Of a DNA stretch of 64,000 bases, positions 1 to 64,000 are shown piece after piece. This DNA is from a virus. The translations under genes were made by a program, and so were the position numbers. The stretch spans positions 1 through 64,000 of the IMG/VR virus record IMGVR_UViG_3300042503_000209, one strand, 5' to 3'. The notes under the pieces are model-generated. The model had not been told where the DNA came from. It saw nothing but the letters and a program-made list of their open reading frames with translations, and did no database searches. Numbering within the stretch: the first letter of the stretch is position 1; each line of letters starts with the position of its first letter.

Positions 1-189
1 ACTACTAAGGAAGTAACCTTCAAGAACGGTATCAAGCGTACAGTATCCACACAAGCGTCAGACTTGAAGTTCGGATTCTTCGCAGTAGAAAATCCTAGTG
101 AACTAGGGTATGAGAAAGGCGAGAAAGTACCAGTAGTACTATCTGAGTCTTGCATTGACGGTAATCTATATTGGTGTAACCCAGAGTAA
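1..189 (+). CDS. hypothetical protein, 5'-truncated
   Basis: Frame +1 is open from base 1 to TAA at 187-189 (TTKEVTFKNG...YWCNPE); followed by hairpins. Confidence 0.6.
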   Translation, partial: TTKEVTFKNGIKRTVSTQASDLKFGFFAVENPSELGYEKGEKVPVVLSESCIDGNLYWCNPE

Positions 190-329
190 TCTGGGGTGAC
201 CATTGGTAGTACACGCAGCTTATCTTTATAGACGAGCTGTGTGTACGTTACCATGTACTCTACCGTTACTAACCACCGTATACTTCACCGTATACACTAT
301 CTATTCATCCATCACTAAATTTATTTCTT

Positions 330-482
330 ATGTTAAGATCTAAAACTCTTATGTTTCATACCTGGGAAGTATTCCGCAACTGGTATGCATACATGAAAAC
401 TAGCTTTAACAAGCTCAGACTTGTACTTGCTAGACTAGCACCAGGTTATAATTCCAAAGTGTTAGTAGTTATTACGTACTAA
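330..482 (+). CDS. small hypothetical protein (50 aa)
   Basis: Manual translation MLRSKTLMFHTWEVF...VVITY; below the ORF track cutoff. Confidence 0.4.
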   Translation: MLRSKTLMFHTWEVFRNWYAYMKTSFNKLRLVLARLAPGYNSKVLVVITY

Positions 483-602
483 CTGATTGATTATCAGAGA
501 GTTTGTGTGTGGTAGGAAACTGTCACACTACTTCTTTATATCTTCCTAACCTGCTATTTATACCAACCGTTAAGCGGATTAAATAGCTATAACTTATTAG
601 TC

Positions 603-821
603 ATGAAGTCTATCATTCTTATTACAACGTATTTAGCGTCATTTGTTCTGTTCTTCTTTATTATATCTAGTATTGGACTACTATGGTCTACACCAGCTGA
701 GATATATACAGACAAGACTTGGTTCATGGTTTACTCCTTATTCCTAGGTTGGTGGTTAGCCATCTTCCCAGCTCGTGAGTATTACATTAAGAACCATGAA
801 CACTTTGAACAAGTATTTTAG
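603..821 (+). CDS. small two-TM membrane protein
   Basis: 72 aa with two hydrophobic segments. Confidence 0.75.
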   Translation: MKSIILITTYLASFVLFFFIISSIGLLWSTPAEIYTDKTWFMVYSLFLGWWLAIFPAREYYIKNHEHFEQVF

Positions 822-824
822 AGA

Positions 825-899
825 GCTCATTTTTGAACCCTTCTGTATAGTAGTTATATAGTATTATATATTACTATACTAGGGGGCTCAAATATGAAC
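825..899. repeat. long imperfect inverted repeat (~35-bp arms, 4-nt loop)
   Basis: gctcatttttgaacccttctgtatagtagttatata-gtat-tatatattactatactagggggctcaaatatgaac. Confidence 0.8.
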
Positions 900-992
900 C
901 CATGAAACAGGAGTTTATCTGGTCTACTTCATTGATCAGAGGCTTTGTAGATAGAGGCATAAAATCTACAACTTACACTTTCTTATAAAGCA

Positions 993-1133
993 ATGCACAG
1001 ACAGAAACAAACTAGAATTCTCAAAGCAATTAGTAACATAGCCTTTATAGTGGGACTAGTTACTATAACATGTTTGCTGGTAATATGGTGGATCAAGTTC
1101 ATCAAGCACTTTCCAGTTATAGAAATGTATTAA
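993..1133 (+). CDS. small single-TM protein (46 aa)
   Basis: Manual translation MHRQKQTRILKAISNIAFIVGLVTITCLLVIWW... Confidence 0.55.
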   Translation: MHRQKQTRILKAISNIAFIVGLVTITCLLVIWWIKFIKHFPVIEMY

Positions 1134-1200
1134 AGATATGTATGGATGGTTAGCCCTGGAGATAACGTCAAAGGGGAACATCTATCAGACAATTGTCTAT

Positions 1201-1485
1201 ATGAATAAGACAAAATTCTTTCAAAAGTATGGTCATCTATTGGTACAAGTTAACAATGATGATCCACAAACTGGTGATTACATGCTGTACTACCCAGAAG
1301 AGAAGTACATTGCTAAGCAGTATTTAGACAATGGTTACATGGTTGCCTCAGTATATGAGGTAGAAGATGATGAAGATAATGTAGAGTTAGACAACGACAT
1401 TAGTGATTCACATCATAAAATAGGACTATTAATTTTATCAAAACCTCATCTAAACAACAATCCAAATGGAAAAAACTCTAATTAG
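1201..1485 (+). CDS. hypothetical protein
   Basis: ORF track 1138..1485; ATG at 1201 (MNKTKFF) is the likelier start. Confidence 0.65.
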   Translation: MNKTKFFQKYGHLLVQVNNDDPQTGDYMLYYPEEKYIAKQYLDNGYMVASVYEVEDDEDNVELDNDISDSHHKIGLLILSKPHLNNNPNGKNSN

Positions 1486-1630
1486 AAGTAAGACAGTTAC
1501 TCTAAAATTCATTCCAAACACAGTATTATTTGGTTTTAGCTATGACAAACCAGATTTGTTTGTAGCGTTTCTATGTTTTTTAATGGAATTCAACTTCCGT
1601 AAAGCAAAGAAAGGACCAAGCACCTTTTAA
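1466..1630 (+). CDS. small hypothetical protein (54 aa)
   Basis: Manual translation MEKTLIRSKTVTLKFIPN...GPSTF; overlaps the end of the upstream gene. Confidence 0.55.
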   Translation: MEKTLIRSKTVTLKFIPNTVLFGFSYDKPDLFVAFLCFLMEFNFRKAKKGPSTF

Positions 1631-1650
1631 GATTTTCATAAGGCAAGCAA

Positions 1651-1685
1651 GCTCCTGCGTTTCTACGTGGGGGCTCTATTTTCTT
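1651..1685 (+). terminator. probable intrinsic terminator
   Basis: gctcctgcgt-ttct-acgtgggggc stem followed by T-rich tail. Confidence 0.6.
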
Positions 1686-1704
1686 AACCACTAAATCAAT
1701 TACA

Positions 1705-1836
1705 TTGAAGAAGTTATTAATCATTAGCATTATTAGTATGCTAGGAACAAGTTGTGTAGTTTACAACCCTTACAAACCACATCCACCAAAACAATATAGA
1801 TGTGTAGTAGGTAAAGTAAACTATTGGCAACGCTAA
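1705..1836 (+). CDS. small lipoprotein (43 aa, TTG start)
   Basis: MKKLLIISIISMLGTS-C-VVYNPYKPHPPKQYRC...; SPII-type signal peptide and lipobox-like Cys. Confidence 0.6.
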   Translation: MKKLLIISIISMLGTSCVVYNPYKPHPPKQYRCVVGKVNYWQR

Positions 1837-1848
1837 AATAAAAATTAT

Positions 1849-2220
1849 ATGGTAAAAAAATTTTATCAAGAAGAAGATGGACGCTGGTATATAAATCTAC
1901 CAGAGTACATAGAATCAGGTATTGGAACAAAATCCAATCTTGAAATGGTAGCTGGTGCAGATACATTCTTATCTACATTAGCTCAAGGTGAAACATCAAT
2001 CACCCTTAAATTTACAGATGAAGACTTTGCTGGTAGTCATGTACAACTAGTCAGATCTTCAAATCATGGTTATACATCTGAATTAATAGATGATGTAGAA
2101 CTAGATGCAGGTGCATGGTATACAGTCAAAGACTACGATCATGATTTATGGTTGTGTCCTGTTGTATTGTATTTATTTAACAATACTTATCCAGAAAACA
2201 TATTTATTGAAATCCTTTAA
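1849..2220 (+). CDS. DUF6717-like hypothetical protein
   Basis: WYINLPEY..GTKSNLEMVAGADTFL and WLCPV motifs recalled from this Bacteroidota/phage family. Confidence 0.6.
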   Translation: MVKKFYQEEDGRWYINLPEYIESGIGTKSNLEMVAGADTFLSTLAQGETSITLKFTDEDFAGSHVQLVRSSNHGYTSELIDDVELDAGAWYTVKDYDHDLWLCPVVLYLFNNTYPENIFIEIL

Positions 2221-2230
2221 TCATTCAAAC

Positions 2231-2815
2231 ATGAAAGAATTTACTTTTACTAGCCCTCTTACTGGTGATGTTATACCATTAGCCGTAAGTTTAAGAAAGT
2301 ACAACAATGGTAGAACAGCCATTGAGTTATTAGAAATGGATCCTGCATACGGTTATTATCCGTATGCTACAGCAACAGTTAATGTACCAGAAGTATTATT
2401 AGCTGACAATGAAGTCTTAGTTAAAGACTATTCAGAGAACGAAGGTGTATTAGACTTCCTTATTAAGTACAATATAGTTACACCAACACCTAATGGCGTA
2501 CATTCAGGGTTTGTATGGTTACCAGTAGCCATTCTAAACGATGAATCTGTATGGGGTGATGTACCTAATGCATATTGTATGAACGAAGAGCCTGAATATG
2601 ATCGTAAACCTTTGGTTGCATCTTATGTTAATGTTGATAATGTAACCAGCACTCCAAATAGTAATGGTTGGATATCAATGAACAACTTAGATCCGGCACC
2701 AGATGAAATAGATACTAATACAGGTAAATCTATGTGGATTATTAAAGATTACAAGATATGGGCTAATAGCTATCAAGAAGCATTACAATTATTACCAATG
2801 ATTGAATCATTCTAA
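2231..2815 (+). CDS. DUF4313-like protein with extra C-terminal domain
   Basis: YNNGRTAIEL..PYATATVN..VKDYSENEG..SGFV motif; ATG at 2231 after an A/C-rich leader. Confidence 0.6.
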   Translation: MKEFTFTSPLTGDVIPLAVSLRKYNNGRTAIELLEMDPAYGYYPYATATVNVPEVLLADNEVLVKDYSENEGVLDFLIKYNIVTPTPNGVHSGFVWLPVAILNDESVWGDVPNAYCMNEEPEYDRKPLVASYVNVDNVTSTPNSNGWISMNNLDPAPDEIDTNTGKSMWIIKDYKIWANSYQEALQLLPMIESF

Positions 2816-2825
2816 ATCATAGCAT

Positions 2826-3056
2826 ATGAAGCCTATTAATAAATTTACAGTTGCTGTAATAGTGATCTTATTATTATGCATATCTGTATCTTATTATAAT
2901 GTATTAAAGCATTATCAAATACAAAATGTTAAATATGACTTTCCAGAAGAGTTTAATCCTGAGACTATTTCTCAGGATAGAACAAAACCAACAGAAATGA
3001 TGGTCATTTACGATACTGTTAGTAACAAGTACGTATTTGAATTCATGGATAAGTAA
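2826..3056 (+). CDS. single-TM hypothetical protein
   Basis: N-terminal hydrophobic segment. Confidence 0.7.
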   Translation: MKPINKFTVAVIVILLLCISVSYYNVLKHYQIQNVKYDFPEEFNPETISQDRTKPTEMMVIYDTVSNKYVFEFMDK

Positions 3057-3059
3057 TAT

Positions 3060-3316
3060 AAAGAAGGTGAGGGTAGCAATAGCTATCGTGGGCAAGCTCT
3101 TGTCCAAACCAATCGGACTTAGGATACTGATCAACCATGAGCTGCTGTAGTTGATGACGACTACCGTGACGGGGGTAATGAAAGCAGAAGCTTACAGTGA
3201 TTAACTTCACGTAAGATAAGTAGACGTTAGTAATTATACAATACCGAGACTATCAGCATAGCTGTTTAGAAGTAGGAAACTCCAATCATAATCAGTACGT
3301 CAAGCTGATTGTTTTT
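3060..3316 (+). ncRNA. candidate structured non-coding RNA
   Basis: Intergenic and GC-richer than flanks; hairpins ggtagc/gctatc, gggcaag/cttgtcc, cttac-gtga/tcac-gtaag; long-range gctgtagt/actatcagc; ends in an ataatcag/ctgattgt + T-run hairpin. Confidence 0.5.
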
Positions 3317-3344
3317 AAATTTTCATTCATAAACATAATCAATT

Positions 3345-3965
3345 ATGTCATTTAGAGATAGTAAATTCAACCACGCAGAAGATAATTTCCATTTAGCATT
3401 AGGAGTTACTTCTGAAATTAAAACTATATGCAGAGAACGTATATTCTTTGCATCACTTAGTAATGCTTTACAAGCAGATGAACTGTTTGATGATATGGAA
3501 GAAGCACCAAAAGAGTTTAAAACCGTAACAGGTGACTTACAAAGGTTAATATCTATGATTACAAATCCAATTGAGTATGATTATACTCTTCTTGTATTCA
3601 TGATGTACCAGCGTATGGCAAAAGAGGTGTATGTTCATTATAAAAATGCCAAAGAAGATCCAGTTGCTTCTCGTGAAGAGCAAATTAAAATGGAGATTAT
3701 TAAAGGTATAATGAAGCTTAAAGAAATGAAAGATCGTGAAGAATCTGGTGAAAGTAATACAGATGATGATGATGATAGTATTGAAGTATTAAGTAAAGAA
3801 AGTATTACAGAACGTATTAACTTGATTAAAAAGAGTGGATACAATTTTGATAAATATTTAAATCTTTTACGTAGTACAGATATTATTAGTTCACGTAATA
3901 AAAAGTCAGATTTTGATATAAGTGATCTTTTATCAGGATTATTTTCAAAAGATGATGATGACTAG
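3345..3965 (+). CDS. hypothetical acidic helical protein
   Basis: 206-aa ORF with A-rich leader. Confidence 0.8.
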   Translation: MSFRDSKFNHAEDNFHLALGVTSEIKTICRERIFFASLSNALQADELFDDMEEAPKEFKTVTGDLQRLISMITNPIEYDYTLLVFMMYQRMAKEVYVHYKNAKEDPVASREEQIKMEIIKGIMKLKEMKDREESGESNTDDDDDSIEVLSKESITERINLIKKSGYNFDKYLNLLRSTDIISSRNKKSDFDISDLLSGLFSKDDDD

Positions 3966-4054
3966 TTTTTCATAGAGGGTTAACAAGGTGTTAGAAGGAA
4001 GAGATTATGTCTCTCCCATTCTTTTTAACTTTCTAAAATTTAAGAACCACACTT

Positions 4055-4342
4055 ATGAAGTTTAATAATCCTCGTATACAAAAAGGTTTTGGTCAAGCTA
4101 CGAGTTTAGTAATGCGTGATCCTGAAATATCTTTACGAGACAAAGGTTTATATGCATATTTATGTACTTACGCTAATGCTACTAACAATGAATTAGTAGT
4201 AAGTGTACATAGAATGGCATCAGAATGTGGTATCACTACGTCAACTGTCAAACGTTCACTTGAATCTCTAGAAGAAAAAGGTGTAATAGCACGTATATAT
4301 CAAGGACCTAGAGTTACAAAGCTTACAGTTATATTAAAATAA
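4055..4342 (+). CDS. winged helix-turn-helix DNA-binding protein (HTH_36-like)
   Basis: DPEISLRDKGLYAYLC...SVHRMASECGITTSTVKRSLESLEEKGVI pattern. Confidence 0.8.
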   Translation: MKFNNPRIQKGFGQATSLVMRDPEISLRDKGLYAYLCTYANATNNELVVSVHRMASECGITTSTVKRSLESLEEKGVIARIYQGPRVTKLTVILK

Positions 4343-4344
4343 TA

Positions 4345-4867
4345 TGGGTCTCATTATAATTTCACATAAGAAGTCTAGCTTGCAAAACTAGAATGTATTA
4401 TTGGGAGTTAGAGACCCACCCTTCTTTAAGGCAAGTGGGACCTGTGCACATATATTAGGTGTAAATACACGCTAGTATATGAATAAGTCCTTGTCCCCAC
4501 GCCATGTTATTGAGAGCTATGTGATTATATAAAGATAGTACTAGTCGCTTAAACTAGCCCGCTTGACATATATGATGCATAGTTCTCATACCTTATTAAC
4601 TGATTACAGTAACATCATATAAGTCGTATGTGGCTTGGCCCAGCATTGGTCTGCTGTAATAGTTAATTAATTAAAGTCTGATCCCAGGAGCTAAATAGCG
4701 TATTAACTAAATTAGTCAGGGCAGTATCAAGTGAGCGGTTCCGTCACTCAGTAGTACGACATGATGATAGAGCTCCGTCAAACGAACAGTGGTCATACCT
4801 AGTAACAGTCGATCAGAACAGCACTAGACCCATAAGAACTATGGAACCCTGGGATAGACTTTTAATT
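4345..4867 (+). ncRNA. candidate large structured non-coding RNA (five consecutive domains)
   Basis: Stems 4345-52/4411-18, 4449-58/4472-81, 4511-22/4577-88, 4595-4610/4653-67 and 4669-88/4848-67; no ORF of 60 aa or more in the track. Confidence 0.6.
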
Positions 4868-4903
4868 CTGTATTTATTAATAATTCCATATAAATTCATT
4901 TAA

Positions 4904-5638
4904 ATGAAAGATTCTAAAGTAGTAGGAAAAATCTTCCAAACAAAAAACTATGATCAGTTTAAGTATAGAGCTGATAATAGACCTGTGGACGCATCAAACG
5001 TACACAAATTGGTTAAAAGCTTTGAAGTAATGGGACAAAAAATTCCAATCAAAGTAGACTCTAGTATGAATGTACTAGACGGGCAACATCGTTTAAAAGC
5101 ATGTGTGCAGTTAAAAATTCCAGTAATTTTCATCATTGATGATGAAGATATGACAACATCAGAAATTGCACAACTTCAAGCTACTACTAAAAAGTGGACA
5201 TATGAAGACTATGCACATAGTTTTGCTAATGATGAAAATTTGGTAGATTACAGATTGTATAACAACTTCTGTAGTGTATATTCAGAGTTTCCACATAGCA
5301 CTGCTATTCTTATGTTAGGTAATCAGCGTACAGCTGGTGGTAACGCAGACCAAGTCTTTAAATCAGGTAAATTTAAGATTAAAAGTTTTGCTAAAGCTAA
5401 GCATATTGCTGAAACTTTAAGAAAGATGTCTATTTATTACAAAAACTACAATCGTAAAGGTTTTGTATCATCTATTATTGTGATGATGAACCATAAAGAT
5501 TATAGCGAAGAAAGACTATTTAGAAAGCTTCCAAAGCGTTGTAAAGAAATTCATGACTTCAGTAAAACAGAAGATTATTTGGATACTTTACAAGATATCT
5601 ATAACTGGAAAGAAACTAAGAAAGTCTATTTTCATTAA
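4904..5638 (+). CDS. ParB/Srx N-terminal domain protein
   Basis: NRPVD...IPIKVD..NVLDGQHRLKAC motif. Confidence 0.8.
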   Translation: MKDSKVVGKIFQTKNYDQFKYRADNRPVDASNVHKLVKSFEVMGQKIPIKVDSSMNVLDGQHRLKACVQLKIPVIFIIDDEDMTTSEIAQLQATTKKWTYEDYAHSFANDENLVDYRLYNNFCSVYSEFPHSTAILMLGNQRTAGGNADQVFKSGKFKIKSFAKAKHIAETLRKMSIYYKNYNRKGFVSSIIVMMNHKDYSEERLFRKLPKRCKEIHDFSKTEDYLDTLQDIYNWKETKKVYFH

Positions 5639-5644
5639 AAATAT

Positions 5645-5852
5645 TACTAGATTGAAGTTTGGATGGTATAAACACCAATCGTCCACATATGTCCTCTTAG
5701 TATTGCACTGTAGAGAGCCATTGCTTAACTGGTCATCTAGTAGCAGTTGATGAAGTGCTAGGTCTGGAAGCTACTTATATATATCCTAGTAGCAAAAGCA
5801 GAATAATACAAAGGTAAATTTTTCCAGGTCTGAACCGTATATGTTAGTCAAC
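5645..5852 (+). ncRNA. candidate structured RNA (two domains)
   Basis: tactagat/atctagta (5645-52/5735-42), tggatg/cgtcca, ggtctggaag/tttccaggtc, gctact/agtagc, gttga/tcaac. Confidence 0.45.
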
Positions 5853-5857
5853 GAACC

Positions 5858-5891
5858 AAAAGTGGTGGGAGTAAAATCTCACCACTTTTTT
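5858..5891 (+). terminator. intrinsic terminator
   Basis: aaaagtggtggga-gtaaaa-tctcaccactttttt. Confidence 0.8.
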
Positions 5892-5903
5892 AAATTTAAA
5901 TCT

Positions 5904-6179
5904 ATGGATAAAGAATTGTTATTACTCTGTAGCTGTTACAGCCCAGAGCATCAAATTATTATACATTTAGATGAAGGTGGTGATTTATATCCACCAGAAG
6001 CATTTGTGCATGTACACTTAGTAAAACGATCCTTTTGGTATCGTGTTAAGTATGCAACAAAATATATATTTGGATTTAAATCCAGGTACGGTGCATGGGA
6101 CGAATTTATCCTAGATAAAACTCATGCAGAATCTCTTAGAAAAATAGCTAAACACTTAAATGATGAAACAGTATACTAA
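5904..6179 (+). CDS. hypothetical protein
   Basis: Start moved to ATG 5904 (MDKELLLLCSC), downstream of the terminator. Confidence 0.7.
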   Translation: MDKELLLLCSCYSPEHQIIIHLDEGGDLYPPEAFVHVHLVKRSFWYRVKYATKYIFGFKSRYGAWDEFILDKTHAESLRKIAKHLNDETVY

Positions 6180-6729
6180 ACTGCCTATACCTAAAGGTAC
6201 AGCATGGAAATACAAGAGGTTTAATAATAGATTCTTAAGAATCATACACTGGCGTATAAAAGATTTCTTTGATGGTATATGGAACATTATAAGATGGGCA
6301 CCAACTATCTATAAAGACAAAGATTGGGATGATTATTACATTACTAAGCTTCTACAAAAGAAGATAGAGCATCAACGTGCTTATTTAGTAGGTGCTAATA
6401 GACATACTAACGTAGATAGAGATAATTTCTGGATGACAGTAGTTCTTAATCTTATAGAACGAAAGCATGCTGATTATTATGATATGGAACGTTATGACTA
6501 TATAGTTCTTGGTAAAGATATATTTGGTGATGTAGAATCTGAAAACTTGAATGAATATATTGCAAAATATCCAGTAGCTAAACGTGCAGCTTTAAAAAAG
6601 TATCGTGAATATTCACGTTTAGATGATAAAGAAACTATATCTTTATACATGGGGCATATACGTCAACAAAAGTGTGATGATCTTATATTTGAGATACTTA
6701 AAAGACACTCTGCCGAATGGTGGGATTAA
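6160..6729 (+). CDS. conserved phage hypothetical protein
   Basis: WAPTIYKDKDWD...C-terminal WWD pattern seen in many phage proteins. Confidence 0.75.
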   Translation: MMKQYTKLPIPKGTAWKYKRFNNRFLRIIHWRIKDFFDGIWNIIRWAPTIYKDKDWDDYYITKLLQKKIEHQRAYLVGANRHTNVDRDNFWMTVVLNLIERKHADYYDMERYDYIVLGKDIFGDVESENLNEYIAKYPVAKRAALKKYREYSRLDDKETISLYMGHIRQQKCDDLIFEILKRHSAEWWD

Positions 6730-6739
6730 ATAACTTATT

Positions 6740-7285
6740 ATGACTGAAGAACAGTTTATTGAAATAAAAGCTGAATATTTTGAAAACATCAAAAAAATGC
6801 TTTTAGAACTAGGTAATATACAACCTACAGTTACAGTGATTGGTAATCACATAGAAGAGAATAAGCCAGCAATAGTACATATTCCTTTACCTGCAGAGCT
6901 AGCAAATTCAGATAATGGTAAACAAATGTTTGTAGATAAGATGATTCCAGATATATCTAAAAAAATACATGAAAAGTTTACTATAGATGCAGTTTGTTTT
7001 GCTTCTGAAGCATGGTTACGTACAGCTGATAAAGACGGATATAATCCTGAAACAGATAACTATAAGAAGTTACCTATATCAAAAGAGATATTAATTATAT
7101 CCATTGATGGTAAAGATGGTAGTAAATCTGATATTTATGAGATTAAAAGAGACGGTAAGTCTATTAACACTGATGGTGATTTAATAGATACAATTGAATT
7201 AGAACCACTTCCTGAATTAGGAGAAACTTATAACACTAATACAGGAAGATTTAGTAATCTTTACAAAAAATTTAGTAAACAGTAA
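6740..7285 (+). CDS. hypothetical protein
   Basis: 181-aa ORF with SEAW motif. Confidence 0.75.
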   Translation: MTEEQFIEIKAEYFENIKKMLLELGNIQPTVTVIGNHIEENKPAIVHIPLPAELANSDNGKQMFVDKMIPDISKKIHEKFTIDAVCFASEAWLRTADKDGYNPETDNYKKLPISKEILIISIDGKDGSKSDIYEIKRDGKSINTDGDLIDTIELEPLPELGETYNTNTGRFSNLYKKFSKQ

Positions 7286-7326
7286 TTTATAACCGAGAGT
7301 TTCAACTCTCACATTTTATATAGTAT

Positions 7327-7518
7327 ATGAGGAGCAATTGGTTCACATCATTATTTGGTAAATCTAGAATACAAGAATTAGAAGAACAAGTTGATGACTT
7401 AGAAAAAGAAGTTATTGATCTTAGATTAAAACTACACGAGAAACAAGAGCATATTGACAAAACTAATGCATATTGGAAGAAAAAAATGCATCAAAACAGC
7501 AAAAAAGATAAGTTATAG
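7327..7518 (+). CDS. small coiled-coil protein
   Basis: Heptad-rich 63-aa ORF. Confidence 0.7.
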   Translation: MRSNWFTSLFGKSRIQELEEQVDDLEKEVIDLRLKLHEKQEHIDKTNAYWKKKMHQNSKKDKL

Positions 7519-7548
7519 CTCTATTATCCGTAGAAAATAATAAAGGTA

Positions 7549-7579
7549 TTTGTAGATAGTTAGACATATGTTAGCTTTA
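7549..7579 (+). promoter_or_regulatory. Bacteroidota sigma-A type promoter (-33/-7)
   Basis: TTTG (7549-52), 19-nt spacer, TAGCTTTA (7572-79); one mismatch to TAnnTTTG. Confidence 0.5.
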
Positions 7580-7601
7580 TATGCACATAAAGCTTAAATA
7601 C

Positions 7602-7862
7602 ATGCTCTACCAGTTACCAAATGGAAAAGTAATTGAAATAAGTACTGAGCAGTATTTTGATATGACTGATGAAGAGTTAGAATATTTAATAGCTTATAAC
7701 TACGGTGAAACATTAGAAGATCCATGGTTTGGCTCAATACTAAGTAAAGGAGATAATTCTAAAGCAGAAGAAATACAAGATACTATTATAGAACTTACTG
7801 ATATCCCAGTTTCTGAAAAACTGAGTGATCCAGACATTGACTTTCAAATAGAAGAAGATTAA
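7602..7862 (+). CDS. acidic hypothetical protein
   Basis: MLYQLPNGKVIEIS...; likely start 7602. Confidence 0.75.
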   Translation: MLYQLPNGKVIEISTEQYFDMTDEELEYLIAYNYGETLEDPWFGSILSKGDNSKAEEIQDTIIELTDIPVSEKLSDPDIDFQIEED

Positions 7863-7885
7863 ACTTAGTCTTACAATTTTAACTC

Positions 7886-7913
7886 AAGCCTTAGCTAAAG
7901 CTAGGGCTTTTTT
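7886..7913 (+). terminator. intrinsic terminator
   Basis: aagccttagc-taaa-gctagggctttttt. Confidence 0.8.
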
Positions 7914-7939
7914 ATTTATAATTTATAACAATTATCAAG

Positions 7940-8416
7940 ATGAACAAAGTCACAGTAGCAGCCGACAAGAACGGCAACGTAATTGGTGTATCACCAAACA
8001 ATCCAGAATATGGCTGGATTAGAGTAGAGCAAAACGCACGTGTCATCAGTGACCGTGGATGGTTACGCAATTCTAAAAGATCTGCGTTAATTAAAGGTAA
8101 AGTAGAAGACTTAGTAGCTTCTAACTATAAAGAAGGAGAAGAAATTACAGGTAAAATCATTGTAATAGAATCTCATGACCCATTTAACCCAGAAAATCCT
8201 GATAGAGATATCAAGTTAGCTGGTGATACTGGTGTAATTTGCCGTGTAGACGATCAACCTATTTATCGTCAAACGTTCTTTACACCTAATATAAATGCTC
8301 AAGATGAGCTTATTATGCATACAAATACGGAAGAAATTAAAGAAGTACAATCTGCACAACGTGCTATTGGTTCTTTAAAGAATATCCGCACTAAAGAGTT
8401 TGAAACAGAACTATAA
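7940..8416 (+). CDS. hypothetical protein (beta-rich)
   Basis: 158-aa ORF between two terminator hairpins. Confidence 0.8.
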   Translation: MNKVTVAADKNGNVIGVSPNNPEYGWIRVEQNARVISDRGWLRNSKRSALIKGKVEDLVASNYKEGEEITGKIIVIESHDPFNPENPDRDIKLAGDTGVICRVDDQPIYRQTFFTPNINAQDELIMHTNTEEIKEVQSAQRAIGSLKNIRTKEFETEL

Positions 8417-8441
8417 TTGACATAGTGTATAAATCCCCCTA

Positions 8442-8478
8442 GGGAGCTTGGAGAAATCTGAGCTCCCAATTTTATTTC
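8442..8478 (+). terminator. probable terminator
   Basis: gggagcttgga-gaaa-tctgagctccc then T-rich tail. Confidence 0.65.
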
Positions 8479-8503
8479 TAATCCATTACATAACTCCAGC
8501 TAT

Positions 8504-9013
8504 ATGCACAACAATCAAAACAAAACCGTATCTGCAAACTCTAAAGGTATAGTTGTATCTTTCAGAGACGTAAACAAACATAAGTTTATACCTTATGACA
8601 GTCAGTACGTAAAACAAATTCAGCTACATGGTACAGCAAAGTATCAGCAGCTTGAAATTGAAGTATTTAACCCTACTCAAAGAAGAATATATGATGAAGC
8701 CTTATATGGTTTTGCTGTATACTCACCTAAAGAGATACAAGAGTTATCTCCTTCTAAAAAACATTTTATACAAAAAAATTATCACAGAGTACAGAGGTTC
8801 TTAAACAAATGGAAAGAAGAGCTTCTAAACCAACGTATAGATAATTATTTGTTAGAACTTTTTTACAAATCTCCTTTAATCAAAGAGTTTGTAGAAATAT
8901 CACGTGCTGAATATCAATTTGCAAACGAAACTGATCGTTTAACAGATGAAGTAATAGCACGTAAACTTGTTGAATTTAAACTTTTGCCATCTAATTTCTT
9001 TAACTTAACTTAG
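8504..9013 (+). CDS. hypothetical protein
   Basis: 169-aa ORF. Confidence 0.75.
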   Translation: MHNNQNKTVSANSKGIVVSFRDVNKHKFIPYDSQYVKQIQLHGTAKYQQLEIEVFNPTQRRIYDEALYGFAVYSPKEIQELSPSKKHFIQKNYHRVQRFLNKWKEELLNQRIDNYLLELFYKSPLIKEFVEISRAEYQFANETDRLTDEVIARKLVEFKLLPSNFFNLT

Positions 9014-9020
9014 TGTAATT

Positions 9021-9257
9021 ATGCAATATACATTTGTAATTAATGGTACATCACAACTTGTACTAATTCCAGAAAATGAACTGGACCGTTTACTTTTAGA
9101 ACGCACTCTTGAAAATGGTGCTACAATTGAAGTATCTAAAATTTCACAACCTGTTAGTATTTTAGGTAAACCTGTTACGGATAGTTATGTATTAAAACGT
9201 AAGGTACATTCAACTACAACAGCTTTAAATGTAAGAGATGATTCAAGCGAAGACTAA
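9021..9257 (+). CDS. hypothetical protein
   Basis: 78-aa ORF in operon. Confidence 0.7.
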   Translation: MQYTFVINGTSQLVLIPENELDRLLLERTLENGATIEVSKISQPVSILGKPVTDSYVLKRKVHSTTTALNVRDDSSED

Positions 9258-9621
9258 ATTGTGTGCTGGTTGTAACCAGTTAAAACACATTTGGAAAGCT
9301 CATGGTAAAGATAAATACTGCAAGGAATGCTGGTATAGCATTGAAAAACCAAAGTCTATAGCTCCCATATCTAAAAAGATGCGGGAGACTGTAGACCAGT
9401 ACTCTAAAATGCGTACAGCATACCTTGTAGTAAATACTTTATGTAAAGCTAAACTATCAGGTTGTACAACATTTGCTACAGATGTACATCATAAAGCAGG
9501 TAGAGGTGAAAACCATCTAAAAATTGCTACATGGTTACCTGTATGTAGAACTTGTCACACTTGGATAGAGCTTCATCCTAAAGAAGCTAAAGAGCTTGGA
9601 CTATCAGAAACAAGATTATAA
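9238..9621 (+). CDS. HNH-family nuclease with Zn-finger
   Basis: CAGC/CKEC N-terminus; DVHHKAGRG..WLPVCRTCHTWIE. Confidence 0.7.
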   Translation: MIQAKTKLCAGCNQLKHIWKAHGKDKYCKECWYSIEKPKSIAPISKKMRETVDQYSKMRTAYLVVNTLCKAKLSGCTTFATDVHHKAGRGENHLKIATWLPVCRTCHTWIELHPKEAKELGLSETRL

Positions 9622-9637
9622 CCAAAACAAATAACCT

Positions 9638-10039
9638 ATGAGTACAGAAGAAAAACTATTGGACTATCCGTATCCGGATAAACTCCTAGATGAAGATGGC
9701 TATCCTACTACAGAAGCTCTTTTGTATATCAGAAACTGGGGCACTGAAACAGTAGATGGTGATTATAGATTTGGTAAATGGTTTACCACTCCTGAAATGC
9801 ATCCATTGATAGATTATATAAAGTCAATCTATACTTATGATGATGCTATCAGAGAACAAGATAGTCTGTTAGAGATCCACACATTTGGTTGGTCTGGAAA
9901 TGAAGAAATTATTTATGAGCTAAAGAAAACTAGCTTATGGATGTTCAAGTTTGTAGCACAACAGACCGGTGGACATTATTACTTCCGTCTTGATAGAGAT
10001 AGTGAGTATACATGGTCTGTAGAGAAAGTAAAAGATTAA
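9638..10039 (+). CDS. conserved phage hypothetical protein
   Basis: GWSGNEEII..GGHYYF motif. Confidence 0.75.
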   Translation: MSTEEKLLDYPYPDKLLDEDGYPTTEALLYIRNWGTETVDGDYRFGKWFTTPEMHPLIDYIKSIYTYDDAIREQDSLLEIHTFGWSGNEEIIYELKKTSLWMFKFVAQQTGGHYYFRLDRDSEYTWSVEKVKD

Positions 10040-10050
10040 ATAAAAAGATA

Positions 10051-10284
10051 ATGGTAAAAGAAAATAGAAGAAACCTATCAGGTGTATACATCTTCCATAA
10101 ATTTGATGAAGATGAGCGTAGACAACCTACCTGTTTTGAAGACTGTCCTGTAGAAAAGCAAGACGAATGGTTAAATAGTTTAGACCCAGAAGGTGTAAAA
10201 AGTTTAGCTAAACACCTAGCTACTACGCTAAGACGTGTTGGAGATGATTTTGACTTAATTAGTACTTCACAAGAAGATATTTAA
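10051..10284 (+). CDS. hypothetical protein
   Basis: RNLSGVY..TCFED; ATG at 10051. Confidence 0.7.
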   Translation: MVKENRRNLSGVYIFHKFDEDERRQPTCFEDCPVEKQDEWLNSLDPEGVKSLAKHLATTLRRVGDDFDLISTSQEDI

Positions 10285-10295
10285 AATAAATAATC

Positions 10296-10577
10296 ATGGA
10301 AAACTTCCAAGAACTAAGAGATAAATACAGAACAGCTGTAGTTCATTTCTTAAATAGATACGAAAAACAAGTATCAGAACACATTATAGATGTTATGATA
10401 TCCGTAATGATGACTAGAGATAATGTTTTACAAGGTGGTAGTTTTGTACAAGCAGTAGTAGGTAATAATTTAAGAGAAGCTATTAGTAGAGCTGATAACG
10501 ATTGTAGCAATAACTTAAAAATTATTACTATATGCTGTCACAACTGCTATGTAGAAACAGAACTTTTATATGAGTAA
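10296..10577 (+). CDS. hypothetical protein
   Basis: GGSFVQAVVGNNL..A..RAD motif. Confidence 0.7.
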   Translation: MENFQELRDKYRTAVVHFLNRYEKQVSEHIIDVMISVMMTRDNVLQGGSFVQAVVGNNLREAISRADNDCSNNLKIITICCHNCYVETELLYE

Positions 10578-11694
10578 AAGAGAAGAAATCCAACAAGAAG
10601 CTCTTGATATAGCTACTAAACACAAACGATGTGGTTTAGCTATATCAATGGGTGTTGGCAAAACCTTAATAGGTTTAAAATACATAGACTACTTTCAGAA
10701 AGCTAATAAAAATATACTGAAAGTATTGGTAGTAGCACCTAAGTTATCAATATTTGATAGCTGGAAAGATGATTCTGCTAAGTTCAATATACCACTTGAC
10801 AATGTAGAATTTACTACTTATCTATCTCTAAATAAATGTGACCCATTTATGTATGATATAGTTGTTATGGACGAATGCCATAGTTTACTCATTAGTCATA
10901 CCTTATTTCTAAATAGATTTAGAGGTAGGATACTTGGTTTAACCGGCACTCCTCCTAGACATATGCAGTCAGAGAAAGGTAAGATGGTAGGTACATATTG
11001 TCCAATGATGTATAAATACATTACAGATGATGCTATTGATGATAACATTCTTAATGATTACAGAATTATAGTTCACAGACTTTCCTTATCTACTGATAAT
11101 ACTATACCAGTAAATATGAAAGACAAACAGTTTTGGACGTCAGAGCAAAAAAACTATGAATACTGGACTAAACGTCTAGTAGAAGCTCAGACTAAAAAAC
11201 AAGAACAAATATCTTCTGTAATGAGAATGCGTACTCTTATGGATTTTAGAACTAAAGAAGATTATACTAAGCAGTTGATGAATGATATAGAAGAAAAATG
11301 TATTGTATTTTGTAATACACAAGTACAAGCTGACAGAATTTGTAAAGATTCATATCATTCAAGTAATCCAGATGCTGAAGAAAATCTTCTTAGATTTAAA
11401 AATGATGAGATAGATAAGCTATCATGTGTGCTACAGCTAAACGAAGGTGTTAATATACCTAATCTTAGAGCTGGTATTATTATGCATGCATATGGTAACG
11501 AGCGTAAAAGCAATCAACGTATAGGTAGATTACTACGACTTAATCCTAATGATACATCTATTGTGCATATACTATGCTATAAAAATACTGTAGATGAACG
11601 TTGGGTTACAGAAGCTCTTAAAGATTTAGATCAAACTAAAGTCAAATATTTTGACGTAAAAATTGAAAAAGATGAATCAATCTTTTACAGGTAG
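10570..11694 (+). CDS. superfamily 2 (DExH) helicase
   Basis: MGVGKT, DECH, LTGTP, EGVNIP and QRIGRLLR motifs. Confidence 0.9.
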   Translation: MSKREEIQQEALDIATKHKRCGLAISMGVGKTLIGLKYIDYFQKANKNILKVLVVAPKLSIFDSWKDDSAKFNIPLDNVEFTTYLSLNKCDPFMYDIVVMDECHSLLISHTLFLNRFRGRILGLTGTPPRHMQSEKGKMVGTYCPMMYKYITDDAIDDNILNDYRIIVHRLSLSTDNTIPVNMKDKQFWTSEQKNYEYWTKRLVEAQTKKQEQISSVMRMRTLMDFRTKEDYTKQLMNDIEEKCIVFCNTQVQADRICKDSYHSSNPDAEENLLRFKNDEIDKLSCVLQLNEGVNIPNLRAGIIMHAYGNERKSNQRIGRLLRLNPNDTSIVHILCYKNTVDERWVTEALKDLDQTKVKYFDVKIEKDESIFYR

Positions 11695-12067
11695 ACTTAT
11701 AAAAAAGAATGGGAGACTAGAGTTTTCTAGTCTCACCCAATCTAAACAGTTTGAACATTATGCATCAGACGTACCTGATGGTATGATAGTAGAATGTTTT
11801 TACGAAATAACACATGATGATGGTACGCTTCCACAGCTAGCCAAACTTCATGTATTAATCCGACAGCTTGCCACACATGTTGGTGAGACTGTAGAGAATA
11901 TGAAAATCTTAATTAAAGATCGTGCTGGTCTTTGTATATCTAGAAATGTAGCCGGCAAAGAATACTTCTTAGCTAAAAGCTTTGGAGATTGTTCTAAAGA
12001 AGACTTATCTCTAGCTATACAAGCAGCTATGGAAATAGGTGAAGAAATTAATTTTCCGGTAGGCTAA
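11672..12067 (+). CDS. NinB/DUF1367-like recombination protein
   Basis: TLPQLAKLHVLIRQLA..GET..MK..KSFGDCSKEDLSLAI pattern. Confidence 0.5.
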   Translation: MNQSFTGRLIKKNGRLEFSSLTQSKQFEHYASDVPDGMIVECFYEITHDDGTLPQLAKLHVLIRQLATHVGETVENMKILIKDRAGLCISRNVAGKEYFLAKSFGDCSKEDLSLAIQAAMEIGEEINFPVG

Positions 12068-12326
12068 TTTCTTTCTCTTCTATTAATCCAGATTCTTCAG
12101 CTTTATCTTCAATAGCTCTGACTAGTAATACTACAGTGAATAGATGTGACATCCATTCTTCTGTGATTTCTTTCTTTTCAACAATAGCTGTTTCAAATTC
12201 CTTAATTTGATCTTCAGTTTTGTCTTCTGCAAGATGTACTAGTAGATCTTTAAGTTTTAGATAAAACGCTGTACCGATAGCTACATTAACCACAGCATCG
12301 TTCTTAATTACTTTCATTTTTTCCAT
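12048..12326 (-). CDS. hypothetical protein on the opposite strand to its neighbours
   Basis: 92-aa ORF with normal composition and its own promoter-like element. Confidence 0.7.
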   Translation of the reverse strand: MEKMKVIKNDAVVNVAIGTAFYLKLKDLLVHLAEDKTEDQIKEFETAIVEKKEITEEWMSHLFTVVLLVRAIEDKAEESGLIEEKEISLPEN

Positions 12327-12345
12327 AAAATATATGTTTATTATA

Positions 12346-12353
12346 CAAATCTA
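12346..12353 (-). promoter_or_regulatory. Bacteroidota -7 promoter element
   Basis: TAGATTTG on the minus strand about 20 nt upstream of the ATG at 12326. Confidence 0.5.
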
Positions 12354-12363
12354 ATAAAATTTC

Positions 12364-13080
12364 ATGACAGAGACCATAAATCTTGACGAAATTAAATGTA
12401 AGCTTATAGAGCGTCTTAAACCTTCAGGGTGGGCAGATAAACTTAAAGGTTTTATACAGTCCAGTGACTTTGACAAAATCTTAGAAGCTTTATATAAACA
12501 GAGGGGAGAAGGAAAACGCTTTACACCTCCACTTAAGCACGTATTTAGTGCATTCCAGAACTGTCCAATAAATGATCTTAAGATTGTAATAGTTGGACAA
12601 GATCCTTATCCACAGTTAGGTATAGCAGATGGTATGGCATTTTCTTGTAGTTTATTAGGTAAACCACAGCCAAGTTTACGTAATATATTTGAAGCTATAG
12701 AACATACAGTTTACCAAGAATGGCCTACGTATCAAGATCCAGATCTTACTCGTTGGGCTAAACAAGGTGTACTGTTACTAAATACAGCTTTAACCTGTGA
12801 AGTAGGTAAAATTGACTCACATGCTAGCTTGTGGCATGACTTTACTATGTATGTATTAGATATGCTGAACTTAACAAATTCAGGTTTAATATTTATACTA
12901 CTTGGTAAAAAAGCACAAGAATTAGAGCCTTTAATAGGGCAGAATCATTATATACTCAAAGCTTCTCATCCAGCTTCTGCAGCATATACTAAAACAGTAT
13001 GGGACTGCGGTGACGTATTCAATAAAGCTAATGAGATAATTAAAGCTAATAATGGTCCTTTATATAAAATCAATTGGTAA
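12364..13080 (+). CDS. ung: uracil-DNA glycosylase, family 1
   Basis: GQDPY, PSLRNI, WAKQGVLLLNTALT and SHPAS motifs. Confidence 0.95.
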   Translation: MTETINLDEIKCKLIERLKPSGWADKLKGFIQSSDFDKILEALYKQRGEGKRFTPPLKHVFSAFQNCPINDLKIVIVGQDPYPQLGIADGMAFSCSLLGKPQPSLRNIFEAIEHTVYQEWPTYQDPDLTRWAKQGVLLLNTALTCEVGKIDSHASLWHDFTMYVLDMLNLTNSGLIFILLGKKAQELEPLIGQNHYILKASHPASAAYTKTVWDCGDVFNKANEIIKANNGPLYKINW

Positions 13081-13096
13081 ACTTAAATAAATAAAA

Positions 13097-13432
13097 ATGG
13101 CAGTTAACAAAGTGGAGATCTATGTATCTCAAATTCTAGAAGACTTAGACAATGGTCTAACGTGGTTTAAAAAAGATGACTTGGGTTATGGATCTATCCA
13201 GGACAAGTACAACGCTAAAGAACAACAGATCGCTATGATCAGAAAGCATCCTGCTTTAAAAGATGCTGAGACAACAGTGACAGTATTTACTGTTATTGAT
13301 GATACAAAGAAAGAAGAACCAGTAGTATCTGTAGACACTACACCAGTTAAAGAAACAATTACTTACACTGAACCTGCAATTAGCAGCACTCCAACTAATG
13401 CCGATGAATTATCAGCATTCGCAAATTTATAA
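13097..13432 (+). CDS. hypothetical protein
   Basis: 111-aa ORF upstream of MoxR. Confidence 0.75.
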   Translation: MAVNKVEIYVSQILEDLDNGLTWFKKDDLGYGSIQDKYNAKEQQIAMIRKHPALKDAETTVTVFTVIDDTKKEEPVVSVDTTPVKETITYTEPAISSTPTNADELSAFANL

Positions 13433-13452
13433 TATACACAAATACATTTATT

Positions 13453-14604
13453 ATGTCAAAAGTAAAGTCACTTACAAAAAAAACTACACAGGAAGTTAGA
13501 ACTATTGATACATCACTTATCAATAAAGAAGAAGTATTTAAAATGCTAGCATTAGCAGAAGCTACAGGATTACCATGTCTTCTTGTAGGTCAACCGGGTG
13601 TAGCTAAAACCAAAACTGTTATTGACTATGCAAAAGCATGGTTGAATAAAGATGGTAAGATGACAGCAAAAGATTTTGCTGAGAAAATCTACATTTTAGA
13701 AACTGATGAAGGTACTAAAGCATCAGAAATCAAGGGTATGCCTGATTTAGGTAAGTTATTTACAGACAATCAGTATGAACTTAGCACACCTATTGCAGAT
13801 GCTGAGATCGTAATTATCAACGAGGTAGATAAAGCTAGTTCAGCTATACGTAACGCTATGTTAGGTGTAATGAACGAGAAGTTCTTATTTAACGGTAAAC
13901 ACAAGATACCATGTAAGTGGAAGTTATTTGTAGCTACATGTAATGAGATTCCTAAAGAAGAGAAGAACTCTCCATTCTGGGACCGTTTCATGTTAAAGCA
14001 TACAGTTAACCGTGTATCTGCAGGTGAGATGATTAAATACTACAATAAAGGTGGTCGTGACTACCGTGAGAGATTTAACATCGGTATTCCTAATAAGCAA
14101 GAGATTAACGAAGTAGAAATTCCAGTTACTAAGTTAGAAAAATATATGGAAGTAGGTTACAACCATAGCTCTGACCGTACTCTTACTTTCGTACCTACCT
14201 TATCTAAAGCAGTATCCTATATCTGGGATATCTCAGTAGACAAAGCTCTTGTAAAAACAGCTCAGATCATGATTGATCAAACTGCAGGTTCTGAACTACA
14301 GAATAAACTGATGTCACCAGAAGTTAAAGCAGTAATGAGTAAGGTGGAGATGTTACATAGCTACCAAACTAATGAGCAGCTAGAGCTAGCTATTGCAGAG
14401 ATTGAAGGTCTAGTTAATACTTATGCAACAAGAGGTATTATGGACTCTGGTCAAGTAAACGAGATTGAAATCTCTATGCAGTATATTCTACAGAATCATC
14501 CAGCACGTGTTGATAACACAAACAATGCTGAGTTAGAAGACATGATGTCTGAAGTAGAATCTATGCCTATAGAAGCTGTAATGGAGGCTTCAAACCCTTT
14601 TTAG
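13453..14604 (+). CDS. MoxR/RavA-like AAA+ ATPase
   Basis: GQPGVAKT Walker A, IINEVDKA Walker B variant, ATCNE and FWDRF. Confidence 0.85.
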   Translation: MSKVKSLTKKTTQEVRTIDTSLINKEEVFKMLALAEATGLPCLLVGQPGVAKTKTVIDYAKAWLNKDGKMTAKDFAEKIYILETDEGTKASEIKGMPDLGKLFTDNQYELSTPIADAEIVIINEVDKASSAIRNAMLGVMNEKFLFNGKHKIPCKWKLFVATCNEIPKEEKNSPFWDRFMLKHTVNRVSAGEMIKYYNKGGRDYRERFNIGIPNKQEINEVEIPVTKLEKYMEVGYNHSSDRTLTFVPTLSKAVSYIWDISVDKALVKTAQIMIDQTAGSELQNKLMSPEVKAVMSKVEMLHSYQTNEQLELAIAEIEGLVNTYATRGIMDSGQVNEIEISMQYILQNHPARVDNTNNAELEDMMSEVESMPIEAVMEASNPF

Positions 14605-14608
14605 CACA

Positions 14609-14716
14609 GGGTTATAAGTATATAACAGAAAACATGTATTGGAAAAACAACCAAATATATGTTCTTAATAGTATTGGTGAGATGCAGCTTCTTTGTATCT
14701 CACCAATTTATAACCC
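14609..14716 (+). promoter_or_regulatory. three-way-junction RNA element between MoxR and vWA genes
   Basis: gggttataa/ttataaccc closes two hairpins (14631-63 and 14673-707). Confidence 0.5.
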
Positions 14717-14731
14717 GTAAACTTTAACTAA

Positions 14732-16228
14732 ATGGCTAGTACTAAACAATATAAGAATGTATATACCATTCTTGAGAAAGTAAAAAAAGGTGAGATTCAA
14801 TCTTACTACAATGACGATGATGATGGTTTATTTGGTAAGATTAACTTCTATAAAAAAGCTGATCTTATCAAGCCATACATGCATTACATAGACGAGAGTA
14901 GAGTAGATACTATAATAAATGCTTATCTTGACAAATCTGAAAATGTTCAAGATGCTTTTCGTAAATTATCTGGTTCTACTAAATTACCAGATGATAAAAA
15001 ACCTGACTTTGATAGCTTTTATAAAAAAGTTAGAGATAACTATAGAAAGTTTCCTAAACATCTATCTAAAGACATTCATAAACTTTTCTATCATAAAATG
15101 GATAAGCTTGAATTTGAAGATAGAGATGATAAAAACTACACTAAGTTCAAGCTTTTAGAAAAAGCTAATAATCCTGTAGCTAAAATTATGACAGAAGGTA
15201 GCAATCTTAAGTCTACAATCTTTGCTAGAAATATTATGGCATATTTTGCACTTAGATCTACTATGATGGAATATATTGATCCAGATACTGCTCAAGATTT
15301 TATGAACGGTATGAGTGGTGACGGTGATCCTGATTCTGCTGATCAAGCAATGGATAAGATGTTCAATGATAAAGCATCTAAAAATATGTTTGATAAAGCT
15401 GTACAGGAAGCTACTGACATGTGTAAAGATATGGATCAAGCTATTGATAAAGACACTCAAGAAAAAATGTTTGAAGATGTCAATAAAAATGGTGGAAGAC
15501 AAGCAGGTAATCTAAGTCCAGATTATATTAGAACAGTTGTACAAGAGCTTTCTAAGCTTAGACTTTCTATGGGTAGCCTTAAAGATAAGATTAAGAAACT
15601 TATGGATAAGTCTGCATCATACTTTAGTGCTAAGAAAGAAACTACATATGAAGATCTATTCAATTCAGATAATCTAGCTGGTCTTAATGACTATATAGAA
15701 CTGCATCCGAAGCTACGTAAAATATTTGCTGAAGACATTGTTATCAAAGATGAAAAGTCTATTGGTAAGATTGATATCTATATAGATATATCAGGATCAA
15801 TGTCTGACGGATGTGGTGTTAAAGATGCTAATGGACGTACAATTACTAAACTTGATTTCTGTAAATCATTTACAGTGAAGCTTGGTGAGATGGGTATGCT
15901 TAACGATGTATACTTATTTAACACTAGTGTAACTAAGTTTAAGAATGATCCAATATCATTAGCTATGCTTGATACATCTGGTGGTACTACTATTGATAAA
16001 GCAGTAGAAAGTATTGAGAGAAGAGGTATTAACTCATTAGTTATTACAGATGCTGAAGATCGTTGTAGAATTTACTCAGATAAAGCATTCTTTATAGGTG
16101 TAAACGGTGCAAGATTTACTCACTTTAGTGATGATGTTATCAGTGAATACTCTGATAAAAACCAAGTTGTAGTATTTGATGGCACTAAAATATTTAGTGT
16201 TGATAAGAAAGGTAGGACGGTATACTAA
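14732..16228 (+). CDS. vWA (MIDAS) domain protein, probable MoxR partner
   Basis: IDISGSM, GGTT and VITDAED MIDAS motifs in the C-terminal domain. Confidence 0.85.
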   Translation: MASTKQYKNVYTILEKVKKGEIQSYYNDDDDGLFGKINFYKKADLIKPYMHYIDESRVDTIINAYLDKSENVQDAFRKLSGSTKLPDDKKPDFDSFYKKVRDNYRKFPKHLSKDIHKLFYHKMDKLEFEDRDDKNYTKFKLLEKANNPVAKIMTEGSNLKSTIFARNIMAYFALRSTMMEYIDPDTAQDFMNGMSGDGDPDSADQAMDKMFNDKASKNMFDKAVQEATDMCKDMDQAIDKDTQEKMFEDVNKNGGRQAGNLSPDYIRTVVQELSKLRLSMGSLKDKIKKLMDKSASYFSAKKETTYEDLFNSDNLAGLNDYIELHPKLRKIFAEDIVIKDEKSIGKIDIYIDISGSMSDGCGVKDANGRTITKLDFCKSFTVKLGEMGMLNDVYLFNTSVTKFKNDPISLAMLDTSGGTTIDKAVESIERRGINSLVITDAEDRCRIYSDKAFFIGVNGARFTHFSDDVISEYSDKNQVVVFDGTKIFSVDKKGRTVY

Positions 16229-17562
16229 AGATTTATCTTAGAACCAACTACACCAAAAAATAACATAGGGATATCAGGACTAGAACTTATGCTAGTCTTG
16301 AGCCCTATGTTTAATTTAAACCTCTTAGTAAAAGAGTAATCTACACCCATACCAGTGAGTATGTTTACTTCCGTAGATTCGGTGAATGTCCCTTCTTTAG
16401 TTAGATATACCAAGGGACTACCAGAAAAATAAATATCAGGTGACAAAGTAAGCCTACGTGAAAGAGTAAAAGGCTTTGTGTAGAAGAGAAGTATAGAACT
16501 AGTAACACTCATCTGTTTTTGAGGATCACTAGAAGGAGTAGGTAAGTAATCAGCTCCAGCAAAAGATACAGTGAGGTTAGCTCCTGTAACACCCCACTTA
16601 CCCATAGGATAAATATATGCGTAAGTACCAAAACCAAACAATGTACCAAAAGCATATGCTACAGTACCACCAAAGTTAGATATACCTTGAAGCTTACCTT
16701 CATCAAAATGCATAGCAGTATATCTACCACTAAGAGCAAATTGTTTAAAGTTGCTCCACACCATACCGGTTAGTCCCCAGGAAGATTGTCCAGTCATAGA
16801 AGACTGTGATATCCCACCGGTCATAATAATATTGAAACTATTATCTAGACTTTGCCCACCAGTAAAGTCAGAGTTAAATAATATTGGGTTTACTCTAGCA
16901 GCACCTCTAGATCCACCTTTGGATTTAGAACCTCCACTAGATTTAGACTCTGATTTAGATTCAGACTTAGACTCAGAAGATGATGATTCAGAACTAGATG
17001 ATTCTGAACTTGAAGAACTTTCCCCGCTAGAGCTGCTGCTACTAGATTCTGAGCTCGATCCTTGAGAATTGCTTGAACTACTAGTAGAGCTACTAGCTGA
17101 GGAAGAAGCTGAACTTGCTGCAGAAGAACTTGCAGATGAAGCTGCACTACTAGAAGCAGAAGAAGCCGCAGAACTAGCGGCTTGAGATGCTGCACTTGAC
17201 GCAGCTGATGCGGCAGCAGTAGAAGCAGCCGCAGAGGCAGCAGCACTTACTGCAGTAGCAACAGCAGAGGCTGTAATTTGAGTGCTAGTTTGTGTAGCTT
17301 GAGCCACAGAACAAGGAGATAACCTTCTATATTCTTCATATACTTGATTAAGCCAACTATTAAAAGCACCGCTCCTAACATCAGCTGCACTAAAAATACG
17401 AGACTTGTTATAAAAAACAATAACAGTAGAACCAGTAAGAGGTATAACAAAAGTTGACACCGTTTTTGTACACGGGTCAATAAATGTTTGTACCAAACTC
17501 TGAGAATACCCATAAATTGGTAGTAATACTACTATTAGTAAGGATAGTATAAACTTTTTCAT
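16225..17562 (-). CDS. secreted protein with Ser/Ala linker and C-terminal outer-membrane beta-barrel
   Basis: SPI signal peptide, Cys-pair N-domain, roughly 120-aa S/A/E/K low-complexity linker, then about 220 aa of amphipathic strands ending VVGSKINL. Confidence 0.7.
   Translation of the reverse strand: MKKFILSLLIVVLLPIYGYSQSLVQTFIDPCTKTVSTFVIPLTGSTVIVFYNKSRIFSAADVRSGAFNSWLNQVYEEYRRLSPCSVAQATQTSTQITASAVATAVSAAASAAASTAAASAASSAASQAASSAASSASSSAASSASSSAASSASSSASSSTSSSSNSQGSSSESSSSSSSGESSSSSESSSSESSSSESKSESKSESKSSGGSKSKGGSRGAARVNPILFNSDFTGGQSLDNSFNIIMTGGISQSSMTGQSSWGLTGMVWSNFKQFALSGRYTAMHFDEGKLQGISNFGGTVAYAFGTLFGFGTYAYIYPMGKWGVTGANLTVSFAGADYLPTPSSDPQKQMSVTSSILLFYTKPFTLSRRLTLSPDIYFSGSPLVYLTKEGTFTESTEVNILTGMGVDYSFTKRFKLNIGLKTSISSSPDIPMLFFGVVGSKINL
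16900..17290 (-). repeat. low-complexity Ser/Ala coding repeats (SSAASSAS, SSSE, SESK)
   Basis: Degenerate tandem codon repeats within the 16225..17562 gene. Confidence 0.8.
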
Positions 17563-18293
17563 TACTTGTCAAAGATTCCTTTTTTAACCATACGGTCAAG
17601 GATTCTTGCACAAGCAATATCTAGAGCTTTCTTAGTAGCAATAGAAATAGAAGATTGATTAAATTTAACAGGATCTAAGCTTGCATCTGATAAACCAGAT
17701 GTTTCCTTAGTAGTTTTAGCTTCACCTAAACCAGAGCCGGATATAACGGTCCCTGTTTCAGCATTTGTGAATCTCACCTGAAGACCAATACGTGTTACTA
17801 ACAGTTGCTTAGTATCACCCTTTATACTTACAGATTCATCTTCTGAAATAGAGTAATCATAGCATTCTATGGTAACAAAGTACTCAGCTAGGTTAATCTT
17901 ACCTCTTCCATCTAATTTGTTTTCTGATATACCTGCTTGAGAAGCTTGAAACTGTTTAACCATACGGTTCTTAATTTCAGTTTTATCTTCTGTAAACTTA
18001 AATCTGTTTAGATTCTCCAGGTATTCCATAGATATGTTAGCCACACCTAATCCAACACGCTTTTCTTTAAGTTCTGGATAAAGTTCATACATATCATCAG
18101 AAATACCGCACTTTAGAATCTGGATAGGAATCTGCTTACCCTCATAGTCAAGGAACTGACTAATATCAATAGACTTTTCAAAATCTGCTTTATAATTCTC
18201 AGTAGTAGTCTTAGCTACCTGAGAAAAACCAGCATGCCCCACGAGGAGCATGCCGGAAAAAAACATAAACCAAACAAAATATTTCTTTTTCAT
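17562..18293 (-). CDS. CsgG/HfaB-family protein
   Basis: Signal peptide; LGVANISMEYLENLNRFKFTE..AEYFVTIECYDYS..IGLQVRFTNAETGTVISGSGLGEA..ATKKAL follows the CsgG alpha/beta core pattern. Confidence 0.7.
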   Translation of the reverse strand: MKKKYFVWFMFFSGMLLVGHAGFSQVAKTTTENYKADFEKSIDISQFLDYEGKQIPIQILKCGISDDMYELYPELKEKRVGLGVANISMEYLENLNRFKFTEDKTEIKNRMVKQFQASQAGISENKLDGRGKINLAEYFVTIECYDYSISEDESVSIKGDTKQLLVTRIGLQVRFTNAETGTVISGSGLGEAKTTKETSGLSDASLDPVKFNQSSISIATKKALDIACARILDRMVKKGIFDK

Positions 18294-18511
18294 ACCTTTA
18301 ATTTATTAGAGTATTTGGATAGTAGCCAGTACAGCAGCCAAAATACCCCTGACAAGCAGTAGAATATGATATCGGTAGCCCAAAAGCTCCCAGTAACGTT
18401 TAAGAGCGTCTTGAATAAAAGATCGTATCCCAACGGTAGGAAAAACATGGCTAGCATTAAGCTTATATCTTTGAGAGAGTTTACTCTCCTCAGCGTGTTT
18501 CTTTTGTTCAT
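18290..18511 (-). CDS. small two-TM membrane protein
   Basis: 73 aa, LAMFFLPLGYD..W.TDIIFYCLSGVFW; ATGA overlap with the CsgG-like gene. Confidence 0.7.
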   Translation of the reverse strand: MNKRNTLRRVNSLKDISLMLAMFFLPLGYDLLFKTLLNVTGSFWATDIIFYCLSGVFWLLYWLLSKYSNKLKV

Positions 18512-18535
18512 CAGGATCCATGTGAGTTAATTAAG

Positions 18536-19153
18536 TTAAACAATATCTTTTATCTTGCCACACTTAAGACATTCTTCATCTCCGTCTCCATCAGCGTCAC
18601 CCCAAACGTGCTCACACTGACGGTGTGCAAAGTATTCATCAATCTTACCATCACCATCAAAATCAAGACCGTCCATAACACCGTCTCCATCTTCATCAAT
18701 TTCTACACCTTTTTTAGCAGGTGCAGCTTCTGGAGCTTTAGTTTCTGCGGTGATTGGTTCTTTATTCTCCGCAGCTTTTGCGGCAAATGCAGCAAATGTT
18801 GGATCTACTAATGATCCACCTTCAGATTTAGGAGACTCTTTCATATCATTAGTATGTGATAATGATACACCGTCTTCCTCATCCATCTTCTGTACAAGCA
18901 TTTTGTCTTTGTCTGTATCAGAGAACCAGTAGTCAATGATTTTACCATAAGAGCCAATAAAAGCTCCTAGTAACAATAACAAAAGTTCTTTCCATTCACC
19001 CTGGATTGCAGTACCATAAGTGATAGCGGTAAAGATACCTGCTATAATAAGCATAAATGAACCAAGTACTAACGCTGTAATAAACCAGCGTCTCATCATC
19101 ATAGAGCTAAGTAGTTCCTTAAAACCACCAGGTTGTTGTGTGTTGTTTTCCAT
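18536..19153 (-). CDS. two-TM membrane protein with DxDxDG Ca-binding repeats and Cys/His tail
   Basis: Two TM helices ending IIDYWFS; DEDGDG, DFDGDG and DADGDG; CEH..CLKC. Confidence 0.75.
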   Translation of the reverse strand: MENNTQQPGGFKELLSSMMMRRWFITALVLGSFMLIIAGIFTAITYGTAIQGEWKELLLLLLGAFIGSYGKIIDYWFSDTDKDKMLVQKMDEEDGVSLSHTNDMKESPKSEGGSLVDPTFAAFAAKAAENKEPITAETKAPEAAPAKKGVEIDEDGDGVMDGLDFDGDGKIDEYFAHRQCEHVWGDADGDGDEECLKCGKIKDIV

Positions 19154-19170
19154 ATATTTATATTAATTAA

Positions 19171-19488
19171 TTACCACTTTGGAGCTTCTTCCTTAAACTC
19201 GTCACCATCTTTTTTCTTTACAGGTTTAGCGGGTTCTGCAGGTTTAGCTACTTCTTTTTCTTTAATAACAACTGTCTTACCACCTCCACTAGCTTGCTGA
19301 GCTTGCTGGTTAGAGTTAGTAATGTTAATAACTGGAGCAGGTGCTGTAGCAGGAGCTGCTTCTTTATCTCCTCCACCAAGTAATGTAGTTAACCAAACGC
19401 CACCGGCTGTAGCTACAGTACCTAAAATACCAATCACAGTCTTCTTAAGACTTGACCAGGTTCCTTCTTGTTCTTGTTCTTCTGACAT
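19171..19488 (-). CDS. single-TM protein with Pro/Gln-rich tail
   Basis: One TM segment, APAPVINITN, QQAQQ. Confidence 0.75.
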   Translation of the reverse strand: MSEEQEQEGTWSSLKKTVIGILGTVATAGGVWLTTLLGGGDKEAAPATAPAPVINITNSNQQAQQASGGGKTVVIKEKEVAKPAEPAKPVKKKDGDEFKEEAPKW

Positions 19489-19494
19489 AATATT

Positions 19495-19872
19495 CTATTT
19501 TATAATTATTGGATGTTTTACTTCTTTACCGTTTATATCTATAAAGATAAGGTCATAATCTTGCTTAGCGAGCTGCTTAAGATCAAATACTTTTTTAGTT
19601 ACTTCTTCTGTAGCAGTGAAGCCTTCTTTCTTAACAGGCTCTTCTTTACCAAAAGGTATAATCAATACAGAGTATTTAGCACCTACAGTGGTTGCAAATT
19701 CAGCTGTAACAATATTACCACTTTGTGTAATAGATTTGATACTTGTAGATGTAGACTGTACACCTAGATTAATAGGTGTAGGATCTTCTAATTCAATCTT
19801 AGTACAAGAATATATTACAAAAATTAATATAAAGAACAAGTATAAACCTAGTATTTTATTTGTCTCTTTCAT
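19495..19872 (-). CDS. lipoprotein with T9SS-CTD-like Ig fold
   Basis: Hydrophobic signal ending IYS-C; C-terminus FDLKQLAKQDYDLIFIDINGKEVKHPIIIK. Confidence 0.6.
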   Translation of the reverse strand: MKETNKILGLYLFFILIFVIYSCTKIELEDPTPINLGVQSTSTSIKSITQSGNIVTAEFATTVGAKYSVLIIPFGKEEPVKKEGFTATEEVTKKVFDLKQLAKQDYDLIFIDINGKEVKHPIIIK

Positions 19873-19873
19873 G

Positions 19874-22003
19874 TTAAAAGTTATTATATCCTGTTAATTT
19901 AATTTGAGTTGAGTTAAGATTGATATCCAACTGATTTCCTTTCTGATCTGCAGCATCCATTAGTTGACTAACTCTTACAGATGTAAGAATATCTACACCG
20001 TTACCAATAGTACTAAACTTAAGTTTAAAAGGAATTTTAGTTCCAGTGATAGATTCAGTATTGTTCTTATCTAGTGCACCAAACTTAACACGTCCGTCTT
20101 TAGAGCTAGCAAATACATACCAAGTATTTGGTACGTTAGCTAACAACTCTTCAAACTTAATCTTAGTAGGGTCAAATGTAAATTCAAACTGAAGACCACT
20201 TACTGATCCACCTTTGGTATCCACTGTAACAGGAATTTCAATACTATTGGATGTCACTGTAAGATTTACAAGGTTAACATCAATAGATTTTACATTTGTA
20301 GTAGTATTAATATTAGTTCCGGTGCTGTTAGATTGTACAGCCATAGTTCTAAATGCCGTATTAGTAGCTAAACTATTAACAGCATTAGTTTGTACGGTTG
20401 TAGTTCCACCTGAACTAGTAAGCACTTGTGAAGAGTGTGATCTATTTACATCACCCCATAAAAGATACTTGAGATCTAAAATAGCATTAGTACCAGGAGT
20501 TCCAGTTCTAAAGAAAGTTCTTGGTGTTGTAATATTTTTCCAGTTAGCTGCAGTGATAGCTCCCCAAGAAGAGTTAACTGAAGTGTTAAACTCAAATTCA
20601 GCTTTTAAAGCATAATCTACGTTCTGATTATTAATATTACGTATAGAAGATACATATAAAGAAGTGCCATCTTTTGCTTTAATAAGTGTTGAAGGTACAG
20701 TGTATTGGGCCCATGTACCGTCATTAGATACATATTCAACAGGTCCTGTATAAATATCAAAAAGCTGTACACTTCTAATACTATTAGGTGTTACACCACT
20801 AGAAAACTCTCTCATATCTATACGAAGAGTACTAGAAGACGAGCCCGGAGTAACATAGGCCCATTCAATTTGACCAGCAAGTGTAGTAGCATCAGATGCT
20901 TTCCATGTTGGAAGAGACATAAAACTTCCACTTCCTGCAGTGTAGCCATTAGGAAGCATAAATAATGTATCTATACCTGCTACTTGTGCAAGTAATTGAG
21001 GAAGATCTCCTCCATCTATTGACTTATTACGATTAATATCTGCAGCATATAATGATTGTCCAGTTATAATACTTTGGCCATTAGAACCATCTAGACCCAT
21101 AGATGTAAATTCACCTTGAGCTGTAGTAAAATCAGATATAGTGATTGCATTACCGTATATGTTATACAGTTTATCCATTTCATGCATCACGGAAACCTCA
21201 TACACTTTATTATCTGCTAAAGAAGATTGATTAATATCAACTTCTCCTGTAGATGTGATTGGGAACAACACACCTTGGTTAGTAAGTGTATCTCTAAAAG
21301 AAACTCTTAAGTTAGATATATTAAATAAGTTAGAGTTAAGATCTACTTTAGCTGAAACATATTTACCAAAGTTCTGATTCATTACAACTGCTGTACTAAG
21401 AGGTTGCTCCATAATTGTAGCATCCCATGTTCCATCAGCTTTCCAACCAGCTACAAAGTTTAGTTTAATAGGATTAAATGTATAAGCTGTAGAAGTAGCT
21501 TTAAGTCTAAATTTAATTCTAATAAAATCACTATACCCATTATAAGGCATAGCTGATGTAGTAGACCAAGTAAGAGTTGCTCTTAAAATAGCATTAGGTC
21601 CACCTGCACCATTAAAAGTATAACTAGCATACTGATAGTTAGTAGTACCATTACTAGTATTATTAGCTGCAGAACCAGATGTTACTGAATTCCAAGTGTA
21701 GTTGGGATAGTTATTAAATGATAACTGGATAGTAGAGTTTTGAGGAAGGATACCACCGTTACCCCCTGTACCGGTATGGTTAACAGATACAAGCTCAAAA
21801 TTTACTTGATCATACATAACATCAAATAACAACTGACGTGTAGTGTTGTTATTCATACCATTACCATAAATAATATAATCAAAAGTGTCTCCTCTATTAA
21901 GAGAAGCTCCACCTATAGAAGTACCTGCTTTAAATTTTTGTTGAGCAAAAGATTGCAGCGTACATACCAACAAAACCGTAACAAAAAATAATACTTTTTT
22001 CAT
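19874..22003 (-). CDS. secreted cohesin/dockerin-like domain protein
   Basis: SPI signal peptide (SFA-QQ); N-terminal cohesin-like domain (LLFDVMYDQVNFELVSV); ITISD..AADINRNKSIDGGDL..WGDVN; C-terminal cohesin-like IEIPVTV..SGLQFEFTFDPTKIKFE. Confidence 0.7.
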   Translation of the reverse strand: MKKVLFFVTVLLVCTLQSFAQQKFKAGTSIGGASLNRGDTFDYIIYGNGMNNNTTRQLLFDVMYDQVNFELVSVNHTGTGGNGGILPQNSTIQLSFNNYPNYTWNSVTSGSAANNTSNGTTNYQYASYTFNGAGGPNAILRATLTWSTTSAMPYNGYSDFIRIKFRLKATSTAYTFNPIKLNFVAGWKADGTWDATIMEQPLSTAVVMNQNFGKYVSAKVDLNSNLFNISNLRVSFRDTLTNQGVLFPITSTGEVDINQSSLADNKVYEVSVMHEMDKLYNIYGNAITISDFTTAQGEFTSMGLDGSNGQSIITGQSLYAADINRNKSIDGGDLPQLLAQVAGIDTLFMLPNGYTAGSGSFMSLPTWKASDATTLAGQIEWAYVTPGSSSSTLRIDMREFSSGVTPNSIRSVQLFDIYTGPVEYVSNDGTWAQYTVPSTLIKAKDGTSLYVSSIRNINNQNVDYALKAEFEFNTSVNSSWGAITAANWKNITTPRTFFRTGTPGTNAILDLKYLLWGDVNRSHSSQVLTSSGGTTTVQTNAVNSLATNTAFRTMAVQSNSTGTNINTTTNVKSIDVNLVNLTVTSNSIEIPVTVDTKGGSVSGLQFEFTFDPTKIKFEELLANVPNTWYVFASSKDGRVKFGALDKNNTESITGTKIPFKLKFSTIGNGVDILTSVRVSQLMDAADQKGNQLDINLNSTQIKLTGYNNF

Positions 22004-22647
22004 TATAATAGTTTAGTTATCAATGTGACAGATGCTTTTTTCAAAGCAGAACTCAAATTTTGTTGGTTAAATTTCCCTCCTTCGTCTATAAGTACAGCAG
22101 ACATAGAAACTTCATCAGCTGATTCTTCTACGACCACCTTTTTTTCAAGTTTACCGTCTTTGTATAACTGACCACGTAAACGTATAACTACAGATTCTTT
22201 GTTGTTATGTAATACAGAGAAACTAGATTGTGTCTTTAGTACATCTAGATAGATAATTTCTACAGCAAGTTTAAGATTAGCTGACTTATCAAGTTCATAC
22301 TCTTTATCTTGTAGAACCTCTTCTAGAATGTTTTTAATTCCAAACTCTAAATTTCTGTTCCCGGCAAGGGAACCAACTACTACCTTATTGGTAACAGAAG
22401 ATATATCTATCTTCTTAGGTTCTTCATACCAAATACTTCTAGGATCATTAGCCCAACGTCCATCAAATGTTACGTTAAACCAATCTACAATAGCCCTGGT
22501 TGTTTCTGTTTTACCTGAAAACTCCAAGTATACCATGTACACTTGGAATGATAAAGCAAACATTACCCATAAACATACTAATCCAAGAAATAACTTTGCA
22601 ATAAAGTCCCCTACTTTATTGGAGTAATTAATAATAACTGCTCTCAT
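22003..22647 (-). CDS. membrane-anchored CsgG-like alpha/beta protein
   Basis: N-terminal TM; LEFGIKNILEEVLQ..LAVEIIYLD..VVIRLRGQL..FNQQNLSSALKKA parallels the 17562..18293 protein. Confidence 0.55.
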   Translation of the reverse strand: MRAVIINYSNKVGDFIAKLFLGLVCLWVMFALSFQVYMVYLEFSGKTETTRAIVDWFNVTFDGRWANDPRSIWYEEPKKIDISSVTNKVVVGSLAGNRNLEFGIKNILEEVLQDKEYELDKSANLKLAVEIIYLDVLKTQSSFSVLHNNKESVVIRLRGQLYKDGKLEKKVVVEESADEVSMSAVLIDEGGKFNQQNLSSALKKASVTLITKLL

Positions 22648-22676
22648 AACATATTTATTATAGAGAGCTTAGAATC

Positions 22677-22802
22677 TTACCTTCCTTGCCCTCTGTATTT
22701 ACTAACTTTTTTATCTTTTGGACCGCTTGTTTTACGCATACGTCCAGTTCTTCTTTTACCAAAGCTGATCTTCTTTGATTCAGCTCCTTTACTTTTAGCC
22801 AT
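22677..22802 (-). CDS. 41-aa highly basic peptide ending KYRGQGR
   Basis: Manual translation MAKSKGAESKKISFGKRRTGRMRKTSGPKDKKVSKYRGQGR. Confidence 0.7.
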   Translation of the reverse strand: MAKSKGAESKKISFGKRRTGRMRKTSGPKDKKVSKYRGQGR

Positions 22803-22814
22803 AATGTGTTGGTT

Positions 22815-23414
22815 TTATGCAAGTAATGCGTGATATTCCTTAAAATGTTTGATACGATCAGCTAAACCAATAGTACCACCGTTAACTCTTTTAGTAATCT
22901 TAGTTACTACTTCTGTACTAGATCCTGTATCTGCAATAAGATTAAGACCATTCTTCTTCCAGAACCATGCAGCAGAAGCTAAAGCATGTTTAGTAGATAC
23001 TAAATCTGGATTAGCAAGAATATCATCTTCTACAGCTAGATCAAATGCAGTATAGTTTTGTTTACCCGTGAGCTGGATATAGCCTCTTCCACGGAACTTG
23101 AACCCCTCTCCTGATGCTTCAGGACCATTACCCATACGATTACCATATACTTTATTAGCAATCTTTTCAGGTTTACGAGCATAAGCATCAGCTAGTGCTT
23201 GTGTAGGAAAGTATTTCTTAAAAATACCCATAAGACCCTTAGCAGAATAGTTAAGATTTTCTTGAGTTAATCTAAATCCACCTGATTCATGACCACATTG
23301 TGCTAAAAAATGTGCAAGACGCAATGGTGTATTAACACCAAACTTTTCCATAACGCCTGGGATCTGTCCAATAACAGTATCCGGAACGTGTCCTTTTAAT
23401 CTATCTAAGTTCAT
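22815..23414 (-). CDS. endolysin, glycoside hydrolase family 19
   Basis: LAHFLAQCGHESGG, ENLNYS, FRGRGYIQLTG and ITKRVNGG. Confidence 0.95.
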   Translation of the reverse strand: MNLDRLKGHVPDTVIGQIPGVMEKFGVNTPLRLAHFLAQCGHESGGFRLTQENLNYSAKGLMGIFKKYFPTQALADAYARKPEKIANKVYGNRMGNGPEASGEGFKFRGRGYIQLTGKQNYTAFDLAVEDDILANPDLVSTKHALASAAWFWKKNGLNLIADTGSSTEVVTKITKRVNGGTIGLADRIKHFKEYHALLA

Positions 23415-23429
23415 ATGTATAATTGTTTG

Positions 23430-23561
23430 TTACTTCTTCTTCTTAGGAGCAGCTTTAGGAGCTACTTTCTTAACTTCTTTCTTAATCTCTGCTACAGCAA
23501 CAACTTTTTGAATTTTGCTACCAAACAAGAACTTCTTAACTAATTCAATAATCTTTTTCAT
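23430..23561 (-). CDS. 43-aa Lys/Ala-rich basic peptide
   Basis: Manual translation MKKIIELVKKFLFGSKIQKVVAVAEIKKEVKKVAPKAAPKKKK. Confidence 0.6.
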   Translation of the reverse strand: MKKIIELVKKFLFGSKIQKVVAVAEIKKEVKKVAPKAAPKKKK

Positions 23562-23562
23562 A

Positions 23563-24189
23563 CTATTTATTTTTTTTACCAATCTTCCAGTAAGTCTGGA
23601 ATCCATAAGAAATATTTCCGTTTATATCAGATCCGGCTTTAAGTCCGTAGATCTTATCTTTTTTAGTTTTTAGGATGACACCTGCTTCTGCAGCTTGTAA
23701 TCCTAATGTTTGTGAAGTACTTATACCGCCTCCTACATACAATTGTGTTTTAGCTGGAGCCTGGTTAGTAATTGTTACTGTCTTAGTAACAAATGGGATC
23801 TTGTAATCATATTTCCAAGAGCGTCCCTTAATCTTATTTTCTTGAATACTATCAGTAACTACAACATATCCAAGTGTATCTAGTCTCACACTGTCAACAT
23901 AAATTGCTAAAGCAGTGTACATTTTAACTAGATTATCAAATTGTATCTTTAGAGCAGCATAATTAGTATCAGCTAGATACTCAGTTTTACCTGCAATGAA
24001 TAAACTATCATGAATAATCTTAGCCGGCAAAGGTTTAGAATAAATCAAACTATCTTTTTTTACCCATGTAGTATCATGTACTACTAGTGTATCTGAAGTA
24101 GGTTTATCACCTCCACCTACGCAACCTTTGTTTTGTAAAAGAACAAAGACTACTAAAACTCCTATAATGAAGATGTATATCTTATTCAT
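23563..24189 (-). CDS. putative spanin-like envelope protein
   Basis: N-terminal hydrophobic segment followed by Cys, DT-rich stalk and C-terminal amphipathic strands; lies between the holin-like genes and the endolysin. Confidence 0.55.
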   Translation of the reverse strand: MNKIYIFIIGVLVVFVLLQNKGCVGGGDKPTSDTLVVHDTTWVKKDSLIYSKPLPAKIIHDSLFIAGKTEYLADTNYAALKIQFDNLVKMYTALAIYVDSVRLDTLGYVVVTDSIQENKIKGRSWKYDYKIPFVTKTVTITNQAPAKTQLYVGGGISTSQTLGLQAAEAGVILKTKKDKIYGLKAGSDINGNISYGFQTYWKIGKKNK

Positions 24190-24424
24190 CCGTTTTCTTT
24201 TTTAGTGAGAACTTATCCCCGGTGTCTCCAATAAGAGCTGCAATACAGATGTACATAACAGCATCTACTAAAGCATCAGATGGTTTAATATCTCCATGAC
24301 TAAAGCTATTAGCTGTTAAAGTGATACACAAAAATAAAGCACACATAAAACCTACTACTGGTTTAATAGAAGTAGATCCACGCTCATCTTTAAATAAGTC
24401 TAACACCCATTGCTTAAAAGTCAT
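24182..24424 (-). CDS. putative holin (two TM)
   Basis: 80 aa, two TM helices, basic C-tail, lysis context. Confidence 0.6.
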   Translation of the reverse strand: MTFKQWVLDLFKDERGSTSIKPVVGFMCALFLCITLTANSFSHGDIKPSDALVDAVMYICIAALIGDTGDKFSLKKKTDE

Positions 24425-24710
24425 ACTTAATTGTTTTTAGTTTAAAAGCTTTATCATCAGGTAGCACTGCTACAACTGTTTGATACTCAGGTAGTTGTTT
24501 TGTTGGTGCTATAGGAGCACTTGTAGATTTAAATAACTGACGTTCTAAGTTATCAATCCTAGTCTTGTCTATATTAGACTGAGCCATTAGCAACTTAACA
24601 TCAGCTTTAATTTCATTTACATCATTCCAGATTAACAAACTAACAAGTGACACTAAAGATGGGAATATCCACACCTTAAAAGCAGCTATAGATGGATTTT
24701 CTCTAGTCAT
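24414..24710 (-). CDS. single-TM coiled-coil protein (holin/antiholin-like)
   Basis: TM segment then EIKADVK..RIDNLER coiled coil. Confidence 0.55.
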   Translation of the reverse strand: MTRENPSIAAFKVWIFPSLVSLVSLLIWNDVNEIKADVKLLMAQSNIDKTRIDNLERQLFKSTSAPIAPTKQLPEYQTVVAVLPDDKAFKLKTIKYDF

Positions 24711-24722
24711 TTTTACTTAAGA

Positions 24723-25004
24723 TTAGACTGTTTTTAACAATTTAAACTCATATACAGACCCTTGAGGTTTTTCTAAGCTGATAGTCAATGAGTTAGGAAT
24801 AATGTTACCAGATCTATCTTTACGTACAAAATAACGTAAGCTTGATGGTTGAGGAACCACTGCTTGCCCAGCTCCAGCTGTAACGTTTTGAGCAGGGATT
24901 GATACAGAATCTTTAGGAATGCTGCTTGTACCAGGTACAGACATCATAGTACCCGGAATAGGGAACCCTAAAGCATCTTTTTGGGCATAAAATTTCTTAG
25001 CCAT
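24723..25004 (-). CDS. hypothetical protein with internal duplication
   Basis: FYAQKDALGFPIPGTM versus YFVRKDRSGNIIPNSL. Confidence 0.7.
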   Translation of the reverse strand: MAKKFYAQKDALGFPIPGTMMSVPGTSSIPKDSVSIPAQNVTAGAGQAVVPQPSSLRYFVRKDRSGNIIPNSLTISLEKPQGSVYEFKLLKTV

Positions 25005-25091
25005 GATATAATTTATTTATAAATAAACGTTTAAAGTGTAGTTTTTCTATAAACCCTACATTATAATATACAAAATATTGAGGAATTATCC

Positions 25092-25099
25092 TAGATTTG
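25092..25099 (+). promoter_or_regulatory. Bacteroidota -7 promoter element for the replication operon
   Basis: TAGATTTG 20 nt upstream of ATG 25120, in the divergent intergenic region. Confidence 0.5.
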
Positions 25100-25119
25100 T
25101 TTATAAAACATCCGACATT

Positions 25120-25626
25120 ATGGAAAGTAAAAAGTATGCGTATGCTCTGCAGGAAAAACTGGTTTCTCAGTTCAGACAGACATTCTATGAAAAAATGGGA
25201 TATTATCCCATAGTAATTACAGAAGTGATTGACCATGAAGGTAGTTATACGCCTCTTATGACGTTACAAAAACTTAAAAAACTGTTTAACATCTTTTTAC
25301 CTACAAAGAATGGTAAGAAGTTACCACTTGAAAGTAAATCAAGATGTAGGGAACTTGTAGAACTAAGACAAATCTATTGTTCTATAGCTAGAAGTATGAA
25401 GTATTGTCTTAAAACCATAGGTGAAACACTTGGTAATAGAGATCACACTACAATAATTCATAATGTAACTGCTTTCAATAACCTATATGAGACTAATTAC
25501 GAGTTTCGTCATAAGTATGCAACCATTATTAAATATATAAAAGATAATCATGAGCCTTCAATTATGGACTACGTGCAGGAAGTACAATATGAGCCCGAAC
25601 CAGATGTTCCTTCTGGATTGCTATAG
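25120..25626 (+). CDS. DnaA C-terminal (domain IV) DNA-binding domain protein
   Basis: RCRELVELRQIYCSIAR..LKTIGETLGNRDHTTIIH matches the DnaA signature. Confidence 0.8.
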   Translation: MESKKYAYALQEKLVSQFRQTFYEKMGYYPIVITEVIDHEGSYTPLMTLQKLKKLFNIFLPTKNGKKLPLESKSRCRELVELRQIYCSIARSMKYCLKTIGETLGNRDHTTIIHNVTAFNNLYETNYEFRHKYATIIKYIKDNHEPSIMDYVQEVQYEPEPDVPSGLL

Positions 25627-26158
25627 TAGCAAGATTATACCGGGAACAATTATTAATGAGGAGGCAGAACTTTTACTCTGTCAGAAAATGAAGTTAATAG
25701 ACATGAGTCGTGAACTTACACCACTAGGTTTACAAGCACTTGATGAATTTAAAACGTTTCAAACAAAGACTAAAACTAAAGTAACCACTGAAGTTTTAGG
25801 TAAAGACTTCTTAGATAAAGTCAAAGAGTACTTAAACATATTTCCAGACTCTACAACTCTTCCAGGGGGAAGAATACCTACGTCTAGAGAACTTGCTAAA
25901 CAAGGTGTAGATGAAATTAAAGGTAAGTTTGTATGGTTTAGAAAAGCTTATCCTGAGTATAGCTGGGATGTTATACTAGATGCTACAGAATACTATGTCT
26001 ATTTAAAAAGTTTAGATGGGTATAACTACATGGTTACTAGTAGTTATTTCATTAAGAAACATGACCCACGTACAAAAGAGATAGCGTCTAAGCTAGCAGA
26101 TCACTGTCAGTTGATTACAGAAAACCCAAATATTCTTAGAGATTTACAAGATAGTTAG
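25550..26158 (+). CDS. hypothetical replication-region protein
   Basis: 202-aa ORF between the DnaA_C protein and the helicase; YMVTSSYFIKK motif. Confidence 0.7.
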   Translation: MSLQLWTTCRKYNMSPNQMFLLDCYSSKIIPGTIINEEAELLLCQKMKLIDMSRELTPLGLQALDEFKTFQTKTKTKVTTEVLGKDFLDKVKEYLNIFPDSTTLPGGRIPTSRELAKQGVDEIKGKFVWFRKAYPEYSWDVILDATEYYVYLKSLDGYNYMVTSSYFIKKHDPRTKEIASKLADHCQLITENPNILRDLQDS

Positions 26159-26208
26159 GTTTTTCTTAGAAAAAGTATTATATTTACAGTACAAAACACA
26201 TAAATACA

Positions 26209-26439
26209 ATGAATACACAAAGAATCCTCACCTCAGAAGAAGAGGCACAAATCTCTGACCTCTTTCAAAAAGTTACAGTATCTATTCCTGGAGTAAGCTC
26301 AGACATTAGAGCTATCAATCTTGATAGTTTTAAACTAGGTGTAACTAAAATGATGGAAATAGCTGACTTAAAAGGTAAACTTGAAGCATTAGAAGTTTCA
26401 ATTGAAACTATTAGATCAACTAGAACATCAACAATATGA
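26209..26439 (+). CDS. hypothetical protein
   Basis: 76 aa, ATGA overlap with the helicase. Confidence 0.7.
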   Translation: MNTQRILTSEEEAQISDLFQKVTVSIPGVSSDIRAINLDSFKLGVTKMMEIADLKGKLEALEVSIETIRSTRTSTI

Positions 26440-27509
26440 GTACTAGACCAGATGAAAGAGCCTATGGTGCTAGAAACTATTCAGAAATTTTAGCAGAAGG
26501 TCTAGGTTATATCAACGACAGACGACATGGTAGGATTAAATCCTTTAAAACACCATGGTTAGGTTTTAATAGAGCCGGTATTAACGGTCTAGAATGGGGT
26601 TCATTACTTACTATTGGTGCAAGACCCGGTAGTGGTAAGACTATGATTTCTAGTCAGATATTACGTGAAGCTCGTACACAGAATCCAGATCAAGATTTTA
26701 ACGTATTAGAATTCCAGTTTGAGATGGGTGCTAAACAATCAGCATCTAGAGCATTTGCTGCAGAAGTAGCATTGGATTATAATATTGTATTAAGTACTGA
26801 TCGACAATTAGATGACTACGTATACGGATTAATGCAGAACCATCTTGCTGAAGTTAAAGCAATGGAAGAAGTAGGTATACGCAGAATACAGATTAACAAA
26901 CCTCTTACAAACAAAGAGATAGTTGATGCTGTACACTTGTATTACAATAAACTTGGAGGTAAACCAATGATCATCACAATAGATCACAGTTGGCTTATCA
27001 AAAAAGGTACAGACGAAAAGGAAAAGATTGCAACTCTCTACAACACTGTAGAAGCTTTGATGCAACTTAAAAATGAACTTCCAGTTATTATTATAATGCT
27101 TACACAGCTTAATAGAACTATTGACGATGCTTCTAGAAAGAATCCAGGTTCTATAGCTAACTTTCCTACATCATCAGATATATTTGGTGGTGATGCTCTT
27201 ATGCAAGGATCAGATATGGTTGCAGTTTTGAATAGACCTTATAAGTCAGATATCAAAATCTACGGACCAAAGTCATATGAATGTAAGTCTGAAGATGTAT
27301 TTATGCATCTACTAAAAAACAGAAATAATTCAGATGATAACAATCTAATCTATCTTAAGATGGACGGTGTAAGACAACGTATGATAGAAGTAGGAGAACC
27401 ACCATCAAGAACTGCTTCTGGTGCACCCGGTACAGGAAAACCAAAAGGTAGAACTATTGGTCAATTTACAACAGGAAATATCTCTGCTGACATTGGAGAC
27501 GAGTTATAA
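26436..27509 (+). CDS. DnaB-like replicative helicase (SF4)
   Basis: GARPGSGKT, FQFEM, IDH, LTQLNR and LLKNRN. Confidence 0.9.
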   Translation: MSTRPDERAYGARNYSEILAEGLGYINDRRHGRIKSFKTPWLGFNRAGINGLEWGSLLTIGARPGSGKTMISSQILREARTQNPDQDFNVLEFQFEMGAKQSASRAFAAEVALDYNIVLSTDRQLDDYVYGLMQNHLAEVKAMEEVGIRRIQINKPLTNKEIVDAVHLYYNKLGGKPMIITIDHSWLIKKGTDEKEKIATLYNTVEALMQLKNELPVIIIMLTQLNRTIDDASRKNPGSIANFPTSSDIFGGDALMQGSDMVAVLNRPYKSDIKIYGPKSYECKSEDVFMHLLKNRNNSDDNNLIYLKMDGVRQRMIEVGEPPSRTASGAPGTGKPKGRTIGQFTTGNISADIGDEL

Positions 27510-27541
27510 CAATAATACATTCACAATTAAAACAAAAGCAC

Positions 27542-28108
27542 ATGTCACAGTTTATGTCTGATGATGAGCACAAAGAATGGAAAAAAGCTAAGCTTGAAGC
27601 CATACGTGACTATCATCAAAGTCTGATTGACGATCTTGGAATTTCAAGAACAGACTTTAATATGAAGATGCCTTTCTATAACTCACGTGGTGAGATGGTA
27701 GTAGGTATATTTGCGTCAGAGTTTAAAAAAGAAAAAGGTTTCTTCTTTGAACTAGTTAACAGAGGTTTAGAACCCACTAACACTGCAAGAACAGTTTATA
27801 GAGTTGCACCTAGTACTACATTTCAAGATGAGTATGAACTGAATGAAAAAGGTTCTTATCTTGTATCACTAGATGAACTTAGAACTGTTAATCCGCAATC
27901 AGTTGCTATTAGTAAATCTTCTGCAGTAACAAGCAGTGATAGATTTAACACAAGACAAGCAGCTGCCCCAGAAGTAATGTACAAAGCACCGGCACCTATG
28001 GAAGATGCTCCGTACTCTGATATGACTATTAGAGATTACTACGCTATTCATACAGGTAAACCTGTAAGTGCTAAAACATGGTTAAACGAACTAATAAAAC
28101 AAAAGTAA
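27542..28108 (+). CDS. hypothetical protein
   Basis: 188-aa ORF; MTIRDYYAIH C-terminal motif. Confidence 0.75.
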   Translation: MSQFMSDDEHKEWKKAKLEAIRDYHQSLIDDLGISRTDFNMKMPFYNSRGEMVVGIFASEFKKEKGFFFELVNRGLEPTNTARTVYRVAPSTTFQDEYELNEKGSYLVSLDELRTVNPQSVAISKSSAVTSSDRFNTRQAAAPEVMYKAPAPMEDAPYSDMTIRDYYAIHTGKPVSAKTWLNELIKQK

Positions 28109-28109
28109 T

Positions 28110-28793
28110 ATGGGACAAGGAATCTTAGTCATTGCAGAATCAGGGTCAGGTAAATCTACTAGTATAGAAAAACTAGATCCAAAAGAAACATTTATTATTA
28201 ATATTGCAAACAAACCATTACCTTTCAGAGGCTGGAGAAAAAACTACACAATCTGGTCTAAGGATAATCCAACTGGTAACATGTATGATAAAGCTACCCC
28301 AGCTAACATTGAGGCAGCTTTAAAATATGTCAGTGAAAAACGTCCTGAGATTAAAAACATTGTGATAGATGACTTTCAGTATATGAGCTCATTTGAGTTC
28401 TTTGAAAGAGTAGATGAGAAAGGTTACGAAAAGTTTACACAAATAGGTGCACACCTAGCACGTGTAGCTAGATTACCTAAAGACTTAAGAGAAGATCTTA
28501 TGGTATTTATTCTGACCCATGCTGAAGAATCTACAGACATGGAAGGTAAAAAGAAGTTTAAAGCTAAGACTATTGGTAAAATGGTTGACGAAAAACTTAC
28601 TTTAGAAGGATTATTTTCCATAGTTTTGTTTGGAAAAGTAAAGAAAGACAAAGACGGAAACATCAGATATGTATTTGAAACATCTAACAATGGTGAGAAT
28701 ACATGTAAATCTCCAAGAGGTATGTTTCAGTCTTTTGAAATAGAAAATGATCTGCAACTTGTAAAAGAAGCAATCGTAGCTTACGAAAACTAG
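28110..28793 (+). CDS. AAA_24/Sak4-like P-loop ATPase
   Basis: AESGSGKSTS, IVIDDFQY, KTIGKMVD and KSPRGMF. Confidence 0.85.
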   Translation: MGQGILVIAESGSGKSTSIEKLDPKETFIINIANKPLPFRGWRKNYTIWSKDNPTGNMYDKATPANIEAALKYVSEKRPEIKNIVIDDFQYMSSFEFFERVDEKGYEKFTQIGAHLARVARLPKDLREDLMVFILTHAEESTDMEGKKKFKAKTIGKMVDEKLTLEGLFSIVLFGKVKKDKDGNIRYVFETSNNGENTCKSPRGMFQSFEIENDLQLVKEAIVAYEN

Positions 28794-28829
28794 TATAAAA
28801 TAAACGTTTAATAATTAAATTCAAACAAC

Positions 28830-29441
28830 ATGTTTAGTACAAAAGGACAGGAAGTCAAAGCAACAGGTGGAGTACAAAAATCTCTGCAAGCAGGAGTAGT
28901 TTACGCACACATTTACAGTGCGTCAGTAAGAGAGTCTAAAGGAACTGGTAAGAAATCTCTAGAATTAGTACTAGAGTCACCAGCTATAGATGGTTTTGAA
29001 GGTTGGGCTATCAGTAAAGATGATCAAGAAGGACCAAAGTTTAAAGGTCAATCATCTAGAGTTTCTGCAAGTATCTGGATTGATACATACAATGAGACTA
29101 GTCCGTCTAAAAACGAGATTATGAACAAGCTTAGTGTTATTGCTGTAGAACTAGGTCTTAAGCCTGAGTTAGACAACATCAACGCATCTAGTATTGAAGA
29201 CTGGGTTGCTCAAGTAGCTAATCTATTGAAAGGAAAAGATCTATATTTCTTCTTAAAAGGTACTGAAGAAGAGTATAACGGTAAAACAATTGTAAAATTG
29301 TCTCTACCTAAGTACAAATTTGCTTCATCAGACGAAACTAAGTTAGATAAGTTTGATAAGAACAATCAGTATCATTATAAAGCATTACAAACCAAAGCAG
29401 TATCTAGCTTTGAACCAGCTAATGATGACTTTGAGATGTAA
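28830..29441 (+). CDS. putative single-stranded DNA-binding protein
   Basis: Lies after the ATPase; acidic/aromatic C-tail (ANDDFEM). Confidence 0.45.
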   Translation: MFSTKGQEVKATGGVQKSLQAGVVYAHIYSASVRESKGTGKKSLELVLESPAIDGFEGWAISKDDQEGPKFKGQSSRVSASIWIDTYNETSPSKNEIMNKLSVIAVELGLKPELDNINASSIEDWVAQVANLLKGKDLYFFLKGTEEEYNGKTIVKLSLPKYKFASSDETKLDKFDKNNQYHYKALQTKAVSSFEPANDDFEM

Positions 29442-29457
29442 TTAGGTTGGTGAATAA

Positions 29458-29490
29458 TAAATGGGGGGTGTTCTGCACTCCCCAATTTTA
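29458..29490 (+). terminator. probable terminator
   Basis: tggggggtg-ttctg-cactcccca followed by T-run. Confidence 0.65.
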
Positions 29491-29510
29491 TTACACTTAA
29501 AAATTGTGTT

Positions 29511-30512
29511 ATGTTTAAAACCAAAAACTTGGTACATGACATTAAAGATGTACCAGTAGCATGGATATTTGAACATTTCTGCAAGCTAAAAGAAAAGCTT
29601 AATGGGCATGATGTAAAGATTAAGTCTCTCTTCAATTTGAAAGAGCGTACACCAAGTATGTGTATATATTATGACGCTAAGAAATCTACTTACCGTTATA
29701 AAGACTTCTCATCAGGCAAAGGTGGTTCTGCAATAGATCTAGTAAAAGACATTGAAGAACTTTCCTACCACAAAGCTTGCTCACTAGTTGTAGAAAAGTA
29801 CAATGACTTTGTGCTGCACAACAATGGTGGCTATGATCTGCAAGAGTTCAAGCAAGCTTCTAGATATAAAGTGAACTCTTATATATTTAGATCGTGGAAC
29901 ACTCAAGATCAATACTTCTGGACCCAGTTTAATATTGGTACTAAGCTCCTTGAAGAGTATCATGTAAGACCGTTATCTTCATACACTATGCATAAAGATA
30001 CTGATGATGGTCCCAAAGACTTAACTATCTTTGGTAATTATCTATATGGTTACTTCAAGCAAGACGGTTCACTTTATAAAATTTATCAGCCAAAAACGTT
30101 AGATAAAAAATTTATAAAAGTAGCTGACTATATACAAGGGTCGGAACAGCTAAAAAATTATAAGTGGTTGATCATTACATCTTCTCTAAAAGATCTAATG
30201 GCATTAAGAAGTCTTAAACTACCTATAGATATAATAGCTCCTGATTCAGAAAATACTGTTATACGTAGAGAAGTAATGGAGTCTTACATACACAAATACC
30301 AAAAAGTTATTGTGATGTTTGACTTTGACGAACCAGGTATAAAAGCAATGGAAAAGTATAAAGAACTTTACCCTGAAGTAGAGTATGCTGCTCTACCAAT
30401 GAGTAAAGATCCTGCAGATTCCATTAAAGACTATGGTGCTAAAGAGGTATTCTACCGCATAGTACCTATTTTAAATAAAAGAATTCTTAATGACGAAGAG
30501 AAAAACGACTAG
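29511..30512 (+). CDS. DNA primase (crAss-type DnaG/TOPRIM)
   Basis: ERTPSM..YKDFSSGKGG, ITSSLKD, MFDFDEPG and KDPAD. Confidence 0.85.
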   Translation: MFKTKNLVHDIKDVPVAWIFEHFCKLKEKLNGHDVKIKSLFNLKERTPSMCIYYDAKKSTYRYKDFSSGKGGSAIDLVKDIEELSYHKACSLVVEKYNDFVLHNNGGYDLQEFKQASRYKVNSYIFRSWNTQDQYFWTQFNIGTKLLEEYHVRPLSSYTMHKDTDDGPKDLTIFGNYLYGYFKQDGSLYKIYQPKTLDKKFIKVADYIQGSEQLKNYKWLIITSSLKDLMALRSLKLPIDIIAPDSENTVIRREVMESYIHKYQKVIVMFDFDEPGIKAMEKYKELYPEVEYAALPMSKDPADSIKDYGAKEVFYRIVPILNKRILNDEEKND

Positions 30513-30879
30513 ACGTGCTGTAACACCTAAGACTAGAAATGCAGGTACAATGACTGAATCTGCATTCTGGAGTTTTATTAGAAGTGCATTACGTCAGAAA
30601 TCTAGATGGTGGAAACCTATTACAGAATGTAAGATGAAAGCTCGCAGAGCTTACAAGGGCCCACTAAAAAGACAAAAATTTGAGTACCAGTGTAACAATT
30701 GTAAAAACTGGTTTCCAGAAAAGAAGATTAACGTAGACCATATAGTTGGTGCAGGTAGTCTTAACTGTGCTGCAGATCTTCCAGGATTTGTAGAAAGACT
30801 TTTCTGTGAACAAGATAACTTACAAGTGTTATGCACAGAATGCCATGATAAGAAAACAAAACTAGAAAAAGAAAAGTGA
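30490..30879 (+). CDS. HNH endonuclease
   Basis: CNNC..VDHIV..NLQVLCTECHDKKT. Confidence 0.85.
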   Translation: MTKRKTTRRAVTPKTRNAGTMTESAFWSFIRSALRQKSRWWKPITECKMKARRAYKGPLKRQKFEYQCNNCKNWFPEKKINVDHIVGAGSLNCAADLPGFVERLFCEQDNLQVLCTECHDKKTKLEKEK

Positions 30880-30880
30880 T

Positions 30881-31042
30881 ATGGAAGATCCAATTATTGA
30901 AGCAGTTATAGAGCAAATTAAAGAAGACTTACAGTATGGTGATGTATCAGCCATCTATGAAATGCTGGAATTTCTTCCTAAGAAAAACTTGTTAGCTTAT
31001 CTACCAGAAGAAATATCTGAACAATTAAAAAATCTTAATTAA
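30881..31042 (+). CDS. small hypothetical protein (53 aa)
   Basis: Manual translation MEDPIIEAVIEQIKEDLQYGD... Confidence 0.65.
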   Translation: MEDPIIEAVIEQIKEDLQYGDVSAIYEMLEFLPKKNLLAYLPEEISEQLKNLN

Positions 31043-31043
31043 T

Positions 31044-31211
31044 ATGGATGAAGATAAAAAATGGTGTCCGTCTAGTATTGCTGACTTACAGGATCAGTTA
31101 GATGAGCTTATTAAGTTCATTGAATATGAAGAAGCTATGACAGTAGATCCGACTACACAAAAAAGAATTAGAGCTAAACTTGTAGAACTTGGTGTTTGGA
31201 AAAAAGATTAA
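31044..31211 (+). CDS. small hypothetical protein (55 aa)
   Basis: Manual translation MDEDKKWCPSSIADLQ... Confidence 0.6.
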   Translation: MDEDKKWCPSSIADLQDQLDELIKFIEYEEAMTVDPTTQKRIRAKLVELGVWKKD

Positions 31212-31223
31212 AATAAACTAATT

Positions 31224-32252
31224 ATGAACTTAGAAGAAATGATGCAGGATACTGCAGAAGTATTGGAAAAAAGCTTTTATGATAAAAAGTTTTACTTTAG
31301 CTACAGCAGCTTAAATAAACTTATGTGGAACCCAGCTGTGTTTTATCAGTTGTATGTTCTAGGTATGAAAGAAGAGCGTACTGATGCTCACTTAGTACAA
31401 GGTAAAATTGTACACGCATTATTATTAGAAGAAGATAAATTCAACGACCAGTTTATTATCAGCCCAGGTAAATTACCTGGTGACTCTGTTAAAACTGTGA
31501 TAGATAGAGTATTTAATCATTATACAGAAGTATCAGCAAATGGTGACTTAAGAACTAAACTAGAAGATTTTGATCAAGCTGTACTAGATGTAATGAAAGA
31601 TATGAACTATCATCAATCTTTAAAGACAGATCAGCAAAGATTAGATAAAATTATATCTACAGAAACTGTTAACTATTGGGAGTTTCTAAAGACAAAAGGT
31701 AATAAAATGCTTATTGATCAAGAAACTTATGATTTCTGTAAAAATGCTGTAGACCTTATTAAAACTGATAAGAATCTTTGTGATCTCATTGGCTGTAATC
31801 TAACAGATTTTGACAATAAAGAAGTGTATAATGAGCTTCCTTTATCAGTAGAATATGGTGACCAACCATTTGGACTTAAAGGAATTATTGACAATCTTGT
31901 GGTAGATCATGATAAAAAGACTATTTTTGTTAATGACATTAAAACCACAAGTAAAGATCTAAAAGACTTTAAAGAAACTATAGAGTTTTATTCTTATTGG
32001 TTACAAGCTGTAATGTATTGCACTTTAACCAGTATAAAATTCAGAGACTTACTAGAATCTGGATACACACTTAAGTTTCACTTTGTAGTTATAGATAGAT
32101 CGTTTCAAACATATTCTTTCTATGTAAGTGAACCAACTTTAAATAGCTGGTTAGATAGAATGAATAAAGTATTAGAAGCAGCTAAGTGGCATTACGTTAA
32201 TAAAAACTATACTTTACCTTACGAATTTGCAACAGGAAGTGTAGTTCTTTAA
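31224..32252 (+). CDS. PD-(D/E)XK exonuclease (RecE/Cas4-like)
   Basis: SYSSLN, GKIVHALLLE, KGIIDNL..DIKTT and YWLQAVMY. Confidence 0.85.
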   Translation: MNLEEMMQDTAEVLEKSFYDKKFYFSYSSLNKLMWNPAVFYQLYVLGMKEERTDAHLVQGKIVHALLLEEDKFNDQFIISPGKLPGDSVKTVIDRVFNHYTEVSANGDLRTKLEDFDQAVLDVMKDMNYHQSLKTDQQRLDKIISTETVNYWEFLKTKGNKMLIDQETYDFCKNAVDLIKTDKNLCDLIGCNLTDFDNKEVYNELPLSVEYGDQPFGLKGIIDNLVVDHDKKTIFVNDIKTTSKDLKDFKETIEFYSYWLQAVMYCTLTSIKFRDLLESGYTLKFHFVVIDRSFQTYSFYVSEPTLNSWLDRMNKVLEAAKWHYVNKNYTLPYEFATGSVVL

Positions 32253-32261
32253 AGATTCATC

Positions 32262-32819
32262 ATGATAGAGAGCTTATATGGTAAATATTTTCAAAAGTCT
32301 AGGTCTTTTTTGTACCCAGCTTTAGGAATTAAAAAAAGCAGTAGCACTCATCCTACAGGTACTTATCTTTCTCTTGAGGGAAAGATAGGTCCTGAAGATA
32401 TGAAGCTCATCTGTAGTTATAACAATTGTGAGACAGATGGTTTTAAAGCATTTGAAAACAAGATGCTGCTCACAAACCCTTTATTTGAACAAGTCATCCA
32501 AGTACAGGATTATAAGCTCTATGTGTTTGATTATCAAACATATAAAGATGACTGGTTCAACTTCTTACTAGGAAAATATTCTAAGCTATCAACTGTTCTA
32601 AAAAGAGCTATTAAAGTTTACTATGGAGAAAACTCTTCTGAGTATAAATACATGGATTCATACCTCTATCCTGAAAAGTACCACGGCTTGTACGCAAAAA
32701 TTTTAGATGTGGATATCAAAACAATAAAGTCAAGCGGTGGTGAGTTATGTGATCCATGTAACATAGATAAAGAAACTTTAAAAATTCCAATAGAACATTT
32801 GGTAGTCTTAGATAAGTAA
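32262..32819 (+). CDS. hypothetical protein
   Basis: 185-aa ORF, FLLGKYSKLS motif. Confidence 0.75.
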   Translation: MIESLYGKYFQKSRSFLYPALGIKKSSSTHPTGTYLSLEGKIGPEDMKLICSYNNCETDGFKAFENKMLLTNPLFEQVIQVQDYKLYVFDYQTYKDDWFNFLLGKYSKLSTVLKRAIKVYYGENSSEYKYMDSYLYPEKYHGLYAKILDVDIKTIKSSGGELCDPCNIDKETLKIPIEHLVVLDK

Positions 32820-32828
32820 GTAAATTTG
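32798..32828 (+). promoter_or_regulatory. Bacteroidota sigma-A promoter (-33/-7)
   Basis: Perfect TTTG (32798-801), 19-nt spacer, TAAATTTG (32821-28). Confidence 0.7.
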
Positions 32829-32848
32829 TATAAATAAAAAACCAAACA

Positions 32849-33265
32849 ATGAATAAATCAATGATGCTAGTTACATCTAGCTGGGGTCCACGGAAGACTT
32901 TTAAACTGATCCCTATTACACCTGAAGCTATTTACAATGAAGGAATCTTTGATCCGGATAGTAAAGTGTTGGCTCTAATTGGTAAAGAAAAGAAACAATC
33001 TTTACACATGTTAGCTAAACTTAACGATCTAGGTGACCCACAAGAACTTAAGATTGGTAAAAGAGCTAACGGTAAATCATACGCAGAAGAACGCAGACAG
33101 CTAGAAAGTTTTTATGAGTATTATGTAGAGCATCCAGAAGAGATTATCAATATCATCAACATGATTGCTATTAACGCAGATTCATTTGATTACAAAGAAC
33201 ATATGGAATCACCGGCTACACCTCCTGCAGGTCTAAAGAACAGTGGTATCATCACAGAAGTATAA
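32849..33265 (+). CDS. hypothetical protein
   Basis: 138-aa ORF with its own promoter and terminator. Confidence 0.8.
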   Translation: MNKSMMLVTSSWGPRKTFKLIPITPEAIYNEGIFDPDSKVLALIGKEKKQSLHMLAKLNDLGDPQELKIGKRANGKSYAEERRQLESFYEYYVEHPEEIINIINMIAINADSFDYKEHMESPATPPAGLKNSGIITEV

Positions 33266-33291
33266 GTTATCATTCCTATTAATAACCAACT

Positions 33292-33318
33292 AAAGGGGAG
33301 AGAAATCTTCCCTTTTTT
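33292..33318 (+). terminator. intrinsic terminator
   Basis: aaaggggaga-gaaa-tcttccctttttt. Confidence 0.75.
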
Positions 33319-33363
33319 CAGCTTCAACAATTACGGGGGGACAGCTTAACTGAACAATCACAT

Positions 33364-35322
33364 ATGGCACAATCTGCAACACCTACTCATTGGGTTATGG
33401 ACTATGAAACAATTGTAAACTGTTTTGTAGCTGTATTCCAACATTACAAAGATGATGATATTAGTGAAGTATTTATCATTACTAAAGACCAAAACGATAC
33501 AGCTAAGTTTGTTAAATTTCTTAATAAGTGTGTATCACTAAAACAGTGGCATATATCTTATAATGGTTTAGCATTTGACGCTCAGATAAGTCAACATGTA
33601 CTTATACATCAAAAGGAATATCTTAAACTAAATGGTGAAGAAGCTGCCAAGAAGCTATATAATTATGCACAATCTGTTATAGGCAGATCTGATAGAGGTG
33701 AGTTTTTAGATTATGCACCATACAAGCTTAAAATAAGGCAGATAGATCTATTTAAAATGAATCACTGGGACAACCGTGCCAAGATGAGTAGTCTTAAATG
33801 GATACAGTATTCTATGGACTGGCAGAATGTAGAAGAGATGCCACATCATCATTATGAGCCTGTAGATACATCTGATCAACTAAGTAGTATTGTTTCTTAT
33901 TGTATTAATGACGTACTAAGTACTAAAGAAATACTCAAACATTCTACAGAACAAATACAGTTAAGACAAACTCTTACAAGAGAATATGGAATTGATCTAT
34001 ATTCTGCATCAGAACCAAGAATATCTAAAGAGTTATTCTTGTATTTCTTAAGTAAGAAGTTAAACTGGGATAAATCTGAGATCAAAACACTCAGAACTCC
34101 ACGTCAGTACATTGTCTTAGCAGACTGTATTCTTCCCTACGTAAAGTTCCAGACCCCAGAGTTCCAAAAAATCTTAGACTATTTTCGTACAAAGGTAATT
34201 ACATCTACTAAAGATGGATTTAAATATACTCTTGAAAATAGAGGTGTTAAAACTGACTACGGTCTAGGTGGTATTCATGGTGCTGCAGATGCAGGAGTTT
34301 ATCAAGCAGAAAATGGATGGACTATAATGACATCAGATGTTACATCTTTCTATCCTAATCTAGCTATCAAGAACAAGTTTCATCCTGAACACTTACCGCA
34401 AAAAGAATTTGGTGATCTATATGAATGGTTCTTTGAAGAGCGTAAAAAAATACCTAAGTCTGATCCTAAAAACTATGTCTACAAGATTATTCTTAATAGC
34501 ACATACGGTTTAACAGGTGATGAAAATAGTTTCCTGTATGATCCACGAATGACTATGCAGATTACTATCAACGGTCAGTTATTACTATCTATGCTCTATG
34601 AGATGTTGTGCTTAGCCATACCAGAAGCTATGCCTCTAATGCAAAACACAGACGGTTTAGAAATGATGATACCAACATCAGCCATTTCTAAATATATGGA
34701 AGTATGTGATAAGTGGCAGGTACTAACTCAACTTAATCTAGAGCATGATGAGTATTCTAAAATGGTTATTGGTGATGTAAATAATTACATAGCAGTAACT
34801 AAAGATGGTAAAACTAAATGCAAAGGTCGTTTTGAGTGGGAAGACTTACAGAAAAAGAAAGTTAGTGTATTCCACAAGAATAAATCTTTCTTAATTATTC
34901 CTAAAGCTATCTATGCATACTTTACAAAAGGTATAGACCCTGAGAAATTTTTAGAAGACAACCAGTCTATCTATGATTACTGTGCAGGTGTAAAAGCTAA
35001 AGGCGGATGGTATTACGAGACTCGAAGATTAGTGCATGAAAATGAAGGATCTTCTGTAGAAAAGATTAGACTACAAAAAATAGTAAGATACTATGTATCT
35101 GAAAAAGGTATAAAGCTAATGAAGTGTCACCCGGATGGACGTGAAGCTCAAGTAGAAGCAGGACCTTGGATGCAAACAGTAGTCAATGACTTAAGAGACA
35201 TTAACAAACCTCTTAGTGAATACGGCATCAACAAACAGTACTATCTGGAAAACATATACAAACAGATAGAACAGATTAACAAAGTAAAAAGAAGAAGTTT
35301 TACTCAACTGTCATTATTTTAA
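33364..35322 (+). CDS. family B DNA polymerase (crAss-type)
   Basis: Exonuclease motifs DYET, YNGLAFD, YCINDV; polymerase motifs SDVTSFYPN, KIILNSTYG, NTDG. Confidence 0.95.
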   Translation: MAQSATPTHWVMDYETIVNCFVAVFQHYKDDDISEVFIITKDQNDTAKFVKFLNKCVSLKQWHISYNGLAFDAQISQHVLIHQKEYLKLNGEEAAKKLYNYAQSVIGRSDRGEFLDYAPYKLKIRQIDLFKMNHWDNRAKMSSLKWIQYSMDWQNVEEMPHHHYEPVDTSDQLSSIVSYCINDVLSTKEILKHSTEQIQLRQTLTREYGIDLYSASEPRISKELFLYFLSKKLNWDKSEIKTLRTPRQYIVLADCILPYVKFQTPEFQKILDYFRTKVITSTKDGFKYTLENRGVKTDYGLGGIHGAADAGVYQAENGWTIMTSDVTSFYPNLAIKNKFHPEHLPQKEFGDLYEWFFEERKKIPKSDPKNYVYKIILNSTYGLTGDENSFLYDPRMTMQITINGQLLLSMLYEMLCLAIPEAMPLMQNTDGLEMMIPTSAISKYMEVCDKWQVLTQLNLEHDEYSKMVIGDVNNYIAVTKDGKTKCKGRFEWEDLQKKKVSVFHKNKSFLIIPKAIYAYFTKGIDPEKFLEDNQSIYDYCAGVKAKGGWYYETRRLVHENEGSSVEKIRLQKIVRYYVSEKGIKLMKCHPDGREAQVEAGPWMQTVVNDLRDINKPLSEYGINKQYYLENIYKQIEQINKVKRRSFTQLSLF

Positions 35323-35333
35323 AAACCAAACTT

Positions 35334-36152
35334 ATGCCAATTAAAACAGAGTTCACAACTGAACAAAGAATTAGACTAGCCTCTTTACCTAACCACGGTA
35401 AAAGCTATGCTGTTATACCTCACAGTTATGTAATTGATGAGACTAAAAAAGAATTAGCTGCTGCAGGATTTACAATTTCTAACGAGCTATACAAGACTAA
35501 TCTAAATGGAGAAGTAGCACAAGGTATCTACCATTTAAATTACGGTAATGACCAAGATATGGGTCTAATGTTTGCATGGTCAAACTCATATAACAAAATG
35601 ATGAGATTTAAATGTGCAGTAGGTGCACAAGTATTTGTATGTATGAACGGTATGGTATCTGGAGACATCGGTAACTACGCCAGAAAACATACAGGCACTG
35701 CATTATCAGATGCTACACAAACTATTCAATATCAGATATCTAAAGCTAAGGAACACTATGATAACTTAGTTGCTGATAAAGAAACATTTAAACAGATCAT
35801 ACTAACCAAAAAAGAACAAGCATCTATTATTGGTCAGCTATATGCAGATCAAGAAATATTAACCTTGTCACAAGTTGGTATAGTTAAGCGTGAACTAGAT
35901 ACTCCTAGTTATTTATATAATGCATCTGCTGACTCAGCATGGAGTTTATATAATCATATTACATACGCACTAAAAGATTCTCATCCTATGAGATATCTTA
36001 GTGATCATCAAAAGGTGCATACATTTTTCTTAACTAATTTGTCTTCACAAACAGCAGTACCTGCTATAGAAGAAGATGTAGTAGAAGAACAAGAAACGTT
36101 ATCTTACTTTGAAGAGGTAGAAAGACCAATATTTGGTGTAACCTTTTTATAA
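35334..36152 (+). CDS. DUF932-family protein
   Basis: NSYNK..GAQVFVCMNGMV..RKHTG and SAWSLYNHIT. Confidence 0.75.
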   Translation: MPIKTEFTTEQRIRLASLPNHGKSYAVIPHSYVIDETKKELAAAGFTISNELYKTNLNGEVAQGIYHLNYGNDQDMGLMFAWSNSYNKMMRFKCAVGAQVFVCMNGMVSGDIGNYARKHTGTALSDATQTIQYQISKAKEHYDNLVADKETFKQIILTKKEQASIIGQLYADQEILTLSQVGIVKRELDTPSYLYNASADSAWSLYNHITYALKDSHPMRYLSDHQKVHTFFLTNLSSQTAVPAIEEDVVEEQETLSYFEEVERPIFGVTFL

Positions 36153-36157
36153 ACTAG

Positions 36158-36194
36158 AACAAGTAGGATGTAGAAATGCATCCTACTTGTTTTT
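36158..36194 (+). terminator. intrinsic terminator
   Basis: aacaagtaggatgt-agaaat-gcatcctacttgttttt. Confidence 0.8.
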
Positions 36195-36206
36195 AAATTT
36201 AAATAT

Positions 36207-36542
36207 ATGAACTACTATATATTAAACGAAGATAAAACATTTACAATGTTACCTGATGGAGAATATCCAAAAGAAGAAGTATTTACAGATCCACGTATTG
36301 CACTTAATGTAATAGGTGACCAAAGAATATCTACAGTGTTTTTACACTTTGATCATGGTCTTAACTTTGGGCAAAAAGATAAAGTTTATCCACCAGTATT
36401 ATTTGAGTCTATGATATTTAAAGGTCCACATGATCAGTATCAACGTAGATACCATACTTATGACGAAGCTTTAGAAGGACACAATAACTTAGTTAAAGCT
36501 TTAGAAGAGGAAAAACATCCTGACTTTTACTTTAACGATTAA
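36207..36542 (+). CDS. conserved phage hypothetical protein
   Basis: ISTVFLHFDH..LFESMIF..QRRYHTYDEALEGH motif. Confidence 0.75.
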   Translation: MNYYILNEDKTFTMLPDGEYPKEEVFTDPRIALNVIGDQRISTVFLHFDHGLNFGQKDKVYPPVLFESMIFKGPHDQYQRRYHTYDEALEGHNNLVKALEEEKHPDFYFND

Positions 36543-36554
36543 ACTTAACACAAA

Positions 36555-37154
36555 ATGATTATAGGAATTTCAGGATACTCTGGATCTGGAAAAGATCTAG
36601 TGGGTACTATTATACAAGAGATTAGCCTAAACAAATGGCATATTAAGAAGTGGGCTGGTAAACTAAAAACCATTGCTTCTATACTTACAGGTATTCCTGT
36701 AGAAAACTTTGAGGATCAAGAGTTTAAAAAAACATTATTAGGTCCTGAATGGGGTACAGTTAAAGATATTCCTTTAAATAGTGTACCAGCATTTGCTGAC
36801 ATGCAGTTTAATAGTTTAATAACTGTTAGAGACTTTCTACAAAAACTAGGTACAGAAGCTATCAGAGATAGCTTGCATGAAAATACTTGGGTAAATGCTA
36901 CTATGGTTGATTATACAGTTGAATCTAACTGGATTATTACAGATACACGTTTTCCTAATGAAGCAGAAGCTATTAAAAAAGCCGGTGGTATTGTTGTCCG
37001 TATAAACAGACCAGGTGTACAACCTATTAATCCACATCCATCTGAAACTAGTCTTGATGACTGGAACTTTGATGCTGTAATTAATAACGATGGTGATGTA
37101 TCAGATATTGTACACAAAGTTGGCTTATTACTTTACAGACATAATATTAAATAA
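36555..37154 (+). CDS. deoxynucleoside monophosphate kinase
   Basis: GISGYSGSGKD, RDFLQKLGTE, ITDTRFPNE and HPSE. Confidence 0.9.
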   Translation: MIIGISGYSGSGKDLVGTIIQEISLNKWHIKKWAGKLKTIASILTGIPVENFEDQEFKKTLLGPEWGTVKDIPLNSVPAFADMQFNSLITVRDFLQKLGTEAIRDSLHENTWVNATMVDYTVESNWIITDTRFPNEAEAIKKAGGIVVRINRPGVQPINPHPSETSLDDWNFDAVINNDGDVSDIVHKVGLLLYRHNIK

Positions 37155-38008
37155 TGAAGATCATTCATCAAAAAACTAAAACTTTAATCACCCGAGACAA
37201 TGGAAGAAGTTCAGACGCAGTTAGTCCGAACTTCATCTATGGGTGTTTAGGTGGTTGTATGAATTCCTATTGTTATGTAGGTAGATATAACCATGATAAA
37301 GTGTATGTAAATGAAAATACAGATGATATTCTACACTCTGTTTATGATTGGCTAGTAACTAAACCATGGCCTAAAGTTCCTAATCAGTGTGACGAAAAGT
37401 ATTACACTATAGATATAGGCTGCAGTACTGATGTAGCTTTAATGAGTAAACATTATAACTGGCAAAATGTATTTGATTGGTTTGATTTTCACAAAATGGC
37501 TAAGAGTACATTTGCTACCAAGTATCCCACTATGTTTCTTCCTAATGAAAAGTTTGTATTTCATCCGGATAAACACCGGATCAGGGTAAGTCTGATGCCT
37601 CAGCTTTATTCTGATGTATTAGAACCAGGTACAGATACTATAGAAGAACGTATTTGGAGTATACCTAGGTTACAGCAGTATATGGAAGTACATATTAACT
37701 TTAGCCCAATTGTTTATACAGATGGTTGGTTACATGAGTACCGTAAACTATTTCAACAACTAAAAGCTGCTAATGTAGATGTTAAGTGTGAATGTATATT
37801 TCTTACACACAACGTACATCAACATGAGCGTAACTCTGATATAGTAAGAGATCTACTCTGGCGTCCTGACATACAAGAATCTAAAGATTCTCAGTATGCT
37901 GCTGACAATATTCGTTACCAGTGGCAGCTTAAGAAAGAAATGATCAATCAGTTTACTAAACTTTACTCAGAGTTCTTTGATCCCGCTAACATTAGATATA
38001 TATTTTAA
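37154..38008 (+). CDS. spore photoproduct lyase-like radical SAM protein
   Basis: NGRSSDAVSPN..GCLGGCMNSYCYV, DIGCSTD, FATK, RIRVSLMP and EVHINFSP. Confidence 0.75.
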   Translation: MKIIHQKTKTLITRDNGRSSDAVSPNFIYGCLGGCMNSYCYVGRYNHDKVYVNENTDDILHSVYDWLVTKPWPKVPNQCDEKYYTIDIGCSTDVALMSKHYNWQNVFDWFDFHKMAKSTFATKYPTMFLPNEKFVFHPDKHRIRVSLMPQLYSDVLEPGTDTIEERIWSIPRLQQYMEVHINFSPIVYTDGWLHEYRKLFQQLKAANVDVKCECIFLTHNVHQHERNSDIVRDLLWRPDIQESKDSQYAADNIRYQWQLKKEMINQFTKLYSEFFDPANIRYIF

Positions 38009-38010
38009 CT

Positions 38011-38127
38011 ATGAAACTCATTGTAAAAGAAGGAAGCTATGAAGCTGATACCCTATGGGGTATAATAGTAGAAGTCTTGAAACACAGATTTTGGCATCTT
38101 AGAAAACACGGTAAATGGATGGACTAA
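38011..38127 (+). CDS. small hypothetical protein (38 aa)
   Basis: Manual translation MKLIVKEGSYEADTLWG...; TAATG coupling to the next gene. Confidence 0.55.
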   Translation: MKLIVKEGSYEADTLWGIIVEVLKHRFWHLRKHGKWMD

Positions 38128-38354
38128 TGAAAAGACAAACTCCTGTAGAAAGACTAGCAGACTATGTACGGTCAAGGTATGAAACAACTGAAGTGTTTAA
38201 CAATCTGGTAACCAATCTGTTACATAGAGAAATGCTACAACGTGTTGAAGACTACAATGCAGGTCATGCTGATGGTCTATGCAATCATGTTAATGATGCT
38301 ACCAATTATATAAACGAACAAAACTATTTAAAAGATGAAGATACTACACATTAG
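38127..38354 (+). CDS. hypothetical protein
   Basis: MKRQTPVERL...; start coupled to the upstream stop. Confidence 0.65.
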   Translation: MKRQTPVERLADYVRSRYETTEVFNNLVTNLLHREMLQRVEDYNAGHADGLCNHVNDATNYINEQNYLKDEDTTH

Positions 38355-39024
38355 TGATACCCATGGGTTCCATTATCAATTTCCTGAAACAACTTGGGAT
38401 GGTGTTGATGTAGTAGTCCATAGTGGAGATTGTTCTAATTACTATGATGTATTTAGAAACGAACAGGAAGTATGGGATTTTATTGACTGGTATAAAGGTG
38501 TACCCGTAAAGTATAAAATATACGTAGCGGGTAACCATGACACCTCTATAGAAAGGAAACGAATAACAAAAAAGGATTTTGAAGAACGTGGTCTCATCTA
38601 CTTGGAAGATAGCTTTGTAAATATAGACGGAGTTAAGTTTTATGGCACACCTATTACACCTACATTTGGTCAATGGGCATTCATGAAAGCCAGAGATAAA
38701 ACTCACCATGTATGGGAAGCTATCCCAGAAGACACCGGGGTCTTAATTGTCCATGGTCCTCCTAAAAGCATACGAGACTTATCGTATGACAGACATGGAC
38801 AGCTAGAGTTCTGTGGAGATAATGCACTTCTAAAGAGATGTATGGCTCTAAAGAACACATTAAAGTTTATGTGTTTTGGTCATATTCACAATATGGATGG
38901 AGTTTTAAACCAGGGAACTTCTACCTTTGCTACAACACAAACTGTCTTTTCTAACGCAGCTTGTGTAGACGATGGTAGGTTTGACCGAGGCTTAACTTCT
39001 TTTGGTAATGTCCTAGAAATTTAA
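38335..39024 (+). CDS. calcineurin-like metallophosphoesterase
   Basis: SDTH, HSGD, AGNHD, HGPP and FGHIH. Confidence 0.9.
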   Translation: MKILHISDTHGFHYQFPETTWDGVDVVVHSGDCSNYYDVFRNEQEVWDFIDWYKGVPVKYKIYVAGNHDTSIERKRITKKDFEERGLIYLEDSFVNIDGVKFYGTPITPTFGQWAFMKARDKTHHVWEAIPEDTGVLIVHGPPKSIRDLSYDRHGQLEFCGDNALLKRCMALKNTLKFMCFGHIHNMDGVLNQGTSTFATTQTVFSNAACVDDGRFDRGLTSFGNVLEI

Positions 39025-39042
39025 TAACTTTAATAAGTAACT

Positions 39043-39270
39043 ATGAAAGATTTATGTGTATCATGCGGTGCAGAAACCGCATACGAAGTGTCTACTCATG
39101 TTGATATGAGGAACGCATATATAGAAGGTGTAGGCCAACTATGTAGTAAATGTTTTACCTCTGGTACCAATCGTAATCATATTCTTGTACCAGAAGTCAC
39201 AATCATTAACACACCAAACAATAGTGAGCTTGGTGCTAAAGTGAGGGAGATCTATCATGAAACGAAGTGA
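39043..39270 (+). CDS. small Zn-finger protein
   Basis: CVSC..YIEGVGQLCSKC. Confidence 0.7.
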   Translation: MKDLCVSCGAETAYEVSTHVDMRNAYIEGVGQLCSKCFTSGTNRNHILVPEVTIINTPNNSELGAKVREIYHETK

Positions 39271-39511
39271 TGATCTTGTTAAAACTCTTATTGACCAAAT
39301 GTTCATCATAGCAGGGCATGAGCTCCGCTATGATGACGTTATTGGTAGAAAAGATAACTGGTTTCAGCAATACACTATGACAGAAACTCAAAGAGATGAG
39401 TGGAAAGAATGGGGTATATCTTATATTCGTAAAAAGAAACGATGGAGTAAAAAGCTAGCTGAAAGAGAGATGGCTTTTCTAGATCTTTATTGTGGATTAA
39501 AAACAGCTTAA
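39257..39511 (+). CDS. hypothetical protein
   Basis: 84-aa ORF. Confidence 0.7.
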   Translation: MKRSDDLVKTLIDQMFIIAGHELRYDDVIGRKDNWFQQYTMTETQRDEWKEWGISYIRKKKRWSKKLAEREMAFLDLYCGLKTA

Positions 39512-39512
39512 C

Positions 39513-39773
39513 ATGAAAAAATACATAAGTGCAGTGCTTAGTATAGGCACTGTAGGTATACTATTTTATACACTCTTTGATTTAAGACAACAAGTTAGCT
39601 CTTTAAAAAAAGAGTTAGTAGTTGTTACGGCTCAAAAAGATAGTTTGTATGATGAAAATTTTATAAAGCATGTACAGCTTGATAGGTATGAATTATCAGT
39701 AGATTATTTACTGACTAAAAATCCTAACGCTGCTTTACAATTAATAAATTATATGAACCATGAAACGGAATAA
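39513..39773 (+). CDS. TM plus coiled-coil protein
   Basis: 86-aa ORF. Confidence 0.7.
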   Translation: MKKYISAVLSIGTVGILFYTLFDLRQQVSSLKKELVVVTAQKDSLYDENFIKHVQLDRYELSVDYLLTKNPNAALQLINYMNHETE

Positions 39774-39864
39774 ATGGAACTGGGACTTTATCTTTGTATG
39801 GATAGTAATAGCTGCTACAAGTTTTACTCTTTGGTACAATATTATAAAGTTCTTTACACGATAA
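39760..39864 (+). CDS. small single-TM peptide (34 aa)
   Basis: Manual translation MKRNKWNWDFIFVWIVIAATSFTLWYNIIKFFTR. Confidence 0.45.
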   Translation: MKRNKWNWDFIFVWIVIAATSFTLWYNIIKFFTR

Positions 39865-39867
39865 ACC

Positions 39868-40134
39868 ATGAATAATTTTATATACAGACTTACAAGACTT
39901 AACGATGGTCTTGTTAAAGAAGGTACACAACTAGCTTGGATTAATTACAAACTAACTGGTAACTCAATATATAAAAGAATAGCAAAAGGTAGAGGTTTAG
40001 TTATTTATAGAAGCATGGGAAGCTATTGGCAAACTACACTAGTCCAGTCTTATAAAAAACTAGAAGATGGTACAATAATGTTTACTACAGAAAATAGTGA
40101 TTATAAATTAGAAAAAATAAAGAAAGAAAAATGA
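39868..40134 (+). CDS. hypothetical protein
   Basis: WQTTLV..FTTENSDYKL motif common in phage proteins. Confidence 0.7.
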   Translation: MNNFIYRLTRLNDGLVKEGTQLAWINYKLTGNSIYKRIAKGRGLVIYRSMGSYWQTTLVQSYKKLEDGTIMFTTENSDYKLEKIKKEK

Positions 40135-41126
40135 GCTTAGAAGACAAGAAAAAAAACATTTTTGAACCTAGAGTAAACATCCTACCCTATGAGTATCCAC
40201 AACTATTAGCATACAAAGATGCTATCCGTCACTCATATTGGATTGATACTGAGTACAACTTTACTACAGACATTGACGACTTTAGAGTCAAGGTGACTGA
40301 TGAGGAAAGAGAAGTGATCAAAAGAACAATGCTAGCCATTGCTCAGATTGAAGTTAACGTTAAGACCTTTTGGGCTGACTTGTATAAGAGAATGCCTATC
40401 ACTGAGATCGGTGATGTAGGCATGACGTTTGCAGAGTCTGAGGTGAGACACAAAGATGCTTATGCTAGACTACTTAGAATCTTAGGATTAGAAGAAGAGT
40501 TTAGAACAGTAATTGAAATACCAGCTATTGAGGGTAGAATCAAATACCTAAAGAAGTATCTTGACGGATCTCGTAGTAAAGACAATAAGATGTACACCAA
40601 AAGTGTTCTTCTTTTCTCTCTGTTCATTGAGCACGTAAGCTTATTCAGCCAGTTCTTGATCATGATGTCTTTCAACAAAGAGAAGAACTTATTCAAAGGT
40701 ATCTCTAACGTGGTAGAAGCTACTTCTAAAGAAGAGGATATCCACGGTAACTTTGGAGCTGAGCTGATTAATATAGTCAGATCAGAAAACCCAGAATGGT
40801 TTGACGAAGAGTTTGAAGAACTAATTTATTCTGCTTGTAACAAAGCTTACATTGCAGAGTGTGACATCTTAGACTGGATCTTTGAAAAAGGTGAGCTTGA
40901 CTTTCTTCCTAAAGAAAACATTAGACAGTTTATTATGAACAGGTTTAATAACTCTCTTGCAAAGATTGGTATGAAACCATTGTTCTATGTAGAGAATACC
41001 TTACTAGAACAGACTCATTGGTTTGACGTAGAGATTACAGCTACTAAAGAAGGGGACTTCTTTTACAAGAAACAAATTGATTACAATAAAAAATCTAAAG
41101 CAATCACAGAAGATGACCTATTCTAA
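40131..41126 (+). CDS. nrdB: ribonucleotide reductase class I beta subunit (class Id-like)
   Basis: AIAQIEVNVKTFW, EVRHKDAY, IEHVSLFSQF, EEDIHG and DFF..ITEDDLF. Confidence 0.92.
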   Translation: MSLEDKKKNIFEPRVNILPYEYPQLLAYKDAIRHSYWIDTEYNFTTDIDDFRVKVTDEEREVIKRTMLAIAQIEVNVKTFWADLYKRMPITEIGDVGMTFAESEVRHKDAYARLLRILGLEEEFRTVIEIPAIEGRIKYLKKYLDGSRSKDNKMYTKSVLLFSLFIEHVSLFSQFLIMMSFNKEKNLFKGISNVVEATSKEEDIHGNFGAELINIVRSENPEWFDEEFEELIYSACNKAYIAECDILDWIFEKGELDFLPKENIRQFIMNRFNNSLAKIGMKPLFYVENTLLEQTHWFDVEITATKEGDFFYKKQIDYNKKSKAITEDDLF

Positions 41127-42738
41127 CTACTATTGGCTTAATGATGAAAGCCGCAAGTTCCTCTCAAGAGGTTACATTACAGAATCACCTGAACAAAGAA
41201 TTAAAGACATAGCTAGAACTGCTGAGAAGCATCTTAGTATTAATGGTTTTGCACAAAAGTTTGAAGACTATATGAGCCGTGGGTTCTACAGCTTATCTAC
41301 TCCAGTGTGGATTAACTTTGGTAAGCAGAAAGGTTTACCTATTAGCTGTTATGGATCTAACGTAGACGACAATCTAGACAGCATTCTTAACGCAGGTCGT
41401 GAGATTGGTATGATGTCTAAGTACGGTGGAGGTACTAGTGTATACCTGGGAAACATCCGGGCCCGGGGAACAGTAATTTCTACAGGAGGTACTGCAGATG
41501 GACCTGTACACTATGCACGTATATACGATACAGTGGTAGATGTTTGTAAACAGTCTGAAGCAAGACGTGGAGCATGTGCTGCATACTTACCAGTAGAGCA
41601 TCCAGACATCATGGAATTCTTAGATATTGGTACAGAAGGTAACCTTATCCAAAATCTTCAATATGGTGTGACAGTTGGTGACGCTTGGTTAGAAGAGATG
41701 AAAGCAGGGGACCCTGAAAAACGTAAGATCTGGGCAAAGATTATTCAGAGACGTAATGAGTTCGGCTTTCCTTACATCATGTTTAAAGATAACTCTAATA
41801 ATAACTCTCCTTATAAAGAGTTAGATATGGAGATTACAGCAAGTAATTTATGCTCTGAGATCCAGTTACCTACAGATAGTTACAACTCTTTTGTATGTTG
41901 TCTTGGATCTATAAATCTATTACACTGGGACGAAATTAAACAGACAGATGCTATTGAAACATACACTCTGTTTCTTAATGCAGTAATTGATGAGTTCATT
42001 ACTAAAGCTGCTACACTTCCCGGTATGTCTAGGGCCCACAGATTTGCTAAAAACCACAGAGCTATTGGTCTTGGTGTATTAGGATACCACTCTTATTTGC
42101 AATCTAAGCTTGTTGAATTTGAATCTATGCACGCTAAGATGTTAAACGTAGAAATCTTTAAAACTATTAAAGAAAGATCTGACAATACATCTAAGATGCT
42201 TCATGATGCTAAAGGAATAACATCCATTAGACCAGGTTACGCTAACACAACCTTAGTTGCTATAGCACCTACTAAGTCTAGTTCATTTATCCATGGACAA
42301 GTTAGTATGGGTATTGAGCCTATTAAGTCTAACTACTTTATTAAAGACTTAGCTAAAAGTAAGACCGTCTATAAGAACCCTTTCTTAGAAGAAGAGCTTG
42401 AGAAGCATGGTCTTAACACACCAGAGACTTGGGAAAGCATTCTAAAGAAAGACGGTTCGGTACAACACTTAGACTTCCCTACTAAAGCAGTATTTAAATC
42501 CTTTATAGAGATTAGTCCTAAAGAGATTATCATTCAAGCTGCTGCAAGACAGAAGTTTATTGATCAGTCTCAATCTTTGAACCTAATGATTCACCCTAGT
42601 ATTCCAGCTAAAGACATCAACCAGTTGTATCTATTTGCTCACGAGCAAGGTGTAAAGACACTATACTATCAGTTCAGTATAAGTAGTGCTCAATCATTTA
42701 CAAGAAACATCCTAGAATGTGCTAGCTGTGAGGGATAA
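41113..42738 (+). CDS. nrdA: ribonucleotide reductase class I alpha subunit (short, no ATP cone)
   Basis: PISC, SNLCSEI, APTKSSS, DQSQSLN, KTLYY and C-terminal CASCEG. Confidence 0.95.
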   Translation: MTYSNYYWLNDESRKFLSRGYITESPEQRIKDIARTAEKHLSINGFAQKFEDYMSRGFYSLSTPVWINFGKQKGLPISCYGSNVDDNLDSILNAGREIGMMSKYGGGTSVYLGNIRARGTVISTGGTADGPVHYARIYDTVVDVCKQSEARRGACAAYLPVEHPDIMEFLDIGTEGNLIQNLQYGVTVGDAWLEEMKAGDPEKRKIWAKIIQRRNEFGFPYIMFKDNSNNNSPYKELDMEITASNLCSEIQLPTDSYNSFVCCLGSINLLHWDEIKQTDAIETYTLFLNAVIDEFITKAATLPGMSRAHRFAKNHRAIGLGVLGYHSYLQSKLVEFESMHAKMLNVEIFKTIKERSDNTSKMLHDAKGITSIRPGYANTTLVAIAPTKSSSFIHGQVSMGIEPIKSNYFIKDLAKSKTVYKNPFLEEELEKHGLNTPETWESILKKDGSVQHLDFPTKAVFKSFIEISPKEIIIQAAARQKFIDQSQSLNLMIHPSIPAKDINQLYLFAHEQGVKTLYYQFSISSAQSFTRNILECASCEG

Positions 42739-42769
42739 TTTAGTAACTTTATATAATTAAAAAACAATC

Positions 42770-43072
42770 ATGGAAAATTTCGATACACTTATTAATAACG
42801 TAGTAGGATGGGCAGCAGATAAAAACATCTTGAAGCCTGAGAACGCACCTAAGCAAATGCTTAAAGTGATGGAAGAAGTTGGTGAAACAGCCGGTGCACT
42901 AGCTAAGAACAAGCAAGAAGAGCTTAAAGATGGTATAGGTGACGCATTTGTCACTCTAATCATTCTAGCTAAGCAAGTAGGTATGGAACCTGCAGACTGT
43001 CTAGAAGCAGCTTGGAATGAGATTAAAAGCCGTACAGGTAAAACTGTTAACGGTGTATTTATTAAAGACTAG
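42770..43072 (+). CDS. MazG-like NTP pyrophosphohydrolase
   Basis: KVMEEVGE..DGIGDAFVTL..AWNEIKSRTG. Confidence 0.85.
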   Translation: MENFDTLINNVVGWAADKNILKPENAPKQMLKVMEEVGETAGALAKNKQEELKDGIGDAFVTLIILAKQVGMEPADCLEAAWNEIKSRTGKTVNGVFIKD

Positions 43073-43075
43073 TAT

Positions 43076-43216
43076 ATGATTAAAACACATTTAGATGTAG
43101 AAGATCTCTATGTAAAAAGAATTGTTAAAAGAGCTGTTAGAAGACTTAGATGTAAAGGCATTAGATTAATAATGAGACAATCTAAAGAATCAGCACTCAA
43201 TATAGACTGGTTATGA
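43076..43216 (+). CDS. small basic protein (46 aa)
   Basis: Manual translation MIKTHLDVEDLYVKRIVKRAVRRL...; ATGA overlap with the next gene. Confidence 0.5.
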   Translation: MIKTHLDVEDLYVKRIVKRAVRRLRCKGIRLIMRQSKESALNIDWL

Positions 43217-43653
43217 AAAAAGCATTATACCTAGATGATCAGCGTACACCTACTGATACTCTTCCTAATTACGAGCCTTGGTATGTAGTGAGAAACTATA
43301 ACGAGTTTGTAGACTGGATTAGTAAAAACGGTATGCCTGATTTTGTATCATTTGATCATGATCTAGCAGAAGAACATATAGAAGACTTCTTCAAACAAAA
43401 ATTATCACAGGGGTACCAGCATCCTAATTATGCAGAGTACACTGAGAAGACTGGTCTAGACTGTGCTAAATGGTTAGTAGATTATTGTCAAAGCAATAAC
43501 ATTCCTATATGTGGTTGTTCTGTACATAGTCATAATCCTGTAGGAGCTAGCAACATACATAGTTTGATCAACGGATTTAAAAAACACTTGGGCTTACCAG
43601 AAGATTGCTACATCGGTAAACACCCATTCACAGTAGAAACAAAAACCAAATAA
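43213..43653 (+). CDS. cyclic-phosphate-processing receiver-like domain protein
   Basis: LYLDDQRTP, SFDHDL, TGLDCAKWL and HSHNPVG. Confidence 0.75.
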   Translation: MKKALYLDDQRTPTDTLPNYEPWYVVRNYNEFVDWISKNGMPDFVSFDHDLAEEHIEDFFKQKLSQGYQHPNYAEYTEKTGLDCAKWLVDYCQSNNIPICGCSVHSHNPVGASNIHSLINGFKKHLGLPEDCYIGKHPFTVETKTK

Positions 43654-43656
43654 TAT

Positions 43657-43824
43657 ATGAAGAAGTACGGAGTTGAATTTCATTTCTTTAGTCCATCAAG
43701 AATATGTCTTGGACTAGAGTTCTTACAAGGAATTATACATGAAGAGTCAGGAGACAGCTATTACAAAGAGTTAGTAATAGGTTTCTTTTTCTTTCATATA
43801 GAAATCACCCTTAGACAACAATAA
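43657..43824 (+). CDS. small hypothetical protein (55 aa)
   Basis: Manual translation MKKYGVEFHFFSP... Confidence 0.55.
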   Translation: MKKYGVEFHFFSPSRICLGLEFLQGIIHEESGDSYYKELVIGFFFFHIEITLRQQ

Positions 43825-43826
43825 AA

Positions 43827-43858
43827 CAAAAGGAGAGGCTAATAACCTCTCCTTTTTT
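43827..43858. terminator. bidirectional terminator at the strand convergence
   Basis: aaaaggagagg-ctaataa-cctctcctttttt. Confidence 0.85.
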
Positions 43859-43862
43859 ATTT

Positions 43863-46800
43863 CTATCTGATATAGAAGTTTTTAACTGTTTCAAATGATT
43901 CCCATCTATTTAAAATATTCAATGCTGGTATAACGTCAGTCATTTCTTTAAATAGTTTCAACTCACCTTTGTTTACCCCACGCTCAAAGTAGTTATCATC
44001 ATATGGAGGAAACGGCATAGCAGCAGCTGTTGCTATTATTTGACCATAGTCTCGTAGAGTAGTTAAAGCAGCAAATGGATTTTTAGCAAGTTGATACTGT
44101 TCTAAAGTACCTAATCCAGGAATAAAAGTTAATATTTCATTCTGTTGACGAGTCTGCTGATAAGTTAAGAAATTAAGAAGACGTTTCATTTGTTCATCAT
44201 CATCATCCAATCCAGAAGCTAACATATTAAATAAGTAAGCAGCTACAGCAGAAGCCATAAAGAAGCCAAGTTCAGCAATATTCTTATGCATATTTCTTAC
44301 TTCTAACTCAGACATATTCTTATACGTCTTAGACCCTGGTACAAGTGCACCTAACATACCGCCTGTCTTAGCTAAGAAACCTTGTTCAGTTTGATAAACG
44401 TGTTTCATTACATTCCAGAATGTTCTGTAACGTCCTTCTATCACACCTAAGTTTTCATTATCATATCTCTTAGCAAATCTAGCTCTAAACAAAGGATAAA
44501 CCCACTTGTGAAACTGAGCTCCTAACTCACCTAACCAGTGAGACTGAATTACCATACGATCTTCCCACGCATAGTTACCATGTATTTGTTTGTTAACTTC
44601 ATAGATGTAATTAGTAACTCTGGTACGAAAAGCTTCATCTATATCAAAACCTGGCTTAAGAGTAAGTTCGTTAGTATTTTCATCAAAGTTAAAAGCATCA
44701 TAGATGCTCATCTTTTCACCAGTATTTTTATTAGTAAGCTCAAATTTACTACTCATTGTAACAGCAATACCTGTCTTGGACTGTACGTTAAATTCACCAG
44801 CTTCTTGAAACACGTAAGCTAATTGTAAAGCATCAACTTTTCCAGAAGTTTCTTGATACTTACGAATCATTCTAAAGTATTTAACTACTGCCTCATACTT
44901 AGAGTTAGGTTTATTTAAATTATAAAGACCATCTTTAGAACCCATACCTTTCATTAGACCAGGCATATAGTCTTTATTATACTCACCAGTAGCTCTAAAA
45001 TATGCAGGACGATCAAAATAAACACCGCCATAAGCTTCTATAGCATTGTTTATTCTACCCATTACATAGTTATTTACAGCACCGAATACGTTAAAACCTA
45101 TACCTTTTAATGATGTAATGTTTTGAAGCTTAGCTGCAACTTGAGCAAATGTACTATAGTCATACTGATCATTGTTGTAGTAGACCATTTTAAACCATTT
45201 CTTAAGACGCTTATTAGCTAATGACTCTCCTTCTTTTTGATATACAGCATCAGCATCACTGCCTTTTTTCAAAAACTTTTCACCAATGCTATTAGAAACA
45301 TAGTATTTTTTCTTTTCTACAATCTTAGATATAGCTAACAAAGAAGTTTCAATATCAGACATCTGCTCAAACTTTTCTGCCATCATTCTAAAAGCAATCA
45401 AGTTTTCTACAAGGTCAGTATTAATATCATTAAAATTAATCTTAGAGTTTTCTATAGCTAAAGAAAGCTGTAATTTTTTAAGCTCTTGCTCGTACACCTC
45501 ATTGCTAATACTTTTTTCTAGTACATAAGCATTCTTAAGATCTGATATTTTTTCGTTTATTGCGTTTATACGAGCTTCATTACGAGGATCATTAGTATAA
45601 AGAATAGGTAAGTTATCTACAGGTACACCATCGTCATCTGTTAATCTTTGTGTAGAATGCACTTTACCAGATATATCAAACCAACTTCTTAGAGACTTAG
45701 TTATAGCTGTAAAAATTGATGACCCGTTTCTTTTAGCAGTGTTAATATAATTATCTTTAACTCTAGCTACCTTACCTAACATTTTTTGCTGAACGTCAAT
45801 AGGAAGCTTTTCTAATGTAGCTTTCATCTCTTTATTAAAGACTTCATAGAAGTCCTTCTGAGCACGCTCTAAATCCGTAGTAGGATTCATAAGCTTTACA
45901 TAACGTTCATCCCGCATATCTACACCAGATAATGTAGTTTCTCTAGTCTCAACGTATTTACTCTTAACAAAGTAGCCTGTTTTTAATTCTGTACGACCTC
46001 TATAAGAACCATCTTTTTCAAATATAGTTCCCATGTATTCAATACGATCATAATACTTATCTCTAAACTTTCTATAAGCTTCATCTGTAACTGTAGATTT
46101 TTTAACCCATGATAGTATTCCACGTTTAGCAGAAGGACCATGAGGCATCTCATACATAGCACGCTCATTTATAAACTCACTAGAATATCTATGATACTCT
46201 CCACTAGTAATATTATTATTAGCATCTAGTTGTTCAGCTTCTCTAAACTTTCTTACTTTATCTTTACGTCTTTGAAGTTCAATATTATATAATACATCCT
46301 CACCTTTAGCATCTTCAAGATTTTCAATAAGAATGTATTCCATCTTTTCTCCCTTATCATCTCTTAAAAGACCGTAAATTTCTTTTTTAAGATCATAATA
46401 CTTTTGACCTATAGCTTGTAAATATCTACCACTAAAGTTGCCGTCTTTGTCGTAGTTAAGCATGAATGAAAAGTCAATCTTACCTCCAAAAGCTGCAGCT
46501 AATTTATTACCTATAGATTTAATCTTGATTATAAATTCATCTGTACGGTTCATAGCTTTTTGATTAGCTTCCGTATATAGATTAGCTGCTATAGCTAAGA
46601 GTCTTTCTTTACTATTCTGAAGATCACCTAAAGCATATTGATCTAAACTAATATCAAAACCTTCTTTAAGGATCTTGGTAAGTTCTTCTTCTGTTAGAGA
46701 AGCATTAGATTTTTTAGAAATCAAATCCTTAACATATGCTTCTAAAGCTGGATTGATTTCATCTTTTACAGCGTTAAGTAAACTTTGTACCTCACGCATA

Positions 46801-49019
46801 AGCTTTAACTGCTCTTGTGATCCTAATCCTAATTCAGGAACAGATGCAAGTCCTCTATAAGATTCAACGAATTTTTCAGCTTCTAATATTACGTCTATAT
46901 ATCCTGGATTACCAACCTTAGATGGATCAGTAATATACTTATACATACTTGATAACGTAGACTTAGTATAGTTAAGTAATCTACCAAATGAAATATCTGG
47001 TCTACCAGCATCTTTCATCTCAATAGAAGATAATAACTCAGAAACTTTATCAACGCTCTGCTCACGACTCTCTTCTGAAAAAGATTCAAATCTTCTAGAC
47101 TTAGCTAGATCTTTTAAATATATCTCACGTTGGCGTAGCTTATCTACAAAGGTTTTAATAGTTGCTTGAAGCTTATCTAACATATCTCCAGGAATATCCT
47201 CTTCAGGCATTTCTTCCTCAGCTGTTAAAAAGTCTTCATCATTAGCAGGGTTATTTAAACCTAAAGCTTTCTTGTATCCTTTAACTTTACTTCTACCACC
47301 TTTAGTCTTAACAATCTGATCTACAAAAGATACGTTAGCACTTGGTTGGTGAGTTTGTATACCTTCCCACTCAAAGTCTGTAACTTTTTGTTCTTTACCC
47401 AAACCTTCTATAGACAACTTAATATGAAGAGTTTGAATTCCCTTAACAGGAAATCCGTTAACTTCAGCAAGTCTTTTGTAAGTAGCAACTTGTATACCAT
47501 GCTGTTGCTGTGTAGTTAGAGGTCCTTCCAGTACTGACTCTTCCCCTACTGGAAACTTTTTGTTACGATAGTTATCACTCTTATAACTGTTCTTAGAAAC
47601 CTTTAGATCTGTAATAAATATATCACCGTTAGGTTTAACAATAAATATATCTAGAGATCCTGCTATACCACTTTGTGCATCAGACAAAACTACTTGTGGT
47701 AGTATAATAGAGCCATCTGACATTACACCAATAAAATATCCCTGTAAAGCATCATAAGCTCTTCTTGAGATATCTTCTGATATAATACCACTCATACTCT
47801 GTTTAGCCTGATCAAAAGTTTTACCTTCAATAATGTCTTGAAGAGTCTGATCAAATTGAGATCCAAACAAACGGTTAAGTTCAAACATCCCTTCTGGATC
47901 ATCAAGCTTACCTTTGATAGCTGTAGTTACAGACTTATATGTTTGACCTGTACTTGTATGTACATACACGTGATTTTTTTCTTCTAGAATTACACGTCCT
48001 GGGTCTTCTTGACCAGCTTTAGGTTCAAAATAGATATCATCTACTATACGCTTCTGAAGATCGTTTCCTAATTGTCTAATACGATTCTTAAAAGTTCTAG
48101 TACGTTCATCTAACTGATACAATGGTTTAACTGATACCGGCATACCAGTAAGATCTATCTTACTTTCAGACAAGCTAATCATATCAGCAATGTCTTGTAA
48201 GTTATAGTTTAGTTCTAAATCAGATATCTTAATACTAAACACTTTATTAAACATTCTACGTAACCAGTTTTTAAACTGGGTCATCATAGAAAGTCTCACT
48301 CTACTAACTTGACTATCTTCTATATTACCAGCATCGGTCATATTACCTGCAGCTAGTTTACCAAGATAGCTAATCAAAGCTTCATCCATTTGATCTTCTT
48401 CAGATAGATTACTATATCCTTCTGTAGCTTTAACATTCTCAATCTCAGATAATCCTTCCTCTATAGACTGAAGCTCTTTCATTAGCTTATCATATAAAGA
48501 CTTATTATCTGTCTTTAGTACACTGATGAATGGATGTAGATACTCATGAAACGGAGTATCTTTAGTTATCTCTTTAGCAGAGTTAATATACACCTTACCG
48601 TTTTGAAACTTAGCTTTCCATTCAGAATTAGGTTCATTAACTACTTGATAATCAACACCAAATCTTTCTTTAAGTCTATCAAGCATCTTGGTAGCTGTTT
48701 CAATATCTACAGGCACTTGAGGTATTACAGCTGTAGGAGTTTCTACTACTGGTTCAGATCCTAAAAACTTTCTAACTGAACTTATAAACGGCTCGTTATT
48801 ACTATCTACTAAACCTTTAGCTTCCCCAGCTTCAAAGTCTCCAAAGTAGGATTTAAAAGACGGGGTGTATGCAAGTAGATACATATCTACAGCTAACTCT
48901 TGATCTTTAGCTACTTCTGGTAATGATATAATATCATTGTATAGTCTAGACTCCTCACCGTTAGGAGCTTTAACTGCTACAACTTTACCTTCATCATTTC
49001 TAAATATTTTACAAGCCAT
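43863..49019 (-). CDS. large virion ejection (polyvalent) protein with HExxH and PD-(D/E)XK domains
   Basis: 1718 aa downstream of the vRNAP; PFHEYLHP; AGSLDI..ITDLKVS..QVATY; hydrophobic C-terminal region. Confidence 0.75.
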   Translation of the reverse strand: MACKIFRNDEGKVVAVKAPNGEESRLYNDIISLPEVAKDQELAVDMYLLAYTPSFKSYFGDFEAGEAKGLVDSNNEPFISSVRKFLGSEPVVETPTAVIPQVPVDIETATKMLDRLKERFGVDYQVVNEPNSEWKAKFQNGKVYINSAKEITKDTPFHEYLHPFISVLKTDNKSLYDKLMKELQSIEEGLSEIENVKATEGYSNLSEEDQMDEALISYLGKLAAGNMTDAGNIEDSQVSRVRLSMMTQFKNWLRRMFNKVFSIKISDLELNYNLQDIADMISLSESKIDLTGMPVSVKPLYQLDERTRTFKNRIRQLGNDLQKRIVDDIYFEPKAGQEDPGRVILEEKNHVYVHTSTGQTYKSVTTAIKGKLDDPEGMFELNRLFGSQFDQTLQDIIEGKTFDQAKQSMSGIISEDISRRAYDALQGYFIGVMSDGSIILPQVVLSDAQSGIAGSLDIFIVKPNGDIFITDLKVSKNSYKSDNYRNKKFPVGEESVLEGPLTTQQQHGIQVATYKRLAEVNGFPVKGIQTLHIKLSIEGLGKEQKVTDFEWEGIQTHQPSANVSFVDQIVKTKGGRSKVKGYKKALGLNNPANDEDFLTAEEEMPEEDIPGDMLDKLQATIKTFVDKLRQREIYLKDLAKSRRFESFSEESREQSVDKVSELLSSIEMKDAGRPDISFGRLLNYTKSTLSSMYKYITDPSKVGNPGYIDVILEAEKFVESYRGLASVPELGLGSQEQLKLMREVQSLLNAVKDEINPALEAYVKDLISKKSNASLTEEELTKILKEGFDISLDQYALGDLQNSKERLLAIAANLYTEANQKAMNRTDEFIIKIKSIGNKLAAAFGGKIDFSFMLNYDKDGNFSGRYLQAIGQKYYDLKKEIYGLLRDDKGEKMEYILIENLEDAKGEDVLYNIELQRRKDKVRKFREAEQLDANNNITSGEYHRYSSEFINERAMYEMPHGPSAKRGILSWVKKSTVTDEAYRKFRDKYYDRIEYMGTIFEKDGSYRGRTELKTGYFVKSKYVETRETTLSGVDMRDERYVKLMNPTTDLERAQKDFYEVFNKEMKATLEKLPIDVQQKMLGKVARVKDNYINTAKRNGSSIFTAITKSLRSWFDISGKVHSTQRLTDDDGVPVDNLPILYTNDPRNEARINAINEKISDLKNAYVLEKSISNEVYEQELKKLQLSLAIENSKINFNDINTDLVENLIAFRMMAEKFEQMSDIETSLLAISKIVEKKKYYVSNSIGEKFLKKGSDADAVYQKEGESLANKRLKKWFKMVYYNNDQYDYSTFAQVAAKLQNITSLKGIGFNVFGAVNNYVMGRINNAIEAYGGVYFDRPAYFRATGEYNKDYMPGLMKGMGSKDGLYNLNKPNSKYEAVVKYFRMIRKYQETSGKVDALQLAYVFQEAGEFNVQSKTGIAVTMSSKFELTNKNTGEKMSIYDAFNFDENTNELTLKPGFDIDEAFRTRVTNYIYEVNKQIHGNYAWEDRMVIQSHWLGELGAQFHKWVYPLFRARFAKRYDNENLGVIEGRYRTFWNVMKHVYQTEQGFLAKTGGMLGALVPGSKTYKNMSELEVRNMHKNIAELGFFMASAVAAYLFNMLASGLDDDDEQMKRLLNFLTYQQTRQQNEILTFIPGLGTLEQYQLAKNPFAALTTLRDYGQIIATAAAMPFPPYDDNYFERGVNKGELKLFKEMTDVIPALNILNRWESFETVKNFYIR

Positions 49020-49044
49020 GTGTTATGTGTATATAAATTAATAA

Positions 49045-52000
49045 TTATTCTCCTTTACAACCAGCGTCATCTTCTTTTTTACGTTCCTGTAGTTCACTTC
49101 TTTTAGCAGCTAGAAGCTTCTGTAAGTTCTTCTTAGCTTCTTCTGGGTCTATGTCAGTTGGTACAGGATTGGTAAAGTTAGGCATTTCTCCCTCAGATTC
49201 ATCAGTAGCTTTAAAAGTATTTTTCATAGCTTTTGGTGAAACAGGCTGCTCTTGACGAGTCTCTTTTAGAACACGCAATAGCTCAGCTGGTTCAGTAATC
49301 TCAGTGTCATACTTAACATCTTTACCGTTTTCTTTTTTATAGAAGGTAAGTTTATTACCTACTATCTGGAAGGTAATTCCCCAATCTTCTTGCAGATCTC
49401 TAGCTTCAGTACTAAATCTTAAAGGATCAAAGTTTCCGATAATATTATCTAGTTCAATTTCTGCTTTAGCTAAAGCTGCTTCAGAAAGATTAAACTTATT
49501 ATTATTAGAAGCTTTTCTATTTCTAAGTACCAAGTTAGTAGGCATCTCACCTGTAAGTCCACCAACCTTCCATTGTTTTCTAGAACCAGTAGGCTCAAAT
49601 TTCTCATATACAGCTGTGTTGCTTAGTGCTATAGTATCACCTACATTTTTAATAAATGACCCAACACCTTCTATAGGAGTAGATTGAGTTACTACTTCTT
49701 CTAATCTCTTAAGCTCAGCGTTTAAGTATTCCCAAGTTCTTGGAGCTTTTTCAGCAAGCTTAGCTAAACCTACACCAATTGGAGGCACAGTTAACTTGTT
49801 ATACTTACCAGTGTTCCATACTGCTATAATAGCATCTATGTCTTGAGTAATTATACGTGCATTTTCTTCAAAATCAGCATCAGATTTGAAAGCAGAATCA
49901 TCCATGTTAGGAGCTTTCTTAGTAGAAATACCCATAGCATTAGGCTCACCTCTCATCTCTTTAGCTTGCCCACCTAAACCTTTTCTTGTATCATTATCAC
50001 CAAATACATATAGTGTACCTGGATTTTTCTGAAGATCTTCTCTTTTAAGAATCTTTGTAGTTCTTGAAAAAGCTGTAGCAGTGCTTACCTTCTTAGCTAC
50101 ACTTCTAAGTTTATAATATGTAGCTTTTTCATTTACACCTTTTTCACCTGTAAGTATCTTAACTGTATAAGGTAGTTCAATATAGTATCTATTGTTACCT
50201 TGTTCATCAGGACGATTAGTAAGTTTAAAACCATTAGCTTTTAAAACTTCTTTATTATAGTTTAACTTATCTAAATCCTTTTGCTCAAACTTACCTTTTT
50301 CAAGTACTTCAGTATAAAATTCATTACCAAACTCATCAATCAACAACATGAGTTCAGGTTTACGAACTCCACCAAACAAGTCAATAGCTAGTATAGTTTC
50401 ATCTTCAGACTGCATTATAACTTCAGGTACATATCCTTTAGGTTTATTTTTTTCAGCCTGTGCATTTACTTTCTTACCAGCAAATACTCTTGTTATATTG
50501 AATGTATTATTAATGTTAGTAGTGTACAAAGAAGTAAACTCATTAAACATTTCTGGAGCTGTAGAACCAAATATTTCTTTGTACTTTTCAGTGTTACCAA
50601 CTAAAGAGTCTTCCTTAAGAAGTTGATGAGCTGCCCCTGTAGAATCTAACAACTCTTTAAACATTGCAGGTGGAATAAACTTAATAAAACTACCACTCTT
50701 AAACTGAGCACCATCTTTAACTATAAGATAGTTAAATAAATTGTAAGCTAAAGATCTAGTTTTTGGATTACTATATATCTCTAAGAAGCTATCTTCAATA
50801 CGATTTTGTTCGTGCTGCCCAAGCTTAGCCCATGTATTAGACTCTACAGTGTTAATACCACCTCTTGATTTAGCATTAAAGTATTCTTGACCTGAGTTAA
50901 CATCATATAGTTTTACAGGAACAATGTTTAAGAATTTATTAGCAAAGTAGTTTTTAGGAAGTTGTTGTCTGATAGATTTTACAGTATCAATAATATCCAT
51001 AAACTGATCTCCTCTAGCTACTGCTTCTGCATCATAGATCATTGAATTATCTAAACCGGCTAGCTTTGCACCTTTACCGTTTACTTTTAGATACTGCATG
51101 TAAGCTTTAATACCTAAATAAGAAATGATATCACGCTTTAGTGTAACGTTAAAGGTTTCTGCTTCTTTAGAATTAACTCTTAAATTTTTAAGAATAGTTT
51201 CTTTAAATCTCTGGAAGATATATGTCTTTTCCATAAAGATACTTTTCTGAAGATCTTGAATCTGATTCTTAATTCTTAAATAGTTAGCCGTAATATTATG
51301 ATGAGGTTTAGAAGCATCTTTACCTGTAAGCACTTGACGTAAATCAAATGGTAATTTACTTTCAGAGAATGTAGAGTCATCCATATTTAAACCAAGCATC
51401 TCTTCTTTCTCTTCAATAGCATCAATAGCTTCATTACTTGTACCTAAACCTTTAGATAACTTAAGTACTTGAGCTACAGCAGAATAGTAAGATGTTTGAT
51501 TATAGAAATTTAAGAATGAACTAAATATTGCAACATTAGCTTCTGGGTTAGAACCAGCAGACTTAATATTGTTTTCCAAAAGTTCTGTTGTAATTTCAGG
51601 TAAAGTAGAATCTTTTACTAATTCATTAGAAAGTTCTTCTAAAAGTTCCTCACCAACCTTAGCTTTTACTAAATCTTGTTCTTGAGGTGTTTTAATCTTC
51701 TTAGAAGCTACAGCGATACGCTTATAAAACTCACGAACAGAAGGTTGTAAGTTAAACATAAGTGCTGTTTCTAAAGGTACACCAAGTGCAACCATATTAG
51801 ATACTACACCTACAGCATTAATATTCAATCCAAGACGTGCAGCCAAACGTTCTTTGGCGTTATCCGTCATAGCTGATACTATAGCAGAAATGTGATAGAA
51901 TATACGCTCACCTGTGTATCCTTCAACCTCACTTACTGCACCACCATCACCAATTTCTGTACGTTTTTGGAAAGCTTTGTTATACTCATAACTATTAAAC

Positions 52001-55000
52001 TTATGACCATCTATAGTTAATACATACAATTCTTCTCCTTTACCGTTTGTTTCTCTAACTCTAGTTAGTTTACCATAACTATTCATAATGGCATAAACTA
52101 GCATTGAGTTTACAGCTGGTCCAATATTACGAGCACCTTCTTTATTATTTTTGAAAGCTTTGTATTGACCGATCATAGAGTCAACATCAGATCCAGTTTC
52201 TACTAACACATCTCTTAGTATTGGGAATCTTTCAATAAAGCTATTAACAATATCTATAAGTGGTTGTACCTCAGCTACTTGGAATGCAGAAGCAACTTTT
52301 CCTTCTGTAGACTTAGTAACTCCATCATTGTTTTGAAGCTTAATCTTAGCTTCAAGAATACGGTTGTTAAGTACACCATTGTTAAGTTCACCATATTGTT
52401 CTACAGCTTTAGCATATTCATCTGCATTACTAGGTAATCCTAATTCTTTTAAAGCACTCTCAATCATCATTGAGTCTAGAGATCTACTAAATAAGTCTTT
52501 AGCTAGATCTTCAAAGCTTTGATAAACACCGCCCTCTTCATCACTATAAGTTTCTTCATTCACAGCTTCAGCTCTAAGTTGAGCAAGCTTTGTTTTAAAA
52601 GTCTTATTGCTTGACTGCAAGTACATTACATACTCAGTAAACTTACCGTCTTTAGTCTTAGCTGTACCATAAGGTATACGTTCTCCATCTTTACGATAGA
52701 AGTCCATAATTTGCATGTACACCTTATCAATATCAAAGTCAGCTCCAGATATTTCAATAAGCTCGTGAGGAAACACTGCTGTAGATCCGTAGAAAGCAGG
52801 TAAGAAATCAACCAACTTACTGGTTACAAATGAGTGCTTATCTTGTGAAGGAATACGTACTGCAAAAGATTTTAAAGCTGCTTCTGAAATAGATCCATCT
52901 TCATTATATAAGTTCATGTCTTCTCTAAAGTGAGGAGGCATCATATACTCTGTAAAGTAACCAGTAATATTACCTTGTTCATCAAACTCTGGAACGTTAT
53001 GTCTTAGATCATCTATGTAGATATCACCCACTTTAAGACCATCAAACTCACGATCTAGATTATTATTATAACGTTTAGCATCTTTAATTTGAGCTAATAA
53101 AGCTTTGTCTTTTTCATACTGGCGTCTAGTAATAACTTCCCAGCTTAAAGGTTGCCCGTTCTCATCTAATCTTGTTACACGTTTAGCAACCTTCATACCG
53201 TAGTTAGAAGCTAACGCTAAAGAGTGTCCTGGAGTTTTTTCACTCATAACACCTTTAGAAAAGTAAGCTAAGAATAACTGAGTAAACTTATCTAAAGTGA
53301 TAGGATGGTTAAGATCATACTTAGGTACATATTCACCAGTCTGCTCATTCTTAATAGGAGTAAAGAACTCAATAAGTTGTGAGTCAGCTCCTGTAGCTTT
53401 AAGAGTTTCAACTTGTTTATTTAAAAACTTACCAAGCTTAGGAGTAATCTGAGATTGTTTAAGTGACTTCTTAAGTTCTTTAAATGCACCTTCAATATCA
53501 AACATCTCATCACGAGCCGCAAAGTAGTTATTCTTAACACGTTGTTCAGTATCAGATAAATAGTTATCAATTACTTGACCAAGAGTCATCTCTTCACCCT
53601 GGAAATTAACTATAAGATCTCTTGACTGTTCTGCAATAATCAACTGCTTAGCTTGAGTAGGATCAGTAATTAATAACTTATTAGAAGGGTTTTCTAACTG
53701 AAGTCTCCAGAAGTTATTATCATGTTCTACAAAGTTCTCATCTGAAATAGAATTAGGGTCAGCAGCAATATTAGTCTTATATCCTTTAGAAGCAGACTTA
53801 GGTATAGCAAATGTAATAGTTTCATTTGCTGACTCATATGCCTCAAGCTTTTCTCTTATTGTATGAAGCTCTTCATATCCTGGTCTAGCTACCCAAGTAT
53901 TACCTTCTTCAACAGAAGTAAGTTGTTTACTTAATAGAATACCTGAAGTCTTAACATACTTCTTACCATCGTTATACACAAGCTTAATAGAGTTAGTCTG
54001 AGCATTATAGCTAACAGAACCTCCTCTTGTACGAGATATTCCATTTTTATCTTTATATATCTCTCCAAAGATATCTTTTGTAGATACACTTTCTCCTCTT
54101 TCAATTTTATCTAGTAAGTCAGCTTGAGCTTGATTAAGTTTACCAAGTCCAAACAATGTATAGCGGAAAGATTTTACAGACATCCACATTTGAGCATCTG
54201 CTTGTTCTTTATTCTTACCAGCATACTTACCTCTATATTGAGGATCATTAATTGTAACTACATGTGACTTTGTATTAGCATGATTAATGCCTAAGTTAGA
54301 TGCTGTAACAATACTAGAAATAGATGCTCCAGAACCATTCAAACCTTTATTACGCTTAACCTCATCAATACCACCATCGTTTTTATAGTTCTCAGCAGCA
54401 TCTCCAATAAACAATTGTCTAGCTGATAATGTATTAATAAAGTTGTTGATAAGTACCTGAGCTATATTATGTTCAGGTGCATCTACAACCATATTAAGCA
54501 TCTTATTTCTATCCTTATCAGTTTTATTATCAGATTTAAAACCTCTAAAAATATAATTAGTAAGAAGTCTATTCTCTAGTTTATCTTCTTTGGTTGCTCC
54601 AATTACGTTTTGTTCTTTTAAAACGGTAATCATTTCATCAAGTTTACCGCCATCCGCTAACCAATACTTTTCAATTTCATTTAGAATTTGGTCATTGTAT
54701 TGTGATATATCTTCAAAGTTTTTAGCAGCATCTTCTAAAGTAGATAATAAACTACCAAGCATATTACCAGTCTTAATAAACTTAAGACCTCTTTCTTCAC
54801 CATTATGGTATCCTTCTATAATACCATTTAAATAATTACCACTATTAATTTCAGTGGTCACTCTAGCTATTCTGTCAAACTCACGTTTAACTTCATTGAG
54901 CAACATATCCTTAGCTTCTTTAGTAAGAACTATCTTACCACTCTTATATTCTACAGCTCTGATTACAGGTAAGTTTAACATATCACCTGTGTTAGAAGCT

Positions 55001-58000
55001 TCCAATACTCCTAATAATACTGAAGAAGTCATAAACTGCTTAGTAGGTTGTCCTTCCTGACCAGGAATAACATGCTTTTTATTATTAGCATATAGATCAA
55101 ACAAACTAATTAAGAATTCACGGTCAGACATTGAGCCATAAGTAATACCTTCATTCTGGTTTACGTTAAGTCTCTTATCTTCTACTAAAGAACCATCTTC
55201 ATTTTTAGTAAGGCTAGATGATTTAATACCATCTATACGTGCAATCTTAAGACCGTCAGCAATATAGTTAAAGAACGGATTGTTCAATAAGTAGTTAGTA
55301 GTTAAGAACTTATCTTTTTTAAGTTCTTGACGGAACTCTTCACTCTGCAATTGTGCAGCTCTTACTAAGTTGTATGTTGGTAACTGATGTGAAAACACTA
55401 ATTCACCTTCTGCATTCTTATAAGAAGTAGAAGATACTTGCTCATCAAACACAGCATTACCAGCAGCTATCTTAGTCAAACGACCAATAGCAGCATCTAC
55501 ATCATCCTCTACATCTTCACTTTGTTCTTCAAATTCTTCCTCAGATATAACCTTTGGTTCTTCTGCAGCAGTAAGTGTAGCCACTTGCTCTTCAGATTCT
55601 GCAAGTTTGTCTGGGTCAATATTTGTACCAAAAGGATTCTTACCACTTCTAATAGAAGATGCAATCTCTCTAGCATCTGACTCAGTCATCACCTCTACAC
55701 CTTCAAAAGCTCTAAGTATTCTTAAGTCATTAGCTGTTAACTTTTTAGTATCAACAGTAGATAAATAACTATACTTAACAAACAATGGAGATAATGATAT
55801 ACCTAGTTCATCTTTTAGAGATAATACTATATTATCAATTTCAGTAGCTAGTACACTTTCCTTATAAGTGTTACCTTTCTTTAAAAGGGTAGCAAGCTTG
55901 TCTAATGCAGCTGTTTTAGATTTAATAAATCTAGAAAGACTTTCAGAATCTTTTGATACATTTTCATACTGATCAACAAAAAGTCTTAGGTATGCATTAT
56001 ACCAAATAGAAAACTGGTTTCTAGCAGCACCTTTACGATTAGCTTCACTAACTCTAGTTTCCTTTTTACTAATATCTTTATTAATAAAGTAGTAATCTAC
56101 TGAGAATTGGTTAAAACCTTTTATAACAGCTTGGAATAAATTAGCTTGATTCTTATTACCAATATCTATGAAGTTACCATCTTCGTCATATTGAAGATCG
56201 ACATCATTAGAAAACTTAGTCCAGAACTTTCTAGCTTCTGGATTATTCTCAGCAAATATTCTTAAACGCTCAAGCATCTGAAACTGATCTGTAGAACCAG
56301 CTACCGCTTTAAGAATACCATTATAAAGAACGTTTGCGTTTACAGCTTCAATTAGTACTTCTTCAGTAGGAGAACCATCCTCAGATATAAATCTAGTATT
56401 ACCAAATTCATCTGTAGTTTCTTCTACAATAGTAGATATATATTGACGTAGTTCTTTAGATAAAGAACCGTAACCACCAATGCTATAAGTTTCTTTCCAA
56501 TTATCAGTAGTCACTCTATCTCCATACTCATCTACTTTATCATCAAAGTCATTAGATTCAACCTCTTCCTGATAACCCATGATACGGGTATGTTCAATAA
56601 CAGCAACTTTAAGAACATTAAAAAAATCTTTATTTGAAAATACAGCAAATAATTGATCTAATTTTTCTATAGCTTTGCGTAAAGCTACTGGATCGTCTCC
56701 GTACCTATCAATAAACTCATCTGAATCATAATAAGGATTATTATTTTTATCATATAAGTTAGCATAATCTTCAAAAACAGTATCTAAAACATCTTCACTA
56801 TGCATTGTTAAACCTGCTTCAGACATACGTCTATGATATACTGCAGCAATAGTAGAAGCTAATATATCACCTTCTTGTTGACTTAAGTAAATAGGAATAG
56901 ATTCTCTTTCACCATCTTCATTATCTATTACAGTAGTTCCAATTTGAATAGCTTTTAAAGCTGTTTGTGTAATAGCAATATTAGGACCAGTAGTAAATCT
57001 ATTCTTTGCTAAAGAAGCATTTCTATAATTACCTTTCTCAATAGACTGAAATAAATCATCTAAAGGAGAAGCTTTAAGACGCTTAAAGAAGTTCTTAACG
57101 AAATCTAATAATCTTCTAAAAAAACTTTTATTTTCTGCAGATGTTGGTGTCTTAACGTCAGACTTCCATGCATCAAACTTATCAGCTAAGTATTCTTCAT
57201 ATACACGCTCTTCTAATTGCTCTTCTGTAAGCTTAGAGTAAAACTCAGGTTTAGTAGCTAGCAACTCTTGTTTAAGCTTAGCAATACTCTTACCTTGTTG
57301 ACGAAGTTCTTGTTTAGCTATATTTAAGTACTTATCAATCTGTTGATCAGTAAGTAACATACGGAATACAGCATGAAACGCTTCATGGTATTTAAACGGT
57401 GTATCTTTACCTACAGCAATCTTACCTTCTAGTTTATTATTTAACTCATTCATATGAGTGTAGAACATACCAACGGTAACACCCTCCACTTTCATTTGAC
57501 GAGCAATATTATTTAACTCTTCTACAGAAATAAACTCTGGAAGATTTTGTTGTGCCCATTTTTTAAATGCATTAATATGTACAACGTCTTGACCAGTAAG
57601 TCTATCTGAAACTTTAAGAGCAGCACTATTATTAATCTTAGCAATTTCTTGATTAATTGCAGCTACACGTGGTTCAGCATCATAATTATGCCTCATTACT
57701 TCACGTCTTGTTTTTCCAGATTTTTTTAAAGCATCACCAATTTCTCTAATTATAGCATATCTCTCATCTTTAAGATCTTGTAGCTGATCTTGAATACTCT
57801 TAGTCTGTTGCTTAGCTTTACGTTCTTCCTCTTCTTTACGTTTTTTTTCTTCCTGCTCTGCTATACGCTTAGCAATCATTTCAGCTTGTGCAGTATCTAT
57901 ATCAGAAGGTAGATTAATACCAGCTAGTTCTTCATCAGTAGGTTCCTCTTGTTGAGGTACTGGTCTCATTTCTGAAATAACAACATTGCTAGATGGAGAA

Positions 58001-61000
58001 ATTTGTTGTTTCTTAGGGTATATAAAAATACCTTCATTCTTTACAATACTTGGATTAACACCAGAAATCATCTGACGAGCTTCATCAACTGAAGCATTTT
58101 CAGAAAAAGTATTTTTAAAACTGTTTTTAGTTAATCTTACATTACCAATCTTATATGGAAATTTAGCATCATGATCTACAATAGCACGATTAATTCTTTC
58201 TATAAAGTCAGTGCTGTCCTTTATGTTTAAAGGTTTTTTACCATCAGATTCAGACTCTTGTAATACTATAATAGATCTCTGAGGATTCTTACTACCTTTT
58301 GTAAATGTTGCAAACTCTACTCTAACATTACCTGTTGGACTAAGAGCAATGTTCACTCTATAACCTCTTCTACCAGGTACAGCTACATAGATAGTTTGAT
58401 TAATCTCATTATTAATATCATCCGCTGCTGAAGTATCAACCGCAGCAAAATAAGTTTTATCTGTTTTTGGATCAGTCTTTTCTTCTAGATTGTTTTCTTT
58501 AATTTCTTTAGACTTAGCATTGATTCTTTGTACTAAATCATTAAAGCTTTCTGTAGAATAAACACTTGGTTGTAATTCTATAAACTTAATACTACCGTTA
58601 GGTAATTCTACTACAGCTACATAACGACCATAGTTTCTAAGCTTATCTTCACCGCCTTCAAATCTAGCAGCTTCAATTCTTTTTTCTAGTTCTTCAGTAT
58701 TAAGAGACTCTGTAATAGGAGCATTGGGAACATCTTCATACATTCCGTTTCCTAAATACTTAGTTCTACGATCATAGATATAAGTAGAACCACCTATTGT
58801 ACTGTAATCTAAATCATCTAAAGTAACTCTTGTATCACCTTCTTCTGCAAAATCATATTCACCAGCCGATGGTACAACATTAAATAAGCCATTAACCTCC
58901 TCATTGTTTAAAGTAACTTCGGTAGCACCTCCTAACAACTGGTTAGTCATTGCACTATATAACTTCATACCAGAAGCATAGCTTTCTTTAAACTTTCTAA
59001 ACTCCTCATTAACATCTTTCTTTTGAGGATCAAAAATTTGTATAAACTGGTCTTTAGTAATATTACTTAAAGCAATAGGTTTACCAGCATTATCTAAATA
59101 TGTGTATCTATTATAGTATGTAACAAAACCAATAGTCTCACCACCATATACAATTTCAATCTTGTATGGTTCTGGGTTCTGCTGTAGATGTCTATTTTGA
59201 TCTGTACCTTCACTACCAACTAAAGTTGTATTACCAAGAGTTTGATTCTTAGTAATCTTAATAGTAACACCAGACTGAAAAGCATCTTTAGACGTAGTAT
59301 AAATAAGTTGTCTTAATCTAGCATTAGCTTGCTCTTGAGTTTCATCCTCATTTCTTTTAGCATAAATTCTATTAAGCTCATTAGTTCTTTTTAGTCTAAA
59401 TGCGTCAGGATTTTCTGGTTGTAACGCAGCTTCAAAAGCACTTTCTAGTTTATAACCAGCAAGACTTTCAATAGTAAGAGTAGCTGCAGAACCCTGCATA
59501 GGCTGAATAGTAATCTTAGGTTTACCTTGTATTAGTTTAGGCTTAGTCTTTGTAATTACTCTATACTTTCTTCCTTTAGCATCTACAAGAATATCACCAA
59601 ACTTTAATGTTTGACCATCAAATTGATACTCAGCATACTCGTCTTTATTAAGCTCTGCCAATGCTTCAAAATAAGTTGTAACTTCTTCTAAAGATTCATA
59701 TGCTTTAGCAGCTTCCCATAATGGGAACTTCTTAGCATCTAACGTTAGCTCTGTTACAGGAGCCCCTCTTCTATTTAAAATATAATAGAACTTAGAACCT
59801 TCGTATTCTTCTTCTATAAGATAAATACCGTTTTTCTTATTTATTACTTTAGCACCTTCAGGAAGACCATCTGGTACATCTTCAGTCTGTTCAGTTGGAG
59901 CTAATGGATCTTTTCTTTCTACCGGAGGCTTACCTTCAAACTCATTTTTAATTTCCTCTAAATGCTCTTCTAAAAGTTTTTTACCAGTAGTGTCAATAGA
60001 TTCCATCAATCTTTGGTGCACCCTTACAAACTGAATAGGGTTAGCCATAATGTTATAAGCATCTACATACTCTTTAACATCATTATTAAGATCAATATAT
60101 TCAGTAAGATTCTTATAGATTTCTTGAATGTCATCCGCTTTTATAGTAGTATCAATACCTGCCTCTTTGTTCTTAGCATTAACATACTTCTCAAAACTTT
60201 TAGCTGCCTTGTTAAACTTACGTTTCTGACCAGGCTCCATACTCTTAAGATCCTGATGGTGTTGTAACCACTCTTCTAAAGATTTTAATTGTTCTTTCTT
60301 AGATTTAAGAAGCTCTCTAGTTGCAGTATCCTTTTTAGGATTAGCAGCTAGTGCTTCAATCTCAGCTTTAAGAATATCAATTTCTTTCTGTGTGTTTTGA
60401 ATAACACCTAGATTACGGAACGCTGTACCCACAGAAGCACCAATTTGTGGTGTAGCTGCCATTTCAGTTTGTAACTGAACAGCACGCTGAGCTGCTTTAT
60501 GAGCTTTGTAATCATTAGTAGCCATTATTTCAATAGCATCATCTAACGCACGCTTAGCCATTAAAGCAGTCTTACGCTCTGGTGTACCCTCTTTGTACAT
60601 ATCAATTAGTACAGAGTCACCATATTTATCTTTAAGAGCTTTCCAATTCTTATGGAATGTCTCTACATCATTTGCAATATTATTAAAAAAGTCTTTGGTT
60701 GATTTAATGTTGTCTGCAGTTTTGTCTAAGCCAAAAGCTTGTTTAAACTCTTCGTCATTAAATGTCTCACCATACCCACGTAATGTGTCAAGAACTGCTC
60801 CTGCCATATCTGTTTTGATAGCAGAAGAAATCATTTTAGCAAAACCTGAGTTCTTATTGTTGTTAAAAACATATTGGTCTCTGTTAGCAACAGCTTCCTC
60901 CATGTTCTTAGCAATCTTATTTTGTACTTTAATATTAGCTATATGCTCTGGTAAAAACTTATTAGGGTTTTCATAGAAAGCATTAACCTCTCTTACAGCT

Positions 61001-62682
61001 TCATTAATATTTTTATAACGTGTAGCTCTTTGCTCTGATGTGGTAGATGCAAACTCTTTAGTTTTACCAACTGTATAGTTGATAGGAGATAACAATCTTC
61101 CAGTCAAAGCTCCCATTAAAAAGGTCTTTAAACCTTGAATGTTAGCTTGCTCATCAATAGCTTTGTCTATTGATTTATCCATAGTTGTACCCTTATACCC
61201 GTGGTACAAATCATAATAGTAATCTTGTAAAGCTATATTAGAACCTTCTTGGAACAATTCCTGAAGACCTTCGCTTGCTTCCCATTTAAATACATTCTTA
61301 CCTAAAGACTTTGTTGCTTGCCATGCAGCTGTACGACCACCAAAATCTCTAGCTACCTGACCAATTAAACCTAATGTTCCTAACTTACCTTTTGTATATA
61401 GTTTAGTAGTTTCTTCTGCAGCTTCTTTACCTACACGTTTACCAGTTACTTTTAATACATCATCTGCAAATTCACCGGTAGTACCAAATAATCCACGGCT
61501 AGTTCCAAACTTAGAAAATAAGTTATCAAATTGTAAGCGGTTACTTAACATCAAGATACCTGTATTAACCATAAAGTTATCTTGAGCTGCAGCTTGTGCA
61601 GAAGCTTTCATTCTTTCTTCTTGAGCAAAACTAGGAGCTTGTCCTGTTTTCTGAAGTTCTTCATCATATAACTTATTATATAATTCTCCATATGTACCAG
61701 CAGCTTCCATACGAGCTTCTGTAGTAGCCATATTAACTTCAGATAAAGCACGTCTTAAACCACCTACACCAATAGCTGCCATTTGTCCAATACCTGCCCC
61801 AGCTTTACCGTACTTACTTAATGTGTAAGCAGTATCACCTAAAGGTACAAGTTGTCTAGCACCTTGTACTAAACCTTCGGCAACTGAACGAGATTTCCAT
61901 ACTGGACTACCAAGTCTAGTTAAATCTGCAGCAATGTCTGCTTTACTAATAACTTTACCAAAAATAGAAGGTGCTTTTAAACCTAACTTAGCTATTGAAA
62001 ACTCAGTGGATAAACCAAATGTAATAAGCTCTTCTGTTAAGAATTGACCAATAGCTCCTACAGCAAAACCAGATTGCTGTAACATATCACCAAAAAACTT
62101 ACGGTTGAATATACCTTCTTCAGATTCAGGTGTTGAATAGATAGCATATCTATTCATAATGTCTTTAGTAATCTTATCTTGTTCTAAAAGTTGTTCTGGA
62201 GTACCTAATAAATCTTGTTTAGCCTCATCCCAACTACTACTTGCTATAGCATCTGTTAAGTTAGCCCAACCTTTCCATCCTTCAATATAAGTATTACCTG
62301 CTAATCTAAACATACCGTTTAGACCATTAGACCAAATATCTCCCCAAGTTTGACGAGCTCCATACTTATATTCATTATTAGTTTGACCAGATGGATCAAA
62401 ACCTAATATATTAAAGTTATCCGAACTCTTATATCTATCTACTTGAGCTGCATTATAATCAAAAAACTTTGGAGCAGCTAATCTATTCATAGTAGCTCGT
62501 GAACTACTAAAAGCATCAAGACCACTTTGTACAATATCTACACCAGAAGATATAGGTGCTGAAATACTAGGACGAGCTAGTAAATCTAACATACTAGTAT
62601 TGGTTTCTGGTAAAGGAAGAAATGGATCTTGAGAATAAACTCCTTGTAATTCTTGAGGTATTACACCAGTTTCTAGTGCCAT
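49045..62682 (-). CDS. giant virion-associated RNA polymerase (phi14:2 gp66-like) fused to ejection and polyvalent domains
   Basis: 4545 aa; VRIPSQDKHS and ISGADFDIDK catalytic motif (52726-52740); HEAFH zincin motif; Gly/Ala-rich N-terminus. Confidence 0.9.
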   Translation of the reverse strand: MALETGVIPQELQGVYSQDPFLPLPETNTSMLDLLARPSISAPISSGVDIVQSGLDAFSSSRATMNRLAAPKFFDYNAAQVDRYKSSDNFNILGFDPSGQTNNEYKYGARQTWGDIWSNGLNGMFRLAGNTYIEGWKGWANLTDAIASSSWDEAKQDLLGTPEQLLEQDKITKDIMNRYAIYSTPESEEGIFNRKFFGDMLQQSGFAVGAIGQFLTEELITFGLSTEFSIAKLGLKAPSIFGKVISKADIAADLTRLGSPVWKSRSVAEGLVQGARQLVPLGDTAYTLSKYGKAGAGIGQMAAIGVGGLRRALSEVNMATTEARMEAAGTYGELYNKLYDEELQKTGQAPSFAQEERMKASAQAAAQDNFMVNTGILMLSNRLQFDNLFSKFGTSRGLFGTTGEFADDVLKVTGKRVGKEAAEETTKLYTKGKLGTLGLIGQVARDFGGRTAAWQATKSLGKNVFKWEASEGLQELFQEGSNIALQDYYYDLYHGYKGTTMDKSIDKAIDEQANIQGLKTFLMGALTGRLLSPINYTVGKTKEFASTTSEQRATRYKNINEAVREVNAFYENPNKFLPEHIANIKVQNKIAKNMEEAVANRDQYVFNNNKNSGFAKMISSAIKTDMAGAVLDTLRGYGETFNDEEFKQAFGLDKTADNIKSTKDFFNNIANDVETFHKNWKALKDKYGDSVLIDMYKEGTPERKTALMAKRALDDAIEIMATNDYKAHKAAQRAVQLQTEMAATPQIGASVGTAFRNLGVIQNTQKEIDILKAEIEALAANPKKDTATRELLKSKKEQLKSLEEWLQHHQDLKSMEPGQKRKFNKAAKSFEKYVNAKNKEAGIDTTIKADDIQEIYKNLTEYIDLNNDVKEYVDAYNIMANPIQFVRVHQRLMESIDTTGKKLLEEHLEEIKNEFEGKPPVERKDPLAPTEQTEDVPDGLPEGAKVINKKNGIYLIEEEYEGSKFYYILNRRGAPVTELTLDAKKFPLWEAAKAYESLEEVTTYFEALAELNKDEYAEYQFDGQTLKFGDILVDAKGRKYRVITKTKPKLIQGKPKITIQPMQGSAATLTIESLAGYKLESAFEAALQPENPDAFRLKRTNELNRIYAKRNEDETQEQANARLRQLIYTTSKDAFQSGVTIKITKNQTLGNTTLVGSEGTDQNRHLQQNPEPYKIEIVYGGETIGFVTYYNRYTYLDNAGKPIALSNITKDQFIQIFDPQKKDVNEEFRKFKESYASGMKLYSAMTNQLLGGATEVTLNNEEVNGLFNVVPSAGEYDFAEEGDTRVTLDDLDYSTIGGSTYIYDRRTKYLGNGMYEDVPNAPITESLNTEELEKRIEAARFEGGEDKLRNYGRYVAVVELPNGSIKFIELQPSVYSTESFNDLVQRINAKSKEIKENNLEEKTDPKTDKTYFAAVDTSAADDINNEINQTIYVAVPGRRGYRVNIALSPTGNVRVEFATFTKGSKNPQRSIIVLQESESDGKKPLNIKDSTDFIERINRAIVDHDAKFPYKIGNVRLTKNSFKNTFSENASVDEARQMISGVNPSIVKNEGIFIYPKKQQISPSSNVVISEMRPVPQQEEPTDEELAGINLPSDIDTAQAEMIAKRIAEQEEKKRKEEEERKAKQQTKSIQDQLQDLKDERYAIIREIGDALKKSGKTRREVMRHNYDAEPRVAAINQEIAKINNSAALKVSDRLTGQDVVHINAFKKWAQQNLPEFISVEELNNIARQMKVEGVTVGMFYTHMNELNNKLEGKIAVGKDTPFKYHEAFHAVFRMLLTDQQIDKYLNIAKQELRQQGKSIAKLKQELLATKPEFYSKLTEEQLEERVYEEYLADKFDAWKSDVKTPTSAENKSFFRRLLDFVKNFFKRLKASPLDDLFQSIEKGNYRNASLAKNRFTTGPNIAITQTALKAIQIGTTVIDNEDGERESIPIYLSQQEGDILASTIAAVYHRRMSEAGLTMHSEDVLDTVFEDYANLYDKNNNPYYDSDEFIDRYGDDPVALRKAIEKLDQLFAVFSNKDFFNVLKVAVIEHTRIMGYQEEVESNDFDDKVDEYGDRVTTDNWKETYSIGGYGSLSKELRQYISTIVEETTDEFGNTRFISEDGSPTEEVLIEAVNANVLYNGILKAVAGSTDQFQMLERLRIFAENNPEARKFWTKFSNDVDLQYDEDGNFIDIGNKNQANLFQAVIKGFNQFSVDYYFINKDISKKETRVSEANRKGAARNQFSIWYNAYLRLFVDQYENVSKDSESLSRFIKSKTAALDKLATLLKKGNTYKESVLATEIDNIVLSLKDELGISLSPLFVKYSYLSTVDTKKLTANDLRILRAFEGVEVMTESDAREIASSIRSGKNPFGTNIDPDKLAESEEQVATLTAAEEPKVISEEEFEEQSEDVEDDVDAAIGRLTKIAAGNAVFDEQVSSTSYKNAEGELVFSHQLPTYNLVRAAQLQSEEFRQELKKDKFLTTNYLLNNPFFNYIADGLKIARIDGIKSSSLTKNEDGSLVEDKRLNVNQNEGITYGSMSDREFLISLFDLYANNKKHVIPGQEGQPTKQFMTSSVLLGVLEASNTGDMLNLPVIRAVEYKSGKIVLTKEAKDMLLNEVKREFDRIARVTTEINSGNYLNGIIEGYHNGEERGLKFIKTGNMLGSLLSTLEDAAKNFEDISQYNDQILNEIEKYWLADGGKLDEMITVLKEQNVIGATKEDKLENRLLTNYIFRGFKSDNKTDKDRNKMLNMVVDAPEHNIAQVLINNFINTLSARQLFIGDAAENYKNDGGIDEVKRNKGLNGSGASISSIVTASNLGINHANTKSHVVTINDPQYRGKYAGKNKEQADAQMWMSVKSFRYTLFGLGKLNQAQADLLDKIERGESVSTKDIFGEIYKDKNGISRTRGGSVSYNAQTNSIKLVYNDGKKYVKTSGILLSKQLTSVEEGNTWVARPGYEELHTIREKLEAYESANETITFAIPKSASKGYKTNIAADPNSISDENFVEHDNNFWRLQLENPSNKLLITDPTQAKQLIIAEQSRDLIVNFQGEEMTLGQVIDNYLSDTEQRVKNNYFAARDEMFDIEGAFKELKKSLKQSQITPKLGKFLNKQVETLKATGADSQLIEFFTPIKNEQTGEYVPKYDLNHPITLDKFTQLFLAYFSKGVMSEKTPGHSLALASNYGMKVAKRVTRLDENGQPLSWEVITRRQYEKDKALLAQIKDAKRYNNNLDREFDGLKVGDIYIDDLRHNVPEFDEQGNITGYFTEYMMPPHFREDMNLYNEDGSISEAALKSFAVRIPSQDKHSFVTSKLVDFLPAFYGSTAVFPHELIEISGADFDIDKVYMQIMDFYRKDGERIPYGTAKTKDGKFTEYVMYLQSSNKTFKTKLAQLRAEAVNEETYSDEEGGVYQSFEDLAKDLFSRSLDSMMIESALKELGLPSNADEYAKAVEQYGELNNGVLNNRILEAKIKLQNNDGVTKSTEGKVASAFQVAEVQPLIDIVNSFIERFPILRDVLVETGSDVDSMIGQYKAFKNNKEGARNIGPAVNSMLVYAIMNSYGKLTRVRETNGKGEELYVLTIDGHKFNSYEYNKAFQKRTEIGDGGAVSEVEGYTGERIFYHISAIVSAMTDNAKERLAARLGLNINAVGVVSNMVALGVPLETALMFNLQPSVREFYKRIAVASKKIKTPQEQDLVKAKVGEELLEELSNELVKDSTLPEITTELLENNIKSAGSNPEANVAIFSSFLNFYNQTSYYSAVAQVLKLSKGLGTSNEAIDAIEEKEEMLGLNMDDSTFSESKLPFDLRQVLTGKDASKPHHNITANYLRIKNQIQDLQKSIFMEKTYIFQRFKETILKNLRVNSKEAETFNVTLKRDIISYLGIKAYMQYLKVNGKGAKLAGLDNSMIYDAEAVARGDQFMDIIDTVKSIRQQLPKNYFANKFLNIVPVKLYDVNSGQEYFNAKSRGGINTVESNTWAKLGQHEQNRIEDSFLEIYSNPKTRSLAYNLFNYLIVKDGAQFKSGSFIKFIPPAMFKELLDSTGAAHQLLKEDSLVGNTEKYKEIFGSTAPEMFNEFTSLYTTNINNTFNITRVFAGKKVNAQAEKNKPKGYVPEVIMQSEDETILAIDLFGGVRKPELMLLIDEFGNEFYTEVLEKGKFEQKDLDKLNYNKEVLKANGFKLTNRPDEQGNNRYYIELPYTVKILTGEKGVNEKATYYKLRSVAKKVSTATAFSRTTKILKREDLQKNPGTLYVFGDNDTRKGLGGQAKEMRGEPNAMGISTKKAPNMDDSAFKSDADFEENARIITQDIDAIIAVWNTGKYNKLTVPPIGVGLAKLAEKAPRTWEYLNAELKRLEEVVTQSTPIEGVGSFIKNVGDTIALSNTAVYEKFEPTGSRKQWKVGGLTGEMPTNLVLRNRKASNNNKFNLSEAALAKAEIELDNIIGNFDPLRFSTEARDLQEDWGITFQIVGNKLTFYKKENGKDVKYDTEITEPAELLRVLKETRQEQPVSPKAMKNTFKATDESEGEMPNFTNPVPTDIDPEEAKKNLQKLLAAKRSELQERKKEDDAGCKGE

Positions 62683-62703
62683 GAATCTATCTTTATGTAT
62701 TGA

Positions 62704-63999
62704 TTACTTAATTAAATGACCTAAACCTACTGCTTTTAATGCTGCTTTAGGGTCCCAAACATTAACGTTTGCTTGTGTTGTGTTAAACTTTTGATACTCT
62801 AAATGAACATTTCTATTGTTATTCATATTCTGAAGATACAAACTTTGAAGATATGAAACAATTTCATCTGGAGATTTAGCACTATCACCTTGTAAATTTA
62901 TAGTGTGAAAATACGATTTATCTTCCACTTTTTTAACTAATTGTCCAGTTTGTGGATCTTTTACATTAGTTGCAACTTTATACTTTAAATCTACAGTAAC
63001 GTATTGTGGAACAGCAGAACCATTATCTGACATGACATTTGGTGTAATAGTATAACTAAATCCAGCAGCATCTAATATAGGGTCAGATTTAATCTGCTTA
63101 CCTCTAGTAATAGCATCATAAACCTGGAAACCAGTATTATTTGGAAGCTGATCAAGATAAGTACCAGAAGTATTATCTTTAACTACAAAATTAACTTCAG
63201 TACCTGAACTTATACTACTTAAATCAACTCCAGCAACTTGATCTTTAGATTCAGTTGAAATTGGTTTACTAAATATATATCTAATTGTTTTTTTACCATT
63301 AATGCCTTGAGGTATATACTGACCAGTACCGTATTCTTCAATGTTCTTTTCACTAGATAATAAAGTTTGAATACCTTTTATCATACTAGGATCTAAAGGT
63401 TTACCATCTTTATCATAAACATCCTGAACATTTCCTGGTTGTACAGCTTGATAAATTATCAAAGCTGCATTATCACCATTACCCATTGTCTTATTACCTT
63501 TTGTGTTTAAAGCAAAAAGAGTACCTTGTTGACCAGTTAAGTTCTTATACATTAAAAGATCTGGTACAACAGACTCGTGAGCAGCTTTAAGATTCTTTAC
63601 AAGATCTTGAGAAGACTTATATGTGGTGTTTAAAGATCCAATAGTTTTTCCTAAATCTTCCAAACCTGCTGGAATTGAATTATTACTATAACCAATACCT
63701 GAATTATATCTTCCATACAAATGATATTCTTTACCATCTTTTTTTACAGTATATCCAGCATATGTTGTAGTATTTCCACCTCCACCAAGTGCTGCTGCAC
63801 TAGACGATAAATTTTGAAAAAATGTAGGATCGTAGTCAGTTATATTACCTGTAACATAAGCTTTAGCTAAATCATCACTTGTTAACTTAACTTTATTACC
63901 ATCATCATCTTCAAAGTCATATGAACTTTTAAACTTAGGTGCTAAATTACTAGCTGTAACTAAATCTTTTTCTCCATTACCTACGTCAACTAATAATCC
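62704..63999 (-). CDS. large virion/ejection protein, 5'-truncated
   Basis: Frame stays open from 62704 to the window end (checked by hand beyond the 63720 TTG start of the track). Confidence 0.8.
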   Translation of the reverse strand, partial: GLLVDVGNGEKDLVTASNLAPKFKSSYDFEDDDGNKVKLTSDDLAKAYVTGNITDYDPTFFQNLSSSAAALGGGGNTTTYAGYTVKKDGKEYHLYGRYNSGIGYSNNSIPAGLEDLGKTIGSLNTTYKSSQDLVKNLKAAHESVVPDLLMYKNLTGQQGTLFALNTKGNKTMGNGDNAALIIYQAVQPGNVQDVYDKDGKPLDPSMIKGIQTLLSSEKNIEEYGTGQYIPQGINGKKTIRYIFSKPISTESKDQVAGVDLSSISSGTEVNFVVKDNTSGTYLDQLPNNTGFQVYDAITRGKQIKSDPILDAAGFSYTITPNVMSDNGSAVPQYVTVDLKYKVATNVKDPQTGQLVKKVEDKSYFHTINLQGDSAKSPDEIVSYLQSLYLQNMNNNRNVHLEYQKFNTTQANVNVWDPKAALKAVGLGHLIK

Positions 64000-64000
64000 T

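What the first reader, a model, noticed from the sequence alone, without database searches (positions are those of the whole stretch)
4345..4867. About 520-nt densely structured non-coding region with five back-to-back domains
In a genome whose genes mostly abut, this 560-nt gap has no long ORF. It is tiled by long stems with G-U pairs consistent with plus-strand RNA: tgggtctc/gagaccca; catatattag/ctagtatatg inside gtggga/tccccac; tgagagctatgt/gcatagttctca; attaactgattacagt/gctgtaatagttaat. A ~19-bp stem (4669-88/4848-67) closes a multibranch domain with several hairpins (gcta/tagc, actaa/ttagt, gtga.cgg/ccg.tcac, ctagt/actag, ccata/tatgg). I do not recognise it as tRNA, tmRNA, an intron or a standard riboswitch. 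Inference: a novel large phage ncRNA or an array of small RNAs, for example decoys against RNA-based defences.
Basis: seen in the sequence. Interest (0 to 1): 0.75.

Follow-up and report, generated by a model that had tools for sequence, protein, structure and literature searches.

The report
Modular structured RNA island in phage
The 560-base gene-free gap of this freshwater phage holds five real folded non-coding RNA modules that match no catalogued RNA family; related phages keep them by matched mutations, and two share a conserved bulged stem that looks like a docking or cutting site for an unknown protein.

Summary
Window 4343-4903 has no usable ORF under any stop-codon reassignment. It holds five stem-closed domains: D1 4345-4420, D2 4430-4503, D3 4511-4588, D4 4595-4667 and D5 4673-4862.

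All five recur in about 30 uncultured freshwater phage contigs. For the D4 and D5 closing stems across 20 sequences, 97% of cells pair and 16 of 28 pairs show double-sided compensatory changes. No shuffle out of 500 matched this. Thirty-nine G-U cells assign the fold to the + strand.

Nothing in Rfam 15, ARAGORN or the tmRNA model matches.

The region is not one large RNA. It is a shuffled array in a variable slot that starts right after a 95-aa HTH_36 gene. D4-D5 is the near-constant core; D1, D2 and D3 are optional. Relatives add other modules, a tmRNA gene and a tRNA-Ile gene. In the window the ParB-like gene is inserted inside the array.

D4, D5 and a third module type share a handle: C-G, U-A, bulged G, A-U. 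In D5 it is followed by a run of U.

The function is unknown. My best inference is a set of stable small RNAs that present this handle to a protein, on the plan of Y RNAs but without Ro60. The scan noted a D5-type bulged-G RNA in another genome (e1-5937645).

The parts
4055..4342 (+). 95-aa winged-helix gene (Pfam HTH_36). It matches only the N-terminal DNA-binding part of phage replication-initiator families. The RNA array starts within a few bases of its stop codon in every relative.
   Evidence: Pfam PF13730 E 1.4e-10. PHROG 270/428/8102 match N-terminal parts only. 19 loci with a 45-91% identical 91-100 aa homologue all have a 270-1250 nt gene-free stretch downstream.
4345..4420 (+). D1: optional module. 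An 8-bp outer stem encloses a conserved UUUCACRUA stretch and a small hairpin capped by UGCAAAA.
   Evidence: z = -3.54. Homologous modules occur in L035, L041 and L047, with unrelated but complementary outer stems and the same inner motifs. Absent from L002-L007, L019 and L020.
4430..4503 (+). D2: module with an outer GGC/GCC helix, a GGGA/UCCC helix and a long inner hairpin.
   Evidence: RNAalifold on 10 sequences gives 11 pairs, 7 with double-sided changes, for example GGC/GCC to UAG/CUA.
4511..4588 (+). D3: optional long irregular hairpin with a small apical hairpin.
   Evidence: z = -4.64. Present in L019, L030 and L035. 7 of 20 pairs have double-sided changes among three sequences.
4595..4667 (+). 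D4: about 70-nt three-helix rod. The handle stem has a bulged G at 4602 (5' ACUGAUU / 3' AAUAGU). It also has an inner helix, a conserved RUAAGWC internal loop and a covarying apical hairpin.
   Evidence: 13-pair stem, 9 pairs with double-sided changes. 19 homologues fold with the same outer bulged stem; the inner folds vary. Found by the handle scan of the whole genome.
4673..4862 (+). D5: 190-nt multibranch domain. It is closed by a 15-bp handle stem with a bulged G at 4680 (5' UCUGAUC / 3' GAUAGA) and followed by UUUU (4860-4863). It contains helix GUCACU/AGUGGU, which flanks an optional insert (about 4750-4785).
   Evidence: 15-pair stem is 99% paired, 7 pairs with double-sided changes. 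Covariance model R1 finds one copy per phage in 25 loci, E 5e-39 to 1e-3. The inner helix covaries. Two subtypes exist.
4904..5638 (+). ParB-like 244-aa gene, an insertion inside the RNA array and not a fixed partner.
   Evidence: PHROG 12305 E 1.3e-30. L032 and L037 run from D5 straight into the 5635-5900 module. Metatranscriptome contigs join 4859/4863 to 5635. Other relatives have 143-aa, 163-aa or 92-aa genes here.
5635..5892 (+). Further structured module of the same array (E6), ending in a strong intrinsic terminator (stem about 5861-5886, then UUUUUU).
   Evidence: 70-72% identical to the stretch that directly follows D5 in L032 and L037. The terminator is read in the sequence. The simple terminator scan of 3300-5700 did not reach it.

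Best explanation
Shown.
- The gap is part of a phage 'RNA island', a variable slot between two backbone genes: the 95-aa HTH_36 gene and a 92-aa gene.
- The slot is filled with independent, stem-closed non-coding RNA modules read from the + strand.
- The near-constant core is a tandem pair: D4 (about 70 nt) and D5 (150-230 nt).
- D1, D2 and D3 in this window, and other modules, a tmRNA gene and a tRNA gene in relatives, are optional cargo.
- D4, D5 and a third module type share one 'handle' in their closing stems: C-G, U-A, a bulged G, A-U.
- In most relatives the D5 handle is followed by a run of 4-7 U.

Inferred.
- The array is transcribed together with the HTH gene, because no room for a promoter is left after its stop codon.
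- The transcript ends at the D5 U-run or at the terminator at about 5890.
- The modules are released or persist as stable small RNAs.
- The handle is the docking or cutting site of one protein, phage or host, still unidentified.
- The variable inserts would give each RNA its own task. This is the logic of Ro60 with its Y RNAs, used here without Ro60.
- The likely purpose is host takeover at the level of RNA metabolism or translation, as for the tmRNA and tRNA genes that share the slot.
For: No known family. No Rfam match in the whole window at gathering score. Only noise up to E 10 in 4200-5000. No tRNA or tmRNA.

Covariation and strand; 97% paired, 16 of 28 pairs with double changes, 0 of 500 shuffles, and 39 G-U cells against 17 non-standard cells.

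Modularity. Alignments.

Handle.
- It is shared by D4, D5 and module X.
- It occurs only twice on the + strand of the 108-kb genome, against 0.1 expected.
- Where the U-A pair after the bulge changes it is compensated (L042, CUGAC/GUAG).

Link to the HTH gene. 17 of 19 HTH loci carry a D5-type RNA downstream, and the other two carry a tmRNA.

Same-strand tmRNA or tRNA in the slot in relatives.

U-run after the D5 stem. Terminator after E6.

RNA-library contigs. Contigs from four metatranscriptome studies cover D2-D5 and E6. One 750-nt contig runs from the HTH 3' end through D2-D5 into E6, at depth 26, against 1-4 for contigs on upstream genes.
Against: No partner protein was identified.
- No TROVE/Ro60, TerD or vWA domain in this record, and no TROVE in five relatives.
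- TROVE was found in only 1 of 151 Flavobacteriaceae genomes.

Transcript ends, processing and stability are unknown. The RNA evidence is assembled contigs. These can contain DNA, cannot show ends or strand, and their depth must not be used to rank genes.

The interior fold of D5 is only partly resolved.

The handle could be a processing site only, with no bound partner.

The host is not established. Flavobacterium-type is an earlier unchecked note.
Confidence: 0.5

Rival explanations
1. Processing and stability elements only. The stems are RNase III-type or similar cleavage and protection structures. They mature and stabilise the HTH mRNA and the neighbouring RNA genes (tmRNA, tRNA), as the R sites do in T7 early RNA or the long-range stems do around rRNAs. 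The modules have no function of their own.
For: The long closing stems carry a conserved irregularity. The array lies directly behind an mRNA and, in relatives, in front of a tmRNA that must be cut out. The handle is repeated at module boundaries.
Against: The interiors of D4 and D5 are more conserved in sequence than needed for a cleavage stem: RUAAGWC, GGAGCUAnnUAGCGUAUUAAC, CCAUAAGAACUAUGGAA. D4-D5 persists in phages that have no tmRNA nearby, including this one.
Confidence: 0.17
2. Replication-origin element. The HTH_36 protein is a cut-down initiator. The structured transcript, or the displaced + strand as single-stranded DNA, primes or licenses replication, as with ColE1 RNA II, the lactococcal phage c2 ori transcript (from my own knowledge, not checked here) or the ARRPOF motif.
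For: The HTH matches the N-terminal domains of phage replication initiators and RepL. 30%-identical homologues are the N-terminal part of 280-324 aa proteins. The RNA starts at the stop codon of this gene. G-T wobble is also tolerated in DNA hairpins.
Against: The modules are gained, lost and shuffled, and protein genes, tmRNA and tRNA are inserted among them. An origin would not tolerate that. No iterons or AT-rich unwinding block were found. The replication genes lie 6-38 kb away. The ARRPOF match is noise, 11 bits against a 127-bit cut-off.
Confidence: 0.1
3. Cis-acting leader. D5, alone or with D4, is a riboswitch or antiterminator that controls the gene downstream of it.
For: D5 ends 20-45 nt before the next start codon in many phages. 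Its closing stem plus U-run looks like a terminator. Its multi-junction core has many invariant unpaired bases.
Against: The downstream gene differs between phages: ParB-like, 143 aa, 163 aa, 92 aa. In L032 and L037 it is another RNA module followed by a terminator. No alternative antiterminator pairing was seen. The same handle closes the small D4, which has no gene behind it.
Confidence: 0.1
4. One reading: the RNAs are decoys against RNA-guided or RNA-sensing host defences.
For: The array sits in a variable accessory slot, as anti-defence genes often do. This is a special case of the protein-binding reading.
Against: No defence or anti-defence gene is linked to it. There is no likeness to CRISPR repeats: the RF01339 hit at 4859-4883 scores 17.8 bits against a 35-bit cut-off, E 7.3. 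There is no tRNA-like part.
Confidence: 0.08

Closest known systems
Y RNAs with Ro60/Rsr (vertebrate Y1-Y5; bacterial and phage YrlA/YrlB, Yrn1; Chen et al. 2014, PMC4201824)
   Same: Small RNAs whose 5' and 3' ends form a stem with a conserved one-base bulge, followed by a U-run. Several RNAs share that stem around different inserts. In phages they are encoded in tandem, next to tmRNA or tRNA genes. The D5 5' strand GGUCUGA in many relatives differs by one base from the vertebrate Ro-contact motif GGUCCGA quoted in that paper.
   Different: No TROVE protein in this phage or in five relatives, and it is rare in the supposed host family. The bacterial motif GNCGAAN0-1G is absent. The bulged base is G, in a different register. 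There is no tRNA-like domain. D5 is larger than any Y RNA. No Rfam Y RNA model matches.
Small stable RNAs inside phage tRNA clusters (T4 species 1 and 2, rnaC and rnaD; from my own knowledge)
   Same: Phage-encoded structured RNAs of unknown function that share a transcription unit and a genome slot with tRNA-type genes and must be cut out of a precursor.
   Different: No sequence or fold likeness was tested or is expected. This window has no tRNA, and the modules are larger and more numerous.
Large ornate phage and prophage RNAs GOLLD (RF01998) and ROOL (RF03087)
   Same: Large multi-domain non-coding RNAs of phages, often beside tRNA genes, with function unknown.
   Different: No cmscan match. 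Here the 520 nt are separate shuffled modules, not one fold.
RNase III processing stems (T7 early R sites; stems flanking 16S and 23S rRNA; from my own knowledge)
   Same: Long helices with a conserved irregularity that bracket a functional RNA and lie between units of a polycistronic transcript.
   Different: Cleavage is untested. The handle is sequence-conserved (CUGAU/AUAG) beyond what RNase III needs.

Membership tests
Any Rfam 15 family | Covariance-model score at or above the family's gathering score | tested here: not met
   No match in the 64-kb window. In 4200-5000, up to E 10, there are only two sub-threshold hits: CRISPR-DR27 17.8 of 35 bits and ARRPOF 11.1 of 127 bits. In 11 relatives only tmRNA and tRNA matched, outside D1-D5.
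tRNA / tmRNA | Cloverleaf or tRNA-like domain with acceptor stem and T arm | tested here: not met
   ARAGORN finds none in the window. RF00023 and RF00005 find none in the whole 108-kb record. The GCCA after D2 is the 3' strand of a covarying GGC/GCC helix, not a free CCA end.
Y RNA (Ro60/Rsr ligand) | Encoded beside, or in a genome with, a TROVE-domain Ro60 protein | tested here: not met
   PF05731 is absent from this record and from five relatives, four of them at least 90% complete. It is present in 1 of 151 Flavobacteriaceae genomes.
Y RNA (Ro60/Rsr ligand) | Ro-binding motif: GGUCCGA (vertebrates) or GNCGAAN0-1G (bacteria) in the 5' strand of the terminal stem | tested here: not met
   The motif definition comes from PMC4201824. 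Here the 5' strand is (G)GUCUGAUC in D5 and ACUGAUU in D4. It is one base off the vertebrate motif and does not fit the bacterial one.
Y RNA (Ro60/Rsr ligand) | Terminal stem of 5' and 3' ends with a bulged base, then a 3' U-run | tested here: met
   (stem with bulged G). (U4-7 after the D5 stem in most sequences).
Y RNA (YrlA type) | tRNA-like module (D and T arms) | tested here: not met
   No tRNA-like hit by ARAGORN or Rfam in or near D4 and D5.
Riboswitch or cis-regulatory leader | Constant association with one class of downstream gene, plus an expression platform | tested here: not met
   The downstream gene varies or is absent. No alternative pairing was found.
Replication-origin RNA or DNA structure | Initiation of DNA synthesis at this place; iterons or an unwinding element | not testable with these tools
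   No direct-repeat family beyond chance pairs in 4200-5000. The function itself needs experiments.
RNase III-type processing stem | Cleavage within the stem in vivo or in vitro | not testable with these tools
   Only contigs of RNA libraries were available. They show no ends.

The most novel reading that the evidence does not exclude
The shared bulged-G handle is the address of an undescribed RNA-binding protein. The protein could be the adjacent 95-aa winged-helix protein, the conserved acidic protein of about 200 aa just upstream, or a host factor. D4, D5 and module X would then be interchangeable cargo RNAs of a Ro60-independent, Y-RNA-like ribonucleoprotein system. Freshwater phages would use it, together with their own tmRNA, to reprogramme RNA turnover or translation in the infected cell.
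Probability: 0.22. Interest if true: 0.8.

Novelty: new variant of a known kind. Interest (0 to 1): 0.58.

Why it matters
Phage RNA islands are usually read as tRNA clusters. Here a whole slot is filled with at least seven uncatalogued structured RNA modules plus, in relatives, a tmRNA.

Three features make this testable rather than only a catalogue entry:
- Three module types carry one conserved handle, which points to a common protein partner or nuclease.
- The modules are short and well delimited.
- About 25 natural variants already supply compensatory mutants.

If a partner exists, it would be a new RNA-protein system of phage host takeover. If the handle is only a cutting site, it defines a new sequence-specific processing signal in the phages of abundant lake bacteria.

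Tried and rejected
- **Known RNA families.** Rfam at gathering and at E 10, ARAGORN, and tmRNA/tRNA models on the whole record found nothing.
- **Phage GenBank records.** blastn of 4000-5000 gave no match.
- **Recoded protein gene.** All six frames are closed under TGA, TAG or TAA reassignment.
- **D2 as a tRNA-like minihelix with an encoded CCA.** Rejected. The GCC pairs with an upstream GGC and covaries to UAG/CUA.
- **Kink-turn or box C/D reading of CUGA ... AUGAUGA.** Rejected by hand. The register needed would break pairs that covary, and the AUGAUGA insert is optional.
- **Ro60, TerD or vWA partner.** Absent.
- **Host or prophage copies.**
  - A strict two-gap pattern in 596 Gb of prokaryote genomes gave 14 hits, about the number I estimate for chance.
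  - The two Bacteroidota hits lie in coding DNA, and none matches the D4-D5 profile.
  - Model R1 found none in 151 Flavobacteriaceae genomes.
- **Interior fold of D5.** RNAalifold, averaged pair probabilities and a column-pair scan resolved only the closing stem, a GCU/AGC hairpin and a weak UAG/CUA helix. The CCAUA/UAUGG hairpin is not compensated in L020 and L047.
- **Palindrome GAGCUC in the apical loop of the optional insert as a dimerisation site.** The only variant (AAAUUU) lies in A/U-only sequence, where palindromes are common, so this is not evidence.
- **Papers.** Two full-text searches gave no description of this RNA. The 2023 catalogue of more than 10,000 phage RNA candidates (PMC10690425) has no supplement held as text, so I cannot say whether the motif is listed there.
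- **Protein atlas** on the upstream 206-aa protein gave no usable hit.
More distant HTH contexts were taken from the search for related loci instead.
- **RNA-run depth** cannot be used as an expression level.

Full report
**What is in the window**

The window is the first 64 kb of a 108-kb IMG/VR virus record, estimated 83% complete. Positions 4343-4903 lie between a 95-aa gene (4055-4342, +) and a 244-aa gene (4904-5638, +).

- No ORF of 30 aa or more with a start codon lies in the gap.
- All six frames hold 13-21 stops, and reading TGA, TAG or TAA as sense does not open any frame.
- GC rises only slightly, from about 0.30-0.33 outside to 0.36-0.39 in the gap.

Folding energy against dinucleotide shuffles:

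| Stretch | + strand z | - strand z |
|---|---|---|
| Whole gap | -2.83 | -2.48 |
| D1 | -3.54 | -2.74 |
| D2 | -2.29 | -1.44 |
| D3 | -4.64 | -2.40 |
| D4 | -1.97 | -1.33 |
| D5 | -2.19 | not run |

. The energy is better than chance, and in D1-D4 the + strand folds more stably than the - strand. On its own this would not be convincing.

**Known families**

- Rfam 15 finds nothing in the window at gathering score.
- Up to E 10 in 4200-5000 it gives only two sub-threshold hits.
- ARAGORN finds no tRNA or tmRNA.
- The tmRNA and tRNA models find nothing in the whole record.
- blastn against 50,697 phage records finds nothing.

**Relatives**

- Searching with the downstream ParB-like protein gave seven viral and eleven metagenome loci.
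- Two DNA patterns taken from the D5 closing stem gave 13 more viral contigs.
- A profile of the 95-aa protein gave ten more.
- All are uncultured, and the DNA runs holding this stretch are lake or freshwater metagenomes.
- A D4-D5 profile and a covariance model of D5 (R1) find exactly one copy per phage, in about 30 contigs and about 25 distinct sequences.

**Covariation**

The test used a MAFFT alignment made without structure information: 20 distinct D4-D5 sequences (A8). On the 28 pairs of the D4 outer stem and the D5 closing stem:

- 97.0% of cells form a standard pair. The shuffled mean is 86.4% and partners slid by 1-3 columns give 34-47%.
- 16 pairs and 63 cells show a change on both sides. 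The shuffled means are 8.3 pairs and 15.8 cells, and 0 of 500 shuffles reach the observed values.
- 39 cells are G-U or U-G, which would be A-C mismatches on the other strand. Only 17 cells are non-standard, and 8 of those are in one terminal pair.

So the selected fold is that of the + strand, the sense of all flanking genes.

The other domains:

- **D2:** 11 consensus pairs, 7 with double changes, including GGC/GCC to UAG/CUA in the outermost helix.
- **D3:** 7 of 20 pairs with double changes among three informative sequences.
- **D1:** present in L035, L041 and L047 with unrelated outer-stem sequences that are each self-complementary. The inner UUUCACRUA and UGCAAAA motifs are the same. The automatic alignment failed, so this rests on reading the sequences.
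- **Inside D5:** the helix GUCACU/AGUGGU that flanks an optional insert changes to UUACU/AGUAA, UAUACU/AGUAUA, GUUAU/AUAAU and GUCAUU/GAUGGU.
- **Rest of the D5 interior:** not resolved.

**It is an array, not one RNA**

- Close relatives have a gap of 350-390 nt holding D2, D4 and D5 only.
- L019 adds D3, and the window adds D1 and D3.
- More distant phages start with D4 a few bases after the stop codon of the 95-aa gene (L029, L032, L034, L037).
- Others carry D1 or a further module X before D4 (L030, L035, L041, L047).
- D5 comes in two subtypes and has an optional 35-nt insert.
- The window stretch 5635-5900, behind the ParB-like gene, is homologous to the module that directly follows D5 in L032 and L037. 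It ends in a strong terminator.
- RNA-library contigs of two studies, X16 and X17, join 4859/4863 directly to 5635.

The ParB-like gene is therefore an insertion inside the array.

In six relatives a tmRNA gene, and in one also tRNA-Ile, lies 0.3-3 kb downstream on the same strand. In L034 it is in the same gene-free stretch and is followed by a terminator.

The backbone is conserved:

1. An acidic protein of about 200 aa.
2. The 95-aa HTH_36 protein.
3. The variable slot.
4. A 92-aa protein (PHROG 12660).
5. A protein of about 190 aa.

**The handle**

The closing stems of D4 and D5 share one local motif: C-G, U-A, a bulged G, A-U, U-A. It reads 5' CUGAU on one strand and AUAG on the other. 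The bulged G is at 4602 in D4 and at 4680 in D5.

- The same motif closes module X in L035 and L047.
- Where the last U-A pair changes it is compensated (L042, CUGAC/GUAG).
- A scan of the whole 108-kb genome for this motif with flanking arms finds only D4 and D5 on the + strand. It also finds two G-U-rich hits on the - strand, one of which (49766-49887) lies inside the 4545-aa ORF; the other (99323-99393) is outside the window and was not looked at. Twenty shuffled genomes gave 0.1 on average.
- In most sequences the D5 stem is followed by 4-7 U, as at the 3' end of a terminator-ended small RNA.

I found this motif in the alignments.

**Transcription**

Six metatranscriptome runs hold 5-7% of the words of 3000-6000. 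Laying four of them, from four studies, shows contigs of relatives over D2-D5 and E6. One 750-nt contig runs from the 3' end of the HTH gene through D2-D5 into E6. Contigs over the RNA modules have higher depth (10-50) than those over the upstream genes (1-6) in three of the four runs.

The tool warns that contig depth must not be used to rank genes and that DNA can be present in RNA libraries. This is a weak hint of transcription, no more.

**What it is not**

- **Not a Ro60/Y RNA system by membership.**
  - No TROVE protein in this record or in five relatives.
  - TROVE in 1 of 151 Flavobacteriaceae genomes.
  - The bacterial Rsr motif quoted in PMC4201824 is absent, and there is no tRNA-like domain.
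- **No TerD or vWA protein**.
- **No host copy.** Not found in 151 Flavobacteriaceae genomes with R1, nor by a strict pattern in the 596-Gb genome collection, where the hits are chance.
- **Not a riboswitch-type leader.** The downstream gene varies or is missing.
- **An origin of replication is unlikely.** The slot tolerates gain, loss and insertion of modules and genes, and it has no iterons.

The 95-aa protein is a generic winged helix. It matches only the N-terminal DNA-binding part of initiator families.

**Best reading**

Shown: a family of uncatalogued, + strand, stem-closed RNA modules in a variable RNA island, with a D4-D5 core and a shared handle.

Inferred:

- The array is co-transcribed with the HTH gene.
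- Transcription ends at the D5 U-run or at the E6 terminator.
- The modules persist as stable small RNAs.
- The handle is recognised by one protein, either as a partner or as a nuclease.

The plan is that of Y RNAs: one conserved bulged stem, variable inserts, tandem genes, tmRNA alongside. The defining partner and motif of that family are absent, so this is 'works like', not 'is a member of'.

I put 0.5 on this reading as a whole. I put about 0.9 on the part that says these are real, selected RNA structures.

Noticed in passing
window 4904-5638, with joints 4859/4863 to 5635: The ParB-like gene is present or absent between D5 and the next RNA module. RNA-library contigs of two studies, and relatives L032 and L037, lack it with clean boundaries. 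In L008 the ParB-like gene lies before the D5-type RNA instead of after it.
   Followed up: partly
window 5635-5892: This is a further structured module of the same array. It carries two copies of a CUAGUAGCA motif that also occurs in D5 (ACCUAGUAAC/ACYUAGUAGC). It ends in a strong intrinsic terminator at about 5861-5892.
   Followed up: partly
window 3060-3316: Another GC-richer gene-free stretch of about 250 nt lies upstream of the 206-aa gene. I did not test it.
   Followed up: no
L029 2397-3080, L034 2753-3226 (-), L044 7076-7493 (-), L045 5217-5731, L046 3906-4491, L047 4547-4986: Relatives carry a tmRNA gene in the same slot and strand. The matches span 418-684 nt, so some are much longer than the 374-position model and probably hold insertions. 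ARAGORN reads a tag peptide ending in VAIAA in L044.
   Followed up: partly
window 3345-3965 and homologues (alignment A12): A conserved acidic protein of about 200 aa always precedes the HTH gene. It has no Pfam, PHROG or atlas match. It ends in a conserved DFDIxDLLxxLF tail that recalls clamp-binding or SSB-tail peptides.
   Followed up: partly
L035 1503+165..+400, L030 1-185, L047 2598+96..+231: Module X (GUAGCGAAAGGUUGAGCUG ... AAGUGCUCCCCAAGUGA) is closed by the same bulged-G handle. In L029 and L034 another module (AGAUGCCGGCAUACCG ... GGUAUGCAUCAC) lies upstream of the tmRNA (directly before it in L034). Neither matches Rfam.
   Followed up: partly
window about 4760-4776: The apical loop of the optional insert in D5 holds the palindrome GAGCUC, which is invariant in 10 of the 13 listed sequences that carry the insert. 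L002, L004 and L018 have AAAUUU at the same place. This is too little variation to call it a dimerisation loop.
   Followed up: partly
L067-L085 (IMG/VR contigs of about 33-46 kb from isolate genomes): 30%-identical relatives of the 95-aa HTH protein are the N-terminal part of 280-324 aa proteins. The phage protein therefore looks like a stand-alone DNA-binding domain of a replication-initiator-type family.
   Followed up: no
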